A stretch of 64,000 bases of DNA from Blepharisma stoltei ATCC 30299. Its lineage: Eukaryota; Protista; Ciliophora. The stretch covers positions 1-64,000 of the forward strand of contig CBFDEM010000031.1 of the NCBI GenBank assembly GCA_965603825.1, read 5' to 3'. The notes below the pieces were generated by a model, which worked only from the letters and a program-made list of their open reading frames with translations, was not told where the DNA came from and made no database searches. This document shows positions 1-64,000 of this stretch, piece by piece (position 1 is the first letter of the stretch; each line of letters begins with the position of its first letter). The translations under genes and the position numbers were made by a program.

Positions 1-3000
1 TAAACACCCAACACCCTAACACCCTAACACCCTAACACCCACCTACACCCTAACACCCTAACACCCTAACACCCTAACACCCTAACACCCTAACACCCTA
101 ACACCCTAACACCCTAACACCCTAACACCCTAACACCCTAACACCCTAACACCCTAACACCCTAACACCCTAACACCCTAACCCTAACACCCTAACACCC
201 TAACACCCTAACACCCTAACACCCTAACACCCTAACACCCTAACACCCCTAACACCCTAACACCCTAACACCCTAACACCCTACCACCCTAACACCCTAA
301 CACCCTAACACCCTAACACCCTAACACCCTAACACCCTAACACCCTAACACCCTAACACCCTAACACCCTAACACCCTAACACCCAAACACCCTAACACC
401 CTAACACCCTAACACCCTAAACACCCTAACACCCTAACACCCTAACACCCTAACACCCTAACACCCTAACACCCTAACACCCTAACACCCTAACACCCTA
501 ACACCCCTAACACCCTAACACCCTAACACCCTAACACCCTAACACCCTAACACCCTAACAACCCTAACACCCTAACACCCTAACACCCCTAACACCCTAA
601 CACCCTAACACCCTAACACCCTAACACCCTACACCCTAACACCCTAACACCCTAACACCCTAACACCCTAACACCCTAACACCCTAACACCCTAACACCC
701 TAACACCCTACCCCTAACACCCTAACACCCTAACACCCTAACACCCTAACACCCTAACACCCTAACACCCTAACACCCTAACACCCTAACACCCTAACAC
801 CTTAACACCCTAACACCCTAACACCCTAACACCCTAACACCCTAACACCCTAACACCACCCTAACACCCTAACACCCTAACACCCTAACCCTAACACCCT
901 AACACCCTAACACCCTAACACCCTAACACCCTAACACCCTAACACCCTAACACCCTAACACCCTAACACCCTAACACCCTAACACCCTAACACCCTAACA
1001 CCCTAACACCCTAACACCCTAACACCCTAACACCCTAACACCCTAACACCCTAACACCCTAACACCCTAACACCCTAACACCCTAACACCCTAACACCCT
1101 AACACCCTAACACCCTAACACCCTAACACCCTTAACACCCTAACACCCTAACACCTACACCCTAACACCCTAACACCCTAACACCCTAACACCCTAACAC
1201 CCTAACACCCTACACCTAACACCCTAACACCCTAACACCCTAACACCCTAACACCCTAACACCCTAACCCTAACACCCTAACACCCTAACACCCTAACAC
1301 CCTAACACCCTAACACCCTAACACCCTAACACCCTAACACCCTAACACCCTAACACCCTAACACCCTAACACCCTAACACCCTAACACCCTAACACCCTA
1401 ACACCCTAACACCCTAACACCTAACACCCTAACACCCTAACACCCTAACACCCTAACACCCTAACACCCTAACACCCTAACACCCTAACACCCTAACACC
1501 CTAACACCCTAACACCCTAACACCCTAACACCCTAACACCCTAACACCCTAACACCCTAACACCCTAACACCCTAACACCCTAACACCCTAACACCCTAA
1601 CACCCTAACACCCTAACACCCTAACACCCTAACACCCTAACACCCTAACACCCTAACACCCTAACACCCTAACACCCTAACACCCTAACACCCTAACACC
1701 CTAACACCCTAACACCCTAACACCCTAACACCCTAACACCCTAACACCCTAACACCCTAACACCCTAACACCCTAACACCCTAACACCCTAACACCCTAA
1801 CACCCTAACACCCTAACACCCTAACACCCTAACACCCTAACACCCTAACACCCTAACCTACACCCTAACACCCTAACACCCTAACACCCTAACACCCTAA
1901 CACCCTAACACCCTAACACCCTAACACCCTAACACCCTAACACCCTAACACCCTAACACCCTAACACCCTAACACCCTAACACCCTAACACCCTAACACC
2001 CTACACCCTAACACCCTAACACCCTAACACCCTAACACCCTAACACCCTAACACCCTAACACCCTAACACCCTAACACCCTAACACCCTAACACCCTAAC
2101 ACCCTAACACCCTAACACCCTAACACCTAACACCCTAACACCCTAACACCCTAACACCCTAACACCCTAACACCCTAACACCCTAACACCCTAACACCCT
2201 AACACCCTAACACCCTAACACCCTAACACCCTAACACCCTAACACCCTAACACCCTAACACCCTAACACCCTAACACCCTAACACCCTAACACCCTAACA
2301 CCCTAACACCCTAACACCCTAACACCCTAACACCCTAACACCCTAACACCCTAACACCCTAACACCCTAACACCCTAACACCCTAACACCCTAACACCCT
2401 AACACCCTAACACACCCTAACACCCTAACACCCTAACACCCTAACACCCTAACACCCTAACACCCTAACACCCTAACACCCTAACACCCTAACACCCTAA
2501 CACCCTAACACCCTAACACCCTAACACCCTAACACCCTAACACCCTAACACCCTAACACCCTAACACCCTAACACCCTAACACCCTAACACCCTAACACC
2601 CTACACCCTAACACCCTAACACCCTAACACCCTAACACCCTAACACCCTAACACCCTAACACCCTAACACCCTAACACCCTAACACCCTAACACCCTAAC
2701 ACCCTAACACCCTAACACCCTAACACCCTAACACCCTAACACCCTAACACCCTAACACCCTAACACCCTAACACCCTAACACCCTAACACCCTAACACCC
2801 TAACACCCTAACACCTAACACCCTAACACCCTAACACCCTAACACCCCTAACACCCTAACACCCTAACACCCTAACACCCTAACACCCTAACACCCTAAC
2901 ACCCTAACACCCTAACACCCTAACACCCTAACACCCTAACACCCTAACACCCTAACACCCTAACACCCTAACACCCTAACACCCTAACACCCTAACACCC

Positions 3001-3750
3001 TAACACCCTAACACCCTAACACCCTAACACCCTAACACCCTAACACCCTAACACCCTAACACCCTAACACCCTAACACCCTAACACCCTAACACCCTAAC
3101 ACCCTAACACCCTAACACCCTAACACCCTAACACCCTAACACCCTAACACCCTAACACCCTAACACCCTAACACCCTAACACCCTAACACCCTAACACCC
3201 TAACACCCTAACACCCTAACACCCTAACACCCTAACACCCTAACACCCTAACACCCTAACACCCTAACACCCTAACACCCTAACACCCTAACACCCTAAC
3301 ACCCTAACACCCTAACACCCTAACACCCTAACACCCTAACACCCTAACACCCTAACACCCTAACACCCTAACACCCTAACACCCTAACACCCTAACACCC
3401 TAACACCCTAACACCCTAACACCCTAACACCCTAACACCCTAACACCCTAACACCCTAACACCCTAACACCCTAACACCCTAACACCCTAACACCCTAAC
3501 ACCCTAACACCCTAACACCCTAACACCCTAACACCCTAACACCCTAACACCCTAACACCCTAACACCCTAACACCCTAACACCCTAACACCCTAACACCC
3601 TAACACCCTAACACCCTAACACCCTAACACCCTAACACCCTAACACCCTAACACCCTAACACCCTAACACCCTAACACCCTAACACCCTAACACCCTAAC
3701 ACCCTAACACCCTAACACCCTAACACCCTAACACCCCTAACACCCTAACA
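1..3750 (+). repeat. Telomere, (CCCTAACA)n
   Basis: Near-perfect 8-mer tandem array from the window start to 3750, with scattered 1-3 nt indels. CCCTAACA is the heterotrich (Blepharisma/Stentor) telomere unit, and the C-rich strand at the 5' end is the correct orientation for a chromosome end. Confidence 0.98.
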
Positions 3751-3759
3751 CATATATTA

Positions 3760-6700
3760 TAAAGAATCTAGGCAAATGTCGTTACCTGATAAGATGAATC
3801 TGAAATTATTTTTGATGTAATTTCTATCAGCTTTAGACTGAAGGATGAATTTTCCCAATTTAAAAAGTTATTATCTAGAAGGTTATTTTTCATTATTCTG
3901 TAGTTAGAAAAGGAAGCTTATCAGAATGCGATTTAATTAAATTCCTTTGCGGATTTTGGCTATTAAGATTTAGAAGGAAATTAGCTGAAAAAGTAGAAAA
4001 GGATTTTGAATATAAATCCAAACATTGATAGAGCAATTATTGATTCAATACCAAGAGAAGATAGTTTCAGTCGTCAATAATATGGAAGCTAAATCAAGAT
4101 AAAATTATAGATATGATGGATAAGCTAGAACACAATTTTTATTACTTTAAAGAAATGCTTTCAAATAAAGTGAAGGAATCGGAAAAATGATCCAAGGATA
4201 ATGAAAAAAAAAATAATAGTCATATTTTCGCTTAAGCCTACTAATATCTAGCCATGCAAAATAAAGCACAAAGAGTAAAGATCTAAATATTACAAACACT
4301 GACCAGGGAATTTCAAGATTCATTGATTTAAATCTGTCTTTCAAATTCCCTTTGAAACTGATGAGTAAGGGGGAATCATTATCAGTCCTGGAATTTCATA
4401 AGCGCAAGTTGCCACACCTTCGATTTAAAAAATGTTCCACAAAACTTAAAAGAATACTGGCTGATTTGCTGAAGATAGACAGAGCAAGTCATTTTTAAGT
4501 CTTGGTCGTAAACATCATAAACAGCCACAACACTTTCATTGATGAGTGGGAGGGTTATTACTGGGCTAAATATCGAGTTGGTGTTTTGAGAAATCCCGAC
4601 TTGGGCTAGGTTTGATTTATATTGATCAGAATACTCAAATTTACTGTCTACTTGAGTGTCCGGGCTAAAGGGATTCAGGGTAAGAACATAAAGCAAATAT
4701 ATTGCGAAATCTGGATTCTTTGAAGTGTCAATATTAAATTGAGCATCATTATTAGGCTTAGATGAGTTATAACTGATACGATCAGATATAGAACGCCCAT
4801 TATAACTGACACGATCAGATATAGAATGCCCATTATAACTGACACGATCAGATATAGAATGCCCATTGACAGAAAAGCAAGTCGGATTGAATTTCATTTC
4901 AGTGAAGCTCACTGGCTGCTCATTTGGGTTTATCGGAATTAAGTACTTTAAGCTTGCTTCGCTATAAGTCTTATTAATCAAACTATGAACTTTTATTTCT
5001 GAAAGATCGCTTGAATTATTTTCAAGGAGCGAGTCAAGGTTTTGCATACAAAATCAATATTTGGAAGGGTTTCATATAAGCTAAGTGTCTAAAACTTTGT
5101 TTTTTTTAAAGCACTGTCTTGAGTGTCATGCAATTTCACCAAAGTTGTTTCGTTTAAAACTTTAATACCTCCCGAGCAAAATATTGACACTCTCAATGAA
5201 TTTACTGGAATCCGACAAGCTTGTACCTTTCATAGAAATGTTCATCCATTTATCTAGTGCATCAACAGAGTTAGATATGCTGGAATTTATTTCTTCTTCA
5301 TCATCATTAGTCGTATTCGATATATAAAGGCCTGTAGCAGTTATGGAAGAAATAAGCAGGCTTGAGTCCATAGTCTCAGTCCCATAAGCCACCAAATTTT
5401 CAGGAAGCTCTTTATAGAAATACTGCCTGTGCTATATGGATGAACTATTGATTCCACTTCAATAAAAGTCCCATAGGAATCATAGACTCTGCCAAGCAAA
5501 GTTGCTTCCCCTATAATTCCAAGCTTTATTGTGAATTTATTTTCTCTTGTTTTCGGTATTAACACTCTGGTGCTGTTTTCCAATGTTATGAAGATTTAAT
5601 AGGATAAAGGCTCATGCCTTCAGGATCGCTCCATCCTGAAAATAAATCCCAAATTCAGTTTCTAAAGCAATTCCTTTAGAATTGTAATCAATTTCGAAAG
5701 TTACTTCATTTGGTGGGCAGTTAGCATATCTTTTTTAGAGACATTTTGTTTTTGCATAAGTTTCTTTATCAATTTTTATGACTGAAAATTTATACTCTCT
5801 TCCAGGAGTTAAACTGCTGGGGTATTGTAGGAGTAAAGTCAGATTATTGGCTTCTCCCCAAGAAATTACTGTGCTCATTTCGTTTTCTACATGGGCAAGA
5901 ATTCTCACAGAAAATGATCAGTCCAAAAATCGATATTTTGTTATGATATAAACTTTCGAAGCAATTCTTGGTGAAACATTACCTAATGATTTTCAGTGAC
6001 TGGCAGATAATCAGTCAAACTGATAGTAAAATTACAAATAAAGTAACTATTCTTATTTCCAAATTAAAAGAATTCCTAGCAATTTCAACAAATTTACCAT
6101 AAATGCAACTTTTTTCAGTAAATTTCACAGATCACTTCTCTTAGGGATATTCCATCGCTTCCGTATGTTGAAGTTAAATTAACAGTAATATATAGAGTTA
6201 GAATATACCGTCGTGTTTACACCTAAAACCATCAGATTAGGAGACGGCGGAGTAGCAACAACTTTTACACTAGCAGAGCGAGTATAAGTGGCACGATTGA
6301 ATTGTACGTTTGCAGTCACAACATATTCACCACATTTAGAAAATAAATAAGTAAACTCAACACTTGAGGTGCTATAATCTTTACTTTCAGACAACTGTCT
6401 ATTGCTTTTTGCAACGCTTCAATAAATTGAAGGATTTGGATCTAATTCTATGAGAGTGCCTTTTTGATACTGGAATTTTAATTTTAATGGTGCGTCAGCA
6501 CCGAAATTGATGGTTTCTTTATTATCTATAGAAATGGCTACTTCGTCGTATATCATGTTTACTGAAGTGGTAGATGAATAAGATTGACTGAATTTGTAAG
6601 TTACGGTTAAAGTTACCTCGAAGTAATTATGATATTTTGCGCTCTCGCAACTTTCTAAGGTAATTTAGAAATTCTTTGTGTTATATCACCATAATAGCTT

Positions 6701-8455
6701 AAAAACTTGCTTAAAGATCATTTACATGAAAGATTTCCCATTCCCGCCTATTGAGATCCGTCAAGAGTCAATTCGCAAGAGCAGCAGATCAAGCGGATTT
6801 GAGTAATTCTAGCTTTTGGCTGAGGTTGTTTTTCCCCTTGATACTCATAGTGATATATGCAAGATTAGTTTTATTACTATTTGAGCCAGCAAAAACTTAT
6901 TCAGTAAATGTCAAGGATTTTGCACTGTCTTGAAATAGCCTAGATAAATTTCCAGTTCATTTTCAGATATTTTGAAACAAGAAACGCTTTTTTCGAGGAA
7001 GATTATTGAGTCTTTTGGCAATATTTGATCACATTGAGCAGATAAGCATTTCTCATCTTGGCAAAATTTCTCTGAGAAAACTAATTGATTATATAATTTA
7101 ATTTGAGATAACTTATCTCAAAATAATAATTTATGTTTATCAATTCTTGATAGACCATCAAATACTTCGAAAAATCATCATAAAAAGCGTTAAAAGATAT
7201 AGGATATGAATATCCTTGATACTGAACTTGGACAACTGAAGGGTTGTTGCTAATGCTGTAGCTTGGATCAATAGATAACGTAAATGAGCATGTAAAATTT
7301 TCATTGAAAGGGCCTAATGAGCATTTATTACTGCTTAGCAAAAAAACTGTTCTATTTAATAATTAAACACTCTAAATGGTATTAATAATAAGTTCTCAAC
7401 TTCAGTTTCCTTCAATGACATTTTCTTGAGGTATAGAATAAACCAATATAGCTAAGGGCTGTTCTCATAAGGAGCCCTAATACAATTAAGTCTATCTCAA
7501 TAATTCTCAACACAGATTACATTTTTTAACTCCTGAAGCATGAAGAATGCATTCAAAGCAATTTGCTTTTCCAAAATTGGGGCATATAGCACATAAAGGA
7601 TCTTGGCAAATATTACAAGTATCATCTCTTATGCACCCTTTATTGCAAGAAATGGGGCAGCTTTTGCATTTATCATGCTCCACTGAATAAAATTCATTTA
7701 TCTTGCACGGAGATAAGCAATCTCCTAAAGAAGATCCACAAGTTTTAAGGCTTTCCGAATCTTCAAATTTATTTCCGCTATTCTTTCATATTTGAAGCTT
7801 ATATAAAAACCCTTTAAAATGAAACTTTGAACTTTTTCTTATAGATTCAGCCTTTAAAACTAATTCCTAACGTTTGAAAATCTGTCTTGCAGGGTTATTG
7901 ACAAAGTTGCATTACTTGCTAATAAAAATCTTCTCCTACTCAAGAATGTCTCCGTTTCCTTGGTTTCAAATTCCCATCAAAATCAAAAAAGTGTGAGAAA
8001 AATAATAAGACTGCTCGTTTGGAGAAATGCAAAATTCCAATCAAAAAGAAACCCCTGCTCTTTGCTATCACTGATCTTCATTTTCAGGTGAATTAAAAGG
8101 GTTATATGAAGCCTTATTAGCCCCAACAATAATTTTTTCATAAGTTTCACTAAATTATGCTTTGAATTTAGTTAGGTATTGGTATAAATAGGCATTATCT
8201 ACTAATTTCCCTTTCACGAATTCTAAACAAGAGAAATATTCTTGGCCTCTGCAAGTTGAGCATCAATACTCACAAAAGAAGTCACAGCCATCTGTGGTTA
8301 AAATAGCATTAGCGTCACAGGAACAATTTTGGTCTTTTATTATGAGCTTTTTGCATATATTTGTAGTAATTTGAAGGATCAGAAAGCCTTGAGTATTCTT
8401 GACAGAGCTGGTCATTACACAATAAGCAGGATGGAATCTCGCACAGGTAGTTTCG
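3760..8455 (-). pseudogene. Disrupted large Cys-rich (TNFR/furin-like) plus REJ-domain membrane protein
   Basis: Minus-strand fragments: GDCLSPCKINEFY...CNICQDPLCAICPNF (~7500-7740), REJ-like ANCPPNEVTFEI...GIALETEF and GWSDPEG (~5600-5730), and a hydrophobic TM segment at 4147-4344. Many frameshifts and in-frame TAA/TAG. Boundaries are approximate. Confidence 0.65.
4767..4867. repeat. 33-bp tandem repeat x3 (NGHSISDRVSY)
   Basis: TTATAACTGA(T/C)ACGATCAGATATAGAA(C/T)GCCCA is repeated at 4767, 4800 and 4833, in frame within the 4382-5047 ORF. Confidence 0.95.
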
Positions 8456-11400
8456 CTATGATGAAGGTAAGAGTGCCAAAAGCAGCTTTTATGTTTAATC
8501 TAATGTAAAACTTTGTCTTATCAAAGGTCCTGAAGTAGACTAAGCCTCTTAAGAAGTTAGCCATTATTGTGAAAAAAGAAAGGAGCTCATAAAAGTTCCC
8601 TGCAGCGCCAATGATGCTTCAGACGTAGCTTAAGATCAGCTTTGATATGTCTAGGCAGTTTAATGAATCCAAAAAGTAAAATCGTTTCGATTAATAAAAA
8701 TGCAAAAATTCATAAACCAGCAATAAGAAGTTCACGATTCAGAATGCAATAAAAGCCCAATGTCTGCATCCCCATACATTCCAAGCATTCAAGTTAAGAA
8801 GGCAATGCTTAAAGCATAAATAGCTGTTAAAATGGCATTAAATTCCTTTAACAAGTCTCATTTCATTCTGATAACTGATTGGATAAAAGCAGTTGTATAT
8901 ATTTCTATAATCAGGCATTTGTGGATAGCTCGCAAGAATTTTAGACTATCCCTTGATATATCTTTCAAAATCTCAGCTTAGAGAGCTGGTTCAATTTGCA
9001 CTAAGAATGTACGATTTTCATGAATAGTCCTTTGCAGCTTTCTTCGAGGAGAAGCCAAAAATATGAAGTCTTTGCTTTCCATTTTCTGGAACCCTGATTC
9101 GAGAAAGGGGAGCATTTGAGGAGAGTGAGCGTCGAGAAGTTTGACAATATCGTCTCGTAAGGCATGCATCGACTGCTCCAAGACATCATAAATTTTACAA
9201 TTTATAATACTATTTAGATGGTGAAGAAAAAGCATTCTCAGGATTGCCGCTCGATTGCGTAATATAAAGAGCTCCTATTGAAATTGTCCCGAAACATTGC
9301 CGCGCCTAGGTCTTGAGCTTTTCTTAATAAGTCAGCCAAGTCATAGAAGCTGTAGTAAAGAAGGAAGTTTATTTTCATCGGGCCAATTTCTGCAGCTATC
9401 ATAGCAGTTTCAGGGACGACCCTGTTGATAAGCTTTTTCATGAAAATATGATTTGATATTCCTGAATCATAGCCATAGACCTTCAATGAATTTTTCTTGC
9501 TTAATGCGTTTTGTTTTCGAATAACAACTTCGCCAATTTTTCATACCAGGACTGTTTTATCATTCGAAGGCGTCACAAAAAAATTATCTTTGCCTGCTAT
9601 TTTTATGCAGCAAATGGCAAATTCATGCCCTTTCAGAACTCTCTCTTGCCTTCTTTCTTTGATATTCCAAACTCTTACAGTGCAATCGCCGGATCCCGAA
9701 ACTATATATTTGCTAGTCATTTGTACATTTCTATGCGTCTCACTCTTTTTTCGTGTTCTTTCTAAACAGCGACCTGCATTCTGCTCATAAAAATCCCAAA
9801 TTCTGATTGTTTTTTCATTTAAGCTAGAAACTATGAACTTTTGGTTCCTTGTCAGCTGAAGATACTTCACTTCATTTTTATGCTCTTTCAAGATCTGTAG
9901 CAAGCTCAAGCGTAAACAAGCTCCAAATGATAATATTATTATCATCTCCTCCAGAAATTGCAAAATTATTATCTTTTGATAATTGAAGGCAGGTAACGTG
10001 GTCTTCGTGGCCAATTAGTACTGCGCTTTCTCAAGAGGTTTCGATGTTACACACTCGAAGAGTGTAGTCTCTTGATGCTGTGATTATCTTTTGGCAAAAT
10101 CCTTAGTTATCAAGAGAGCAGTATGTTGTCAGCATGCCCAGATAAGACACTTTCGTTGTCTGGCTCAACGACATTCCAAATTCGGACTTTATTGTCAAGC
10201 GATGCAGAAACTATATGGAAACTGCTTTCTTGTGGTTCCTCACAATTTCATGTTGTTAAGCCTTCAAATTTGCAGCTTGTCTCTCTTTACTGATGCCGAT
10301 ATGAGAATTCTACTGTCAGGTGATAGAGATAAAGCTGTGACCTCTCTTTCATGGCAGCTTAAATGGGCAATTTTCCTTATGCTTTTCTGAGTTTCATATC
10401 ATAATTGTATTATCTGGCGATCCTGCGGAATAAATAGGCCTGCCGTCTTTTGTGATCTGCGAATGCCTTACTTCGCCTTCATGCCCAGAGAAAGCAGTTT
10501 CCTTTGGCCACTCTTCAGTTCTCCAGATCCTAATAAAATAGTCATATGATCCGCAAATAATAAGCCTATTGTTTGCAGTGATTTTCAAAAATTTGTGTCG
10601 GGCATTATTTCCCTCGAGCGAGTTAATATGCCTTTTGGTATTTAAATATCAAACTCTTACTGTAGAATCAGTAGAAGCTGATATAACATACTTGCTGTCA
10701 CTTGTGGCGTCTATACAAGTTATGCCATCTTCATGCCCTTCTAGATTGAATTTTTCATTTGGGTCTGAAATACTTCATACCCTAATAATGCTCCAGAATT
10801 TTTTCCTTGAATTCGAGTTTGGAATCCTCAATCCCTTATAAATACGCAGAGGGAAAGTTGACAATGACGACAGCCTTTTTGCAATCACTTGCCATCTGGA
10901 GAAAAGAAATGGACTCGACCTCAGTGATTGCTTTGATGACAGTCTTAGTCTTCACACTTCAAAGTCTGCAGGTGCCATCGAGATAATAAATTTCGAGTTT
11001 TCAGTGATTTTCACCAACTTCACCTTATCAGTGTGCAAAAAAGTCAGCTGGTTGTTATCAAGGCTCATATGTACACAGATGCATCAGCAGTGCTAGCTGC
11101 GATTAAATTGGTTGTTGCAAGATATATCCAAGGTCAGCACAGAAGAATAGAGTCCACGCTCGAAATCCAATATTCATTAAGAAGGTTCCAAAACTTGACT
11201 GTTCCATCATAGGTCCCTGAAGCCAGATAGCGATGAATGGCTGACGTATTTAGGCAGCTGATCCCTGTAGAGTGCTTGCCATTAACATATTCAAAATCAG
11301 AGTTTCACATAAATGAAAGGCATTTTGCATCAAGCCAAATTTCTTCAACATTTTCATCATTTACTGCAATTTCTTTTTCAAGTAAGCCTTCACGATTGGT

Positions 11401-11541
11401 TTCTAAGTCTATGAGTTTAATTTCACCTAATTTTGGCTCCTATTACACAAAGGTTGTCAGTAGTTGTGATGCTTTCAAAAGGAATATTAAATATTTGTGG
11501 CTTGAGAAATTCATTGCATTGTCGATATCATATATTGCCAT
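8455..11541 (-). pseudogene. Disrupted WD40-repeat plus TRP-like ion channel gene, 3'-truncated
   Basis: WD40 fragments KYIVSGSGDCTVRVWN...LKGHEFAICC and CGSYDYFIRIW...FSGHEGEV. Channel-like TM segment FYFLDSLNCLDISKLIL...NFLRGLVYFRTFDKTKFYIRL at ~8470-8690. Multiple frameshifts and stops. Confidence 0.65.
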
Positions 11542-12169
11542 AGCCAACGTAGAAATCATTTAATAATATATATATTAATGAATTTTAACAATAAGTTTAT
11601 TTATAGTCTTTATAGAGTAGATAGTGCTTCTTAGTTAAAAAAGCAAAATCTGAATAGATTCCACATATCCTTTGCTTTTTCCCCATATATATAAACACTG
11701 ACAATCTGTCTTTAAGCGCAGTGGCTAATTAAATTCTTCCATTTAATATTAAATTATAAAGTGGCTTTGCCTGAACCGGAATATGAAATGCTTTTCACAA
11801 ATTTGCTTATAATTTTATTTAAAAATTCTCATCATTAGCCTGGATTTTATGATCTTTAAATAGCGTATTTTCTATAAAATTAGAGCTCAAATCAAGTCTG
11901 TAGATGAGCTAAAATTCACGAATTTCGATTTCTTAATAAAAAGACTGCTGCCTTCATAAAGATAAATCGATACCTGCATCACTGGATAAAAGATTAATTC
12001 AAGTAATGGTTCTAATCTATAGCGAAACACTAGATTTAATAAAAAATTATTTTTATTAGGGAATGTGAACTTTGGTGAATTCTTATACTTAATTAGGAAT
12101 TCCGATAATCTGAAGATCAAATGCTAACTAAGCATGCGTGGTTAATAAAATATTTTAAAGAAATAGAAT

Positions 12170-12600
12170 CATTCAGCGGCTCAAGATTTTCAGAGGCAAC
12201 TCAGCTTAAACCCGTTTTTCAGCAGATTGGGAAAAGCTTTTTCTCTTAGAGCTAGCAAGTTTGAAGACTTAGCCTTTTCTGAATTCAAGATGATCTCCAT
12301 CTCTAGAAATTTCCAGCCAATTGCCGACACTGAAGCTGCTGAATTTGACTTCTCTTCCGTCCCAGTCCAAGCTAATTGGACCCATAAAGGAGCTCTTGCC
12401 CAATTAATGAGGAAGCTACTGGTTATTCTAAATACTGAATCTATTGAAGGTGCATAGTTTTTGGCTGGGCACATCTTGAATTCTCTATAACAGCGACAAT
12501 TTATGGATTACTCTTGTGGAACGAAGCCTGCAAGGGAGTTTGCTTGAGAGCTTCAAGTTCATTCAAAGCGCTAAACAATATAGGCTCTGGGTCTTAATCT
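12170..12600 (+). pseudogene. Papain-family (cathepsin L-like) cysteine protease fragment
   Basis: SKFEDLAFSEFKMI...SSVPVQANWTHKGA...ESIEGA*FLAGH resembles the C1A prodomain end and mature N-terminus. The catalytic QGxCGSCWAF segment is missing and there is an in-frame TAG. Confidence 0.55.
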
Positions 12601-12719
12601 TCCTTCTTAAAATTATAATTGATAAAATTACTGCATCTTTTCCTTTTTCTTCCTTGGCTCTGTGTATAAAACGTCTTCTTAATCAAAATTAAGAAATTTG
12701 CCGATCATAATCATTTCTT

Positions 12720-13140
12720 ATTAAATATAAAATACTTTAGGGGGATTCATGAAGCCCGTGTACTTCTTATATTGTTCCAGTCTACTCTATTAAAGAAAGA
12801 TGTACTTTGATTTCTTCAATTTCCATAAGAGCCAAGCCGATCTCCAGCCTCACACAATAATTTTCTTATCAAATCACAAGTGGAGTGCCTCAGCTCGCTT
12901 CTAGTGATATTGAAAAAATGCTTCTCAAGTGCAAGATTCTTTAGCAAGCTATAAATATCTTAAAAGAAATGAGGATGCATGATTATTTAAAATTAAATAA
13001 CACCGCACTCCATCAGTCAACTGTTTAATAAATCCCTTTTCAAACACTTCTGGAGCTATATAGTCAGGAATTTTATAGTTGAGTAAGTCAGGGCTATGCT
13101 CCGCTCATTGTCTGCTCGCCTTTCCATATATGGTTTTGGC
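12720..13140 (-). pseudogene. AGC/NDR-type protein kinase fragment
   Basis: PDYIAPEVF (subdomain VIII) at ~13040-13067, followed by frameshifted remnants of the C-terminal lobe (EEIKVH). No N-lobe found. Confidence 0.55.
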
Positions 13141-13446
13141 TCGACTTCTTGCTTAAATTTGAATGCCAAATATATCCTGGATATCACTTAATTTAAAAAG
13201 CCCAAAATCAGATAATTTTATATTGCCATCTCTACTAAGAAAGAAATTATCTGGATTGATATCTCTATGTATATAGTTTAATTTTTGCAGTGACTCTACA
13301 GCTAAAAAATCTTGGAAATATAAAACTTAGCAAGAAGAATATCTCTTTTAATTAAAACATCATTAAGTCAAATAATTATAGCTCTTCTATAATAATTTTA
13401 TTATAATTATAATTTTGCTTTAATAAACTAACACCATAATAATTGT

Positions 13447-15208
13447 ATGGAGCTAATTCATTGTTTCGAGCCAAAGTGCAAGCGCGAAGTTGAATATACG
13501 TGCTATTGCACTTCTCCTGGAACTCTATCCTGTGAAAAGCATATTGGGAAACATTTGAGGATTCCTAACAAGACCCACTCCTATGACAGTAAATTTGTAG
13601 AGCCTTGTGAAGAGACAAAAGAAGCAATACTTGAGCTTCTTATGGAAGAAGTGTCGAAAAATAGCATATTGAAGGATAAAATCTTAGGATCCTTTGGTCA
13701 ATGCTTGCTTAAATCAGAGCATGATATCAGAGAGCTTGTAAAATCTTTGGACTTAAATTCATTTAGAATAAGCTATTATTTTGCAAAAATTCCTCAAACT
13801 CAAAAGATATCAAAATCAGAGCAAGACCCAATTTTAGGGTTATTGAGTTTACAGCCTGGTGAAGCTGTTGAAAAATTAAAAGCAATGATCCCATCCAATC
13901 AGACTGGCATGGCAGTGAAAAGCTATTTTGCGAATTCAGCGAAGAAGTAGAGGAAATAATTGGGGATTTTACTAAAGATAAGTTTGGCGCTCATTTGAAT
14001 AAAATACTCTTTAGTATAGAAAGCACTATTGAAAAGCATAATAAATTTACCACAACAGTAAATGTCAAGCATAAAAATATTATCAAAACAACAGTTGATA
14101 AGTTAGCAAATATAAAGGAATCCATTTCCAAGTTGATAAAAGAGTATGAAAATAGCATAAGAGACCTAGAAGGAATAAATCTAATAAATGAAAATAAAAA
14201 GAGCGAGAAAGACCTCAAAGACAGTAATGAAGACCTGCTTTATTCTCAAACTATTAAAATAAATCAAGATCTTATCAAAAATAATGAAACAGAAAAAGCC
14301 CAAAGCATTCAAGAGCTAAGAGAGAAGAGGTCTGAAATTTTAAATAGACCAAATGACCCAGAATTAGAGCAAGACTTTAGGAGAACCTGCTCAAAGTTCA
14401 GTAGCGATGTCTGTGTTGATCAGCAAGCTTATCAAGATTATACTAATGCTTATCGCCAAAAAATATCTCTTTATACAATTATATACAATAATTTGATTAT
14501 TTATGATACAGAGAATGATAGTAAAGAAGTAAAGATATTAGAGACTCTTGAACCACTAGATTGTCTAACTTGCATTGCTCAGCTTCCTAATGGTAATTTA
14601 TTTTGCTTTGGTAATTGCCAACCTTCTGGAGTTTCATTGATAATTGATGAGAATTATAGAGTTCGGTAGCTGCCATCTGGAACTCCTTGCGTACTTCATC
14701 AGCTATCTATTTCAATAATAGTCTTTATTGCTTTGGAGGAGGATATAATAGAAAACATTTAACTCTATCAGAGAGATTTGATTTAAATGAAAACCGATGA
14801 ATTAAATTAGAGCCACTGCCACAAGCTGATTACCGTTGCACTAGTGTAATATTTAACGGGAATATTGTGATTTCTGGATTAAATAAAAATCTTTTGAGGT
14901 ATTCAATTGTTAGCAACACTTTCGCAACAATTCCTTATGATTTCCAAGCTAATAAACCCAAGATTCTTATAAGTGCAGAGAGACTGTATTTAATTGAATG
15001 TGAAAATGGATCAATCTATGAAAGCGAATTGTCAAATGACGCTGCCTGGAGACGAATTGGAGGCTCAATAATAATTGGTTATTTTAATCAAGTTTATTTG
15101 TCATATAATAAAGGAGGAATAAACATTGCATGCTGTTTGGGTGTTATTTCTTACTTCAAGTTTAATTTAGAGACGAAAAGATTAACTAAGGTGGATAAAT
15201 ATATTTAA
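13447..15208 (+). pseudogene. Zn-finger (B-box-like) / coiled-coil / Kelch-like repeat protein, disrupted
   Basis: N-terminal C-x4-C...CxC...C-x2-H-x3-H, a coiled coil, then CIAQLPNGNLFCFG and AIYFNNSLYCFGG...ERFDLNENRW(TGA). Frameshift at ~13895, in-frame TAG at 14667 and a frameshift at ~14690. Confidence 0.7.
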
Positions 15209-15379
15209 GAAGATAAGTAGGTCTCATTTAATAATCTTTTCCTATTAACTCTTTTCAATATCTTTTATTGATCAATCTGGCTTTTATACTCATGCACTTG
15301 AAGCTTATTCTGAAATATAAATATTAATGTTTTTCACTTGAGAGATGCTTCAACTGACACAATAACTCAATAATTTATT

Positions 15380-15919
15380 ATGAATTACATAATTTGATAT
15401 GATTCGATCTGCATCTGTTCCTCCAATTCCATCATATCATGTCCCGGCATCGCCTGTAACGGTACAGCGTTTAGTAACAAGTTTTGTACAGGCATAGCTT
15501 GTAGTATAGCTTGTAATGGCATGTCTTGCACTGGCGCATCTTGTAGTGGAGGTCCTTATATATCAATTTGCATCAAATCTTCCAATTCCAGCATGTCATG
15601 CTGTGACACTACCTGTGGTGAAACTGTGCTTAGTACCATGTTATGCACAGGCATATCATGTGCTGCACCATATTGTAGATCCACTTTTTGTATCGCATGT
15701 CGTAACTGTAATTCCTGTATTGACATAGCCTGTATAGGCGTAGCTTGTGTCGGAACATTCTGCAGTAGCATCAGACACGTACTGTGCATGCACCTCCTGT
15801 ATAGACATTTCATAGATGACTCAGCATGTAGTGACCCAATATGTAGTAGCTTATCCTGAGGTGGTTCAGCCTATACTGGCAGTGGTTGTTATAAAATGGA
15901 TCTGCTTGGATTGGCATAA
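15380..15919 (+). CDS. Cys/Ser-rich protein with CxxxxC pentapeptide-like repeats (179 aa), possibly degenerate
   Basis: Open from ATG 15380 to TAA 15917-19 when TGA=Trp. Contains repeated CTGIAC/CNGMSC/CTGASC/CIGVAC units and has higher GC than its flanks. Confidence 0.5.
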
Positions 15920-16285
15920 CTTGCACTTTTGCCGAGCAAAAAAAGGGCCCGTTCCAGTCAACCTAGTTGACTATACCAATTACCCGTATCTTAACCAGGC
16001 ATATCGCCTCCTGTGTCTCATAATTGTAAATTCAAGGAGCCATCTTTGTAATGTTCGTTTTTCTATGGTAAAAAATACAAAATTGACGCATATTATTGGT
16101 ATAAATTTATCGAGAAAAATGCCATCACAGTATTTTACGAGAATTGAGGTTTTGCCTGTGCCAGAGTTTTCTATAATGCAAATATTAATCGCCCTGAATT
16201 AGATTTACTCGCCCATTTTATAATTATTTAAAATCCATTTTCTCATATAATTTATTTCCTAAAGTTTCAGAGATTTTGATCGATT

Positions 16286-16423
16286 ACGATAAATCCAAAT
16301 GATTTGAACTATCATTTAAATAAAGGAAAAGTGCTGGCTGAGATGGGAAGAAATGCTGAAGCTGCCAATTATTTTATGGAGGCAGGAAGAATTGACCCTA
16401 AAATCGATGATCCTTATTTCTAA
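16286..16423 (+). pseudogene. Isolated TPR repeat fragment
   Basis: TINPNDLNYHLNKGKVLAEMGRNAEAANYFMEAGRIDP matches the TPR consensus. No start codon or upstream frame. Confidence 0.55.
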
Positions 16424-16774
16424 CAGCAAGCCAATTAATTTCTCTTTTCAAGAGCAACAAAATTAATGGAAAATTAGCATTTTTAAAATCTTAAAAAAAA
16501 TATATAATTTAATATAAATCTTGTTCGTTTTGCATGGAATAGGAATAATATTTAAAATTTATATAATTTTGGTCTTCGGGGAATAAAGCATATTTTAGTA
16601 AAAATATAATTCTGATTATCAATAATTATTCCATAAAATGTTTAAAGAATTTTATGATTGAAAAGAAGTCTTTTTAATTGAAATTTATCTATTGTTTAAG
16701 CTATGAATTAAAAATTTAAATTGAATTGCACCCCTTAGAAATAATATTTTATTAATCCAATTATTATTGCTGTT

Positions 16775-18274
16775 CTAGTGATAAAGAAATGAATATCCTA
16801 ATTGAAACTGTTTGGAGTCTTCAAAATTTTTGATTTTCCCTTCATTTGTTGATAATAAGCTGCAATTTTTTATTACAAGATGCTTAGATTGGTCTATAAG
16901 TGCTGAAAATTTTCTTGCTTCTTTTCCCCAGAGCATAAAAACCGCTTTATTCAGAATGGAGTTTAAAATGTGAGCTATTTCAATCACAAATTCATTAAAT
17001 TTATCTAATTTTTCTCTTGTCATACTCCTAAAAGCAATTGCAGGGCTAAGAACAATAATATCTTTTTTCAATTTTATTCACTTTTTATTCAAATCTATAC
17101 TTCTACGAACCATATTAATCTTTTCAATCAGCTTATTGTAATCAATTATCTTTTTCTTTGGCATTGAAATCAAAATAATAATTTTTATAGTTCTTGGGTC
17201 TTTTTTAAAAATTTCGAAAAAATAATTTAGTCTTTCACCGACTTCTAAATTATCAAACCATCTTTCATTATCCGGACTTTTATTCAAAACTGAAGGGAAA
17301 ATTCCAATATTTCGCTTTTGTAATACGATAAAGCTTCAAATTTGTTTTATCAAAGCAATTATTGTAGGACTAAGCAGATCTTTTCATAAAGGAAGAAACG
17401 ATTTTAAGGTCTCATCAAAAATTACTGAGCTGTCTAATCTATGAATTCCCCTAACAATATTTGGATTAGTTTGGCTTATCTCTGCGTCAATTTTATTGTG
17501 CCTAAATTCAAACTTAATCATATCATGGTTAGATGTCATAATATAAGCATCATTATCATAATACAGCCAATAAGAAAACCTATCAATTCCCCATCTCTTA
17601 ATGACTCCCATAAATTTTCATTCATCTAAATTCCACAAACTTAATGAAAATAAATGTCCATGGTCATCAACAGCATATAGATTTTCATTAAGCGTAAATA
17701 AGTGCTTTACTCCACCTATCTCAATAGTGTTCATAGTTGATTTGGAATTGGTTAAAATATCATAAACTTCAAATAGGTAAATGTTTTGCTCAGATGAAAT
17801 GATTATATAATCATAAAACAAAGCACAGGAATAATATAAATGATTGTTTCCTCCAGCTATAGTAAAATATATATCTCTATATATATCCAATTTATACCAT
17901 TTCATAAATCCGAATACATAAACCATATCGTTTTTATAATAAACTGCAACTGGTCTTGTTACTTCTTTATGCGAAGGTTTTTTAAAGCGAAAAATATTTC
18001 CTTGAGTATCCAAAGAAAATCAAACACCTGAGTCTTTTGGGTTACGATGGTAGAAGCAAAGAACTTTATTATTAGGAAGCGAGCAAAGTATTCAAAACTG
18101 TTTTTCAGCCATTTCATCTGGCTTAATTTGCAGCAATTGCTTAGAATAGTCATTTACATCTAAAAATCATGCATGCTCTGGAAAATTTTCTCTATAAAAG
18201 CAAATATTTGAATTAAAAACTTCTTTTGAGCTTGGGTTTGCAACTGTCTCTGATGCTGTCTGTTTTTCTAACAT
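16775..18274 (-). CDS. Kelch-like propeller fused to a degenerate uracil-DNA glycosylase-like domain (499 aa)
   Basis: Single 1500-nt frame once TGA=Trp. N-terminal LCSLPNNKVLCF and VYYKNDMVYVFG repeats. C-terminal WKDLL...IFP...DPRTIKIIIL...AVFMLWGKEARKFSALIDQSKHLVI...F..SKQF is colinear with family-1 UNG. Confidence 0.7.
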
Positions 18275-18376
18275 TTTATTAATAATTTTTAAAAAGAACT
18301 ATTAAAAACGAAATGTTATATTTGGGATAATACTAATAACCAGCAACTTATAGGCTTTTTCAACATTAAGCAAAAA

Positions 18377-19207
18377 TTAATTGAATGCTTTTAAATTCAC
18401 TTTTGGAGATTTCGATAGTTCAAGGCCGAGCTTTGTTTTCATTTGGTCTGATTCTTTAGAATTATTTTTGATGACAGACTGTATGCATTTATCTATTTCT
18501 TCATTCCCAATAGTATTTTTAGAAATAAATTCAAATTTTCCAACAGGTGAGCTGGAATTGGAAAATTCAGCTAAAGAGACCAAAGAGCAACTCTTGATTT
18601 TTGATTCTTCAATGTTTTTTAATAAATTTTTTTTAATAATCCTTGGCGAGTTTCTATACATATGATTAAAATAAATTGAATTCAGCCCTTTTGCAACTTC
18701 CTCTTTGGCAACCACCTTTTCTTTTCCTCTTCTATATTGATAGTTCGCCTTAGGTGTCTCAAAAAATTGAATATTTAATTTTGATTTCGTTCTATCTGGA
18801 CCGTATTTTCTTTTATTATTTTGCACAAGTCTATAGGTTTCTTTATCCGTGAAAATTTCTTGAGTCATATATCTCTTATGCTGCGGATTATCCCCATAAA
18901 TGATTTGCAAAGCATTTTTTTCTTTTTGCTTATGCTTTTCCAGCTCTTCTTTATTTTTGATTAGCTCGATTCGGTTTTTTCCTTTCAAATAAGTCTTAGT
19001 TCGATTGAAAGTAATCCCTGTTTTCGGTGATGAGATTTGGGTAAGGATTCTTAAGGTATCAATTGAGGAAGATTTAACGGGTTCTTTTTTTATCATTTTT
19101 AGGTCATTTTGTAATAGGTCAATTGAGGAAAGAAGATGGGTGACTCTTTTTGCTCTTATTGTTGGGCGCTTTGGGGTTGCTATATTATCAAGCTTGAGTG
19201 GCATCAT
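18377..19207 (-). CDS. Hypothetical basic protein (276 aa)
   Basis: Intact ATG-TAA ORF, Lys-rich, no recognisable domain. Confidence 0.7.
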   Translation of the reverse strand: MMPLKLDNIATPKRPTIRAKRVTHLLSSIDLLQNDLKMIKKEPVKSSSIDTLRILTQISSPKTGITFNRTKTYLKGKNRIELIKNKEELEKHKQKEKNALQIIYGDNPQHKRYMTQEIFTDKETYRLVQNNKRKYGPDRTKSKLNIQFFETPKANYQYRRGKEKVVAKEEVAKGLNSIYFNHMYRNSPRIIKKNLLKNIEESKIKSCSLVSLAEFSNSSSPVGKFEFISKNTIGNEEIDKCIQSVIKNNSKESDQMKTKLGLELSKSPKVNLKAFN

Positions 19208-19935
19208 TTTTTGATTATTTTTAGTGAATCGGTAATATGAAAGCGCTCAGAATGGCTCTTTTTTGTTAGGTGAACTAATAAAAAAATGTTTAGAGTCAAA
19301 TCAAAAAAATTATGACGAGATTTTAATGCTGAAAAATAAAGAAAGAGATAGGCTTGATAATTCTGATTTTTTGAAAATTATAATTATGATAAATTTTAAA
19401 TGATTTGCTCTGCTTAGATTCCGATTGGAAACAATTTTCAAGCTAATTATTTTTGAATTGAATTTGAATTAAAAGTAAAATTTTAAACACATAATTTATT
19501 TGTATATTTAGCTAATAAGCACCCCAATTATATAATTTTGCAATAATTTTAATCAAAAATTATAGATGCTCTCGTGATAGCTACACTCAAAAATCAAATG
19601 GGTAAAGCAATTAGATTTATACTAGACCCTTGAATGCGATCATAATCAGCTATCCACAAGCAATAGGTATATTAATGACCGTATTATATGGTAATAGATA
19701 CAAAATCAAGTGACACTATGGCTTTCTTAGAATTATTTTTTAAGTATAAAAATTGTAATAACTATTAATTGTAATGAGCTTAATATTTGACAAATTTTTT
19801 AATCATATATTAACTAAAAAAGGCTACTTATAGAATAAATAAAAGGATTTAATATTAGTTTTCTAATGAAAATAATTTTAGTTTAGATAGGATCAATATT
19901 TTAAAAAGCAATTAAAATAATTCAGAATTAGTTTT

Positions 19936-21704
19936 TTAATTATTCTTAGATTCAATAGCTTTATTATAGCATTCCATAGCTTCTTCTTTTCTTCCAATTT
20001 CTTCAAGAGCAATTGCTAAGGTTTGATAATACGTTGGATTTGTAGGCTTGATAGAAATGGCACCATAAAAATATTTTATCGACTCTTCATGTTTCTTATT
20101 ATCTAATAATATGCACCCTATACTATAATAGGCAGGATCATAATTTGGATCAACTCTTATGGCATTGGTGTAGTATTCTATAGCATCATCATATTTTCCT
20201 TTTTTATTAAAAGACACTCCTTTATTAATATATGCACAGATATAATCAGGATTACTTCTGATAGCTTCACTATAGTTGCTGATTGCATCTTCAAGCCTCC
20301 CTTTTTTATAAAAATAGTATCCTAAGTTATTATAAGCAAGATGATTATTCTGGTCAAGTTTTATAGCAAGATTTCAAGACTCTACAGCTTCTTTCTTATT
20401 ATTTAACGAAAACAATACTGTTCCTTTATTGCTATGGCTTCAGGAATAATAAGGATTAACCTTAATTGTTTTGTTTAAATATTTAATAGCTTCTTCATTT
20501 CTTTTTTCTCCGAAGAAAAGTTTTCCTAATCCGTTAAAAGCTTGATAGCAATTTGAATCAATCATAATTGCTTCACTATAGCAATTTAAAGCTTCTTCAT
20601 ATTTTGTTAAGTCTTGGCATGCACTTCCTTTGCTGGTATATCCTAGGCTAAATTTAGGTTATATTTGAATCAATTCATCGCAGCAATTAATAATTTCACT
20701 ATATCTTTTTAAATCATGAAGAATCTTGCATTTAAAAAAATTAATAAAAATATTTTCAGGGGAGCTGCAAAGTTTATTATAACAGTCCAAGCTTTCTTTT
20801 TTTAAATTAATTGAAAATAAATATTCTGCTTTAATCAGATGGACAATAGAAAATTGTGGATTTATGCCAATAAGCTCATTTAAATGAGTTATTGCTTCTT
20901 CTTTTCTGTTTAGACTTGCGAGGATAATGCTTTTATACCAGAGAGCATCTAAGTATTCTGGTTTTAGTTTAAGGGTAAAATTGATATCATTAAGTGCTTG
21001 CATAGAATTCCCAGAGTAATATTCAAAAATTCCTTTTTACAATACCAAAAATGACTTCTCGATGGAAAATCGCTGAAATCATCAGCCCATGATTTAATAA
21101 AATTTTCGTGCTTTTTGAGCTCTTCATTAAAAACATTTTGATTTATTTGAATTGGCTTTTGCTCAAATTTATCAAGAAATTCTTTGATTGCTGAAAATGG
21201 GTGCTTTGCTATATTTTCAGTTATTTTTATAATTTCTTCCATAAATCTGTTTATAGAATTCACGATTTTTAGATTTTCATTATCAACTAATAAAGACTCA
21301 ATGCCTTTAGAAAGTTCTTCTACATGCTCTTCATAGATTTTGGAATTTTTATCTATATTTGCAAAAGCAGAAATCTGCTCGTTTATTGTGTTTATATGAA
21401 AATCAATATTTTGTAAGCTATATTCCATTAAGCTTTCGAAGCAGGATACACATTTAGAAAAAATTTCTAAAGATTCATTCTTTACTTTTTGAGTTTGTTG
21501 CTTTATATCACTGAATAGATCAATCATTGTCTTATTTTGCTTTTGGGAGGCTTCTATTGGTATGAAATTATGACTTCATCCCAAAAACGCAGAAACATGC
21601 TCATTAATGTGATAATTGCACATGAAAATCTCAAAACCAGTGCATTTGCAGAGCATTTCTGCTCTTTGAGTGCATAGTGGGTCATAGCATTTTAGGACAT
21701 TCAT
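19936..21704 (-). pseudogene. Zn-finger (B-box-like) / coiled-coil / TPR protein with two lesions
   Basis: ATG at 21704 (KCYDPLC...CKC...C..H...H), a coiled coil, and about 9 TPRs. Frameshift in an A-run at ~21035 and an in-frame TAA at 20659-61; the TPRs continue in frame past the TAA. Confidence 0.7.
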
Positions 21705-22096
21705 TTCAATATACGATTATTAAATTATTATAAAGATTTATAAATAAAACCTATCTTAATAAAAGCATTTTTTTCAATGCTATTTGTAAAAATAATTATG
21801 ATGTTTATTACGTATATATTTATTTATTATTTTAAAAATCTTATTTTTATGAATGTTTTTATTTGCTTGCCTTATTTTTCACTTTCAATATAAAATTATC
21901 TCAAAAAATTATTTAATTATGTCTATTTTGATAAGCTAATTAGTGATTAATTTAACTCCATTATTATAATCATAAAAATGTTCATAGTATTCAGTAAAAA
22001 TCGCCTTTTTCAATTAAAATTATTTTTAAAAGAAAATAACTCCAAAATTTTCCTTTCTATTATTACCTACAATTGAAAATCTATGGTAAACATAAT

Positions 22097-22714
22097 ATGC
22101 ATATCTTCCTGATTTTTTTTATTGTCTCAATCCAACTCTCCAGGTCTCAAAACTGCTCCTGCAACTCTGAAATCTTAGGAAACGGCTATTGCGATCACCA
22201 ATGCAATACTACTTCTTGCAATTTTGATTCAGGGGATTGTTTGCCACAAACCCCTACCAATTCTTCAGAATCCTCATCTGAAGGTGGTGGTGGTGCAAGT
22301 AATGGGACAGTTCTACTCATGAGCATTGTGATGGGGCTTTCTTTCGGTTTATTTTGGTATTTTTTATACAGACTTGGCTGTATTTTATTTTATGTATGTA
22401 AAAAATTTAAAGCTGAACATAAATTTGAAGTGGTCACAGCTTCTCTACCAAGCGATTCAGGTGATTTGTATCAGAGTTCAGGCAGAAGGTTAATAGGATA
22501 TACTTGAATTGAGCATAAATATCCTCTGAAATATTTTTCAGATGAAGTAAGGTTTAAAGGTGAGCCAGTTTGCACAGTTTGTTTAATGGAATTATTTGAA
22601 CGTGACCCTGTAAGGGTAATTAATTGCTGACACATTTTTCATAGTCAATGTATTGATGAATGAATTATGACTTCTGAGAGTCTAAAATGTCCAAATTGCA
22701 ATTCAGATTTTTAG
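22097..22714 (+). CDS. Signal peptide / LNR (Notch) repeat / TM / RING-H2 E3 ligase
   Basis: LNR: CNSEILGNGYCDHQCNTTSCNFDSGDC. Then a TM helix and, through TGA codons, CTVC...CWHIFHSQCIDEW...CPNC, ending at TAG 22712-14. Confidence 0.85.
22357..22371 (+). other. Candidate 15-nt spliceosomal intron
   Basis: GTATTTTTTATACAG has GT..AG ends and A at position 10, as in heterotrich tiny introns. Removal is frame-neutral and removes an Arg from the TM helix. Confidence 0.6.
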
Positions 22715-22755
22715 TATATAAAGGTTTAGTATCAAAGCTAATGAAAAATAATTTT

Positions 22756-25700
22756 TTATCTTTTATTTTTAATAGATTTATATCACAAGTTGCTTTCATT
22801 AATTTCTCTATACCCCTTCCAGCTTTCAGGTGGGCTTGCACCTATATCTTTCATGTAATCTAAAAGAGCTCTGCATGGCCCGTCGTCTACTTTTTTAAGA
22901 TTCTGAGCTTTGATAAAGCCTTCTCTTGCCTTAGCCCAATTTCCTTCCTTATAATAGTTTAATGCCTTTTCATAAGTTCTAATAAATTTATCACTCACAG
23001 AATTGGTCATTATAAATAAATCTCTATCATGCTCAAGCAGCTGGGCTACTTTGTATTCTCCTGCGGCTATTTTTTTCTTTAAATTTTCTTTTCTTTCTTT
23101 GATTCTTTTGCTTAATTTATTCATATTTTCTGAATTAATTTTTTCATATGGTTTTAATAACTCTGGCGCTATATCACAAGTATATAATTCTAAAGGAATC
23201 ACATTTCCTTCCAGCGACAATTGAATTTCATCTATTTTCCTCATTTTTGATTTGGCTTGCTCAGAGCAATTTTCATACAAAGAGTTGCTGATTATCAGAG
23301 GAACTCCATAATGTTTGGTCAATGACTCCAGTTTTTTCGAAACTTCTAATGCTGGAGATAAATAAGAAGCATCAATTTTATATTCGCTCCCAATAACTCC
23401 TTCAATAGCCCATCCATAATGTAGCCCAAAGCCTAATTGTACAGAATAGCCTGGCATATGCTGCGTAAGCTCAATGTGGTCTCTATATTTCAAAATGTAA
23501 GGATGTTTATAGATCCCTGCAATAATTTTTAGACAGCAAATAAAAGACATATCGGCTATTTCACTTACTGATGAAAATTTTTCATCAGATAAAATTTCAT
23601 TTTCTTCTATTGAATTTGATTCATATGGCTTCCATACCATCAAAAAGGAATTTCCCATATTTTTGTTTATGTGCCCTGAAAAATATTCCGTCACACTTTG
23701 AACTATATGAGCTATTTGATTAACAAATCCTAAGACATCTTCCCTCAAAATTTCAGTTGTCTCGTTGAAATTTCTGATTTTGCATATCCCGAAAATACAG
23801 TACGTTTTTTTACCTGGAACTAGAGTCTCAATATTTCCGTCTACATTTGATAAATTTTGTTCAATTATTTTCATGCCGCTTTCTCCAAATCCTGATGCTA
23901 ATAAAATAGCAATTTTATTTATAGTAGATTGGAGATACTTAGTTTCATATATAGTGGTTTCTTTTCCTAAAATAGATCTTCAGCTGTCGTTTCTAAGGAT
24001 TTGCCGAGGCTGTTTAAGCTCTTCTTTTTGAGCTTTAAGTCCAGCTTTTAGAGGATTTCTTAAGACAGCTTTTAAGTCTTCTATCATTTTCCCAAAAGGT
24101 CCATGAAGCATCATTTTTGTATCTTTTGCAATCAAAGTAGAAGCTGCCAACAAAAGCACACAAATAAAAGCAGTCTCAATCATATTAAGCCCTGCATCAA
24201 GCCTTGTTGATGGTCTCATATCAAACACGGCATAGCTAAAATAATAATAATCATTATCCACATCAGGCAAAACTGCTGTTAATTGTTCTAAAGGTCTTAA
24301 TTCATTAGGATCTATATCACATCTATATATCATATTGGTATGGTTCACCATCAAGTAAATCAACGGATTTCATTTATTTTTATGGTCATCCACGTACTGT
24401 TCAAAGGCAAATTCTGCTTCAGTTTCATTATCTTTAAGCAGCACATTGATCACTGATAACCCATATTGATAAGACGTATTTTCAGCTTGAATAAATGCTG
24501 TAGAAAAGAAAGGGATAATAATTAAAACGCTGAAAACCAAAATAATGACACGCTTTGTGGCGATATCTGTAATGTCTTCGCCTATTTTCAGCTCTTCTTC
24601 TCGCCTTTTCATTTGTGTGAGAAAATCGCTTTGGATTGACCCGTCTGCAGACCCTCCATGGTTGCGCCGATTTTCTTCAGAAATTTGGCTTGACTTAATA
24701 ATATTTTGAGAATTTGTGTCACTGAAGGACTGTGAAAGGGAAAAATCTGTATTGCTTTTTATCGTATTTATTCTATTTATATTTTGGTATATAAACTGAT
24801 CAGAAATTGGCTTGGTATTTCCTCTGTATACCACGACAGCTCTGTCAAAAGTTTTATTAGCCTTTTCTCCACTAGATATATCTGACATACAAAATGACTG
24901 ACATTCTGAAAAATTATTGCTTTTTAAGGTTTCCATTCTGACAGGATTTTGCATTATAACTTGGTTGGAAACTGGTTCAATGTCACCACGAAAGGCAATT
25001 ATTCCTCTCTCTAACTTATTTTCTCTAAAAAAGTCTATATCAGAGCTTTTTGGCGTCAAAAATGTTTGCGATTCTGATATGCTGCTGCAGCTTCGGATTG
25101 TATCGATTCCTTCTGCATTTTCAATTGCTATTTGGTCAGAAATTGGGTTAAATTCTCCTCTAAAAATAATAGAAGCCCTCCCCAGTTTATTTTCATCTGA
25201 AAATTCTCTGCTTACACTTCTACTCGTTAAAAATGTCTGAGACTCTGATACGTTGCTTTCAGTCCTTATAGTGTCCATAGCCTGTGCATTTTGATTAATA
25301 ATATTATCAGAAATTGGGTCTTGATTGCCTCTAAATACATTGACAGCTCTGTCCAGCTTATTTTCATTCAAAATTTCTATATTGGAATTTTTTAACGTCA
25401 AAAATGACTGTGATTCAGAGTTTTCATTAGAAGCTCCAATAGAGTCAATACGGTCCCAACAATTATTAACAGAATTTGGGACAGTCGGGTCATGTGCTCC
25501 TCTAAACTGTATTATGGCTCGATCTAATGTAGGGGCATCTTGGCGCTGTGGAGCCGGAAAATAATTGCGTGAAACTGATACTGAAGAAAAAGAATTCGTC
25601 GAGTTTGGCCTTGACGAGCTGATTTCTAAATTTACTTCTCCAGCTGAAGAAGCCAAAACGTCGTTAATTACAGGCACATTTGGCCCCCTAAATGCACAAA

Positions 25701-26469
25701 TTCCCCTATCAAGCCGATTTTCGTTGCTGATTTGGCTATATGAATCTTCCCCAGCACTTAGGCTTGATCCGCTATTGATATCTCCAAGGGGAATTTCTTG
25801 GACTTGGTTATAATTGACATTAATAGGATTATCCGTTCCTCTATAAAGCACAGGCGACCTTTCTAATTTTTGTTGGCTGCTTTGCTTTTTTTCAGTCTGC
25901 GACTGAGCAATTTTATATAATTTTGCAATTCTTATTAATCTAACTGTTTTTAAAGCCCTGATAATTCTGGCTGCTCGAGTCCCTGTACGAGATGCTTGGC
26001 TTGCGGTTTGAACTTTTGATGCTTGGGTGCCTTCTCCTGTAGTAATTTTATTATCCCCAGTTATTTGGTCTCATATTCAGCCAATATCCATTATAAGTGA
26101 AGCCGTTAAGACAATATCAAGCCAAAAGAAAAAACTGAGAAAATACCTATCAATTATAATTGATGAGATAATTATATCAAAGGTAAAAAAGACCATACAA
26201 ATTGTCACAAAGCTGAAAAAAATATCGTCAGTGCTTTTAGATGTTGCAATTAAGCGTATGTCATCACAGAAAAGAACGAAAAGTGTAAGAAGGATCATAC
26301 AAAATGCATACCCTCAGTGAGTTAGAATTTGCTTACAAAATGCTCTAAGCTTTTGAAAGCGAGTTTGGCTGCGTGGGCCGTAGGCTGCCGAAATGATCTC
26401 TCGTAGGGGTATTTCTGAACTGAATCTTCGAATATCAGCACTTGGTCCATTTGATTCATTTGTTTCCAT
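22756..26469 (-). CDS. Voltage-sensor/ion-channel adenylyl cyclase paralog with degenerate catalytic site and repeat insert (1237 aa)
   Basis: Continuous frame with TGA=Trp joins the ORFs at 26077, 24370, 23980 and 22783. S4 RTGTRAARIIRALKTVRLIRIAK and class III cyclase GFGLHYGWAIEGVIGSEYKIDASYLSP are present. Confidence 0.9.
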
Positions 26470-26861
26470 GTATTATTTTTATAAAAAAGCTAAGTTTTTT
26501 GTATGCTTCTAGAGCAGAAAATTCGAAAAACAAGAAATAAATTGAAGCAATAGAAAATTTGAAGGAAAAAAGAATAATAAAGATAATAATTTTAAAACTA
26601 GATAATAAGTTTTCTGATGGAACGGCAAAATTAACTGTAATTTTAATGAGTTTTAATTGGCAATTTAGTGTAAAGGTGCATATTTATAGGAAATTATAAA
26701 GTTGATTATTGAAGAAAAAGTTTATTAAACTTCAGCGAATATAAGACTATGGAAAAGACAAAGTGTAGTTTAATATCAAAACTATTTTCCAAACAAATTC
26801 ACTAAAATTCAATCCAAAATAAGCTAAATATCGCAATAAATCATATAAAATTCTTAAATAA

Positions 26862-29528
26862 TTATTTATCATGCAGCTCTCGGTACCCGGGCCAAAAATC
26901 AGGCGCTCTCCCTCCTTCCTGCTCCATAAATTCCAAAAGTGCTCTGCATGGCCCATCAGGAGTTTTCTTGATAAATTGAGCTTTATTAAACCCTTCAATA
27001 GCTTTATCCCAATCCCCATCGAGATAATTTTTCAGCGCTTTTCCAAAGGTTTTTGCAAATTTATGACTGACACTAGATCTCATCATCAAAAGATCTTCGT
27101 CATCATTAAATAACTGATACGCATGGTATCCATCGTTTATAAGCCTTTTCCTGAAGGCTTGCTTTCTTAGTCTGGCCATTATTCTTGACTTTTTCATTCC
27201 TTCAGCAGTTTCAGTGTCATTTTCTGGGCGAGGCTTTAGGTGATTTATGTCAATGTCACAAGTGTAAAGCTCGATTGGCTCTTTGCTACCTTTTACAGTG
27301 ACTCTGTCGATTTTTCGAAGCTTAGATCTTGTGACTTGGCTACAAAGTCTCCATAAAGCGTCTGAAATTAAAATAGGGACACCAAACTGTTTAGTAGCAG
27401 CCTCTAACCTTGATGCTAAATTCACATTAGGTGACAAATAAGACGCGTCTATTTTAAACTCGCTTCCAATAGCTCCCTCAATTGCCCATCCTAAATGAAG
27501 CCCAAACCCCATTTTCACCGAATACCCTGGAAGCCTCTCATTTAGCATCTGATGTTCTCTGTATTTCAAAACCTTAGGATTCCTATGTATTTCAGCTATA
27601 ATTTTTAAGAAACTTATAACTGCCATATCCGCAAGTTCTCTGACAAACGGGTTTTTCCTTGCCAAGGTGTCTTTTTCGGCCTCTTTTAGCATATTTTCAT
27701 CATTAATTTTTCATACTAATAAAAATGCGTCACCTATATTTTTATTAGCACAGCCTGCAAAATAGTCGACATAGCCATGAACTATATGGGCAATGTCGTT
27801 GACAAAAGCCATCACATTTTCTTCTAATACTTCGGTTGTATCAGTGAAATTTCTTATGTCACAAAACCCAAAAATGCAGTAGGTTTTTTTACCTGCGATC
27901 ATTGGGTCTACTTCTCCGCCACCTTTCTGCATATTTGATGCTATAATTTCAGAACCAGCCTCTCCAAAGCCTAATGCTAGTAGCATAGTGACTTTATTTA
28001 TAGTTTCTTTCAGAAACTCAGCCTCCATAGAACTTTTGATTTTCTTCTTCTGTCCCACAATGTCATCGTGGGCCATTTCTTCCATCAAAAATTCATCACT
28101 TTCAGCGATTTGTGCCGCTTTGAGAGGATTTTTCGATATATTTTTAACCGTCTGCATCATATTTTCAAGAGGCTCAAGTACTAAATCCTGAGCATCTTTT
28201 GATAGAAAAATAGCAGATACACTTAAAATAAGGCAAATAAAAACAGTTTTTACAATATTTAGCTCAGCTTCTAGCTTGCTAGAGCTACGTAAATCAAACA
28301 CAGAATAGCTTGAGTAGTTATAGTCAGAAGGAACCCCTGAAAGAGTCACAGTGAGCTGCTCAGTTGACCTTAAATCATCGACACTCACGCTTGAGCTTCA
28401 GTTTCTTAAATTATTCACCTCTAAAAATATCAGAGGTGTATAAAGATCTTCATGCTCAGAGACGTAGTCTTCAAAAGCTAAGTCAAAACCTGATGTTCCT
28501 ATCAGGTCATTTATAACCTCAAGTCCATACTCATAAGAAGCATTACTCTCATTATAAAAGGTCGTGGAAAAAAACGGTAGCATTATCATAACGCTCAAGA
28601 CCAATATAATGATCCTCTTTGTAGTCAATTCAGACAGCTTTTTGCCTATTTTTGACTCTTCAGGAATTTTTAAGTCTGCAATGTCCGCTTCTTCTCGATC
28701 TGACACAATTTCTTCCCTGCTTTCTTCTCCATTGCTAGGAGTCCCATTAAGATCTTGAGGAGACATCGAGCTAAAAGACTGAGACGCTGAGGCATTATTG
28801 CTAGAGTCACTGCTGTCGATTTCTACAGGCGCTTGTGCAGAAACTACAAACTGCTTTATATCAGCGACTTGGTTTCCTCTAAATATCACTCTTGCTCGCT
28901 TTAATTTTCCTTTATCTTCTTTATCCTTATTTATCATATTCGATTTCGCAGCTTTATAGAGCTTGGCAACTCTTATAAGCCGGATAACACGAATTACCCT
29001 AATAATTCTTGCTGCTCGTGTCCCAGCTCTAGAAGCTCTTCCTGCTCTTGCGACCTTTGCACCTTTAGAAATCGAGCTGGTGCCTACCATTTTGTTCCAA
29101 ATCCAGCCTATATCGGTGACTAGTGATAAAGTTGATACCACGTCAAGCCAAAAGAAAAAGCTTAGCCAATATCCTTCCTTAAAAATTGACGAAAGAATTA
29201 TTTCGACAGAGAAGAAAAATAGGCAAGCGGTTGTAAAACCATAAAAGACGTCGTCAGCTGGCTTAGAAGTCAATGCTAAACGCAAATCGTCGCCAAATAA
29301 CGCGTAGATCGTTAAAAGCGTCATGAAAGTTGTATAGGATCAATGGTTAAGGCAATCAGTCATTCTTGATGCAAAGGACACATCTTGGGATTTGGAAAGC
29401 AGAGGCTTGTTGGCGGCTGCGAGCAGGTCCCGAATAGGGTTGAAGAGCTCAGAACTGTGACGGATTTCTGCAATCGTGGTCCTTCGAGAGTTGATGCCAC
29501 CACGATTTGGGCTTTTTGCTTCTTCCAT
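26862..29528 (-). CDS. Voltage-sensor/ion-channel adenylyl cyclase, alveolate type (888 aa)
   Basis: Joined through 3 TGA codons. TM helices and S4 RAARIIRVIRVIRLIRVAK. Catalytic motifs GFCDIRNF, NKNIGDAF, KIDASY and NVNLASRLE are intact, with a C-terminal TPR-like tail. Confidence 0.93.
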
Positions 29529-30175
29529 TATAAGGATTATTAGAAATTTAATAAGTTCAATGGATTTGGGTGCATATGAGATCATTAATAGTTGACACTT
29601 ATGGACGGTTGAAAAGCATAATTTTAGCAGATTAAAAAATAGGGAAAATTAACCAAATTTTTAAGGATAAAATTTACGAGATTTGAATTAATAGATAAAA
29701 GGATAATAAAGATATATCAACTAATAAAAATTTTTGTGTAGAAATTGATTAAAATATGAGGGAAATTAATAGATGAAAGCTTAGCTGAGTTAATAATGCA
29801 TAAGAGTCAAATACTAAAATAACTAAGAAAACTTATTTATATTGATGATCCTTAAAAAAGACTCTCTCTTAATTACGATAGAAATCATATTGATTAAATA
29901 AATCTATAGGCTTCTTTTTAAGATTTTTAAGAAAAATCTCTTTGGATGGTAAGTTCATTTGAGAGTGATTTTGCCATCTTAAATGCAAGGCAAGCATTTC
30001 AGAGATTTTACCTATATAAAGTCATTATTTTTAGCCAATAAATGATTATAGTTACACCCTCTGAGTGACATTTAAAGATATAATAAAGTAAGCTCAAAAA
30101 ACATATGCATAATTTCATTAATTTCTTTTAAAATCTCAATTAAAAATAGTGATATTTATTGCCTCTATTAAAGAA

Positions 30176-31639
30176 TTAATAAATTTTGCAGCCTTGAGGA
30201 TATTTAAATGCAAATTGCTTAACTGCCTTACTCAGCCCAACATATCCACTATGCATTAATCCAAAACTTCTGCCTGCGATTACACTCAATGATTCTTGGA
30301 AAACCTCAATTTCAAATTTATCACTGATATAATAAGTGTCCCCATAAAAATTTGTATCGCCTCAGGCAGAACCCCATGGATTTATTTGTGCTCATCTGGG
30401 GTTCACAATTCCATATAAAGATATCGTTATTTTCGTCGTTGCGGAGAATGAATAAGAGCCTGAATTCGAGGGGATGCGGAAAATTACATAATTATTGTAA
30501 TAGCTGCAGGATTGTGAGGTAATTCAAGTAGTCAGAGAACCTCCATCTTCCTGATAAGCAGCACTGCAAGGGATTGCTGTATTATTTGAATTAAAATCAT
30601 ATTGCTGAGGAAAAAGAATATAAAATGAATAATCATTAGTCAAAGTGAGAGAAAAATCAAGGTAAAACTCAAAAAAATAGTCAGAAGTATCCCATAGATA
30701 ATTATCAGAAAGGCTTACGGTTTTAATATCAATCGCATTTGCGGGGAGTGAGTTTGTTGTGCTCATATCCGCATCGTTTCAATAAATTTTCAATTGGTTA
30801 GCTGAGTTAAAAATATAAAGACTAAAATGTATATTGCTTAAATCAGGTGTCAATACATTTTTTATCGATAAATAGAATAAAGTTCCTGCGTTTATTGTAT
30901 TAGTTACACCTGTTACGTTTAAATATCAATGTCCAGCTGTGCATTGAATGCTTCCTAATGTATCTGAACTACAGTCTACGTGATAAAAGTTTTGATCATT
31001 TCTATCCGTAATATCTAACTCTGCTGGCTCTGCAATTCATGGGTTAAAAACTCTATCAAATTTAATTAAAATATTGTCGCCTGGGTTCACATCAGCACTA
31101 GTAGCAAATATAAATCGAAAATTAGTCATATCCCCTATTGTTGGGTTATCTGCACTGATTCCCAAAACAGTGAAGGTATCAGCTACGCTTGCTCCAATCG
31201 TGACGATATTTGTATTGCTGGCATCTTCTGTTATAGTAACCCCATTCCACGACGACGTCACTGAAAATCCTAATGCAGTGTCTCCAGGAGTTTGAGATGT
31301 GAAATCAAATATATTGTCAAAATAAAAAGTCATAGTAGTATATGCAGGGATGCTCGACGAGGTATAGAGTTGAATTATTCCGCTACTTATTTCGCAATTA
31401 ACATAATCTATATTGCTTCAACAGTTATCTTGTATATTACCATTAGCTAAGATATAACTTGCAAAATCTGCCGCAATTACTATCATGCTGCCTGCTGGTA
31501 GTGCCTTAGTTAGACCGAATTTCATATAAAGGTCAACTTTTGATATACCTACATTGTTTGGGATAAATTCATAAAGAATAACACTTTCAATGATATTAAA
31601 CAGTGAGAAAAGAAGCACTGGGAGTAGAGAAGGCATCAT
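30176..31639 (-). CDS. Secreted beta-rich protein, array copy 1 (487 aa)
   Basis: Signal peptide and an intact frame with TGA=Trp. Paralogous to the three neighbours (VSxSDNxL...YxFEF, FPQQYxF, NPxW, KFEI). Confidence 0.85.
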
Positions 31640-31682
31640 TTTTTGACCTTATAATTTATAGATGAATTAACTTTTAAAAATA

Positions 31683-33131
31683 TTAAGAAATATAATAACT
31701 CCCTTTGCTGACAAATTGGAAAATTTTGTTTGGCTTGCTAAGCCCTGTGTACACATTATGATGCATTTCTCAACTTTTGGCAATTGATTTCGCTATGCTT
31801 GGGTCGAAAATTTCTATATCAAATTTTCCTGAAACATAATCATCGTCTTCTATATTGGGATTTTCCCAGCTTGCAAATCCAGTGTTTTTGCAAGCATATT
31901 TGGGATTTATGATACTATCAATCGCTACTTTTAGTCTCATATTACTTGTAAATTGCCTTGTATTTTCTGGAGGCACCCAAATCGCAATGTATTTATTATC
32001 ATAATTGCAATCGCTTAAAAAAACCCAAAAAATTTCTTTGTCAGGGGTTTGGGAGGACTCATCAAAATATGTGAGATTACAGGTAAAAGGTGGATTTATG
32101 GCGAAATTATATTGCTGAGGGAATAGCACAAGAATATAATAATTTCCAAGGTTCATGCTACCTACGTAAAATTCAAATTCATATTTCGCTGCATTTAATA
32201 AATGGTTATCTGAAACTCGCAGGCTTTTAAAATCAATATAGCCAGAAGGAAAATCATTATTTATTGTAAAGCCTACAGCATCTGTATAACTTTGAACGTC
32301 ATCATTAGTGTCTAATATAAAATACTTCACTAAAAAATACCCAAACACAGGAGTCCATAAATTCTCTAACGTGAAATCAATAATATTACCTGCTAGAACA
32401 GTTTTGCTTATTCCAGTAATAATCAAATACCAATGTTTTGCTATACAAGAAATATCGCCTAACGTATCCGAATGGCATCCTACATAATATAAACTTTTCT
32501 TATCACCAGCTATATTCAGATTTTTTGGCTCACAAATCCATGAGCTAACTTTTCTGCCAAAATTAACTACAATTTTATATCCTGGATTTATATCACTATC
32601 TGAGGTTAGCTTAAAAACATAATTAGAAATCGCTCCAGGGGTCATAATATCAAATACAATCTGCCAGTTATGGGTTGAATACGCATTTGCAGTCTTTATA
32701 GTGACCGTATTAGAGCTGCTAAAGTCTTGAGCTATATCTACACCTAGTCATGATGCTGTTACAGTAAAACCAGGATGAGTTCCTGCTGCTGTCAAAGATA
32801 GCGATATAGCGGCATCTAAATAAATTTCAATAATTTTATTTGGAGGAATTTCAACAGATGTTTGGAATTGGACTTGGCCATTATATTGGCATCAGAGATA
32901 GTCAAAGTTGCATCAGCATTTATCGGGTATTAAAGAGTAGGGGTATTGCCACATAGCAAAAGACTGATGGATTGTAATTACGGTCTTTGCTGGGAGTCGT
33001 ATAGGGTAAGCAAAATGGAGATAAATATCACCATTAGGAGCTCCTGAGACCGCTGGAAAAATTTCAGAGTAGATCATTGGATTAATCAGCTTAAGGAAGC
33101 TGAAAAAGACTGTGAGATTAATAAATTTCAT
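31683..33131 (-). CDS. Secreted beta-rich protein, array copy 2 (482 aa)
   Basis: Intact frame through TGAs at 32913 and 31770, stop TAA at 31683-85, same motifs as copy 1. Confidence 0.85.
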
Positions 33132-33803
33132 ATATTAATTAATCCATTTATCAATAAATAACTTAGGCAAGCAATCCTTAGCCGTTTCATATAGAAATTA
33201 GTGTGAATTACAGGCTTAAACGACGCGGAAAAATACAATTTCTTATGTCCTTAATAATGGTAAATTTTATACTTTTCATCTATGAGAATAAATACGAGAA
33301 TTCTAAAACAGCCAAATTCTGATTTTATTTTGTTAGCTCACACTGCCGCTACTTAACAATCTAGAGATTTCGTTAGAATTTTATGTCTATTTCAAATTTA
33401 CCTGAGTAAATTCTTATTATGCTTTTACCCTGCACCTTTATATTTTTTAAGCCTCTTATATAATAATTTAAATATATAATAGCGATTAATGAAAATATAT
33501 CGTAATCCATCAAATTATAAGAAAAATCAATATCCTGCTATTTACTAAGTCAAATTTTCAAGTAAATATCACTTTTTACTGAGATAATTAAAGAAAACTA
33601 TGACACCTTAAGCAGGCTTGGCTTATTTAGAGCTCTAAAATTTAATGGATTAAGACTCTACTTCAGCTGAATTTTCCATCTATTTTTTTCTTATAAAAAT
33701 ATTTATTTAATCATATTGAGAATTAAAAAAAAAGAAAACTCAATTGTTCATTTTTATTACTGATACATAGAATAGATTATAATAACTTACAAAAAGAGCA
33801 ATA

Positions 33804-34375
33804 TTAAGAAATGTGAAAACTCCCTTTGCTAGCTGAAAACTTTTGTTCCTTTTTTAAATCCGAGGTATACACTATGAAGTAGTCCTCAACTTTTGGCAAT
33901 TGATTTTGCTAAGCTTGGGTGAAAATTTTTTATTTCAAGCTTTCCTGAAATATATAATGGCAGGCTTTATCGAAATCATATTGTCTAAATCTTGAGCTAT
34001 TGTCACGCCTGATCATGATGTTGTTACTGTAAATCCAGGGTAGCTGCCTGAGACGTGATGCCTAAATGGAGAGCGATAAATAAATTTCAATAATTTTATT
34101 TTTTGGTATTTCTACAGATTTTGCAATTGAAGATTCCTATAAATTGGCATGTAGCATAATCAAATTTGCATTAACAATTGTCTTCTATTTGGTCATTTGA
34201 GCATTGAACAAATGACTGTTATATTATAATCACATATTTGCAGAAGTCTTATAAGGTAAGCAAAATAAATATCAGCACTAGCAGTGCCAGAGCTGTATGG
34301 TGAAATCTCAGAATAAATTATTTATTCAATAAGACATGAGAAACTGAAAAAGACGGTAAGATCAATAAATTTCAT
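33804..34375 (-). pseudogene. Internally deleted copy of array gene 2
   Basis: Starts MKFIDLTVFFSF like copy 2 and has an early TAA. The N-terminal part (AQDL) joins directly to the C-terminal SGKLEI...AKSIAKS at ~33960. Confidence 0.85.
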
Positions 34376-34499
34376 TCATTTCAAGATAATTTATGCCCAA
34401 AAATCGTTAATAAAATAGATGATTAAATTAATTTACTTTTCATTAAGCAGAGACTAACATGAAAATTTTAATTTTAATTAAAAAATAAAAATTTAGTAC

Positions 34500-35951
34500 C
34501 TATGGACAATACTTAAATTTGCCAATGAACTCGAAAGTTTGATTTGATTTTATAAAACTCACATAACCATTATGAACCAGCCCATAGGTTTTGGCTAAAA
34601 ATCCTATCCCTGAAGAGTTTAAGATGCCTATCTCGAACTTATCTGAATAATAGCTTGTCTTATCAGAATCTCAATATCCTGGAGAAGTTTTGAATCCTCA
34701 TTGAGGGTTTATAACTCCTTTTATTACAACTTTGATTCTGTGTCATCTAGAAAATGTTTTTCCAAGCCCTTCTGGTATCATAAATCTGATATAATTATTA
34801 TAATATAGGCATGAAGATTCAGCTAATGTAATTCAAGGAATTTCATATAAAGGGTCTTCTAGTTCATCAAAATATGAAGAAAAACATGTCAAGGTCGCGT
34901 TGTTTTTTGCTAAATTAAATTGCCAAGGGAAACTAAATAAAATTTCTCTTTTCTCTGGCACTGAAATTTCACCTACAAAAAATTGAAACTCATAGTCAGA
35001 AATTGACAATAAATGGTTATCAGAAACAATTATTGATTTCAATTCAATAATATTCTGTGAATAAACCAATTTTGCATTGACGCCTATATTACTGTGTGCT
35101 TGCAAATAGGTATTATTATCTAAAATATATGTCCAGAATCTAAAATTATATGTCCCAGGGAGATAAGGAACAATTACATTTTTTATGGTGATATTAAGCC
35201 ATGCCCCACTGTCAATAAAATTTTCTATGTTTTTGGCCATTAGTCACCAATGATTTGCAGTGCATGTAATATTTCCTAAATTTTTTGAGGAACAGCCTAT
35301 ATAGTGAGAATTTTGGGAATTTTTAGGAATAATGTCCAATTCTTTGGCTTCAGCTATTCATGGATTGAAAGCCCTGTCAAATTTTATTCACAATTGGTAG
35401 CCAGGATAAACTTTTATATTAGAAGCGAGCGCATATACAAAATCTGAAGATTCACCTGTATTATGAAATTTGGTTCCTATGGTAAGGCTTCTAAAAACTC
35501 CTAAGGAGTTTGGAAGGACTGTAAAAATATTAGTGCTACTATCATCATACGTAATTATGACGCCATTTCATGATGATATTATTGAAAATCCTGGATAATC
35601 GCCTGGAGATCAGGGTAAGTTTAAGCAATCATCTAAATAAATTTCTATTTTTGTCCCTGATATAATTTTAGCTGAAGTAGTTATTGCTATATTCCCATCA
35701 TTTGTTTTGATGCAGGATAAATAATTTATGTTTGACCAACAGTAGTCATTTATATGTCCCACATTATGATTTCACGAGGAAAAGCCAGGTTTTATAGAAA
35801 TAATACTGTTAGGAGGGATAGAGTTTGGAAATGCAAAAGATAGATAAAGGTCGACGTTTGATACACCTGCGCCATTTGGGAAAACTTCATAGTTGATTTT
35901 TCCTATACATTTGTGGGAAAATTCGAGCAAAAATAATAAAAGGATTGCCAT
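34500..35951 (-). CDS. Secreted beta-rich protein, array copy 4 (483 aa)
   Basis: ATG 35951 is in frame with ORF 34833-35240 and TAG 34500-02 when TGA=Trp. Signal peptide and shared motifs present. Confidence 0.82.
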
Positions 35952-36690
35952 ATATATATTATAAAAAAATAATCATAAATTATTTAGAAACTGGATATTT
36001 TGGGTAATATAGCCCCTGCTTTGGATCAGACGATAACCCTGCTTTGGTAAGAAAGAATAGGTATTTGGGTGACAACTTAGGTTGAAAGTGAAGCGGCCAG
36101 CAGAATTATATGACCAATTACTGAGAAACTGGGATTTCTGCCCGAGCTCAAGACAGGCATTAAATTTTAGAATGGGGAAATTAAAAACCTTGCTGACAAT
36201 TAATATAAATTAATCTAATTATTTTAATTAAAAATTGACTATCAATAGTAATTTTAAGCCGATCGCAATAAATTGGATGTGAATGCTATTAAGTCATTCG
36301 GCTTATTTCCTAATTATGCAGAAATAGGATTTGAATGTTTAAAATTTCATAGAAACTAATTTCAATTAATTTAATAAATTATATACTGCGCAAAAACGGT
36401 CGCAATAACGCAAATGACGCAAAAAGAGATTACGACAAGAAAATATTATTTAAGACAGACTTCTTAAATATCTGAATTTTTAATTAAATTAAAATTTACA
36501 AATAAAGAAAAGATCTCCAAATCTTTAATAGCTTTTAAGTTCTAATAGGGAAGGATTATTAGCAATATTGTAAAATTCCACAAAATTTCTACTTAAAATA
36601 TGCAATAGAATAAATAATGCATTTAATATTTTTATAAAATAAAACATGAAATTAATTCTTACTTAAAAATCTTATTGATTTTTATAGCAA

Positions 36691-37788
36691 TTAAGTCTGC
36701 TCATAAAGGATTTTATAAGTGTTTTTCCTCCTTGCATTATTTTTGGGTTTCACAACTATTTGTTGTGTTTTATCAGCCTCTTCCTTTCTTTTTTTGTCAT
36801 CTTCTATTATTTTTAAATTTTCAAGCTGCTGCTTTTGCCTTAACTCTATATTTTTTATAAGCTCTTTAGCTTCTTGCAGCGCTTTCTCATCCTTTTTCAT
36901 TAAATCATCATATTTTCTCATATCAATGCCTTCCTTTCCTGGCTTCACCTCTATCTCATCTTTCCTAGGCGTTTTCTTTTCCTCAGGATTTTCTTCACTT
37001 TTCTGAGTTTTTTTATCCCTAAAATCCATTTCTAGCGAGTCAGAGTTCAAGGTGTCTTTTTTCGCATATATTTTCCTCTCCACAGCTATTTCTGGGTCAT
37101 TTTTGTCAATAATATTTATGAATTTCTGGTTGGGGCTTCCAAAATTTCCATTGATGTCTCCATATCTTTCAAAGTCCACATCTTCTTCAGGGGTTTTATT
37201 GTACTGGTCTATATTATTATAATGCCTATTTACTAAACTGAATTTTTCAGCTGCAATGTGTTTAAAAGTTTCCCTTCTCATTTTGGCTAATTTTGCATTT
37301 TCTAATTCTTCATTTGTTGTTGAATTATATTTTATTGATGGTTTTGGCTTAATAATTCTTTTGCTTTCTTGTAGAATTGCTCTTTTGTCTTTCATTAAAG
37401 GCGACAATTGAGGCTGAGGTGAATAAGAAGCGCTATTTTTTAAAGTTTTGGAATGAATTGGTGGGAGTTCTAGCTTGTAAGCTGAATCGGAATGCTCTAA
37501 TAAAGGCAAAAGCTTTGAAGATTTAGATTTTACTATAGGAGAAGCCAAAGATGATTTGCTATAGGCTCTGCCTCTGTAATCTTGAGTTGGGTCTAGCTCT
37601 TGATTTGAATTTAAGATGACTTGCTTGTGAGTTGGGCTTGAGAGAAATTGCAGCTCTGAGCGAAGACGCTTGTTTTCTGCTTTTACCTGCTCCAGTTCTT
37701 CTATGGCTTTTAAATAAGCTATTTTTTTGAGGTTTTCGTTTTCTCTTTGTATGTCTATCATGTCTTGACGAAGTTTTTCAATACTCAT
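36691..37788 (-). CDS. Hypothetical coiled-coil protein (365 aa)
   Basis: Intact ORF with N- and C-terminal heptad-rich segments. Confidence 0.8.
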   Translation of the reverse strand: MSIEKLRQDMIDIQRENENLKKIAYLKAIEELEQVKAENKRLRSELQFLSSPTHKQVILNSNQELDPTQDYRGRAYSKSSLASPIVKSKSSKLLPLLEHSDSAYKLELPPIHSKTLKNSASYSPQPQLSPLMKDKRAILQESKRIIKPKPSIKYNSTTNEELENAKLAKMRRETFKHIAAEKFSLVNRHYNNIDQYNKTPEEDVDFERYGDINGNFGSPNQKFINIIDKNDPEIAVERKIYAKKDTLNSDSLEMDFRDKKTQKSEENPEEKKTPRKDEIEVKPGKEGIDMRKYDDLMKKDEKALQEAKELIKNIELRQKQQLENLKIIEDDKKRKEEADKTQQIVVKPKNNARRKNTYKILYEQT

Positions 37789-38124
37789 TATTTGTTTGTA
37801 GATTTTACTTTTAGGTTATTTTTTTCAAAAAACTTTAATATTAGAATTATAAAATCTTGAATTTAGAGATAAAAATTAAAATGAGTAATTATAAAAATTG
37901 TTTTTAATAATTTTAGAAATATAAATATTATGTGGTTATATAAGAAAAATATGGGAATATAAAAAGATAATAATAAATTATTATCATAGAATTCAGCCTC
38001 TCGCAATGAATTTGCATTTTTTAGGCGTATTTAAATCTATATTTAAATAATTTAATACTTAGCTAATAGAAAATATTTAAGCAATTATTGCTGGTATAAA
38101 GCTGTTCCATTTTTAGCCAATAAA

Positions 38125-38835
38125 ATGTCACCAATCATCCTTCTTATCTTAGGCTTAGCTAGCAGTTCCACCCAAGAATGTGATGACCCTACTCGCCATA
38201 TCACTGAAGACATCGTCATGTCCAGATCCAAGAAAAAAGGCTGCGAATATAATAATGCAGGGCCAGCTGACTACTATGTATTATCTCTCCAATGGAAACC
38301 TTCTTCTGACTGTGCCAAAACTGACTCCTGTGCTCCTGGCTACCTAACCCAAGATTTTAGTATCCATGGTCTATGGCCAAACCGTTTGGATGGCAATCAT
38401 CCTTTCTGCTGTCATCCAACTGATCACTTTGTGCCAAGCCAAGACCTCGAAAAGGAGCTTGTGAAGTATTGGCAGTCTTTTAAAGACGACCAACTTTCTT
38501 TTTGGGACCACGAATGGGCAAAGCATGGGACCTGCTCACTATTTAAGACTCCTGAAGACTATTTCAGAGGCGGACTCATGCTATTCAAACAAGTCGACCC
38601 AGAAGGGATTTTTAATAAATTTGATATTCAGCCTGGGGAAAGCCATAATGTAAAAGAATATATCGATGCCTTAGGAGATGACGCATATCCTGTGTGCAGG
38701 CGTGATAAGCAGACAGGAGAGACTATCCTTTCAGAAGTAAGATACTGCTTCGATTTCGCAGGAAAGCTAATAATTTGTCAGAAGAGAGAGGAGTATAGCT
38801 GCAGAAATGGCAAAGAAATCAAGTTTAGGGCTTAA
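38125..38835 (+). CDS. Ribonuclease T2 family, secreted
   Basis: Signal peptide, CAS I FSIHGLWP and CAS II FWDHEWAKHGTC. Confidence 0.96.
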   Translation: MSPIILLILGLASSSTQECDDPTRHITEDIVMSRSKKKGCEYNNAGPADYYVLSLQWKPSSDCAKTDSCAPGYLTQDFSIHGLWPNRLDGNHPFCCHPTDHFVPSQDLEKELVKYWQSFKDDQLSFWDHEWAKHGTCSLFKTPEDYFRGGLMLFKQVDPEGIFNKFDIQPGESHNVKEYIDALGDDAYPVCRRDKQTGETILSEVRYCFDFAGKLIICQKREEYSCRNGKEIKFRA

Positions 38836-38888
38836 TTATATAAGCGTTTAACTTAAATGAGAATAAATAAAAATCTAAAAATAACCAT

Positions 38889-39389
38889 ATGGCTGCAACT
38901 TCGACGTTCCTATCAAGACACATTGTTTCTTTTGGCTTTACTATAGGATTTGCAGCTGGATTTCCACTCACTTGGTTTCTTCCTGAAAAATTCTATCAAA
39001 AAATCCTTCCTTATTTCACTGTCAGATTTATTGAAGCCAAAATAACTTATGAACCTCCTAAGAAAAAAGCCAAAGCGCCTGATGATGTTTTAGATACAAA
39101 CTTAGACGAAATTTTAGATAGACTGGAATACGTAGACGAGCATGATGAAGAATGGGACAATTATGTCGAGCTTCAAGAAAAAGTCGTCCAAATGATATCA
39201 GATAAAGATGAGAAATGGATTCTATTAAAGCAGAAAAAGTCTAGTGGCCACGAAGGGTCAACGAAGTATGACGATTATGAAGCTTTTAAGAGGATTCAGC
39301 AAAAAATGAAGGAAGATGAAGTCAAGCGGAGGAGAGAAAGAGCCTCAAAAAGAAACACAGATGAAAAGCCTATAGAAAATAAAAAATAA
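38889..39389 (+). CDS. Hypothetical single-TM protein (166 aa)
   Basis: Intact ORF with an N-terminal hydrophobic helix and a charged C-terminus. Confidence 0.75.
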   Translation: MAATSTFLSRHIVSFGFTIGFAAGFPLTWFLPEKFYQKILPYFTVRFIEAKITYEPPKKKAKAPDDVLDTNLDEILDRLEYVDEHDEEWDNYVELQEKVVQMISDKDEKWILLKQKKSSGHEGSTKYDDYEAFKRIQQKMKEDEVKRRRERASKRNTDEKPIENKK

Positions 39390-39391
39390 TT

Positions 39392-39488
39392 AAATGTTCC
39401 TTCAATACAGCTATTGTGCATCAAAGATTGATTTCTGCACGCTCTATCTCCTCTGGCTACAAAGCCACAGGTTCGAACTGGCGCAGTC
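39392..39488 (-). ncRNA. Candidate box H/ACA snoRNA
   Basis: Hairpin with a bilateral pocket, H box AAAUCA (39429-34), a second hairpin, then ACA (39395-97) plus 3 nt. The pocket top lies 15 nt from the H box. Confidence 0.6.
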
Positions 39489-39548
39489 ATATTTAATTAT
39501 AATCCATATAAACCAAAATCTACCTCATACAAATATCATTTATTTAAA

Positions 39549-40139
39549 TTAAATTTCTGGGCATTTGGGGCAATCCGCATAAATTTTTCCTTCCTTCGCT
39601 GCTTCTTCAACACACTCTGAGTGAAAAAAGGACCCACACTTATCACAATAGCTATATTGCTTATCGGGGTTGAATATTTGGTTGCATATACAGACCTTCA
39701 TTCAGTCTTTTATAGGAGGTTCGAGCTGCCGAGTCTTTGTATTCCATTTGGCTCTGGAAAAGAAAATGTTTTCTTCTCAATAGTCTTCTTGATAATAAGT
39801 TTGGAATTCTAATACTAATACTTTGCCTTCAATGGACTCTATATCGATAGTTTGGACTAAATTTGAATCAAATAGCTCAGCTTCGCTGAAAATTTCTGTG
39901 TTTTCGAATAGATCTTTGGGTTTGAAATAGGCACGGATTTCAGCCTTGGGCTTGCCTCGACGTTGGTGCCATCAGATTCGTTCTATTGTGCCGTAAGAAT
40001 ATTCGTTTTCATTAACAAGTATTTGGACAGTGTCCCCAACACAAAATTCAGTGTCTTTGATCCTGACTTTTTGATATTCTTTTTTAGGCTCTCCTGAGGA
40101 TTTTTTAGCTAAATTCTTGCGTTGTACTTGATCATTCAT
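39549..40139 (-). CDS. BAH-PHD chromatin reader (EBS/SHL-like architecture, 196 aa)
   Basis: Absent from the ORF track because of 3 TGAs. BAH: FCVGDTV...YGTIERIW...AELFDS...IESIEGKV.V. PHD: CICNQIFNPD..YSYCDKC...FHSEC...CPKC. Confidence 0.88.
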
Positions 40140-40280
40140 TTTTATAGCCCCATTTTAATTAAAATAATAATTAATTTGTTTACCCAGCATATGATTTCAT
40201 ACGATTTACAAAGCCAAAAAGTAATACATATGGCTGAAATAGCTTAAATTAAAATTTGGTGCAATTATAATAACAAAGAA

Positions 40281-40823
40281 ATGGCAGAAGCTAAAAGGAT
40301 GCCTTTTTGGGTAATTTTTGGAGTTTATCCAGTCCTCTTGGCCTTTATTCTTTGGCTTTATCAACAAGTTTATTTTTTGCCTGTCCAAATTCCTCCCAAA
40401 TTCTTAAGCTCAAAGTCTACTCTTGAATTAGCTATAAAATGCTCAGCAATTAGCACAATCCCAATATTTTACTTAATAATCATAGTAATGCTCTGCAGAA
40501 TTTTAACAGCTGCAGGTAATGTATTAAAGGAATATCAAGGAATCTGGTTTAAAGTCCATTCTATGTGTCTTCAAAATACATTAGAGCAGAACTTTTTATT
40601 TGCCGTCAATCTGATAGCTATAGGGGCATTTGAAGGTCTTGCCCCAGAAAAAATTGTCCTTGTGACAGGAATTTATATAGTTTCTAGAGTCTTGTTTTAC
40701 CTTGGATATATAGCTGCTGGGTATACTGGGATTCCTGCATTTAGGTCAGTCTGGATGATGCTGACTTTTGTTAACAACGGATTTTTGTTGTGGATCAACG
40801 TGAAAACCATTTTCAAACTCTAG
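40281..40823 (+). CDS. MAPEG-family membrane protein
   Basis: Multiple TM helices with QNTLEQ and SRVLFYLGY motifs. Confidence 0.75.
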   Translation: MAEAKRMPFWVIFGVYPVLLAFILWLYQQVYFLPVQIPPKFLSSKSTLELAIKCSAISTIPIFYLIIIVMLCRILTAAGNVLKEYQGIWFKVHSMCLQNTLEQNFLFAVNLIAIGAFEGLAPEKIVLVTGIYIVSRVLFYLGYIAAGYTGIPAFRSVWMMLTFVNNGFLLWINVKTIFKL

Positions 40824-41038
40824 GCAATAATAATTAAGACATCATAAGCCTAAATTCCTTAATAAATTCATTATTAATTGAGTAAAATCTTATTGACTAT
40901 TTATAGAAAGTCTTATTTGAATAGATCACCCTGTAAAAAATTAGGCTTCTTTATTAATAAGTCTTATATTGAAGAATATCTTAAAATGCTTTTAAATAAA
41001 GGGGGATCTTAAAATGACAATTAAGAAAATATATAAGG

Positions 41039-41265
41039 ATGGATATGTGGCTGATTTACCTTTTTAAAGTATAGGGGAACCCCTATGGACCATGGAGCCC
41101 TGAAGAAGATAAAGCTCTAAAGTCTGCAGTGGAGTTTTATGGAGAAAAGAATTGAAAGGCTATGGCTAATGAGATAGGGCAAAAGTCTCGAAAACAGTAC
41201 CGTTACAGATATATGATGTTGAAGACAGGGTTTATAAAAGGAGCATGGCAGCCTCATAAGATATA
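41039..41265 (+). pseudogene. Truncated Myb copy (R1 only)
   Basis: WSPEEDKALKSAVEFYGEKNW...KGAWQPHKI*, with a disrupted 5' end and the same upstream motif as the intact copies. Confidence 0.85.
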
Positions 41266-41645
41266 ATTATCCAGTCTGTTTTTAATGCAGAATTACGCAC
41301 TGTTTTATATTTAAAATTACTAATAGCTCTCCAGTAGTATAATTAAATATGCCGCCTCAGCTTGCTTTTCATGCAGAGATTTTATATCATCGCTGTACTT
41401 TTTTAGGCATAAGGTATTATAGTCTTATTTTAATAGGAATTCAATTAATTTTAATTAAATTTAATAAGTTAATTATGCAAAAGCATATCTTATTGATAGA
41501 AATTCTTTATTAAATAATATTTCTGCACCTCCAAATAATTATTTTCTTCAAGACTTGTTATACAAATAAGATTTCTATTGAAGAATACCGTAAAATATTA
41601 AATAAAAGGGGGGTCTAAAATAGTAATTAAAGAAAATATATAAGG

Positions 41646-42290
41646 ATGGATAAGGCATCTGATATACCTGTATTTAAACAAGGGAAATGGAGCCCTGAAG
41701 AAGATAAAGCTCTAAAAGATGCAGTGGAGTTTTATGAAGAAAAGAATTGGAAGGCTATAGCTAAAGAGCTAGGACAAAGGAGTCCGCTACAGTGCTTTAA
41801 CAGGTGGTCTCTTATATTGAAGCTAAATCTAATAAAAGGACCCTGACAGCCTCACGAAGATAAAACGCTCAGAGAATGAGTTAAGGAGAATGGCCCACAT
41901 GGCTGACCAAAATGTTCTAGGCAAATTCCAGGGCGTAATAGCAAGCAATGCCGCAGGCGATATCTTAAAATGCTGAATTCAGACCTTTTCAGAAGCAAGT
42001 GGACTCCAGAAGAAGACTCAATTCTTTTTATAATGCACAAAAAATACGGCTCCAAATGGTCATTAATTGCTAAATCTCTGCCAAATCGAACTGTTCTTTC
42101 TATTAAAAGCCATTTCTATGAGATAAAAAAGAAACTACAGAAAAAATTTCCAGAGTTAATTGTCAATGGGAAATTTAAAATCGATTCTATTGTTCCTTAT
42201 GTACGTTACTCAAATACGCATAAACCTGAAGAAAATGCATTAAGTGAAGCAAAATATCAGGGAACTGAATGGTTTCGAGACGAAAAGTAA
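41646..42290 (+). CDS. 3R-Myb (R1R2R3) transcription factor, copy 1 (214 aa)
   Basis: Three Myb repeats; TGA falls at conserved Trp positions. Confidence 0.92.
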
Positions 42291-42483
42291 TATAAGTTGC
42301 ATTAATTTTAATTAATTTATACTAAGCATTTCAATTCATGGGCTATTGATAGAAATCTTAACTAATAATATTTGTACATATTCCAAATAATAAGTTCCTA
42401 TCAAACCTTTATTCAATTGAAATCCTATTAAATAAAAGGGGGATCTTAAAATGACATGTCAAGAAAATATATAAGGATAGCAT

Positions 42484-43137
42484 ATGGCGACTGATACACC
42501 TATATTTAGACAAGGAAAATGGAGCCCTGAAGAAGATAAAGCTCTAAAAACTGCAGTAGAGTATTATGGAGAAGAAAATTGAAACGTTATAGCTAATGAG
42601 GTAGAACAAAGAAACGCGAAACAGTGCCGTGACAGATATATGACATTGAAGGCAGGGCCAAAAAAAGGACCATGGCAGCCTCATGAAACTGCAAAACTTT
42701 TAGAATGGGTTAAGTATGAAGGCCCAACTGAGTGGCAAAGCTGCGCTTTGCAAATTCCTGGTCGCAGTGCCAGACAATGCTTCGATCGATGACGGAAAAC
42801 ACTGAAACCAGGCATGAGCCAACGTGTCTGGACTTCTGAAGAAAACTATATCCTTTTTGAAATGCACAAAAGGTACGGTCCACAATGATCTTTAATTGCC
42901 AAATCTCTCAAAGAACGAACAGCTGGTTCTGTTAGAAAGCACTTTTTCAAAATAACAAAGACACTGGAGAATTATTACACAGCTCCCAAAAGGAAACTTT
43001 CTAAAGAATCTATTGTGCCTAAAACACCTCATCCGAAGAAGTATAATAAAAACAATTTTATTTCCAAAGAAAATACATCAACTGAAGAAGACAAAGCAAA
43101 AAGTAAGGTTACTGAATGATTTAAGGCTTTTGTCTAA
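42484..43137 (+). CDS. 3R-Myb transcription factor, copy 2 (217 aa)
   Basis: Intact frame with TGA=Trp and three Myb repeats. Not in the ORF track. Confidence 0.9.
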
Positions 43138-43308
43138 TGAGCAAGGAATAATAATACGTTTATCCTATTATAATAAGGATTAAATTGATTTTAATTAAAT
43201 TCATTTAACTTATTATTATTAATTAGAAGAATTGAATTTTAAACATGAATCTATGACTGCCAGGATAAAATTTTGAAAGATTTAGTCACAATTACAATAA
43301 ACTTGCAA

Positions 43309-43405
43309 CAGGAATTTATAAGTTTCTAGAGTCTTTTTAACTTTGGGCATATAGCTGCTGGGTATACTGGGATTCTTGTATTTAGGTCATTCTGGATGAT
43401 GTTAA
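43309..43405 (+). pseudogene. Duplicated 3' fragment of the MAPEG gene
   Basis: Closely matches ~40666-40765 (TTTCTAGAGTCTT...ATATAGCTGCTGGGTATACTGGGATTC...TTTAGGTCA.TCTGGATGATG). Confidence 0.9.
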
Positions 43406-43658
43406 TTATTAGCACGGATTTTTAGAGTGAAAACATTTGCAAGGAAATATAAGCCTAATTTATCTAATAAATTCATTACGGGCTGAGCATAGCATGCGTT
43501 ATTGATAGAAAGTCTTAATTGATTAATATTTCTAAACCTTCAAATAATTAGATTCTGCCAAGCCTTTTAATTCCAATAAGATTTAAATTGAAGATACCTT
43601 AAAATTCTATTAAATAGAAGGGGGATCTTAAAATTGCAATTAAAGAAAATACATAAGG

Positions 43659-44264
43659 ATGGATCAGGCAATTAGAATACCTGTATTTAAACAAGGGAAA
43701 TGGAGTCCTGAAGAAGATCAAGCTCTAAAGTCTGCAGTGGATTATTATGGAGCACAAAATTGAAAGGCAATAGCGGATGAGGTAGGTCAAAGGACTTCAC
43801 AACAGTGCTTTGACAGGTACAAGAGTTTGAAGCCAGGGCTAATAAAAGGACCATGGCAGCCATATGAAGATGTTACGCTTAGAGAATGGGTTAAGTATGA
43901 AGGCCCAACTGGTTGGTCAAGATGCTCTCTATGAATTCCTGGACGTAGTGGCAAGCAATGCCGCGAACGATGATCTACGATGTTGAACCCAGGCCTAATC
44001 AAGCGCAATTGGACTCGTGAAGAGGAATCCATCCTTTTTGAAATGTACAAAAAATACGGTAAGCAATGATCATTAATTGCCAAATCTCTTCCAGGCCGTT
44101 CAGTCGATTCTGTTAGAAAGCACATATGGGAAAATAAAAAGAAGCTGCAGAATCAGCCCCCAGAGCCAGATGAGGAGCTTTCCATAGATCCTGATGTGTC
44201 TGATTTACCTCTTAAAAAAATTTTTATTTCTAAAGAAAATGCATCAGAAAAGCAGGGATTTTAA
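43659..44264 (+). CDS. 3R-Myb transcription factor, copy 3 (201 aa)
   Basis: Intact frame with TGA=Trp. Contains IPGRSGKQCRERW and YGKQWSLIAKSLPGR. Confidence 0.92.
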
Positions 44265-44385
44265 GACTTCTAAACATTTATCTGATTAAATATAAGCAAT
44301 GCCTATTATCCTATTTTAGAGGAAATCTATTAATTTTCAATTAAATTCACTCTTTTAAAGCATATTAGAAAAATTAAATTTAAAT

Positions 44386-45597
44386 ATGAACCCCACCCCT
44401 CACCCAAAAATCCAAAAAATTCGTGACTACCAAGAGAAAAACCGCATTATTTTGATAGGTTTAGTCACAGTCACAATTATTTTAGTCACAGATCTTTTGT
44501 ATCTTGCGCCTAAGAAAGGGTCGATGTTTGGGACAAACTTTATGGCACCGTTAACTTTAGCTTGTGTAGTCATGACTGGGGCTATGACTATAAAATACAT
44601 AAACAGCGACTTAGAAGCCAATAAAGCAATAAATTCAATAAACTACGCACAAATTCACTATGAAAATAAAGAAATCATAGAAAATCAAGAGCAGGTTATT
44701 ATAAGTCATTCACAGGTCGTAGAGGAATGAATGAAAAAGAAAGGGATTGATATGAAAATCAGACAGTGGATTATGAATGTCAGACAATGGTACTCAAAAG
44801 AGCTGATTCCTTATATACTGAATTCTAATGTGGAAAATATCATGCAATTGAATAAATTATTAAAAGAATTCACCAAAAAATGCGAAAAACACTGGATTTA
44901 TGAAGGGTCTTTTGATGATATAAAAGGCTTTGAACTTACACATGACGAAAAAACTGTCTATAAAAGGGTCAGTATAAGGGATATTCAGGACTTGATAAAA
45001 GACCTGAAATTCAATTATACACTGGATTTAGAGCTTTCGAAAAAGGAGTCAGCAATCCCAGGTGACTCCAGCAAAGAAGAAGCTTTAAAAAGACTCCAGC
45101 TTGCTGACATAGTCCGCCAACGGCTACTTTTAGACAATTTTTTTGAAATTCCAACCTTTAACTGTCGGAATTTCGTAATTTCTCGGCTTTATACCTTGTC
45201 AAGCACTTTATCTCTAAAAGACTACCAAGCTTCCCCAGCAGTTTCTGACAACTCGTGGACCTCCCGCAAGCCAAGCGACCCTCAAATCCTTTCCCACCTT
45301 TTCTTCCGCCTCTTAAACAACCTTAACAACCCTACAGTTGACCCTAATTTTAATATGTTTTCTGAAATAGTGACTGAAGCTCCCCCTAGCTCAATGCACA
45401 TCTCCAAAGTCCTTTTTTACCAAACCTCACGAATCCCTACCTTTGAAATCTTATCAGGGAGTGAAATTTGAACCCCTCACAAAGACTCAGACAACCTTTT
45501 CAGCGCAATAGCACTTTTCTTATATCATGTACAGCAAAAAAATAATGGTTATTTCTATAGTATGGACTGTAGAGACTTCTTTAAGTTAATATATTAA
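44386..45597 (+). CDS. TMEM209-like nuclear envelope protein (403 aa)
   Basis: Two N-terminal TMs, joined via TGA at 44728 and 45469. W..RKPSDPQILSHLF and DNLFSAIALFL motifs resemble the TMEM209 C-terminal domain. Confidence 0.65.
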
Positions 45598-45621
45598 TTT
45601 CAAATTAAGAATAAAGGTTAT

Positions 45622-46548
45622 TTAAATTCCCCATCCAAGAAGTAAGCGGATTCCTTCTCCAAGGTTGTGGCCACATTCATAAGGGCTTTCGCACTTTCCA
45701 TTTCCAAGTGACAAGAAGTCGTTGTTAATAGTGGAAAAGCTCTGTAAATAGTTAGTGACTACTTGGTTAGTTCCGCTTTGAGTTCCAAGTCCTTTAAGAA
45801 TTGCAATTAAAGCTGTATAGTTGCAGTCAGCGTTCCAGCTGAAAATTTCATCTTCAATCTTAACGACCAAGTTAAGCATAGTATGGAGGACGAAAATGTC
45901 GCCACCTTCAAGCTTTTTGATATAGTTGGAAATTTGGGTGAACTGAGGTTCAAGTCCAGTGAAGTCAGCCACACATTTGGAGACTCCGTTCTTGGCAAGC
46001 CCAGCCAATAAGCCGTTGAAGAAGTCATAGTTAGGAGTTGGGTTGGCTCCAGCTGTAAGGGTCCAGCCTACCAAAAGTTGGATTGCGTTACCTAAGGATT
46101 GGCCACAGACTGCATAATCAGCACTGCAAGCGGTCAGGACTTTCATGTCAGCGTGGATTTCTGAGGAGTGCTTGAAATAGTTGGTCATTAAGATGGAAAG
46201 GCCAGTGCTTGGGTTCAAGATTTGGATAAGTTGCTTTTCTAAGGCTTCAAGGTTGCAGGCTGGTGCGATCTGGTGGAGGCTGCTGGCAAAGGCTTTGAGA
46301 TTTGTAATGAGGGTCTGGGTGTCTTCAAAGTTGAAATGAAGAATGCTTTGGAAGTTAGAAACGATTTCTTGGACCAAAGCAGATTCTGAGTTGAGTTGGG
46401 TTTGGCAGGTCCCTTCAATTTCTGGATTTGCTTGAAGACCTGAAAGTAATCCTTTAACAAAGTTTAGAGCGTCAGCTGGGGTTGGCTCTGAGTGTACAGC
46501 GGCAGATAGGCATGCAAGCCCGAGGAAAACAAAGAGCATTCGCTGCAT
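45622..46548 (-). CDS. Secreted helical protein with an internal duplication (308 aa)
   Basis: Signal peptide; two halves, each F..GLL.GL...C...C...NY...CG..LG..I.LL.GW. Confidence 0.85.
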   Translation of the reverse strand: MQRMLFVFLGLACLSAAVHSEPTPADALNFVKGLLSGLQANPEIEGTCQTQLNSESALVQEIVSNFQSILHFNFEDTQTLITNLKAFASSLHQIAPACNLEALEKQLIQILNPSTGLSILMTNYFKHSSEIHADMKVLTACSADYAVCGQSLGNAIQLLVGWTLTAGANPTPNYDFFNGLLAGLAKNGVSKCVADFTGLEPQFTQISNYIKKLEGGDIFVLHTMLNLVVKIEDEIFSWNADCNYTALIAILKGLGTQSGTNQVVTNYLQSFSTINNDFLSLGNGKCESPYECGHNLGEGIRLLLGWGI

Positions 46549-46878
46549 TATATAATTATTTCACCATAATTTTGGCATAAATTTAAGGACTTTTATAATG
46601 ATGAAAAAGAAAAGAGGAGAGAAAATGCGACTTAAGTGGATTAATTTTAGTTTAAATAGAGATATAACTAATCATTATGAAATAACTAAAAACCAACGGT
46701 TAAATATGTTGAGAAAGGATACAGATCATGTTTTTGCTGGCATTTTCTTAGCTGGCTCTATAAAAATCACGATATTTAACATAATATAGGCTTCTCCAAT
46801 TTCTTGTGGTATTAATGAAAACTCTCTTAAATAAACCAATTTAAGAATAATAAATCTGTTATTGACTTCATATACAAA

Positions 46879-48144
46879 TTAAGAAATTTCTAAATCTTCG
46901 TCACTATCCGCATCCCTCGAAATAATCATTCTTCCTGGGATGTGCAATTGCCTTGCATACTCAATTTTCGCCCTCTCGTACTCATCTCTTTTATCCTGAA
47001 AATGATAAAGCAAAATTTCATTATAAATCAAGTCCTTTGTGTCCCTCATCGTCAGCAGCTGCCTTTCAAACTCAAAGTCAAACAGCGAGACTGGCTCTCG
47101 GACTGGCTCATCTTCTGGGTAATGCAAAGCTACCAGATAAGGGTGGGACAAGGCTTCTTCTATAGTAATTCTTCGCGCTGGGTTGAAAACCAGCATTTTC
47201 TTCAGCAAATCCATCGCATTCGGATTTGCTGTCCTAAAAATGGTCTCAAAAGCACGTGCTGGCCTTCTCGCCATTCTCATCACCTTGTCTCTAGCCTTAG
47301 TCGTAGGAATGCACTGGATATCTTCGTCTGTCGGGGTACCGATAAGGTTAAAACTCAGCTCAAGCTGGTGATTTGCATCATTTCCAGGCAAGATCGGCTT
47401 TCTATGCAAAAGCTCTCCAAAAATGCACCCAACACTTCACATATCCAGCGCCGTCGTATATTTCTTGAACGTCAAAAGTAGCTCAGGAGCCCTATACCAC
47501 CTTGTTGCCACATAATCAGTCATCTGAGTCGAGTTTATTTTCAGTTCTTTTATATAAGGCCTTGCTAGTCCAAAATCACAAATTTTCAAGTCACAATTGG
47601 AATTTACCAATAAATTCCTAGGCTTTAAGTCTCTATGTATAATCCCTGCGCTGTGCATATACTTCATTCCTCTAAGAAGCTGATATAAAAAGAATTGGCA
47701 GTGGTCATCAGATAAATGCTGAGGAGATTTTATAATTGAGCTTAGATCTGTCTGCAGCAGCTCGTTTACGACATAAATTTCGTCAAAGTCTTCTCGGGAG
47801 ACAGGCAGCTGAATGGTGCGTATCCTCATTATGTTTTCGTGCTCTAACAAGCGGAGGATGATGAGTTCTCGTAAGGTTCGCTTGGCAAAGGTCGTGTGTT
47901 CAAAGGCTTTTTCGATTTTTTTTATTGCCACCATTTCGCCGGTATGGGTGTCTCGGGCTGAAACTACAACGCCGTAGGCACCACTGCCTAAAGTGTCGAG
48001 AATTTCGTAGCGGGAGTCAAGGGAGAAGGTGGCGCCTATTACTCTGGTGATGCGCTTGTTAATGGCACAGGGTCCTCCAAGCTGAGATACGGAGTATGGG
48101 CCACGTACCGTTTCTTTGGAGGCTTGCTTGGGTTTAAGTTCCAT
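46879..48144 (-). CDS. MAP kinase with TDY activation loop (421 aa)
   Basis: GSGAYG, HRDLKP, DFGLAR, MTDYVATRWYRAPE, and DM(TGA=W)SVGCIF. Confidence 0.96.
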
Positions 48145-48521
48145 ATTATAGGAAAACCATTCTTTGGAAAATTTAAAATGATGAGCTCAGATGGGAAGGA
48201 GAAAGAGAAAAGATAGGTAAAGGGGGGAGAGATGGAGGAATCGGGACTGCTGGAGGTTTTAGATATGAATAAATTCAAAAAAATCATTATTAGCAAGAAA
48301 TGCATATATATGATTAAAGATAATTGAAAAAGAGAGGTTTTGGTATATATTTAAAAAAGAAGCAAGCTAAAAGTTTGTGATTGTAATAAAGTAGAAAGCT
48401 ATTTTAGTAATAATAAAATGCATTTTCAATTAAACTAACAATGCCTTTTTTAAAAAAAATTATTATTAAGAACTAGATTGTATTTAAAAGCTAAAATTAG
48501 ATTATTACTACCAAGAAGGCT

Positions 48522-51500
48522 TTATTTTCTTTGTTGTATCCATGGATTTGAACTCTGTTGTGACCCACTTTGCTGGTTAGACATAAAAGCTCCAAATGGC
48601 TGCTGCACTGCTGGATTAGGCTGCTGCCCAGCTTGTTGTGCAAAAGATCCAAATGATACTGGCTGTCCTGGATTCCCAAAGGTTTTATTACCTAAATTTA
48701 CCGTTGGAAATGACGAAGGTGCAAATGAAGTGGACCCAAACCCTGACTGCCCAAAAGTTGGCATAACTGGAGCAGGCTGAGAGTTAAGTGCAAGCGACAT
48801 TAAAGAATTTGGAGCTGGCTGACTGCTTGGGATAAAAGGGCTAGGATTTGTTGGCTTTGGAGCTGTAAACGTATTTTGGGCTGCCACAAAGAACGAATTT
48901 TGGGCTGGTGGCTGTGCAGGATTTGTAGGCTGGGTGCCAAGTATAGAGCTTGTAGAAAATGGTTTTTCCGGGCTTAGTAAGGACGGATTGACTGCATTAG
49001 GAGGTTTCTGAGGGTTAAGGATTGATTGGGATAGAGGAGCTGTTAATAAAGGTTTTTGAGGTGTTGTCAATGAATTTTGAAGAGGATTTGATGGAAAAGA
49101 CTGCTGAGAAGGCTTAGCTGCCTGAGATGTTGGGTTAACAAAGAACCCAGAGCTTGCAGGCTTTGGAGGCTCTACTTTCTCAGCTGGCTTTGGAGGGTTG
49201 GTTGAAAAAGCTGGAACAGTTGTAGGCTGTGGCTGAAGTTTTTGAGGTGCAAAAGGCTGGCTAGATTGAACTGATTGTGTTGGAGGATTCGGAGCTGAAT
49301 CAACTTGAAGACTTGCTTGCATTGGCTGCTGCACTTTAGGGGGCTCTACCTGTACTTTTGGTTCTGGCTTTTTAAAAGCTACTTCCATTATATGTTCTAT
49401 AGACTTCTTTTTAGTCGAAATTATTGGACTTTCTGCTGCTTTCTCTTTAATAGTATCAAATTTGATAACTTCGCTAGGCAGTTTTTTATCAGGCTGCCTC
49501 ACAGCATTTTGCTGTGGAGTTGCCAAGCTTTGCCTCGGTTTTTCTATTCTAGACTGTATAATCTGTGGCTTAATTCAGTCTTTAAACCTCCTCTGCTGTT
49601 CCGCTGGGTCTCTAAAATCTATTTTTTCTTCTATATTTTCTTCTTTTTCTTCTTCATCACTATTTTCTACATCGTCAAAGGCGAACCTTTTTTGCTGAGA
49701 AGGTCTCAGCGCTCTGCCTAAGCCCCTCACCTTTAAATCCAGCTCACTTATAACCCTACTGGCCTGTTCTATTCTTGACACTATTAAATTATCAATAATT
49801 TCTTTCGGATATTTCACAGTTTTTTGCTTTGTATTTGGGATATGTTTTCTGGTAACTCTCAGCATGTTTGTGCTTTCGTCAGTTTTCACCCCGAGCTGAT
49901 TCCTTTGGGATCTTATCATTTTGATGATTTTTTCAAGCCCAACCTTAAAATAATGCTCAAAAGTGGTAGTTCGGCATTCAAATTCTTCAATAGACCGGAT
50001 AAGTCTTGGGTCAATGTCCCCTTCATCTAGGTCATTTTTGACTTCTAGCTGGGTTTTGGCCATCTCGAAAATGTTTTTTACAGCGTCAGCGTCAATTTTG
50101 TTTTCTATGTGGGAGGCAGTTAGGTCGTCTAATTTTTGACTGAGGGTGAAAATTTTTTGTTTGCTGAGGTTGATTATTTTTTGGGAGTCGGAGATGATGG
50201 ATTTTATGTCGGAGAGGACGGAGTCGTTGATTTGTTGGGATTCGAGCTGGGAGAAAGAAGTGGAGGTCTCTTGGATGGTGATTTGGAGGAAATTTATGAG
50301 TTTTTCTTTTTCTTGTTTGAGGATGGTGGTGTCAGCTGGCTTGGGGGGTTCTGATTGCTTCAAAGGTTCGGGCTGTTTTAAGGGTTCTGGCTGCTTTAAA
50401 GGGAGTTGAGCTGTTTTAGTATCTTCAGGCTTTGGCTGGGCTGGGAAGACAGCAGATGGTTTTGTAGGTTCTTCGGCCTTAGGCTGAGGCGGCTGAGCAT
50501 CAAATAGCTTTTTGGTAGCTTCTTCTGGCTTTGGTTGAGAAATCAAAGAAGTACCAAATGGAGATTGACCTTGATTTGCAGTCTTTGAAGATTCTTCAGT
50601 TTTTACCTGTGAAAAGCTAGTTTGCAAACTTGATAGAGAAAAAGGATTTTGAGCAGTGCTTTTGGATTCTTCAGGCTTCTGGATGAAGAACGGGTTTTGG
50701 CTAGTTGTCTTTGCAGCTGCTTCTGATTTGGGCTGGAAAGGATTTTCTTTTTTTTCTTCTGAGACTTTGAATGCATCTGCTTTTATTTCTGGTTTTGAGG
50801 GGATAAAAGAGCTAGCTTGAGGGCCTAAAGAGGCGCTAAAAGGATTTGAAGCTTTAGGATCAGCGGATATAGGCAAGTCTAGTGGTTTTTGTGTAAGTTT
50901 TGATAGCCCAGAGGTTATTTCTCCAGATTTTTTGCTTTCTTCTGTTAATCCAGTAGTCTGGGCAGGCTGAGTTTTTTCCTCAGGTTTCTGAAATGGGTTA
51001 AACAATCCTGTTTGGCCAAACGGTGACACTGCATCCAGCTTTTTTTGCGGTTCTGCTGATGAATCTATCGGTTTAGGGTTAAATAAGTTCGTCTCAGTCT
51101 TTATTTCTTCTCTTTTCACATCAGCTGTCTTTGCTATACTTTTCTGCTCTTCAGTTTTCCCTTTATTATCTACTTTTCCTTCCTCTTCGTCATCACTTAT
51201 ATCTTTCAGATTTCTTCCTTCTTTGATTAAATTCTCATTTAAATACTCAGCCCTCAAATCAATGTATTTTTTCAAGTAAATTTTCCCATCACTTCCTATA
51301 AACACAATCATTGGCGGATAACAAATCTTAAAGTCTTCATCTTTTATAGTAAACTCAAATATCTCACTGTGAGGCTTGAAATTTGTAACCAGTCCAAAGC
51401 CTCTCATAATGTGCTCAGTATCTTTAGACTCTTCCCATAAAACTTTGCCTTTCCATTGTGCAATTTCGTCTCATAAGTAAATCCTAGAATCCTCCCCAAT

Positions 51501-52361
51501 ATTGTACATAATACTTGCTTGGCTTGATCCAGATGATGACAAAATCAGAGTATTTCTGCTCGAAATATAGTCAAAATAAGCTACAATTGGCTTGCTTGGC
51601 ATTTCATTGTACTCATCAGGCAGTGAATAAGGCATTAAATCAGTATCACTTTGCTCGCCTAAGAGAGCTAAAGGATCTAATGAATAAACCTGCACTATAG
51701 CATTTTCTCCTCTGAAGCCAAAAATTACTATCATTTTATTCCCTATTTCCTTAATTCCAAAAGGCACTACCTCTTCCAGCGGATGCTGGACTAAAATTTT
51801 CCCTGTCTTATTATCTATAATAATAACCCCCATTTCTCCACAAGCCACACACTGTCTATCTCTGCTTTTCAAAAATCCAAAACACTTGATTTTTTCATGC
51901 CCACTTATAAGTTTGTCCTTCAAATATATATCTAGACACCCATTTTCCTGTAAAACCCCTAACATTTTTCTATTCCATTCTATTCACCTTATAGGACTTT
52001 GTGTTGTTATTACTTGGTAGCTCTGTGCGGTATTTCTTATCCATTTCCTAGTCCCTAATATATGTAGCTTATTCCTACAAGCGACAGCTAACAAGCTGCC
52101 AGTCTCATTGGCCGCCACTAGGTTTATGATTTCTGGGAAATCTTTTTCAAAGAACTGAGGCGGCTCAGTCCCTTTTATATAGTCTTCTAAAAATCGTGTT
52201 GGGATAAGCACAATTTTTGAGTCTTTTGCTATAACGATAAAGCCAGAGAAGTTGCAGACTGCAATAAGTTGAGAAAAATGAGGCTCTAGTCTAGGAGTAC
52301 AAAAGGTGCCTTCAGCCTTGACAACATCTTCGAAATAGCATCATTCGTCACTTGGATCCAT
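48522..52361 (-). CDS. Nup214/Nup159-like FG nucleoporin (1279 aa)
   Basis: One frame through 4 TGAs. Beta-rich N-terminus, low-complexity S/P/Q linker with NPF/PF motifs, coiled coil, and C-terminal PTFGQSGFG/SFGSFAQQ/PFGAF. Confidence 0.65.
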
Positions 52362-52375
52362 TTTATTATAAGCAA

Positions 52376-52999
52376 TTAAAATTTATATTTTTTATTGAAC
52401 TTCACTTTTTTCATAGATCTTTGAGATGCTTCTTCACGATTAAGCTCATTATCTAGTCGATGAACTTCACTTAGAAGCATGCTGCTCAGCTGAACAGCTT
52501 CTTCTAATGCTTTTTTGGTTTTTTTATTTTTTTCTTTAAGTTTTTCGCAGTTTTTGCACTCGATTTTTCCTTTTTTGTAGGCATCTAGTTCTTCTTCTAA
52601 CTGCATCCTGGTGAGTTCTGATTTTGCACACTCTTTTTTAAGGGTTTGGTATTTCCGTTTTAAATCATTTTGAATCCTAGAACCGTCAGGCCACTGTCCA
52701 AGATCCAGATAGTTCTTATGAAAATCCCCAACATTTCTGAGACGTGAGGACGCAGGCAATAATGAACCGTCATCAATTGAATTCCCAACTGAGCTTGATT
52801 CCATGTCCTGTGCCAATGTTTTATTGCTAAAAAGGAGTGGGGATTGCTCTTCTTTATTGTCAAATAAGCTTGTTTTGAATTGTGAAACAAGTGAAGCTTT
52901 AAGTGAAGGAGCAGTGTTGAGGTAAAAAAATCTACCGTCTACTTCTTCAAAAGAAATGCTTTGGTTGATAGGGTCTGTAAGTGTCTTTTCAGCGTCCAT
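52376..52999 (-). CDS. Hypothetical coiled-coil protein with CxxC (207 aa)
   Basis: Intact ORF. ATG 52999 is preferred because it follows an AT-rich leader; 53047 is an alternative start. Confidence 0.75.
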   Translation of the reverse strand: MDAEKTLTDPINQSISFEEVDGRFFYLNTAPSLKASLVSQFKTSLFDNKEEQSPLLFSNKTLAQDMESSSVGNSIDDGSLLPASSRLRNVGDFHKNYLDLGQWPDGSRIQNDLKRKYQTLKKECAKSELTRMQLEEELDAYKKGKIECKNCEKLKEKNKKTKKALEEAVQLSSMLLSEVHRLDNELNREEASQRSMKKVKFNKKYKF

Positions 53000-53061
53000 A
53001 TTAAATTTTATAACTTTACAGGAGTTATATATTAACTCAAAAATCATATTTTGGGAGGAAT

Positions 53062-53162
53062 AAAAAACGTGCCACAGGCTAAGAAGGTTTAGACTGCTTA
53101 GACACTATGGCTTGAGAACAGTCGGGACATCTGATTTTTGGCTAGGCTCCAGCCAGACCAGT
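53062..53162 (-). ncRNA. Unidentified ~100-nt structured RNA, putative Pol III transcript
   Basis: Intergenic block with higher GC, two hairpins and a T6 at the 3' end. Its upstream motif and spacing match those of the RNase MRP locus. Confidence 0.55.
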
Positions 53163-53182
53163 AAGTTAAGTAAATTCTCTTT

Positions 53183-53204
53183 TATTTATTTTTACCATGC
53201 CATA
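53183..53204 (-). promoter_or_regulatory. Putative snRNA-type upstream element TATGGC-N7-AAATAAATA
   Basis: Same two blocks and 7-nt spacer as 54995-55016; about 20 nt upstream of the structured block. Confidence 0.6.
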
Positions 53205-53323
53205 TCTCCTGATTTACTAGTCAAATTTTCATATGATTTTCTCCTAAATCCATAATAAATTTCTAAGGAAATGTCCTCATATTTTTCAATTCAGCCTCAC
53301 AGGCAAATCATTGGTCTAATAAA

Positions 53324-53623
53324 ATGGCAGAGAGAAATAGATTCAAATACTTTCGAACCAACAAAGTGGGAAGAACAAGCCAGCTAGATGAAGAAACTGC
53401 CTTCTTTGAAAGGAAAGAAGAAGGGTCTCCTAGGAAGATAATTTATCGCAATGAGTGTCCTAATGAGCTGAAAGCCTTCGAAGACTGCATGAAGAGCACA
53501 GGAAACAACCTCAGCGCATGTGCTTCACAAAACTTAGCCCTTGGAACGTGTGGAAAGCACTTTTTTAAAGTCATAAACGGAATGTCGCAGCCATACGATT
53601 ATCATAAAGGACTTCCTAAATAA
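53324..53623 (+). CDS. Twin Cx9C (CHCH) mitochondrial intermembrane-space protein
   Basis: CPNELKAFEDC-x10-CASQNLALGTC. Confidence 0.88.
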   Translation: MAERNRFKYFRTNKVGRTSQLDEETAFFERKEEGSPRKIIYRNECPNELKAFEDCMKSTGNNLSACASQNLALGTCGKHFFKVINGMSQPYDYHKGLPK

Positions 53624-53648
53624 GAGGATAAGCTTAGTTCTAAAATTA

Positions 53649-54717
53649 TTAGCTAAAATCTCTGCCGATCTTCCAGGTACTGGAGCTTGATAAGAAGTAA
53701 AATTGTCGCAGGCTGTTGAGTCTAAGGGTGACTCTGAGTTTTGCTGTAGGAATTGCATGATACTTGGTGTCATTGTAGTTGTAGTACTCTGTGTTGTTGC
53801 GGAGAGCTTCAAAGTTTTGGCCGTCTATCTTGGCTTGGCCTGGAATCCCAATGAACGCATAAGGGTGCCGATAAGGGGTTGAAGTGACTGTTTTATAAGA
53901 AGGGTAAACTGCATTTACATTTCCAAATTCTTTAATTAAAATTCCGCCAAGGTTTTGGATTGCAATGCCTAAAGATCTGATAAAGTTCTTTTCTCACGCG
54001 TCACAGCTGATTAGTATGATAAGGTAATTTGCATTATAACTAGACAGCTGTATCGCCAAATTAGTGGAATCAAGGACGCTCCCAAAAGTATCGTAAGTGT
54101 GGTTATACACAACAGAAAGGTCTTGGCGGTGCAAAACCATTAGGTGTAGTCCTCTAATACTTTCTGAATACAATAAATAAGAGTTCCCAAGCTTCACATA
54201 AGCCGGCATCAGGTTGTTAGACCCTGTGCCTTGGACTTCTAAAAATGATCATTTTTCCCCTAAAGAGTTAGTGATGTTTATATCACTCCAAGGGCTTCAG
54301 TCACAATTCTCAGCCAAACCTCTGACCCTTATCCTATAAACCATACTCGACACAACATTGATTTGGGCATACCGAAACTGGCCTTGGTAGCCTAATTGAA
54401 AATCATTTCACATAGAATCTGACATAAAAAGTACCTAAAAGCATATCTGATAGAGGCGCTTGGGGATAAGTCCAATTAATCATTCCTATATTAGTCGATG
54501 TTTTTCAGTTAGTCCAATTTGGGGTCGCATATTCTACCTGATAAAGTGTCAAAGTGTATCCATTATTAGTGGGAAAAGTCCATTGCAGAGAAATTACAGA
54601 TGGGGTAGGAATTATTGATATAATTTTAGGAGGGGATGACCAGGTGCACCCAGCTAAATAAAATTTACGAGGATTTCTTGAAAACACAGTATGGAATAAA
54701 AAGAATATAAGGTACAT
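53649..54717 (-). CDS. Secreted FN3 plus ILEI/PANDER (GG-type lectin) domain protein (350 aa, one intron)
   Basis: Signal peptide, FN3 (LQWTFP...YQVEY...YRIRVRG...WSPWS) and ILEI (RGLHLMVL...TYDTFGS...DAW...LGG...RHPYAFIG). The frame requires removal of a 16-nt intron. Confidence 0.82.
54419..54434 (-). other. 16-nt spliceosomal intron
   Basis: GTACTTTTTATGTCAG; removal restores the frame between the two halves of the FN3 domain and into ORF 53994-54209. Confidence 0.85.
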
Positions 54718-54780
54718 TTTATTATATAAGCACAGGATTACAATACATAAATAAATTAATTAGCCAAAACTTGTGATCTT

Positions 54781-54975
54781 AAAAAGCAATAAGCCCCGTT
54801 GAGTTTCCATAGTTGCATAACTGTGCTATGGCAAAGACCAGGACTCCACTTCCATTAGGAATCCAGGGGTTCTCATTCAAGAGTGGTACTTTCTACCCTC
54901 GGCCCGGGGACTTTCCCCAAACAATCTTAAGCGATAAACGCCTTTATGTGTTGTTCGATTGCAACTCTGCTTCTT
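54781..54975 (-). ncRNA. RNase MRP RNA
   Basis: CR-I GGGGAAAGUCCCCGG (54904-18), P8 hairpin with GAAAG (GARAR) loop, CR-V ACUCAACGGGGCUUA (54790-804) forming P4, P2 AGUUGCA/UGCAACU, P1 AAGCA/UGCUU, and a T5 terminator. Confidence 0.92.
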
Positions 54976-54994
54976 AAAATTGTCAAGTCTTGTC

Positions 54995-55016
54995 TATTTA
55001 TTTATTATTAGCCATA
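54995..55016 (-). promoter_or_regulatory. Putative upstream element of RNase MRP, TATGGC-N7-AAATAAATA
   Basis: About 20 nt upstream of the predicted MRP 5' end; repeated at 53183-53204. Confidence 0.6.
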
Positions 55017-55049
55017 CTTAATAAATGGAAATTAGTGTTAAAATAAATT

Positions 55050-57638
55050 TTAACAATTGTTAATAGACTTAAGAACAGCATGAATTTTTTCATATAATGG
55101 CCGTTCCCTTAACAGTCTGATGGTCTGTCCAGGTGAGTTTCCACCGTTTTCAAACCGACTTGACAAATCACAAGCTCTTCCAAAAGCTTCTAAAAATTCA
55201 ATAAAACTCATTTCTATGTGCCTTTTCTTATAAATCTCATCTACTTGGCTCATCATAGCTTGAGAAAAGCACAAATCAATCTCCCTCGCTGCCATATTAT
55301 CATTCAAAAGACCCACATCGTTGCAAAGCTGCCTAAACTCTTCAAGACACATAAAATTTTTTTGTCCTGGGAGGGTTTTTTTGCCGCTATATTTTTTATA
55401 AAGCCAATCTAAGCTTGCCTTCTTAGCTTTATAGACAACATCAACTTCTTCACAAATATACCGTTCTTTTCTTCAGAGTTCTGTATTATGCTGAGGCATA
55501 ATTTGCATTAAATGGTCATTGAGGAGCTTTTGAATTGCACCAGAATATGTAGGGCAAATTTTAGTCCTCACATATCTGTCATTGGCAATCCTTACCAAGA
55601 TTTCCATAAATTCATAACGAACTAGGGCACTCCCAGGGTTATACATCTGGCCTTTTTCTTTTTGGATTTTTGAAGAATTTCAGTTAACTCCTAAATCGCT
55701 GACTTCATAAAGACTATCAATAATTCCGCATTGATTTAAAAAATCAGTAAAAATATTTGAGCCAATTGAAAAAATTTCTGAGCCACTGAACGACGCAAGG
55801 TATTTATAGGTCTCTTTGAAAAAGGAATAGTAACTGCGTAAGATTTCTTTGGTGCTTGATCTGTCGTTGCTGTCTTTAATGAAATTAGAGATTCTGGCAT
55901 GTCTTCAGTCAAACTCAAAGCAGTCATTTAGAAGCCTTTGACTGTTAAAAATATAGTCTTTGAATATAGAAGTATTGAAGTCTCAAGGTGGCTTTATATA
56001 TTCGTCGTCTGGAGGTTTATAGATTAACCCTGGGATTCTGGGCTTTGTGTCGAAATTTCCATAAAGCTTATATAGTTTTCCTGAGGAAGGGGTGGATTGA
56101 ATGGTATTTATAGTTATAAATTCTTTGTGCTTGGCCCAAAACTCGAATTCTTTTGTTATAGGAAAATCAAGAGAATGCAACTTATAGTTAGACGACTTAG
56201 CAAACTTGCCTCTGTATGTAAAGAAAAATTTTACTTCACCTGGTGGCACTGCCCTTATCAGCTTAAATCCTCCATCCGGTTGCTTTATCATTAAATCAGG
56301 CTCTCACTCATCACACTCTAAATGCAAAAACACTGGATCATCCAATATTTCATCACTTTTTATATAAAATTCCATTTCAACCCACTTTTCACACACCCAG
56401 CACATGCTTTTTTCTGTATTTAAATTTTTCACATTTGGCTCAATAATCCTTTGGAAAAAATGGCTTTGGTTATATTTTGCAATGTTCTGTGCAGGGATAA
56501 TGAAGCCTCGAGAATTCAGCATACAATCATTTCCTGACATATGAATCCCCAGCAGAGAATGGTTATTTTGTATGCCTTTCCCTATTCTTTTGCATTCTTC
56601 TATAGAAAAATAGTTATATGACAAATCAATGTGGAGAAGGTTCAAGTGAACTTTTAATGCGTCTCCGACTGCACTTGCAACGCTTTGGATTGGATTATTC
56701 CCCATAGAGTTTCAGGATACATCAAGCTCTCGCAAATTTGTATTTTCTGCAAGACCGTTAAAAAGTGAAATAGCTCCTTCATCCCTGATGCAGTTCCAAT
56801 GAAGATCTAGCCTCTTAATAGAGTCATTTACTCTCAATAGCTTACTTATAGCTCTACATGCAATTTCTCCCAAATTATTTCTTGCCAAATTAAGCCTTGT
56901 CAGCTGCCTATTTAGAGCTAGCGCATCACACAGTTTAGAAACCGCTACATTGCTGATCCCTGTGTTTTCTAAATTCAGGTGTTTTAAATTAGAATTGAAT
57001 TTATCAACAATTTCAACAATTTTATCAACTGACTTCATCCCAATTTTATTTTCTGCAAGGGAAAGCTCTTTTAACTTTTGGTTCGAAATTTTTGACAGAA
57101 TAGTGGCGCTTCCTCGTTCAGTGAGTCTATTTGATTTTAGGTTCAGGCTTTCTAAGCCGTGAACTCGCTTAATTCCTTCTGAGAAGGCATCAGCATAATA
57201 GTCGCCCATAGAAAAGCCGTGGATATCTAGCTTAGTCTCGCTGCCTTCTCTTCTTACAATCCCAAAAGGTTTTGGCATTAAATGGTGTGCTTGTAACTGA
57301 TTTAAATAAGCGAGGTTTGGGGAGTCTTCCAGCTGCTCATAATTGTTACGTTGTGACAATTTTGGCAGATTTTTAAAGGAATCGAAGTAATCAAGCCTTG
57401 CTTCAACTCCAACAGCACTTGGAACGCTGTCAATAGTTCCTCGCATTTTTGACTTTTGCGATTTCAAAAGAAATCGCTCAGTTATTGCAGCAGTATTCAG
57501 CTCATTCCGAGCTGAATCTCTGGGATGTATAGGACTTTTTTGGGGCGAGTAGAACTTTTTAGGGTTTTTTGCTTTTCTTTTAAGCCTGGAAGGAGATTTC
57601 ATAAGTAGAGGTAAGCTAGAGTTTCTTGAATGCAACAT
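55050..57638 (-). CDS. RI-type leucine-rich repeat protein with a CBM-like middle and EF-hand-like C-terminus (862 aa)
   Basis: LxxLxLxxNxL repeats in one frame through several TGAs. C-terminal MCLEEFRQL and MSFIEFLEA helices. Confidence 0.85.
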
Positions 57639-57711
57639 TTTAATTACAAATTCTCTATTTAATGCAAAAAAAACTATCAAAATACAGTTATTTAATTATA
57701 CTAAATTTTCA

Positions 57712-58470
57712 TTAATTAACCTCTTCATTATTCTTATGAACCCTCGTCTTCAAGTGGTCTTTCAAATGTCCCTTCGTTTTGAAGGTCTTTTTGCACTCTT
57801 CAAAAGGACACATAAATGGTCTTTCCCCAGTGTGTGTTCTCATGTGAATTTTCAAGTTCCCGCTCTCGCTGAAGGCTTTTTTGCAGTGTTCACAGCTGAA
57901 AGGCTTCTCCCCCGTATGTATCCTTACATGTATCTTCAGTGTGCTGCTCCTCATAAAGGAGCTGCCACATTCCTTGCACACAAACGGTCTTATATTATTA
58001 TGCCGCCTGCTATGATCTGTCAGGTGCCCCTGTGTTGTAAACTTCTTGCCACATTCCTGGCACTCATAAGGCTTTTCTCCAGTATGAGTCCTCATATGAG
58101 TCCTCAGGTTTCCACTCTCACAGAATGCCTTCTGGCATACTTTGCAGACATAAGGCCTTTCGCCTGTATGTTTTCGCATGTGGACTTTTAAAGTACTCGG
58201 TCTGGTATAGGTGCGATTGCACTTTTCACAGACATATAAGGACTTTGAGGAGAGAATTTCTGGGGTGTTTGGCGCGGTCGACAAGCTGGGCGAGGCTGAA
58301 ACTGTATATACTTGTGCATAGAGACAGTCTTGAAATGGGTTAGCAAGCAGGGAGTACTGTAAGCAGTATAAATTTAAACGCTCTGGAGAAAGTTTGTCAG
58401 CGCCTTCTTCAAGTTTTATGGGTTTTGCCGCTTTTGGTTGGGCTAGGCGCTCTTCTTCGTCTTTCAGCAT
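57712..58470 (-). CDS. C2H2 zinc-finger transcription factor, 6 fingers
   Basis: Six C2H2 fingers, mostly joined by HTGE(K/R)P linkers. Confidence 0.95.
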   Translation of the reverse strand: MLKDEEERLAQPKAAKPIKLEEGADKLSPERLNLYCLQYSLLANPFQDCLYAQVYTVSASPSLSTAPNTPEILSSKSLYVCEKCNRTYTRPSTLKVHMRKHTGERPYVCKVCQKAFCESGNLRTHMRTHTGEKPYECQECGKKFTTQGHLTDHSRRHNNIRPFVCKECGSSFMRSSTLKIHVRIHTGEKPFSCEHCKKAFSESGNLKIHMRTHTGERPFMCPFEECKKTFKTKGHLKDHLKTRVHKNNEEVN

Positions 58471-58624
58471 TTCGGGCTAATTATATAAGAAATCCGCGAA
58501 GATAAGAAGTTTTGACCAATCAAGATTTAGTCGGATAAGAAGAGCGCGAATTTTTGGCGGATAATAGCATTTGGGTTTATAGCATTAGCGGTTTATTAAG
58601 AAATTGATTAATTATATTGATAAA

Positions 58625-60049
58625 ATGGCCTTTGTCAGGAGAAATTTCGGACTTTTTGGCAAAATTTTCGGAAAAACAGAAAAAGAAGCACCTAAACTGA
58701 AAGCGAAAACGGCAGCAATTGCCCAGCCGCTGGCAGAGCATAAGGCAATAGAAATTGACTGAAAAACTCCGAAAATCCATGTTTCGACCTTAAAAAATGG
58801 GCTGAAAATTTTAACAGAGTCTTCAGGTTTTCCAGCTCATGTTCATTTAGGAGCTATTATTGATATAGGAGTGAGGGAAGAAACCAAAGAAAATTCAGGC
58901 GCTTTGATGGGGCTCAAGCATACTTATCTTACAAAAGCAGATGAAATTAAGAATTTTAGCATGCTTCAGATGTCAGGAGGGGAGCTTGCAATGGACTATG
59001 ACCAGGAACAAACTCTTTTCCAGGGTTATTGCATGTCTCATGATGTAGTTGATTATTTGCAATTGATAAAAACATCATTAAGAGATGAAAGAAATCAAGA
59101 AGATGAGGAAAAACTGAAAATCAGGCTAGAAGAGCTGTGAAAACTAAGGGAGATGTCACTGACTAATGAGCATAGACTATTAGAGCTGACTCTAGATGTG
59201 GCTTATGGAAATAGCGGGGTTGGAATGCCTTTGCATGGAAGCATAAGCAGCAAATTGACGCTTCAAGAGCTGAATAGCTTTGAACGAAAATTAACAATCC
59301 CTGAAAAAACAGTTCTTTTTGCCTCAGGAGTGAGAAATCATCAAGAATTTGAAGACCTTGCAAATCAATACTTTGGAGACCTCCAATCTACATCTCCCTA
59401 CAATAGAGTTCCAAGCCCATATATAGGTGGCGAGCATAGAGAAATTTGTGCGACTGAAATCACTTATATGAGTCTTTCCTTCAAAGGAGCCTCCTGGACT
59501 GACAAAGATATGATCGCCTTACAGATCCTAAAAACAGCCATAGGAGAAGCAGGGATTTTTAAGTCAGGCTTAAATTTAGGTAAAGGACTGCTCACACACT
59601 CCTATACTTCTTTTATGGACAAAGGCAAATATTTATTAGGAGTCCGCTGCATTAATATGAATTTCAGTGATACAGGGATATTTGGGATTATGCTTGCTGG
59701 GGTTAATTCCCACACTTTTAACATGTCAAATGATATCATATCAGAATTTCAAAATTTGCCAAATATTTCAGATGAAGAAATTTCCCGAGCCAAAAATTTA
59801 CTAAAAACACAGATTTTATTCCTAAAAGAGCAAACTGGGAAAAGGCTGGAAGATACTGCCAAAATGTATCTTGTGCTTGGAAAAACACCTGATGAGCTGG
59901 ATTGGATGAAAATGATTGATAATGTTACAACTGATCAAATAAGAGAAGCTGCCAGAAGGGTCACTAAGTCAAAGCCTACGTTAATTGTACTAGGAACGCC
60001 TTCACAAGTGATCCCAAAAATTGAAGAAATAGCTGAGAGGGTTTCTTAA
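58625..60049 (+). CDS. Mitochondrial processing peptidase alpha-like, M16 non-catalytic (474 aa)
   Basis: Presequence-like start, STLKNGLKILTE, GVREET..SG, no HxxEH, FSDTGIFGI and EEISRAKN. Joined via 2 TGAs. Confidence 0.88.
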
Positions 60050-60062
60050 TAAGTTAATTAAT

Positions 60063-60971
60063 ATGAGAAGACACAAACTTAACCTAAAAACTTCTTTTCT
60101 TAAGAAAAATTCGAGTAAAGCTATACAACTGAAGCAGTCTGTGAGCAGGCAAGCAATACAAGAAAAGTGTATGAATGAGTTAATTGGCATGGTCATGACC
60201 AAAAGCAATTCAAACCAAAAATTTAAAAAACCTGAAAATTCTTTGACAAGCACAAAGTGTCTGCAGAACACATCACCTATAAAAGCCCCGTCGCTTGGCT
60301 TAGGCTTTCCTTTAGTACTAAAAGAAGAAATACCTCCACTAACGAAAATTTATCCCCAAAAAATAACCCCAAAACTGCTTAATATAAAGCCTGTCCAGAA
60401 ATTCCACACCCATTATATATCAGGAGAAAACTTGCCTCCAGCACAGCGGTCACAGTCTTGCACCCCAGGTATGAGAAGAAAACTTACTGAGTCCCGGCTC
60501 AATTTACGAGGAATTGATTCTGCATGCTGTGCTGTACAATGTGACTCAAAAAGCTTAAGGAAAACAGAAAGAGAAGCAAGCAAGGAAAATTCTTGCGACT
60601 TTGACAACGACAAAGAAAGAAGCCCTCCAGCAATAATAAGACGCTCTGTATATACAAAAATAAAAAAATTGGAAAATGATGCAAATGATATGAAATTCAG
60701 GATTTCTCATTGCGAACTTATGGTTCCAAGCACCCATGGATCGTCCCCTATAGATCAAAATGATTCAATTTCTAGGATAAGAGGATTTTCTCCATCAAGA
60801 ATAAAAAAACTAGAATGGAATTGGTCGAAAAGCAACTTAACAAGGTCAAAATCTCCTAAATGTGAGAGAAGGTCGAAATCACCTAGCTGTGCGCACACTG
60901 GGGTTGTAATAACACCGATATCTAGCTCAATTAATATAACTCCCAGGACCCTTAAGAGATATTATTGTTAA
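60063..60971 (+). CDS. Hypothetical S/K/R-rich disordered protein (302 aa)
   Basis: Intact ORF with no recognisable domain. Confidence 0.75.
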   Translation: MRRHKLNLKTSFLKKNSSKAIQLKQSVSRQAIQEKCMNELIGMVMTKSNSNQKFKKPENSLTSTKCLQNTSPIKAPSLGLGFPLVLKEEIPPLTKIYPQKITPKLLNIKPVQKFHTHYISGENLPPAQRSQSCTPGMRRKLTESRLNLRGIDSACCAVQCDSKSLRKTEREASKENSCDFDNDKERSPPAIIRRSVYTKIKKLENDANDMKFRISHCELMVPSTHGSSPIDQNDSISRIRGFSPSRIKKLEWNWSKSNLTRSKSPKCERRSKSPSCAHTGVVITPISSSINITPRTLKRYYC

Positions 60972-60975
60972 ACTA

Positions 60976-63900
60976 TTAGATCTTAAGGTACTTTCTAATA
61001 TCTAAATTCATATTTTTTGTTGTGTCTTCTTTGCTGAGAATAATTACATTATTCACTTTTTTTAATAAATGCTGCCTGTGTAGGTGAAAATCTCCTCTGA
61101 TAATGTTTGAATAATATAAAAGGATTGGGCTTGTGATAGGAATAACAGCTGAGTTTATGCTTGGAATGTAAAAAGGTGCCCAGGTCCCGTCTATGTATTC
61201 TCCAGCTTTTATTTCGAGGTTTGCTTTATTAAATGATGAGATAATGTGATCAATAAGTGGCTGATCAATGCCAAAACACTTAAAATAATCAAAATCGTGT
61301 CAGAATTTCTTGACTTTTTCTTCATAAATATTGATACTTTTGAAATCTGGATCCAGTTGGAAGTGGTCTGCAAGTAAAAAGTGCTTAAAAGTAGGCTGTT
61401 CACAATCAAAATACTTACTATTCTCGATATGTTTCATTATAAGTGATTTATTTTCTCTAAAAGCAACAAGCCCATATATTCAATTAGTATATTCTCTATC
61501 GCTTTCAAAAACAAGTGCTTTGCTTTCCACGAAATTTATCATATTTTGAGTGACTTCACGTGCCCAGTTTTCCTGCTCAAATCTTAAATCTGCTAAACAT
61601 GAGAGAGTTCCTGACAAATAAGCAGAGCTAAAGTCATTCTGCTTATTGCAAACAGATTGCACAGCTTCTCTAGCATCAAGCCCTATATCTCTGATTTTTT
61701 CAATAAGTTTTTCTCTTGATCTTTCAGGGTTCATATATTTTGAAATATTTTGATTTTTTCATAAAATATACCCATAATCAATATCCAAGGACAAATGCTT
61801 ACCTGCGAAGCTAATTAATTCAGTAAGTTCATTGAATGTCAGATACCCAATAGCTTTTAAAACAAATTCTTTTGTTAATGATGCTAAAACATTTCATAGC
61901 TCTATATGATCATTTTTGTTTGTTTCTGAAAAAGAGTTAAGAATCTGAAGTAGCTTAAAAAGAGACTCTGTATGTAATTTTGGTATATAATCTTTTAAAA
62001 AGTTTATAATAAAACTCTCTATTATCTCATTTTTCGAATAACTTAAATACCTTTTTATTGTCGTGGTCAGCAAGTTTACTCCCATATTTTGGTTGAAAAC
62101 TTTATTTAGCGCCACTTTACTAATTTCCACATCAGAGCATTTTAAAGAAATAATAAGCAGCATCCAAATGTTATTTTCTCTATTAAAAGCATTATTCGAA
62201 AAGACCCTATCAGCCACTTCTGTCTCCAGCATCCCCAATCTTGCTGCTAAATATAAAACTTTTAAATTTCCCTTATCAAATAAAAAATCAACTGGCAAGT
62301 CTTTGATTAATTTATAAGACCCTGATATTAAATCAGATATAAGGCTCAGTTCCCCTTTCATATTATTTAAATGATAAAAAAAATCATTTTTTGTGTATAT
62401 GCTTTTTTCATTTAAAAAATCATAAGGATCTAATTTGTTTAAAATCCGAAGGAAGTCATTTCATATTGCATTGTCTGAAATTTCAGTAATTTTTTTCATA
62501 GCTATTCCGATTCATATTGGAGAAAGCTTCTTTTCATAATTGGATAATAAATAATTTATTGCCTCAAAAGGACCTCCAAAATGTTTTATTGCTTCTGCAA
62601 CTCCTTGTATAGAAAAAATATTGCTATTTTCAGTAAGAAAGAGTCGTCAGGCTACAGGATCTGCTTCATAAAACTTCATAAAGTAGTTCAAGTTTCAGAC
62701 GCTTTTTTCAGCTTTTTCTTTATTTGCTAAACCTTTATAAATTATAGGCTGTATTGGCTTTAAAGCTCTCATAAGTTCTGTGCTATATTCTCTATGAGAC
62801 ATCCACTCACATAAGGTAATTACATTATGATCGTCCTGTAGAAGCCAATTATTAAGGCTGCTAATAATAATACTGCTTATTCTATCCAACCCATGGGCTT
62901 TATAGTCCTTTGTAAGAACTATGCAATTTAAAATCCCTATTTTGTCAATCCCTGAAATATTCTCAATTTTCGAATAATCATTTTTCATAAACTTTTCTCT
63001 TGGAATAAAATTTAGTAGAGGCAAAAGCTTTCCTTTAATATTGATGTTTATTAATGAAGCCTGTCTGAATGCTTCAAAGCTTGGTATATATGTGAACTTA
63101 TACCTGTTTATTTGGCTTGATAGCAATTTTGCAGTTTCTAAGTCAATATTCGGCTTCACAAAATCAAGAATTTTCCGAATATTTACCTCATTTATAGAGT
63201 CGCTGAACATTTTTGAATTAATTGTTTTCATGCAATTCAAAATTATTTTGTCGATAATTAAAACAGTCTTTGTGTCTTCTTTTAATAAATTAGCTATTTC
63301 AATCGCAAATTCCAATGTCTGGCCACTTTCTAGCATTTTATCAATTCTTTCTAAAGCACGCAGCCATAGATTTTTATCAAAAGCTCTATGAGTTTTATAA
63401 AATTTGAGAATTGATATCAAGCCATTTTCTTTCCACCTTGGTAAGGTATTTTCAACTATTTTTAAAAACATTTTGATTTGGTTTCGGTATTTTCGATTAT
63501 CAAGTTCACATACCAAGCTCTCCATTATTTTCGATAAATAGTGTGCATCAAGTTCTTCTGTTTGACTGAGACTGAATATTCTTTTCATACATATACTAAA
63601 CAAGTCAGTGCTCCTAGAGTACATATATTTCCCATTGGCAACAAAAATTTGTGAAATTTCTTCGAGGCTGAGCTCTTCAGGGTTATAAGTTATATAAGCG
63701 ACCTCGTCTTCTAGCTCTTGTATATAGTAGCCTTGGGCAGGCAAGTGCTCATATATTGACATAATCTGTTTTCTATCCAGAGATTTGTTTACCAGCAGCT
63801 GAGTAATACGGGAGATCAGCAATTGCTTTTTTTCGATAGATAAAAACCGCTTTTTGAATAAGTGTGAGTTTGCCAGCCATTCACAGAAATCGACGATTCC

Positions 63901-63999
63901 ATTAGAATCGAGCTTGCTGATGCTATTTTCAGCCTTTTCTATGATTTGGTATAGTTTGACCTTGGTTTCATTTGATTCGAATTGCCCTTTTTGTGATTT
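60976..63999 (-). CDS. Large helical-repeat protein, possibly RAP-domain (5' end outside the window, >1000 aa)
   Basis: Single frame from the window end to TAA 60976-78 with TGA=Trp. C-terminal YSNIIRGDFHLHRQHLL..VNNVIIL loosely resembles a RAP domain. Confidence 0.7.
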
Positions 64000-64000
64000 A

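Follow-up and report, generated by a model that had tools for sequence, protein, structure and literature searches.

A predicted orphan small RNA gene shares an upstream element with RNase MRP RNA in Blepharisma stoltei

Background

Does a short, GC-rich and foldable stretch of intergenic DNA close to the RNase MRP RNA gene of the ciliate Blepharisma stoltei encode a small RNA of its own and, if so, to which kind of RNA would it belong? The stretch (53162-53062, minus strand) lies in a 64-kb window, the whole piece of DNA analysed here, which opens with telomere repeats CCCTAACA. An initial annotation had read it as an independent RNA polymerase III (Pol III) gene, possibly of an undescribed class, with two hairpins, a possible pseudoknot and an upstream motif in common with RNase MRP. 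The macronuclear genome paper annotated tRNA, rRNA, SRP and spliceosomal RNAs only (10.1101/2021.12.14.471607), so that a gene of this sort would have gone unannotated. Here we analyse the locus against the B. stoltei macronuclear assembly (41.46 Mb, 64 contigs) and weigh the explanations that it admits.

Results

The candidate, whose quoted minus-strand sequence agrees with the coordinates given above, sits in the 324 nt that separate a CHCH-like gene (53324, plus strand) from a coiled-coil gene (52999, minus strand; Table 1). The immediate flanks have a GC content of 17-28% and the candidate one of 46-49%; it holds no ORF, and none accounts for the stretch. The whole locus is bracketed by an imperfect 12-bp inverted repeat (53210-53224 and 53032-53046, minus strand), which pairs with p > 0.9 in the fold and is not significant as flank pairing.

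Table 1. Coordinates of the candidate, its predicted parts, its neighbours and related genes
Feature	Position	Strand	Remark
Upstream element TATGGC-N7-AAATAAATA, candidate copy	53183..53204	-	MRP likeness reaches 53170 (24/35)
Upstream element, MRP copy	54995..55016	-	Exact motif match
Short form of 5' hairpin (earlier reading)	53131..53162	-	Predicted fold
Long 5' hairpin	53114..53179	-	Predicted lower stem 53179-53174/53119-53114
Long 5' hairpin, 7x7 internal loop	53173-53167/53126-53120	-	Predicted fold
Long 5' hairpin, upper stems	53161-53157/53135-53131 + 53155-53149/53145-53139	-	Predicted fold
3' hairpin, 7-bp and 5-bp stems	53071..53111	-	Predicted fold; 13-nt loop 53096-53084
3' tail, ACG and six U	53062..53070	-	ACG where an ACA box would lie; may be a terminator or a trimmed end
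Putative pseudoknot, 53123-53119 with 53096-53092	53092..53123	-	5-bp complementarity
RNase MRP RNA	54778..54979	-	106 bits; mature start ~54975
CHCH/Cx9C-like protein gene, divergent neighbour	53324..53623	+	99 aa
Coiled-coil protein gene, downstream	52376..52999	-	206 aa; same strand as candidate; further in-frame ATG at 53047
SNORD31-like C/D snoRNA	L083/L097, G000:C46:735617-735679	+	12-nt LSU guide

The upstream motif TATGGC-N7-AAATAAATA was indeed found in exact form before both the candidate and the RNase MRP RNA gene, the latter being confirmed 1.8 kb away (Table 1). Far from being frequent elsewhere, it has these two exact matches in the 41.46 Mb and none in the control. The two upstream regions agree at 17/22 positions (p ~0.002), and the likeness extends into a longer block that is identical at 24/35 (p 0.0008 against shuffled and 0.0004 against real AT-rich DNA). 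Searching with a 24-position pattern and at most 3 mismatches returned two further weak matches only, while a relaxed motif gave 18 matches in the genome versus 7 in the control; three of the 18 precede RNAs, and at the other 15 no RNA is evident nearby.

A third gene carries the element at the spacing seen in the candidate and MRP. The free-standing SNORD31-like C/D snoRNA has TATGG-N8-TAATAAATA, a copy with two mismatches whose end lies 18 nt upstream of the RNA; two-mismatch copies at such spacing occur in 9 of 13,852 AT-rich stretches (6.5e-4; ~7e-4). Four copies of TATGG stand within 90 nt upstream of this snoRNA, which also has an external precursor stem. The H/ACA snoRNA at 39489 shows a partial version of the motif only, and a one-mismatch match at U2 was taken as incidental, its spacing being 14 nt and U2 having a USE of its own. 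Judged from one C/D gene and MRP, the element may mark USE-less genes of the snoRNA type, not those of the U6 type. Whatever the fate of the candidate, TATGG-N8-WAATAAATA has the look of a second signal, independent of the USE, that MRP and snoRNA genes share and that could serve to find further heterotrich RNAs.

The proposed analogy with the Pol III promoters of U6 and telomerase RNA was not supported. The ciliate USE, absent from MRP and the candidate, is present at eleven small-RNA genes of this genome: TCCC[AT]TAA lies at ~-55 to -58 of U1 (two copies), U2, U3 (two), U4 and U5, and at ~-61 to -63 in U6, SRP, RNase P and a telomerase-RNA candidate, which also have a TATA of the TATTTA type or similar near -30. 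The combination of USE and TATA is the type-3 system reported for ciliates (PMC8287931). The last four genes, which the shared motif might have been expected to precede, thus carry the USE instead, and the motif stands before a box C/D snoRNA. Upstream of MRP and the candidate the best traces of a USE have two mismatches, and the type-3 arrangement (USE at ~-61 with a TATTTA-type TATA) is absent at the candidate. Two of the USE-bearing genes deserve separate mention. The locus L075:1360-1545 (minus strand; G000:C11 ~751115-751300), with a USE, a TATA-like element, the template ACCCUAACACC and a T5 end, is by its sequence a strong candidate for the telomerase RNA; none had been found with Rfam in the genome paper (10.1101/2021.12.14.471607), and heterotrich telomerase RNAs have been reported (PMC8287931). 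The second U1 gene (L035, G000:C18:451628-451788, plus strand) has an intact USE and an altered 5' splice-site-pairing end, AUUACAAUGG in place of ACUUACCUGG, and appears to be a variant or decaying U1.

Both hairpins of the initial annotation are present in the minimum free energy structure with pair probabilities of 0.91-1.0, and in the form of 95-102 nt the fold reaches z = -2.3 to -2.5. Moving the 5' end out to 53179 gives a 112-nt form with an additional 6-bp lower stem (p ~1) that had escaped the earlier reading (Table 1). The longer form, whose boundaries were picked after inspection of the sequence, has z = -3.78 on the minus strand (0/200 shuffles) versus +0.07 on the plus strand, and -32 kcal/mol or less is attained by just 8 of 1,344 ORF-poor 112-nt windows, at six loci that include MRP, the neighbouring H/ACA snoRNA and the candidate. 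By itself z proves little, because a long hairpin at 12800-12925 (minus strand) with z -3.5 reads as a protein-kinase-like exon with UGA as Trp and is probably coding. As to the pseudoknot, the 5-bp complementarity between GACUG and CAGUC exists, and its significance across the whole linker (p = 0.07) leaves it unproven; over the pocket strand p falls to 0.003, a value obtained post hoc.

The three genes that carry the element also resemble one another in what follows it. In the C/D gene a stem between leader and trailer begins 2 nt past the motif (p ~0.9), resembling the external stems that snoRNA precursors of Tetrahymena have along with T-tracts (PMC3273799). The 6-bp stem that closes the candidate's 7x7 internal loop begins 4 nt past the motif. 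The MRP leader (54994-54976), which contains a T4, pairs with the trailer (54780-54763), so that at this locus (54751-55005, minus strand) the P1 helix is lengthened by ~30 bp into leader and trailer and runs through the U5 run; the flank pairing of MRP has p 0.012, a score that the U6 flanks equal. Since the U5 run of MRP belongs to this continuing helix, T-runs are not clearly terminators here. In Oxytricha, MRP and a C/D snoRNA share one nanochromosome (PMC3177221). The sequence GCCATAG, the reverse complement of the upstream TATGGC, recurs inside both the candidate (53105-53111) and MRP (~54827-54833, minus strand), 44-48 nt before their T runs, possibly by chance.

The candidate belongs to none of the RNA families against which it was compared. 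Rfam yielded no family, with two chance C/D matches only at E up to 10, and several of the features that the initial annotation had reported missing were confirmed as such: there is no C box (RUGAUGA) within 2 mismatches and no exact CUGA, no template 5-mer of CCCUAACA, and no tRNA found by ARAGORN. Of a type-2 promoter there is an A-box-like 12-mer with one mismatch but no B box, and neither an Sm site nor a USE nor an Rfam match points to an Sm-class snRNA. From ciliate telomerase RNA, which it recalls in its hairpin, possible pseudoknot and U tail, the candidate differs in lacking template and USE, and the L075 locus is the better candidate. With RNase MRP RNA (RF00030) it shares the upstream element, a leader helix right behind the motif, the strand and the proximity, but not the hallmarks of MRP and P (P4 pseudoknot, CR-I, CR-V), and likeness of the bodies does not rise above shuffles (p 0.18-0.73), so it is not a decayed, diverged or duplicated copy of the MRP body. 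Likeness or complementarity to U1, U2, U4-U6, SRP and RNase P was not significant after 48 tests; resemblances to a U1-like 5' end and to 5S-like, HDV-like, Y, vault and tRNA-Sec RNAs were dropped for missing features.

The closest structural parallel is with H/ACA snoRNAs. The 112-nt fold has their order of hairpin, hinge, hairpin and tail with a pocket in a symmetric internal loop of the 5' hairpin, the hinge being just 2 nt long, and like them the candidate is free-standing, USE-less and ~100-112 nt in size, comparable to the 98-nt H/ACA snoRNA at 39489-39392 (minus strand). It departs from them in that no single-stranded ANANNA H box occurs in the hinge (ANANNA is found only at 53180 and 53137, in or beside stems), that freeing an AAGCCA hinge costs 8.8 kcal/mol, that ACG stands where an ACA (ANA) box would lie 3 nt before the 3' end, and in its possible loop-to-pocket pseudoknot and want of a significant guide target. 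The 39489-39392 gene is itself a compact H/ACA snoRNA of canonical build (H box AAAUCA, ACA plus 3 nt, z -3.5), enclosed by an AT-rich 10-bp inverted repeat; a target for it was looked for and not found. An H/ACA-fold processing chaperone such as U17/snR30 (Oxytricha Onc90) offers a working model, although the candidate is much shorter and lacks the boxes and the m1/m2 pair: no pair matching the Blepharisma 18S (ES6) was read by eye, and RF00045 has no match here. Compared by published features, Arisong (PMC3177221) is likewise an orphan small ciliate RNA with two helices found through flanking signals, but the candidate has none of its PSE/USE, 3' box, 3' GUUC tail, coaxial dumbbell and several paralogs.

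Searches for a guide target among rRNA and snRNA gave a best bipartite score around a target U of 10 versus a null mean of 10.8 (p 0.83); dropping the requirement for U gave p 0.09, and the linker p 0.07. Antisense matches to 18S ES6, the helix 22 region, h44 and LSU domain I were suggestive but not better than shuffles. Searching for further snoRNAs with U14 and two guide patterns produced no usable ones. In the candidate's own genome, BLAST and a covariance model built from its one sequence recovered the candidate locus alone, which makes it single-copy, and in metagenome scans a 21-nt candidate word had 0 matches and an MRP word 2, both non-ciliate. Synteny through three neighbour proteins (for the LRR neighbour, its last stop-free piece was the query) led to nine outside loci, none with the candidate or MRP. 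One of these (L042) retains the CHCH gene and its downstream neighbour, the 277 nt upstream there being unrelated DNA. The loci are distant, with neighbour proteins 51-77% identical, and absence from them in other ciliates is weak negative evidence. Nothing like the candidate lies upstream of two paralogs and one outside homolog of the downstream coiled-coil gene.

Discussion

We consider the locus to be probably a discrete, orphan small RNA gene. What the initial annotation called an independent gene is supported circumstantially by the non-coding GC island, the strand-specific fold, the shared upstream element and the lack of an Rfam match; its Pol III analogy with U6 and telomerase RNA is not supported. 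The candidate would be a single-copy, free-standing gene of a USE-less class that counts RNase MRP and one or more C/D snoRNAs among its other members. Its precursor may begin just past the AT-rich half of the element (~53182), with a helix 2-4 nt past the motif in all three genes, and may be trimmed to 112 or 95 nt with its 3' end at the U run. The product could be a nucleolar RNA that works like an H/ACA-fold RNA, with the 7x7 internal loop open to antisense pairing with (pre-)rRNA or snRNA. It would then be a chaperone of processing and not a pseudouridine guide of the standard kind; the 3' strand of the internal loop may be kept closed, through pairing with the loop of the 3' hairpin, until a target binds. 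This whole chain, from USE-less gene through trimming and nucleolar location to antisense chaperone, is offered tentatively, as the leading possibility but one that falls short of likely. It seems rather unlikely that the locus expresses a pseudoknotted RNA of an undescribed class, driven by a USE-independent promoter shared with MRP and snoRNAs, which would serve ribosome biogenesis in heterotrichs with neither H/ACA nor C/D boxes. New small-RNA classes are rare among eukaryotes; a dedicated Oxytricha screen yielded one, Arisong (PMC3177221).

The principal alternative in which the RNA is real keeps the model of the initial annotation with a non-USE promoter: a 95-nt Pol III transcript that begins at 53162, ends in the U run and belongs to a new class outside the nucleolus. 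Its TATA (-28 to -20) would be AAATAAATA, and La/LARP7 would bind the 3' hairpin and U tail. Mature MRP and C/D RNA start 18-20 nt past the motif and 53162 lies 20 nt past it, which keeps a 95-nt form in contention; T4 is absent inside the 95-nt body and T6 stands at its end, as the known Pol III genes of this genome stop in T4-T6; the A-box-like 12-mer could be added, and T-tracts behind Tetrahymena snoRNA genes have been interpreted as possible Pol III signals (PMC3273799). We nevertheless hold this transcript to be unlikely, given that all four type-3 genes checked carry the USE and TATTTA missing here, that there is no B box, that the leader pairs with the body and betters the fold, and that in MRP a T4 lies in the leader and pairing continues beyond T5. 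Quite unlikely, too, is that the locus is chance GC-rich foldable DNA without function, the shared block being a coincidence or the relic of a local duplication of the region upstream of MRP. The candidate's single copy, lack of homologs and absence from syntenic loci would fit, as would the similar z of a coding exon, the lack of RNA at most relaxed-motif matches and the post hoc boundaries, but the motif coincides with a GC island, a U run and a fold specific to one strand, the exact motif occurs just twice in the genome, and the body is unlike MRP.

Two further readings give the stretch another role. It could belong to the downstream minus-strand gene as a structured 5' leader, or as an intron of the 5' UTR, and regulate translation with an upstream ORF of 10 codons; it lies on the same strand, within a divergent promoter region and 15-63 nt ahead of the two possible start codons (53047 and 52999), and its T6 is no obstacle, as Pol II ignores T6. 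Such a leader is improbable, since Blepharisma UTRs are called tiny (10.1101/2021.12.14.471607), the gene's two paralogs and one outside homolog have no similar sequence upstream, and the upstream element is otherwise found at RNA genes. Lower still we rate a genuine H/ACA guide for pseudouridylation whose boxes are variants, each with G in place of the third A (AAG-CCA, ACG), which is very improbable: two hairpins, the right size, a 7x7 pocket 13 nt ahead of the hinge and an ACG three bases from the possible end suit it, and ACA variants do occur in Tetrahymena, but those reported are AUA, UAA, UCA and AAA (PMC3273799), not ACG, the hinge is locked inside a 7-bp stem, and among rRNA and snRNA no target with U at the junction beat shuffles.

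Should the reading as a USE-less, H/ACA-shaped RNA be right, a box-less RNA co-regulated with MRP would point to a so far unknown factor of rRNA processing in a ciliate that branched early and whose RNA biology is odd, a prospect whose weight is limited by its coming from one genome, one copy and a candidate known from sequence alone. The ITS1 of the rDNA spans ~37 nt only (L081:3033-3069, Rfam boundaries), an observation that bears on the MRP cleavage site.
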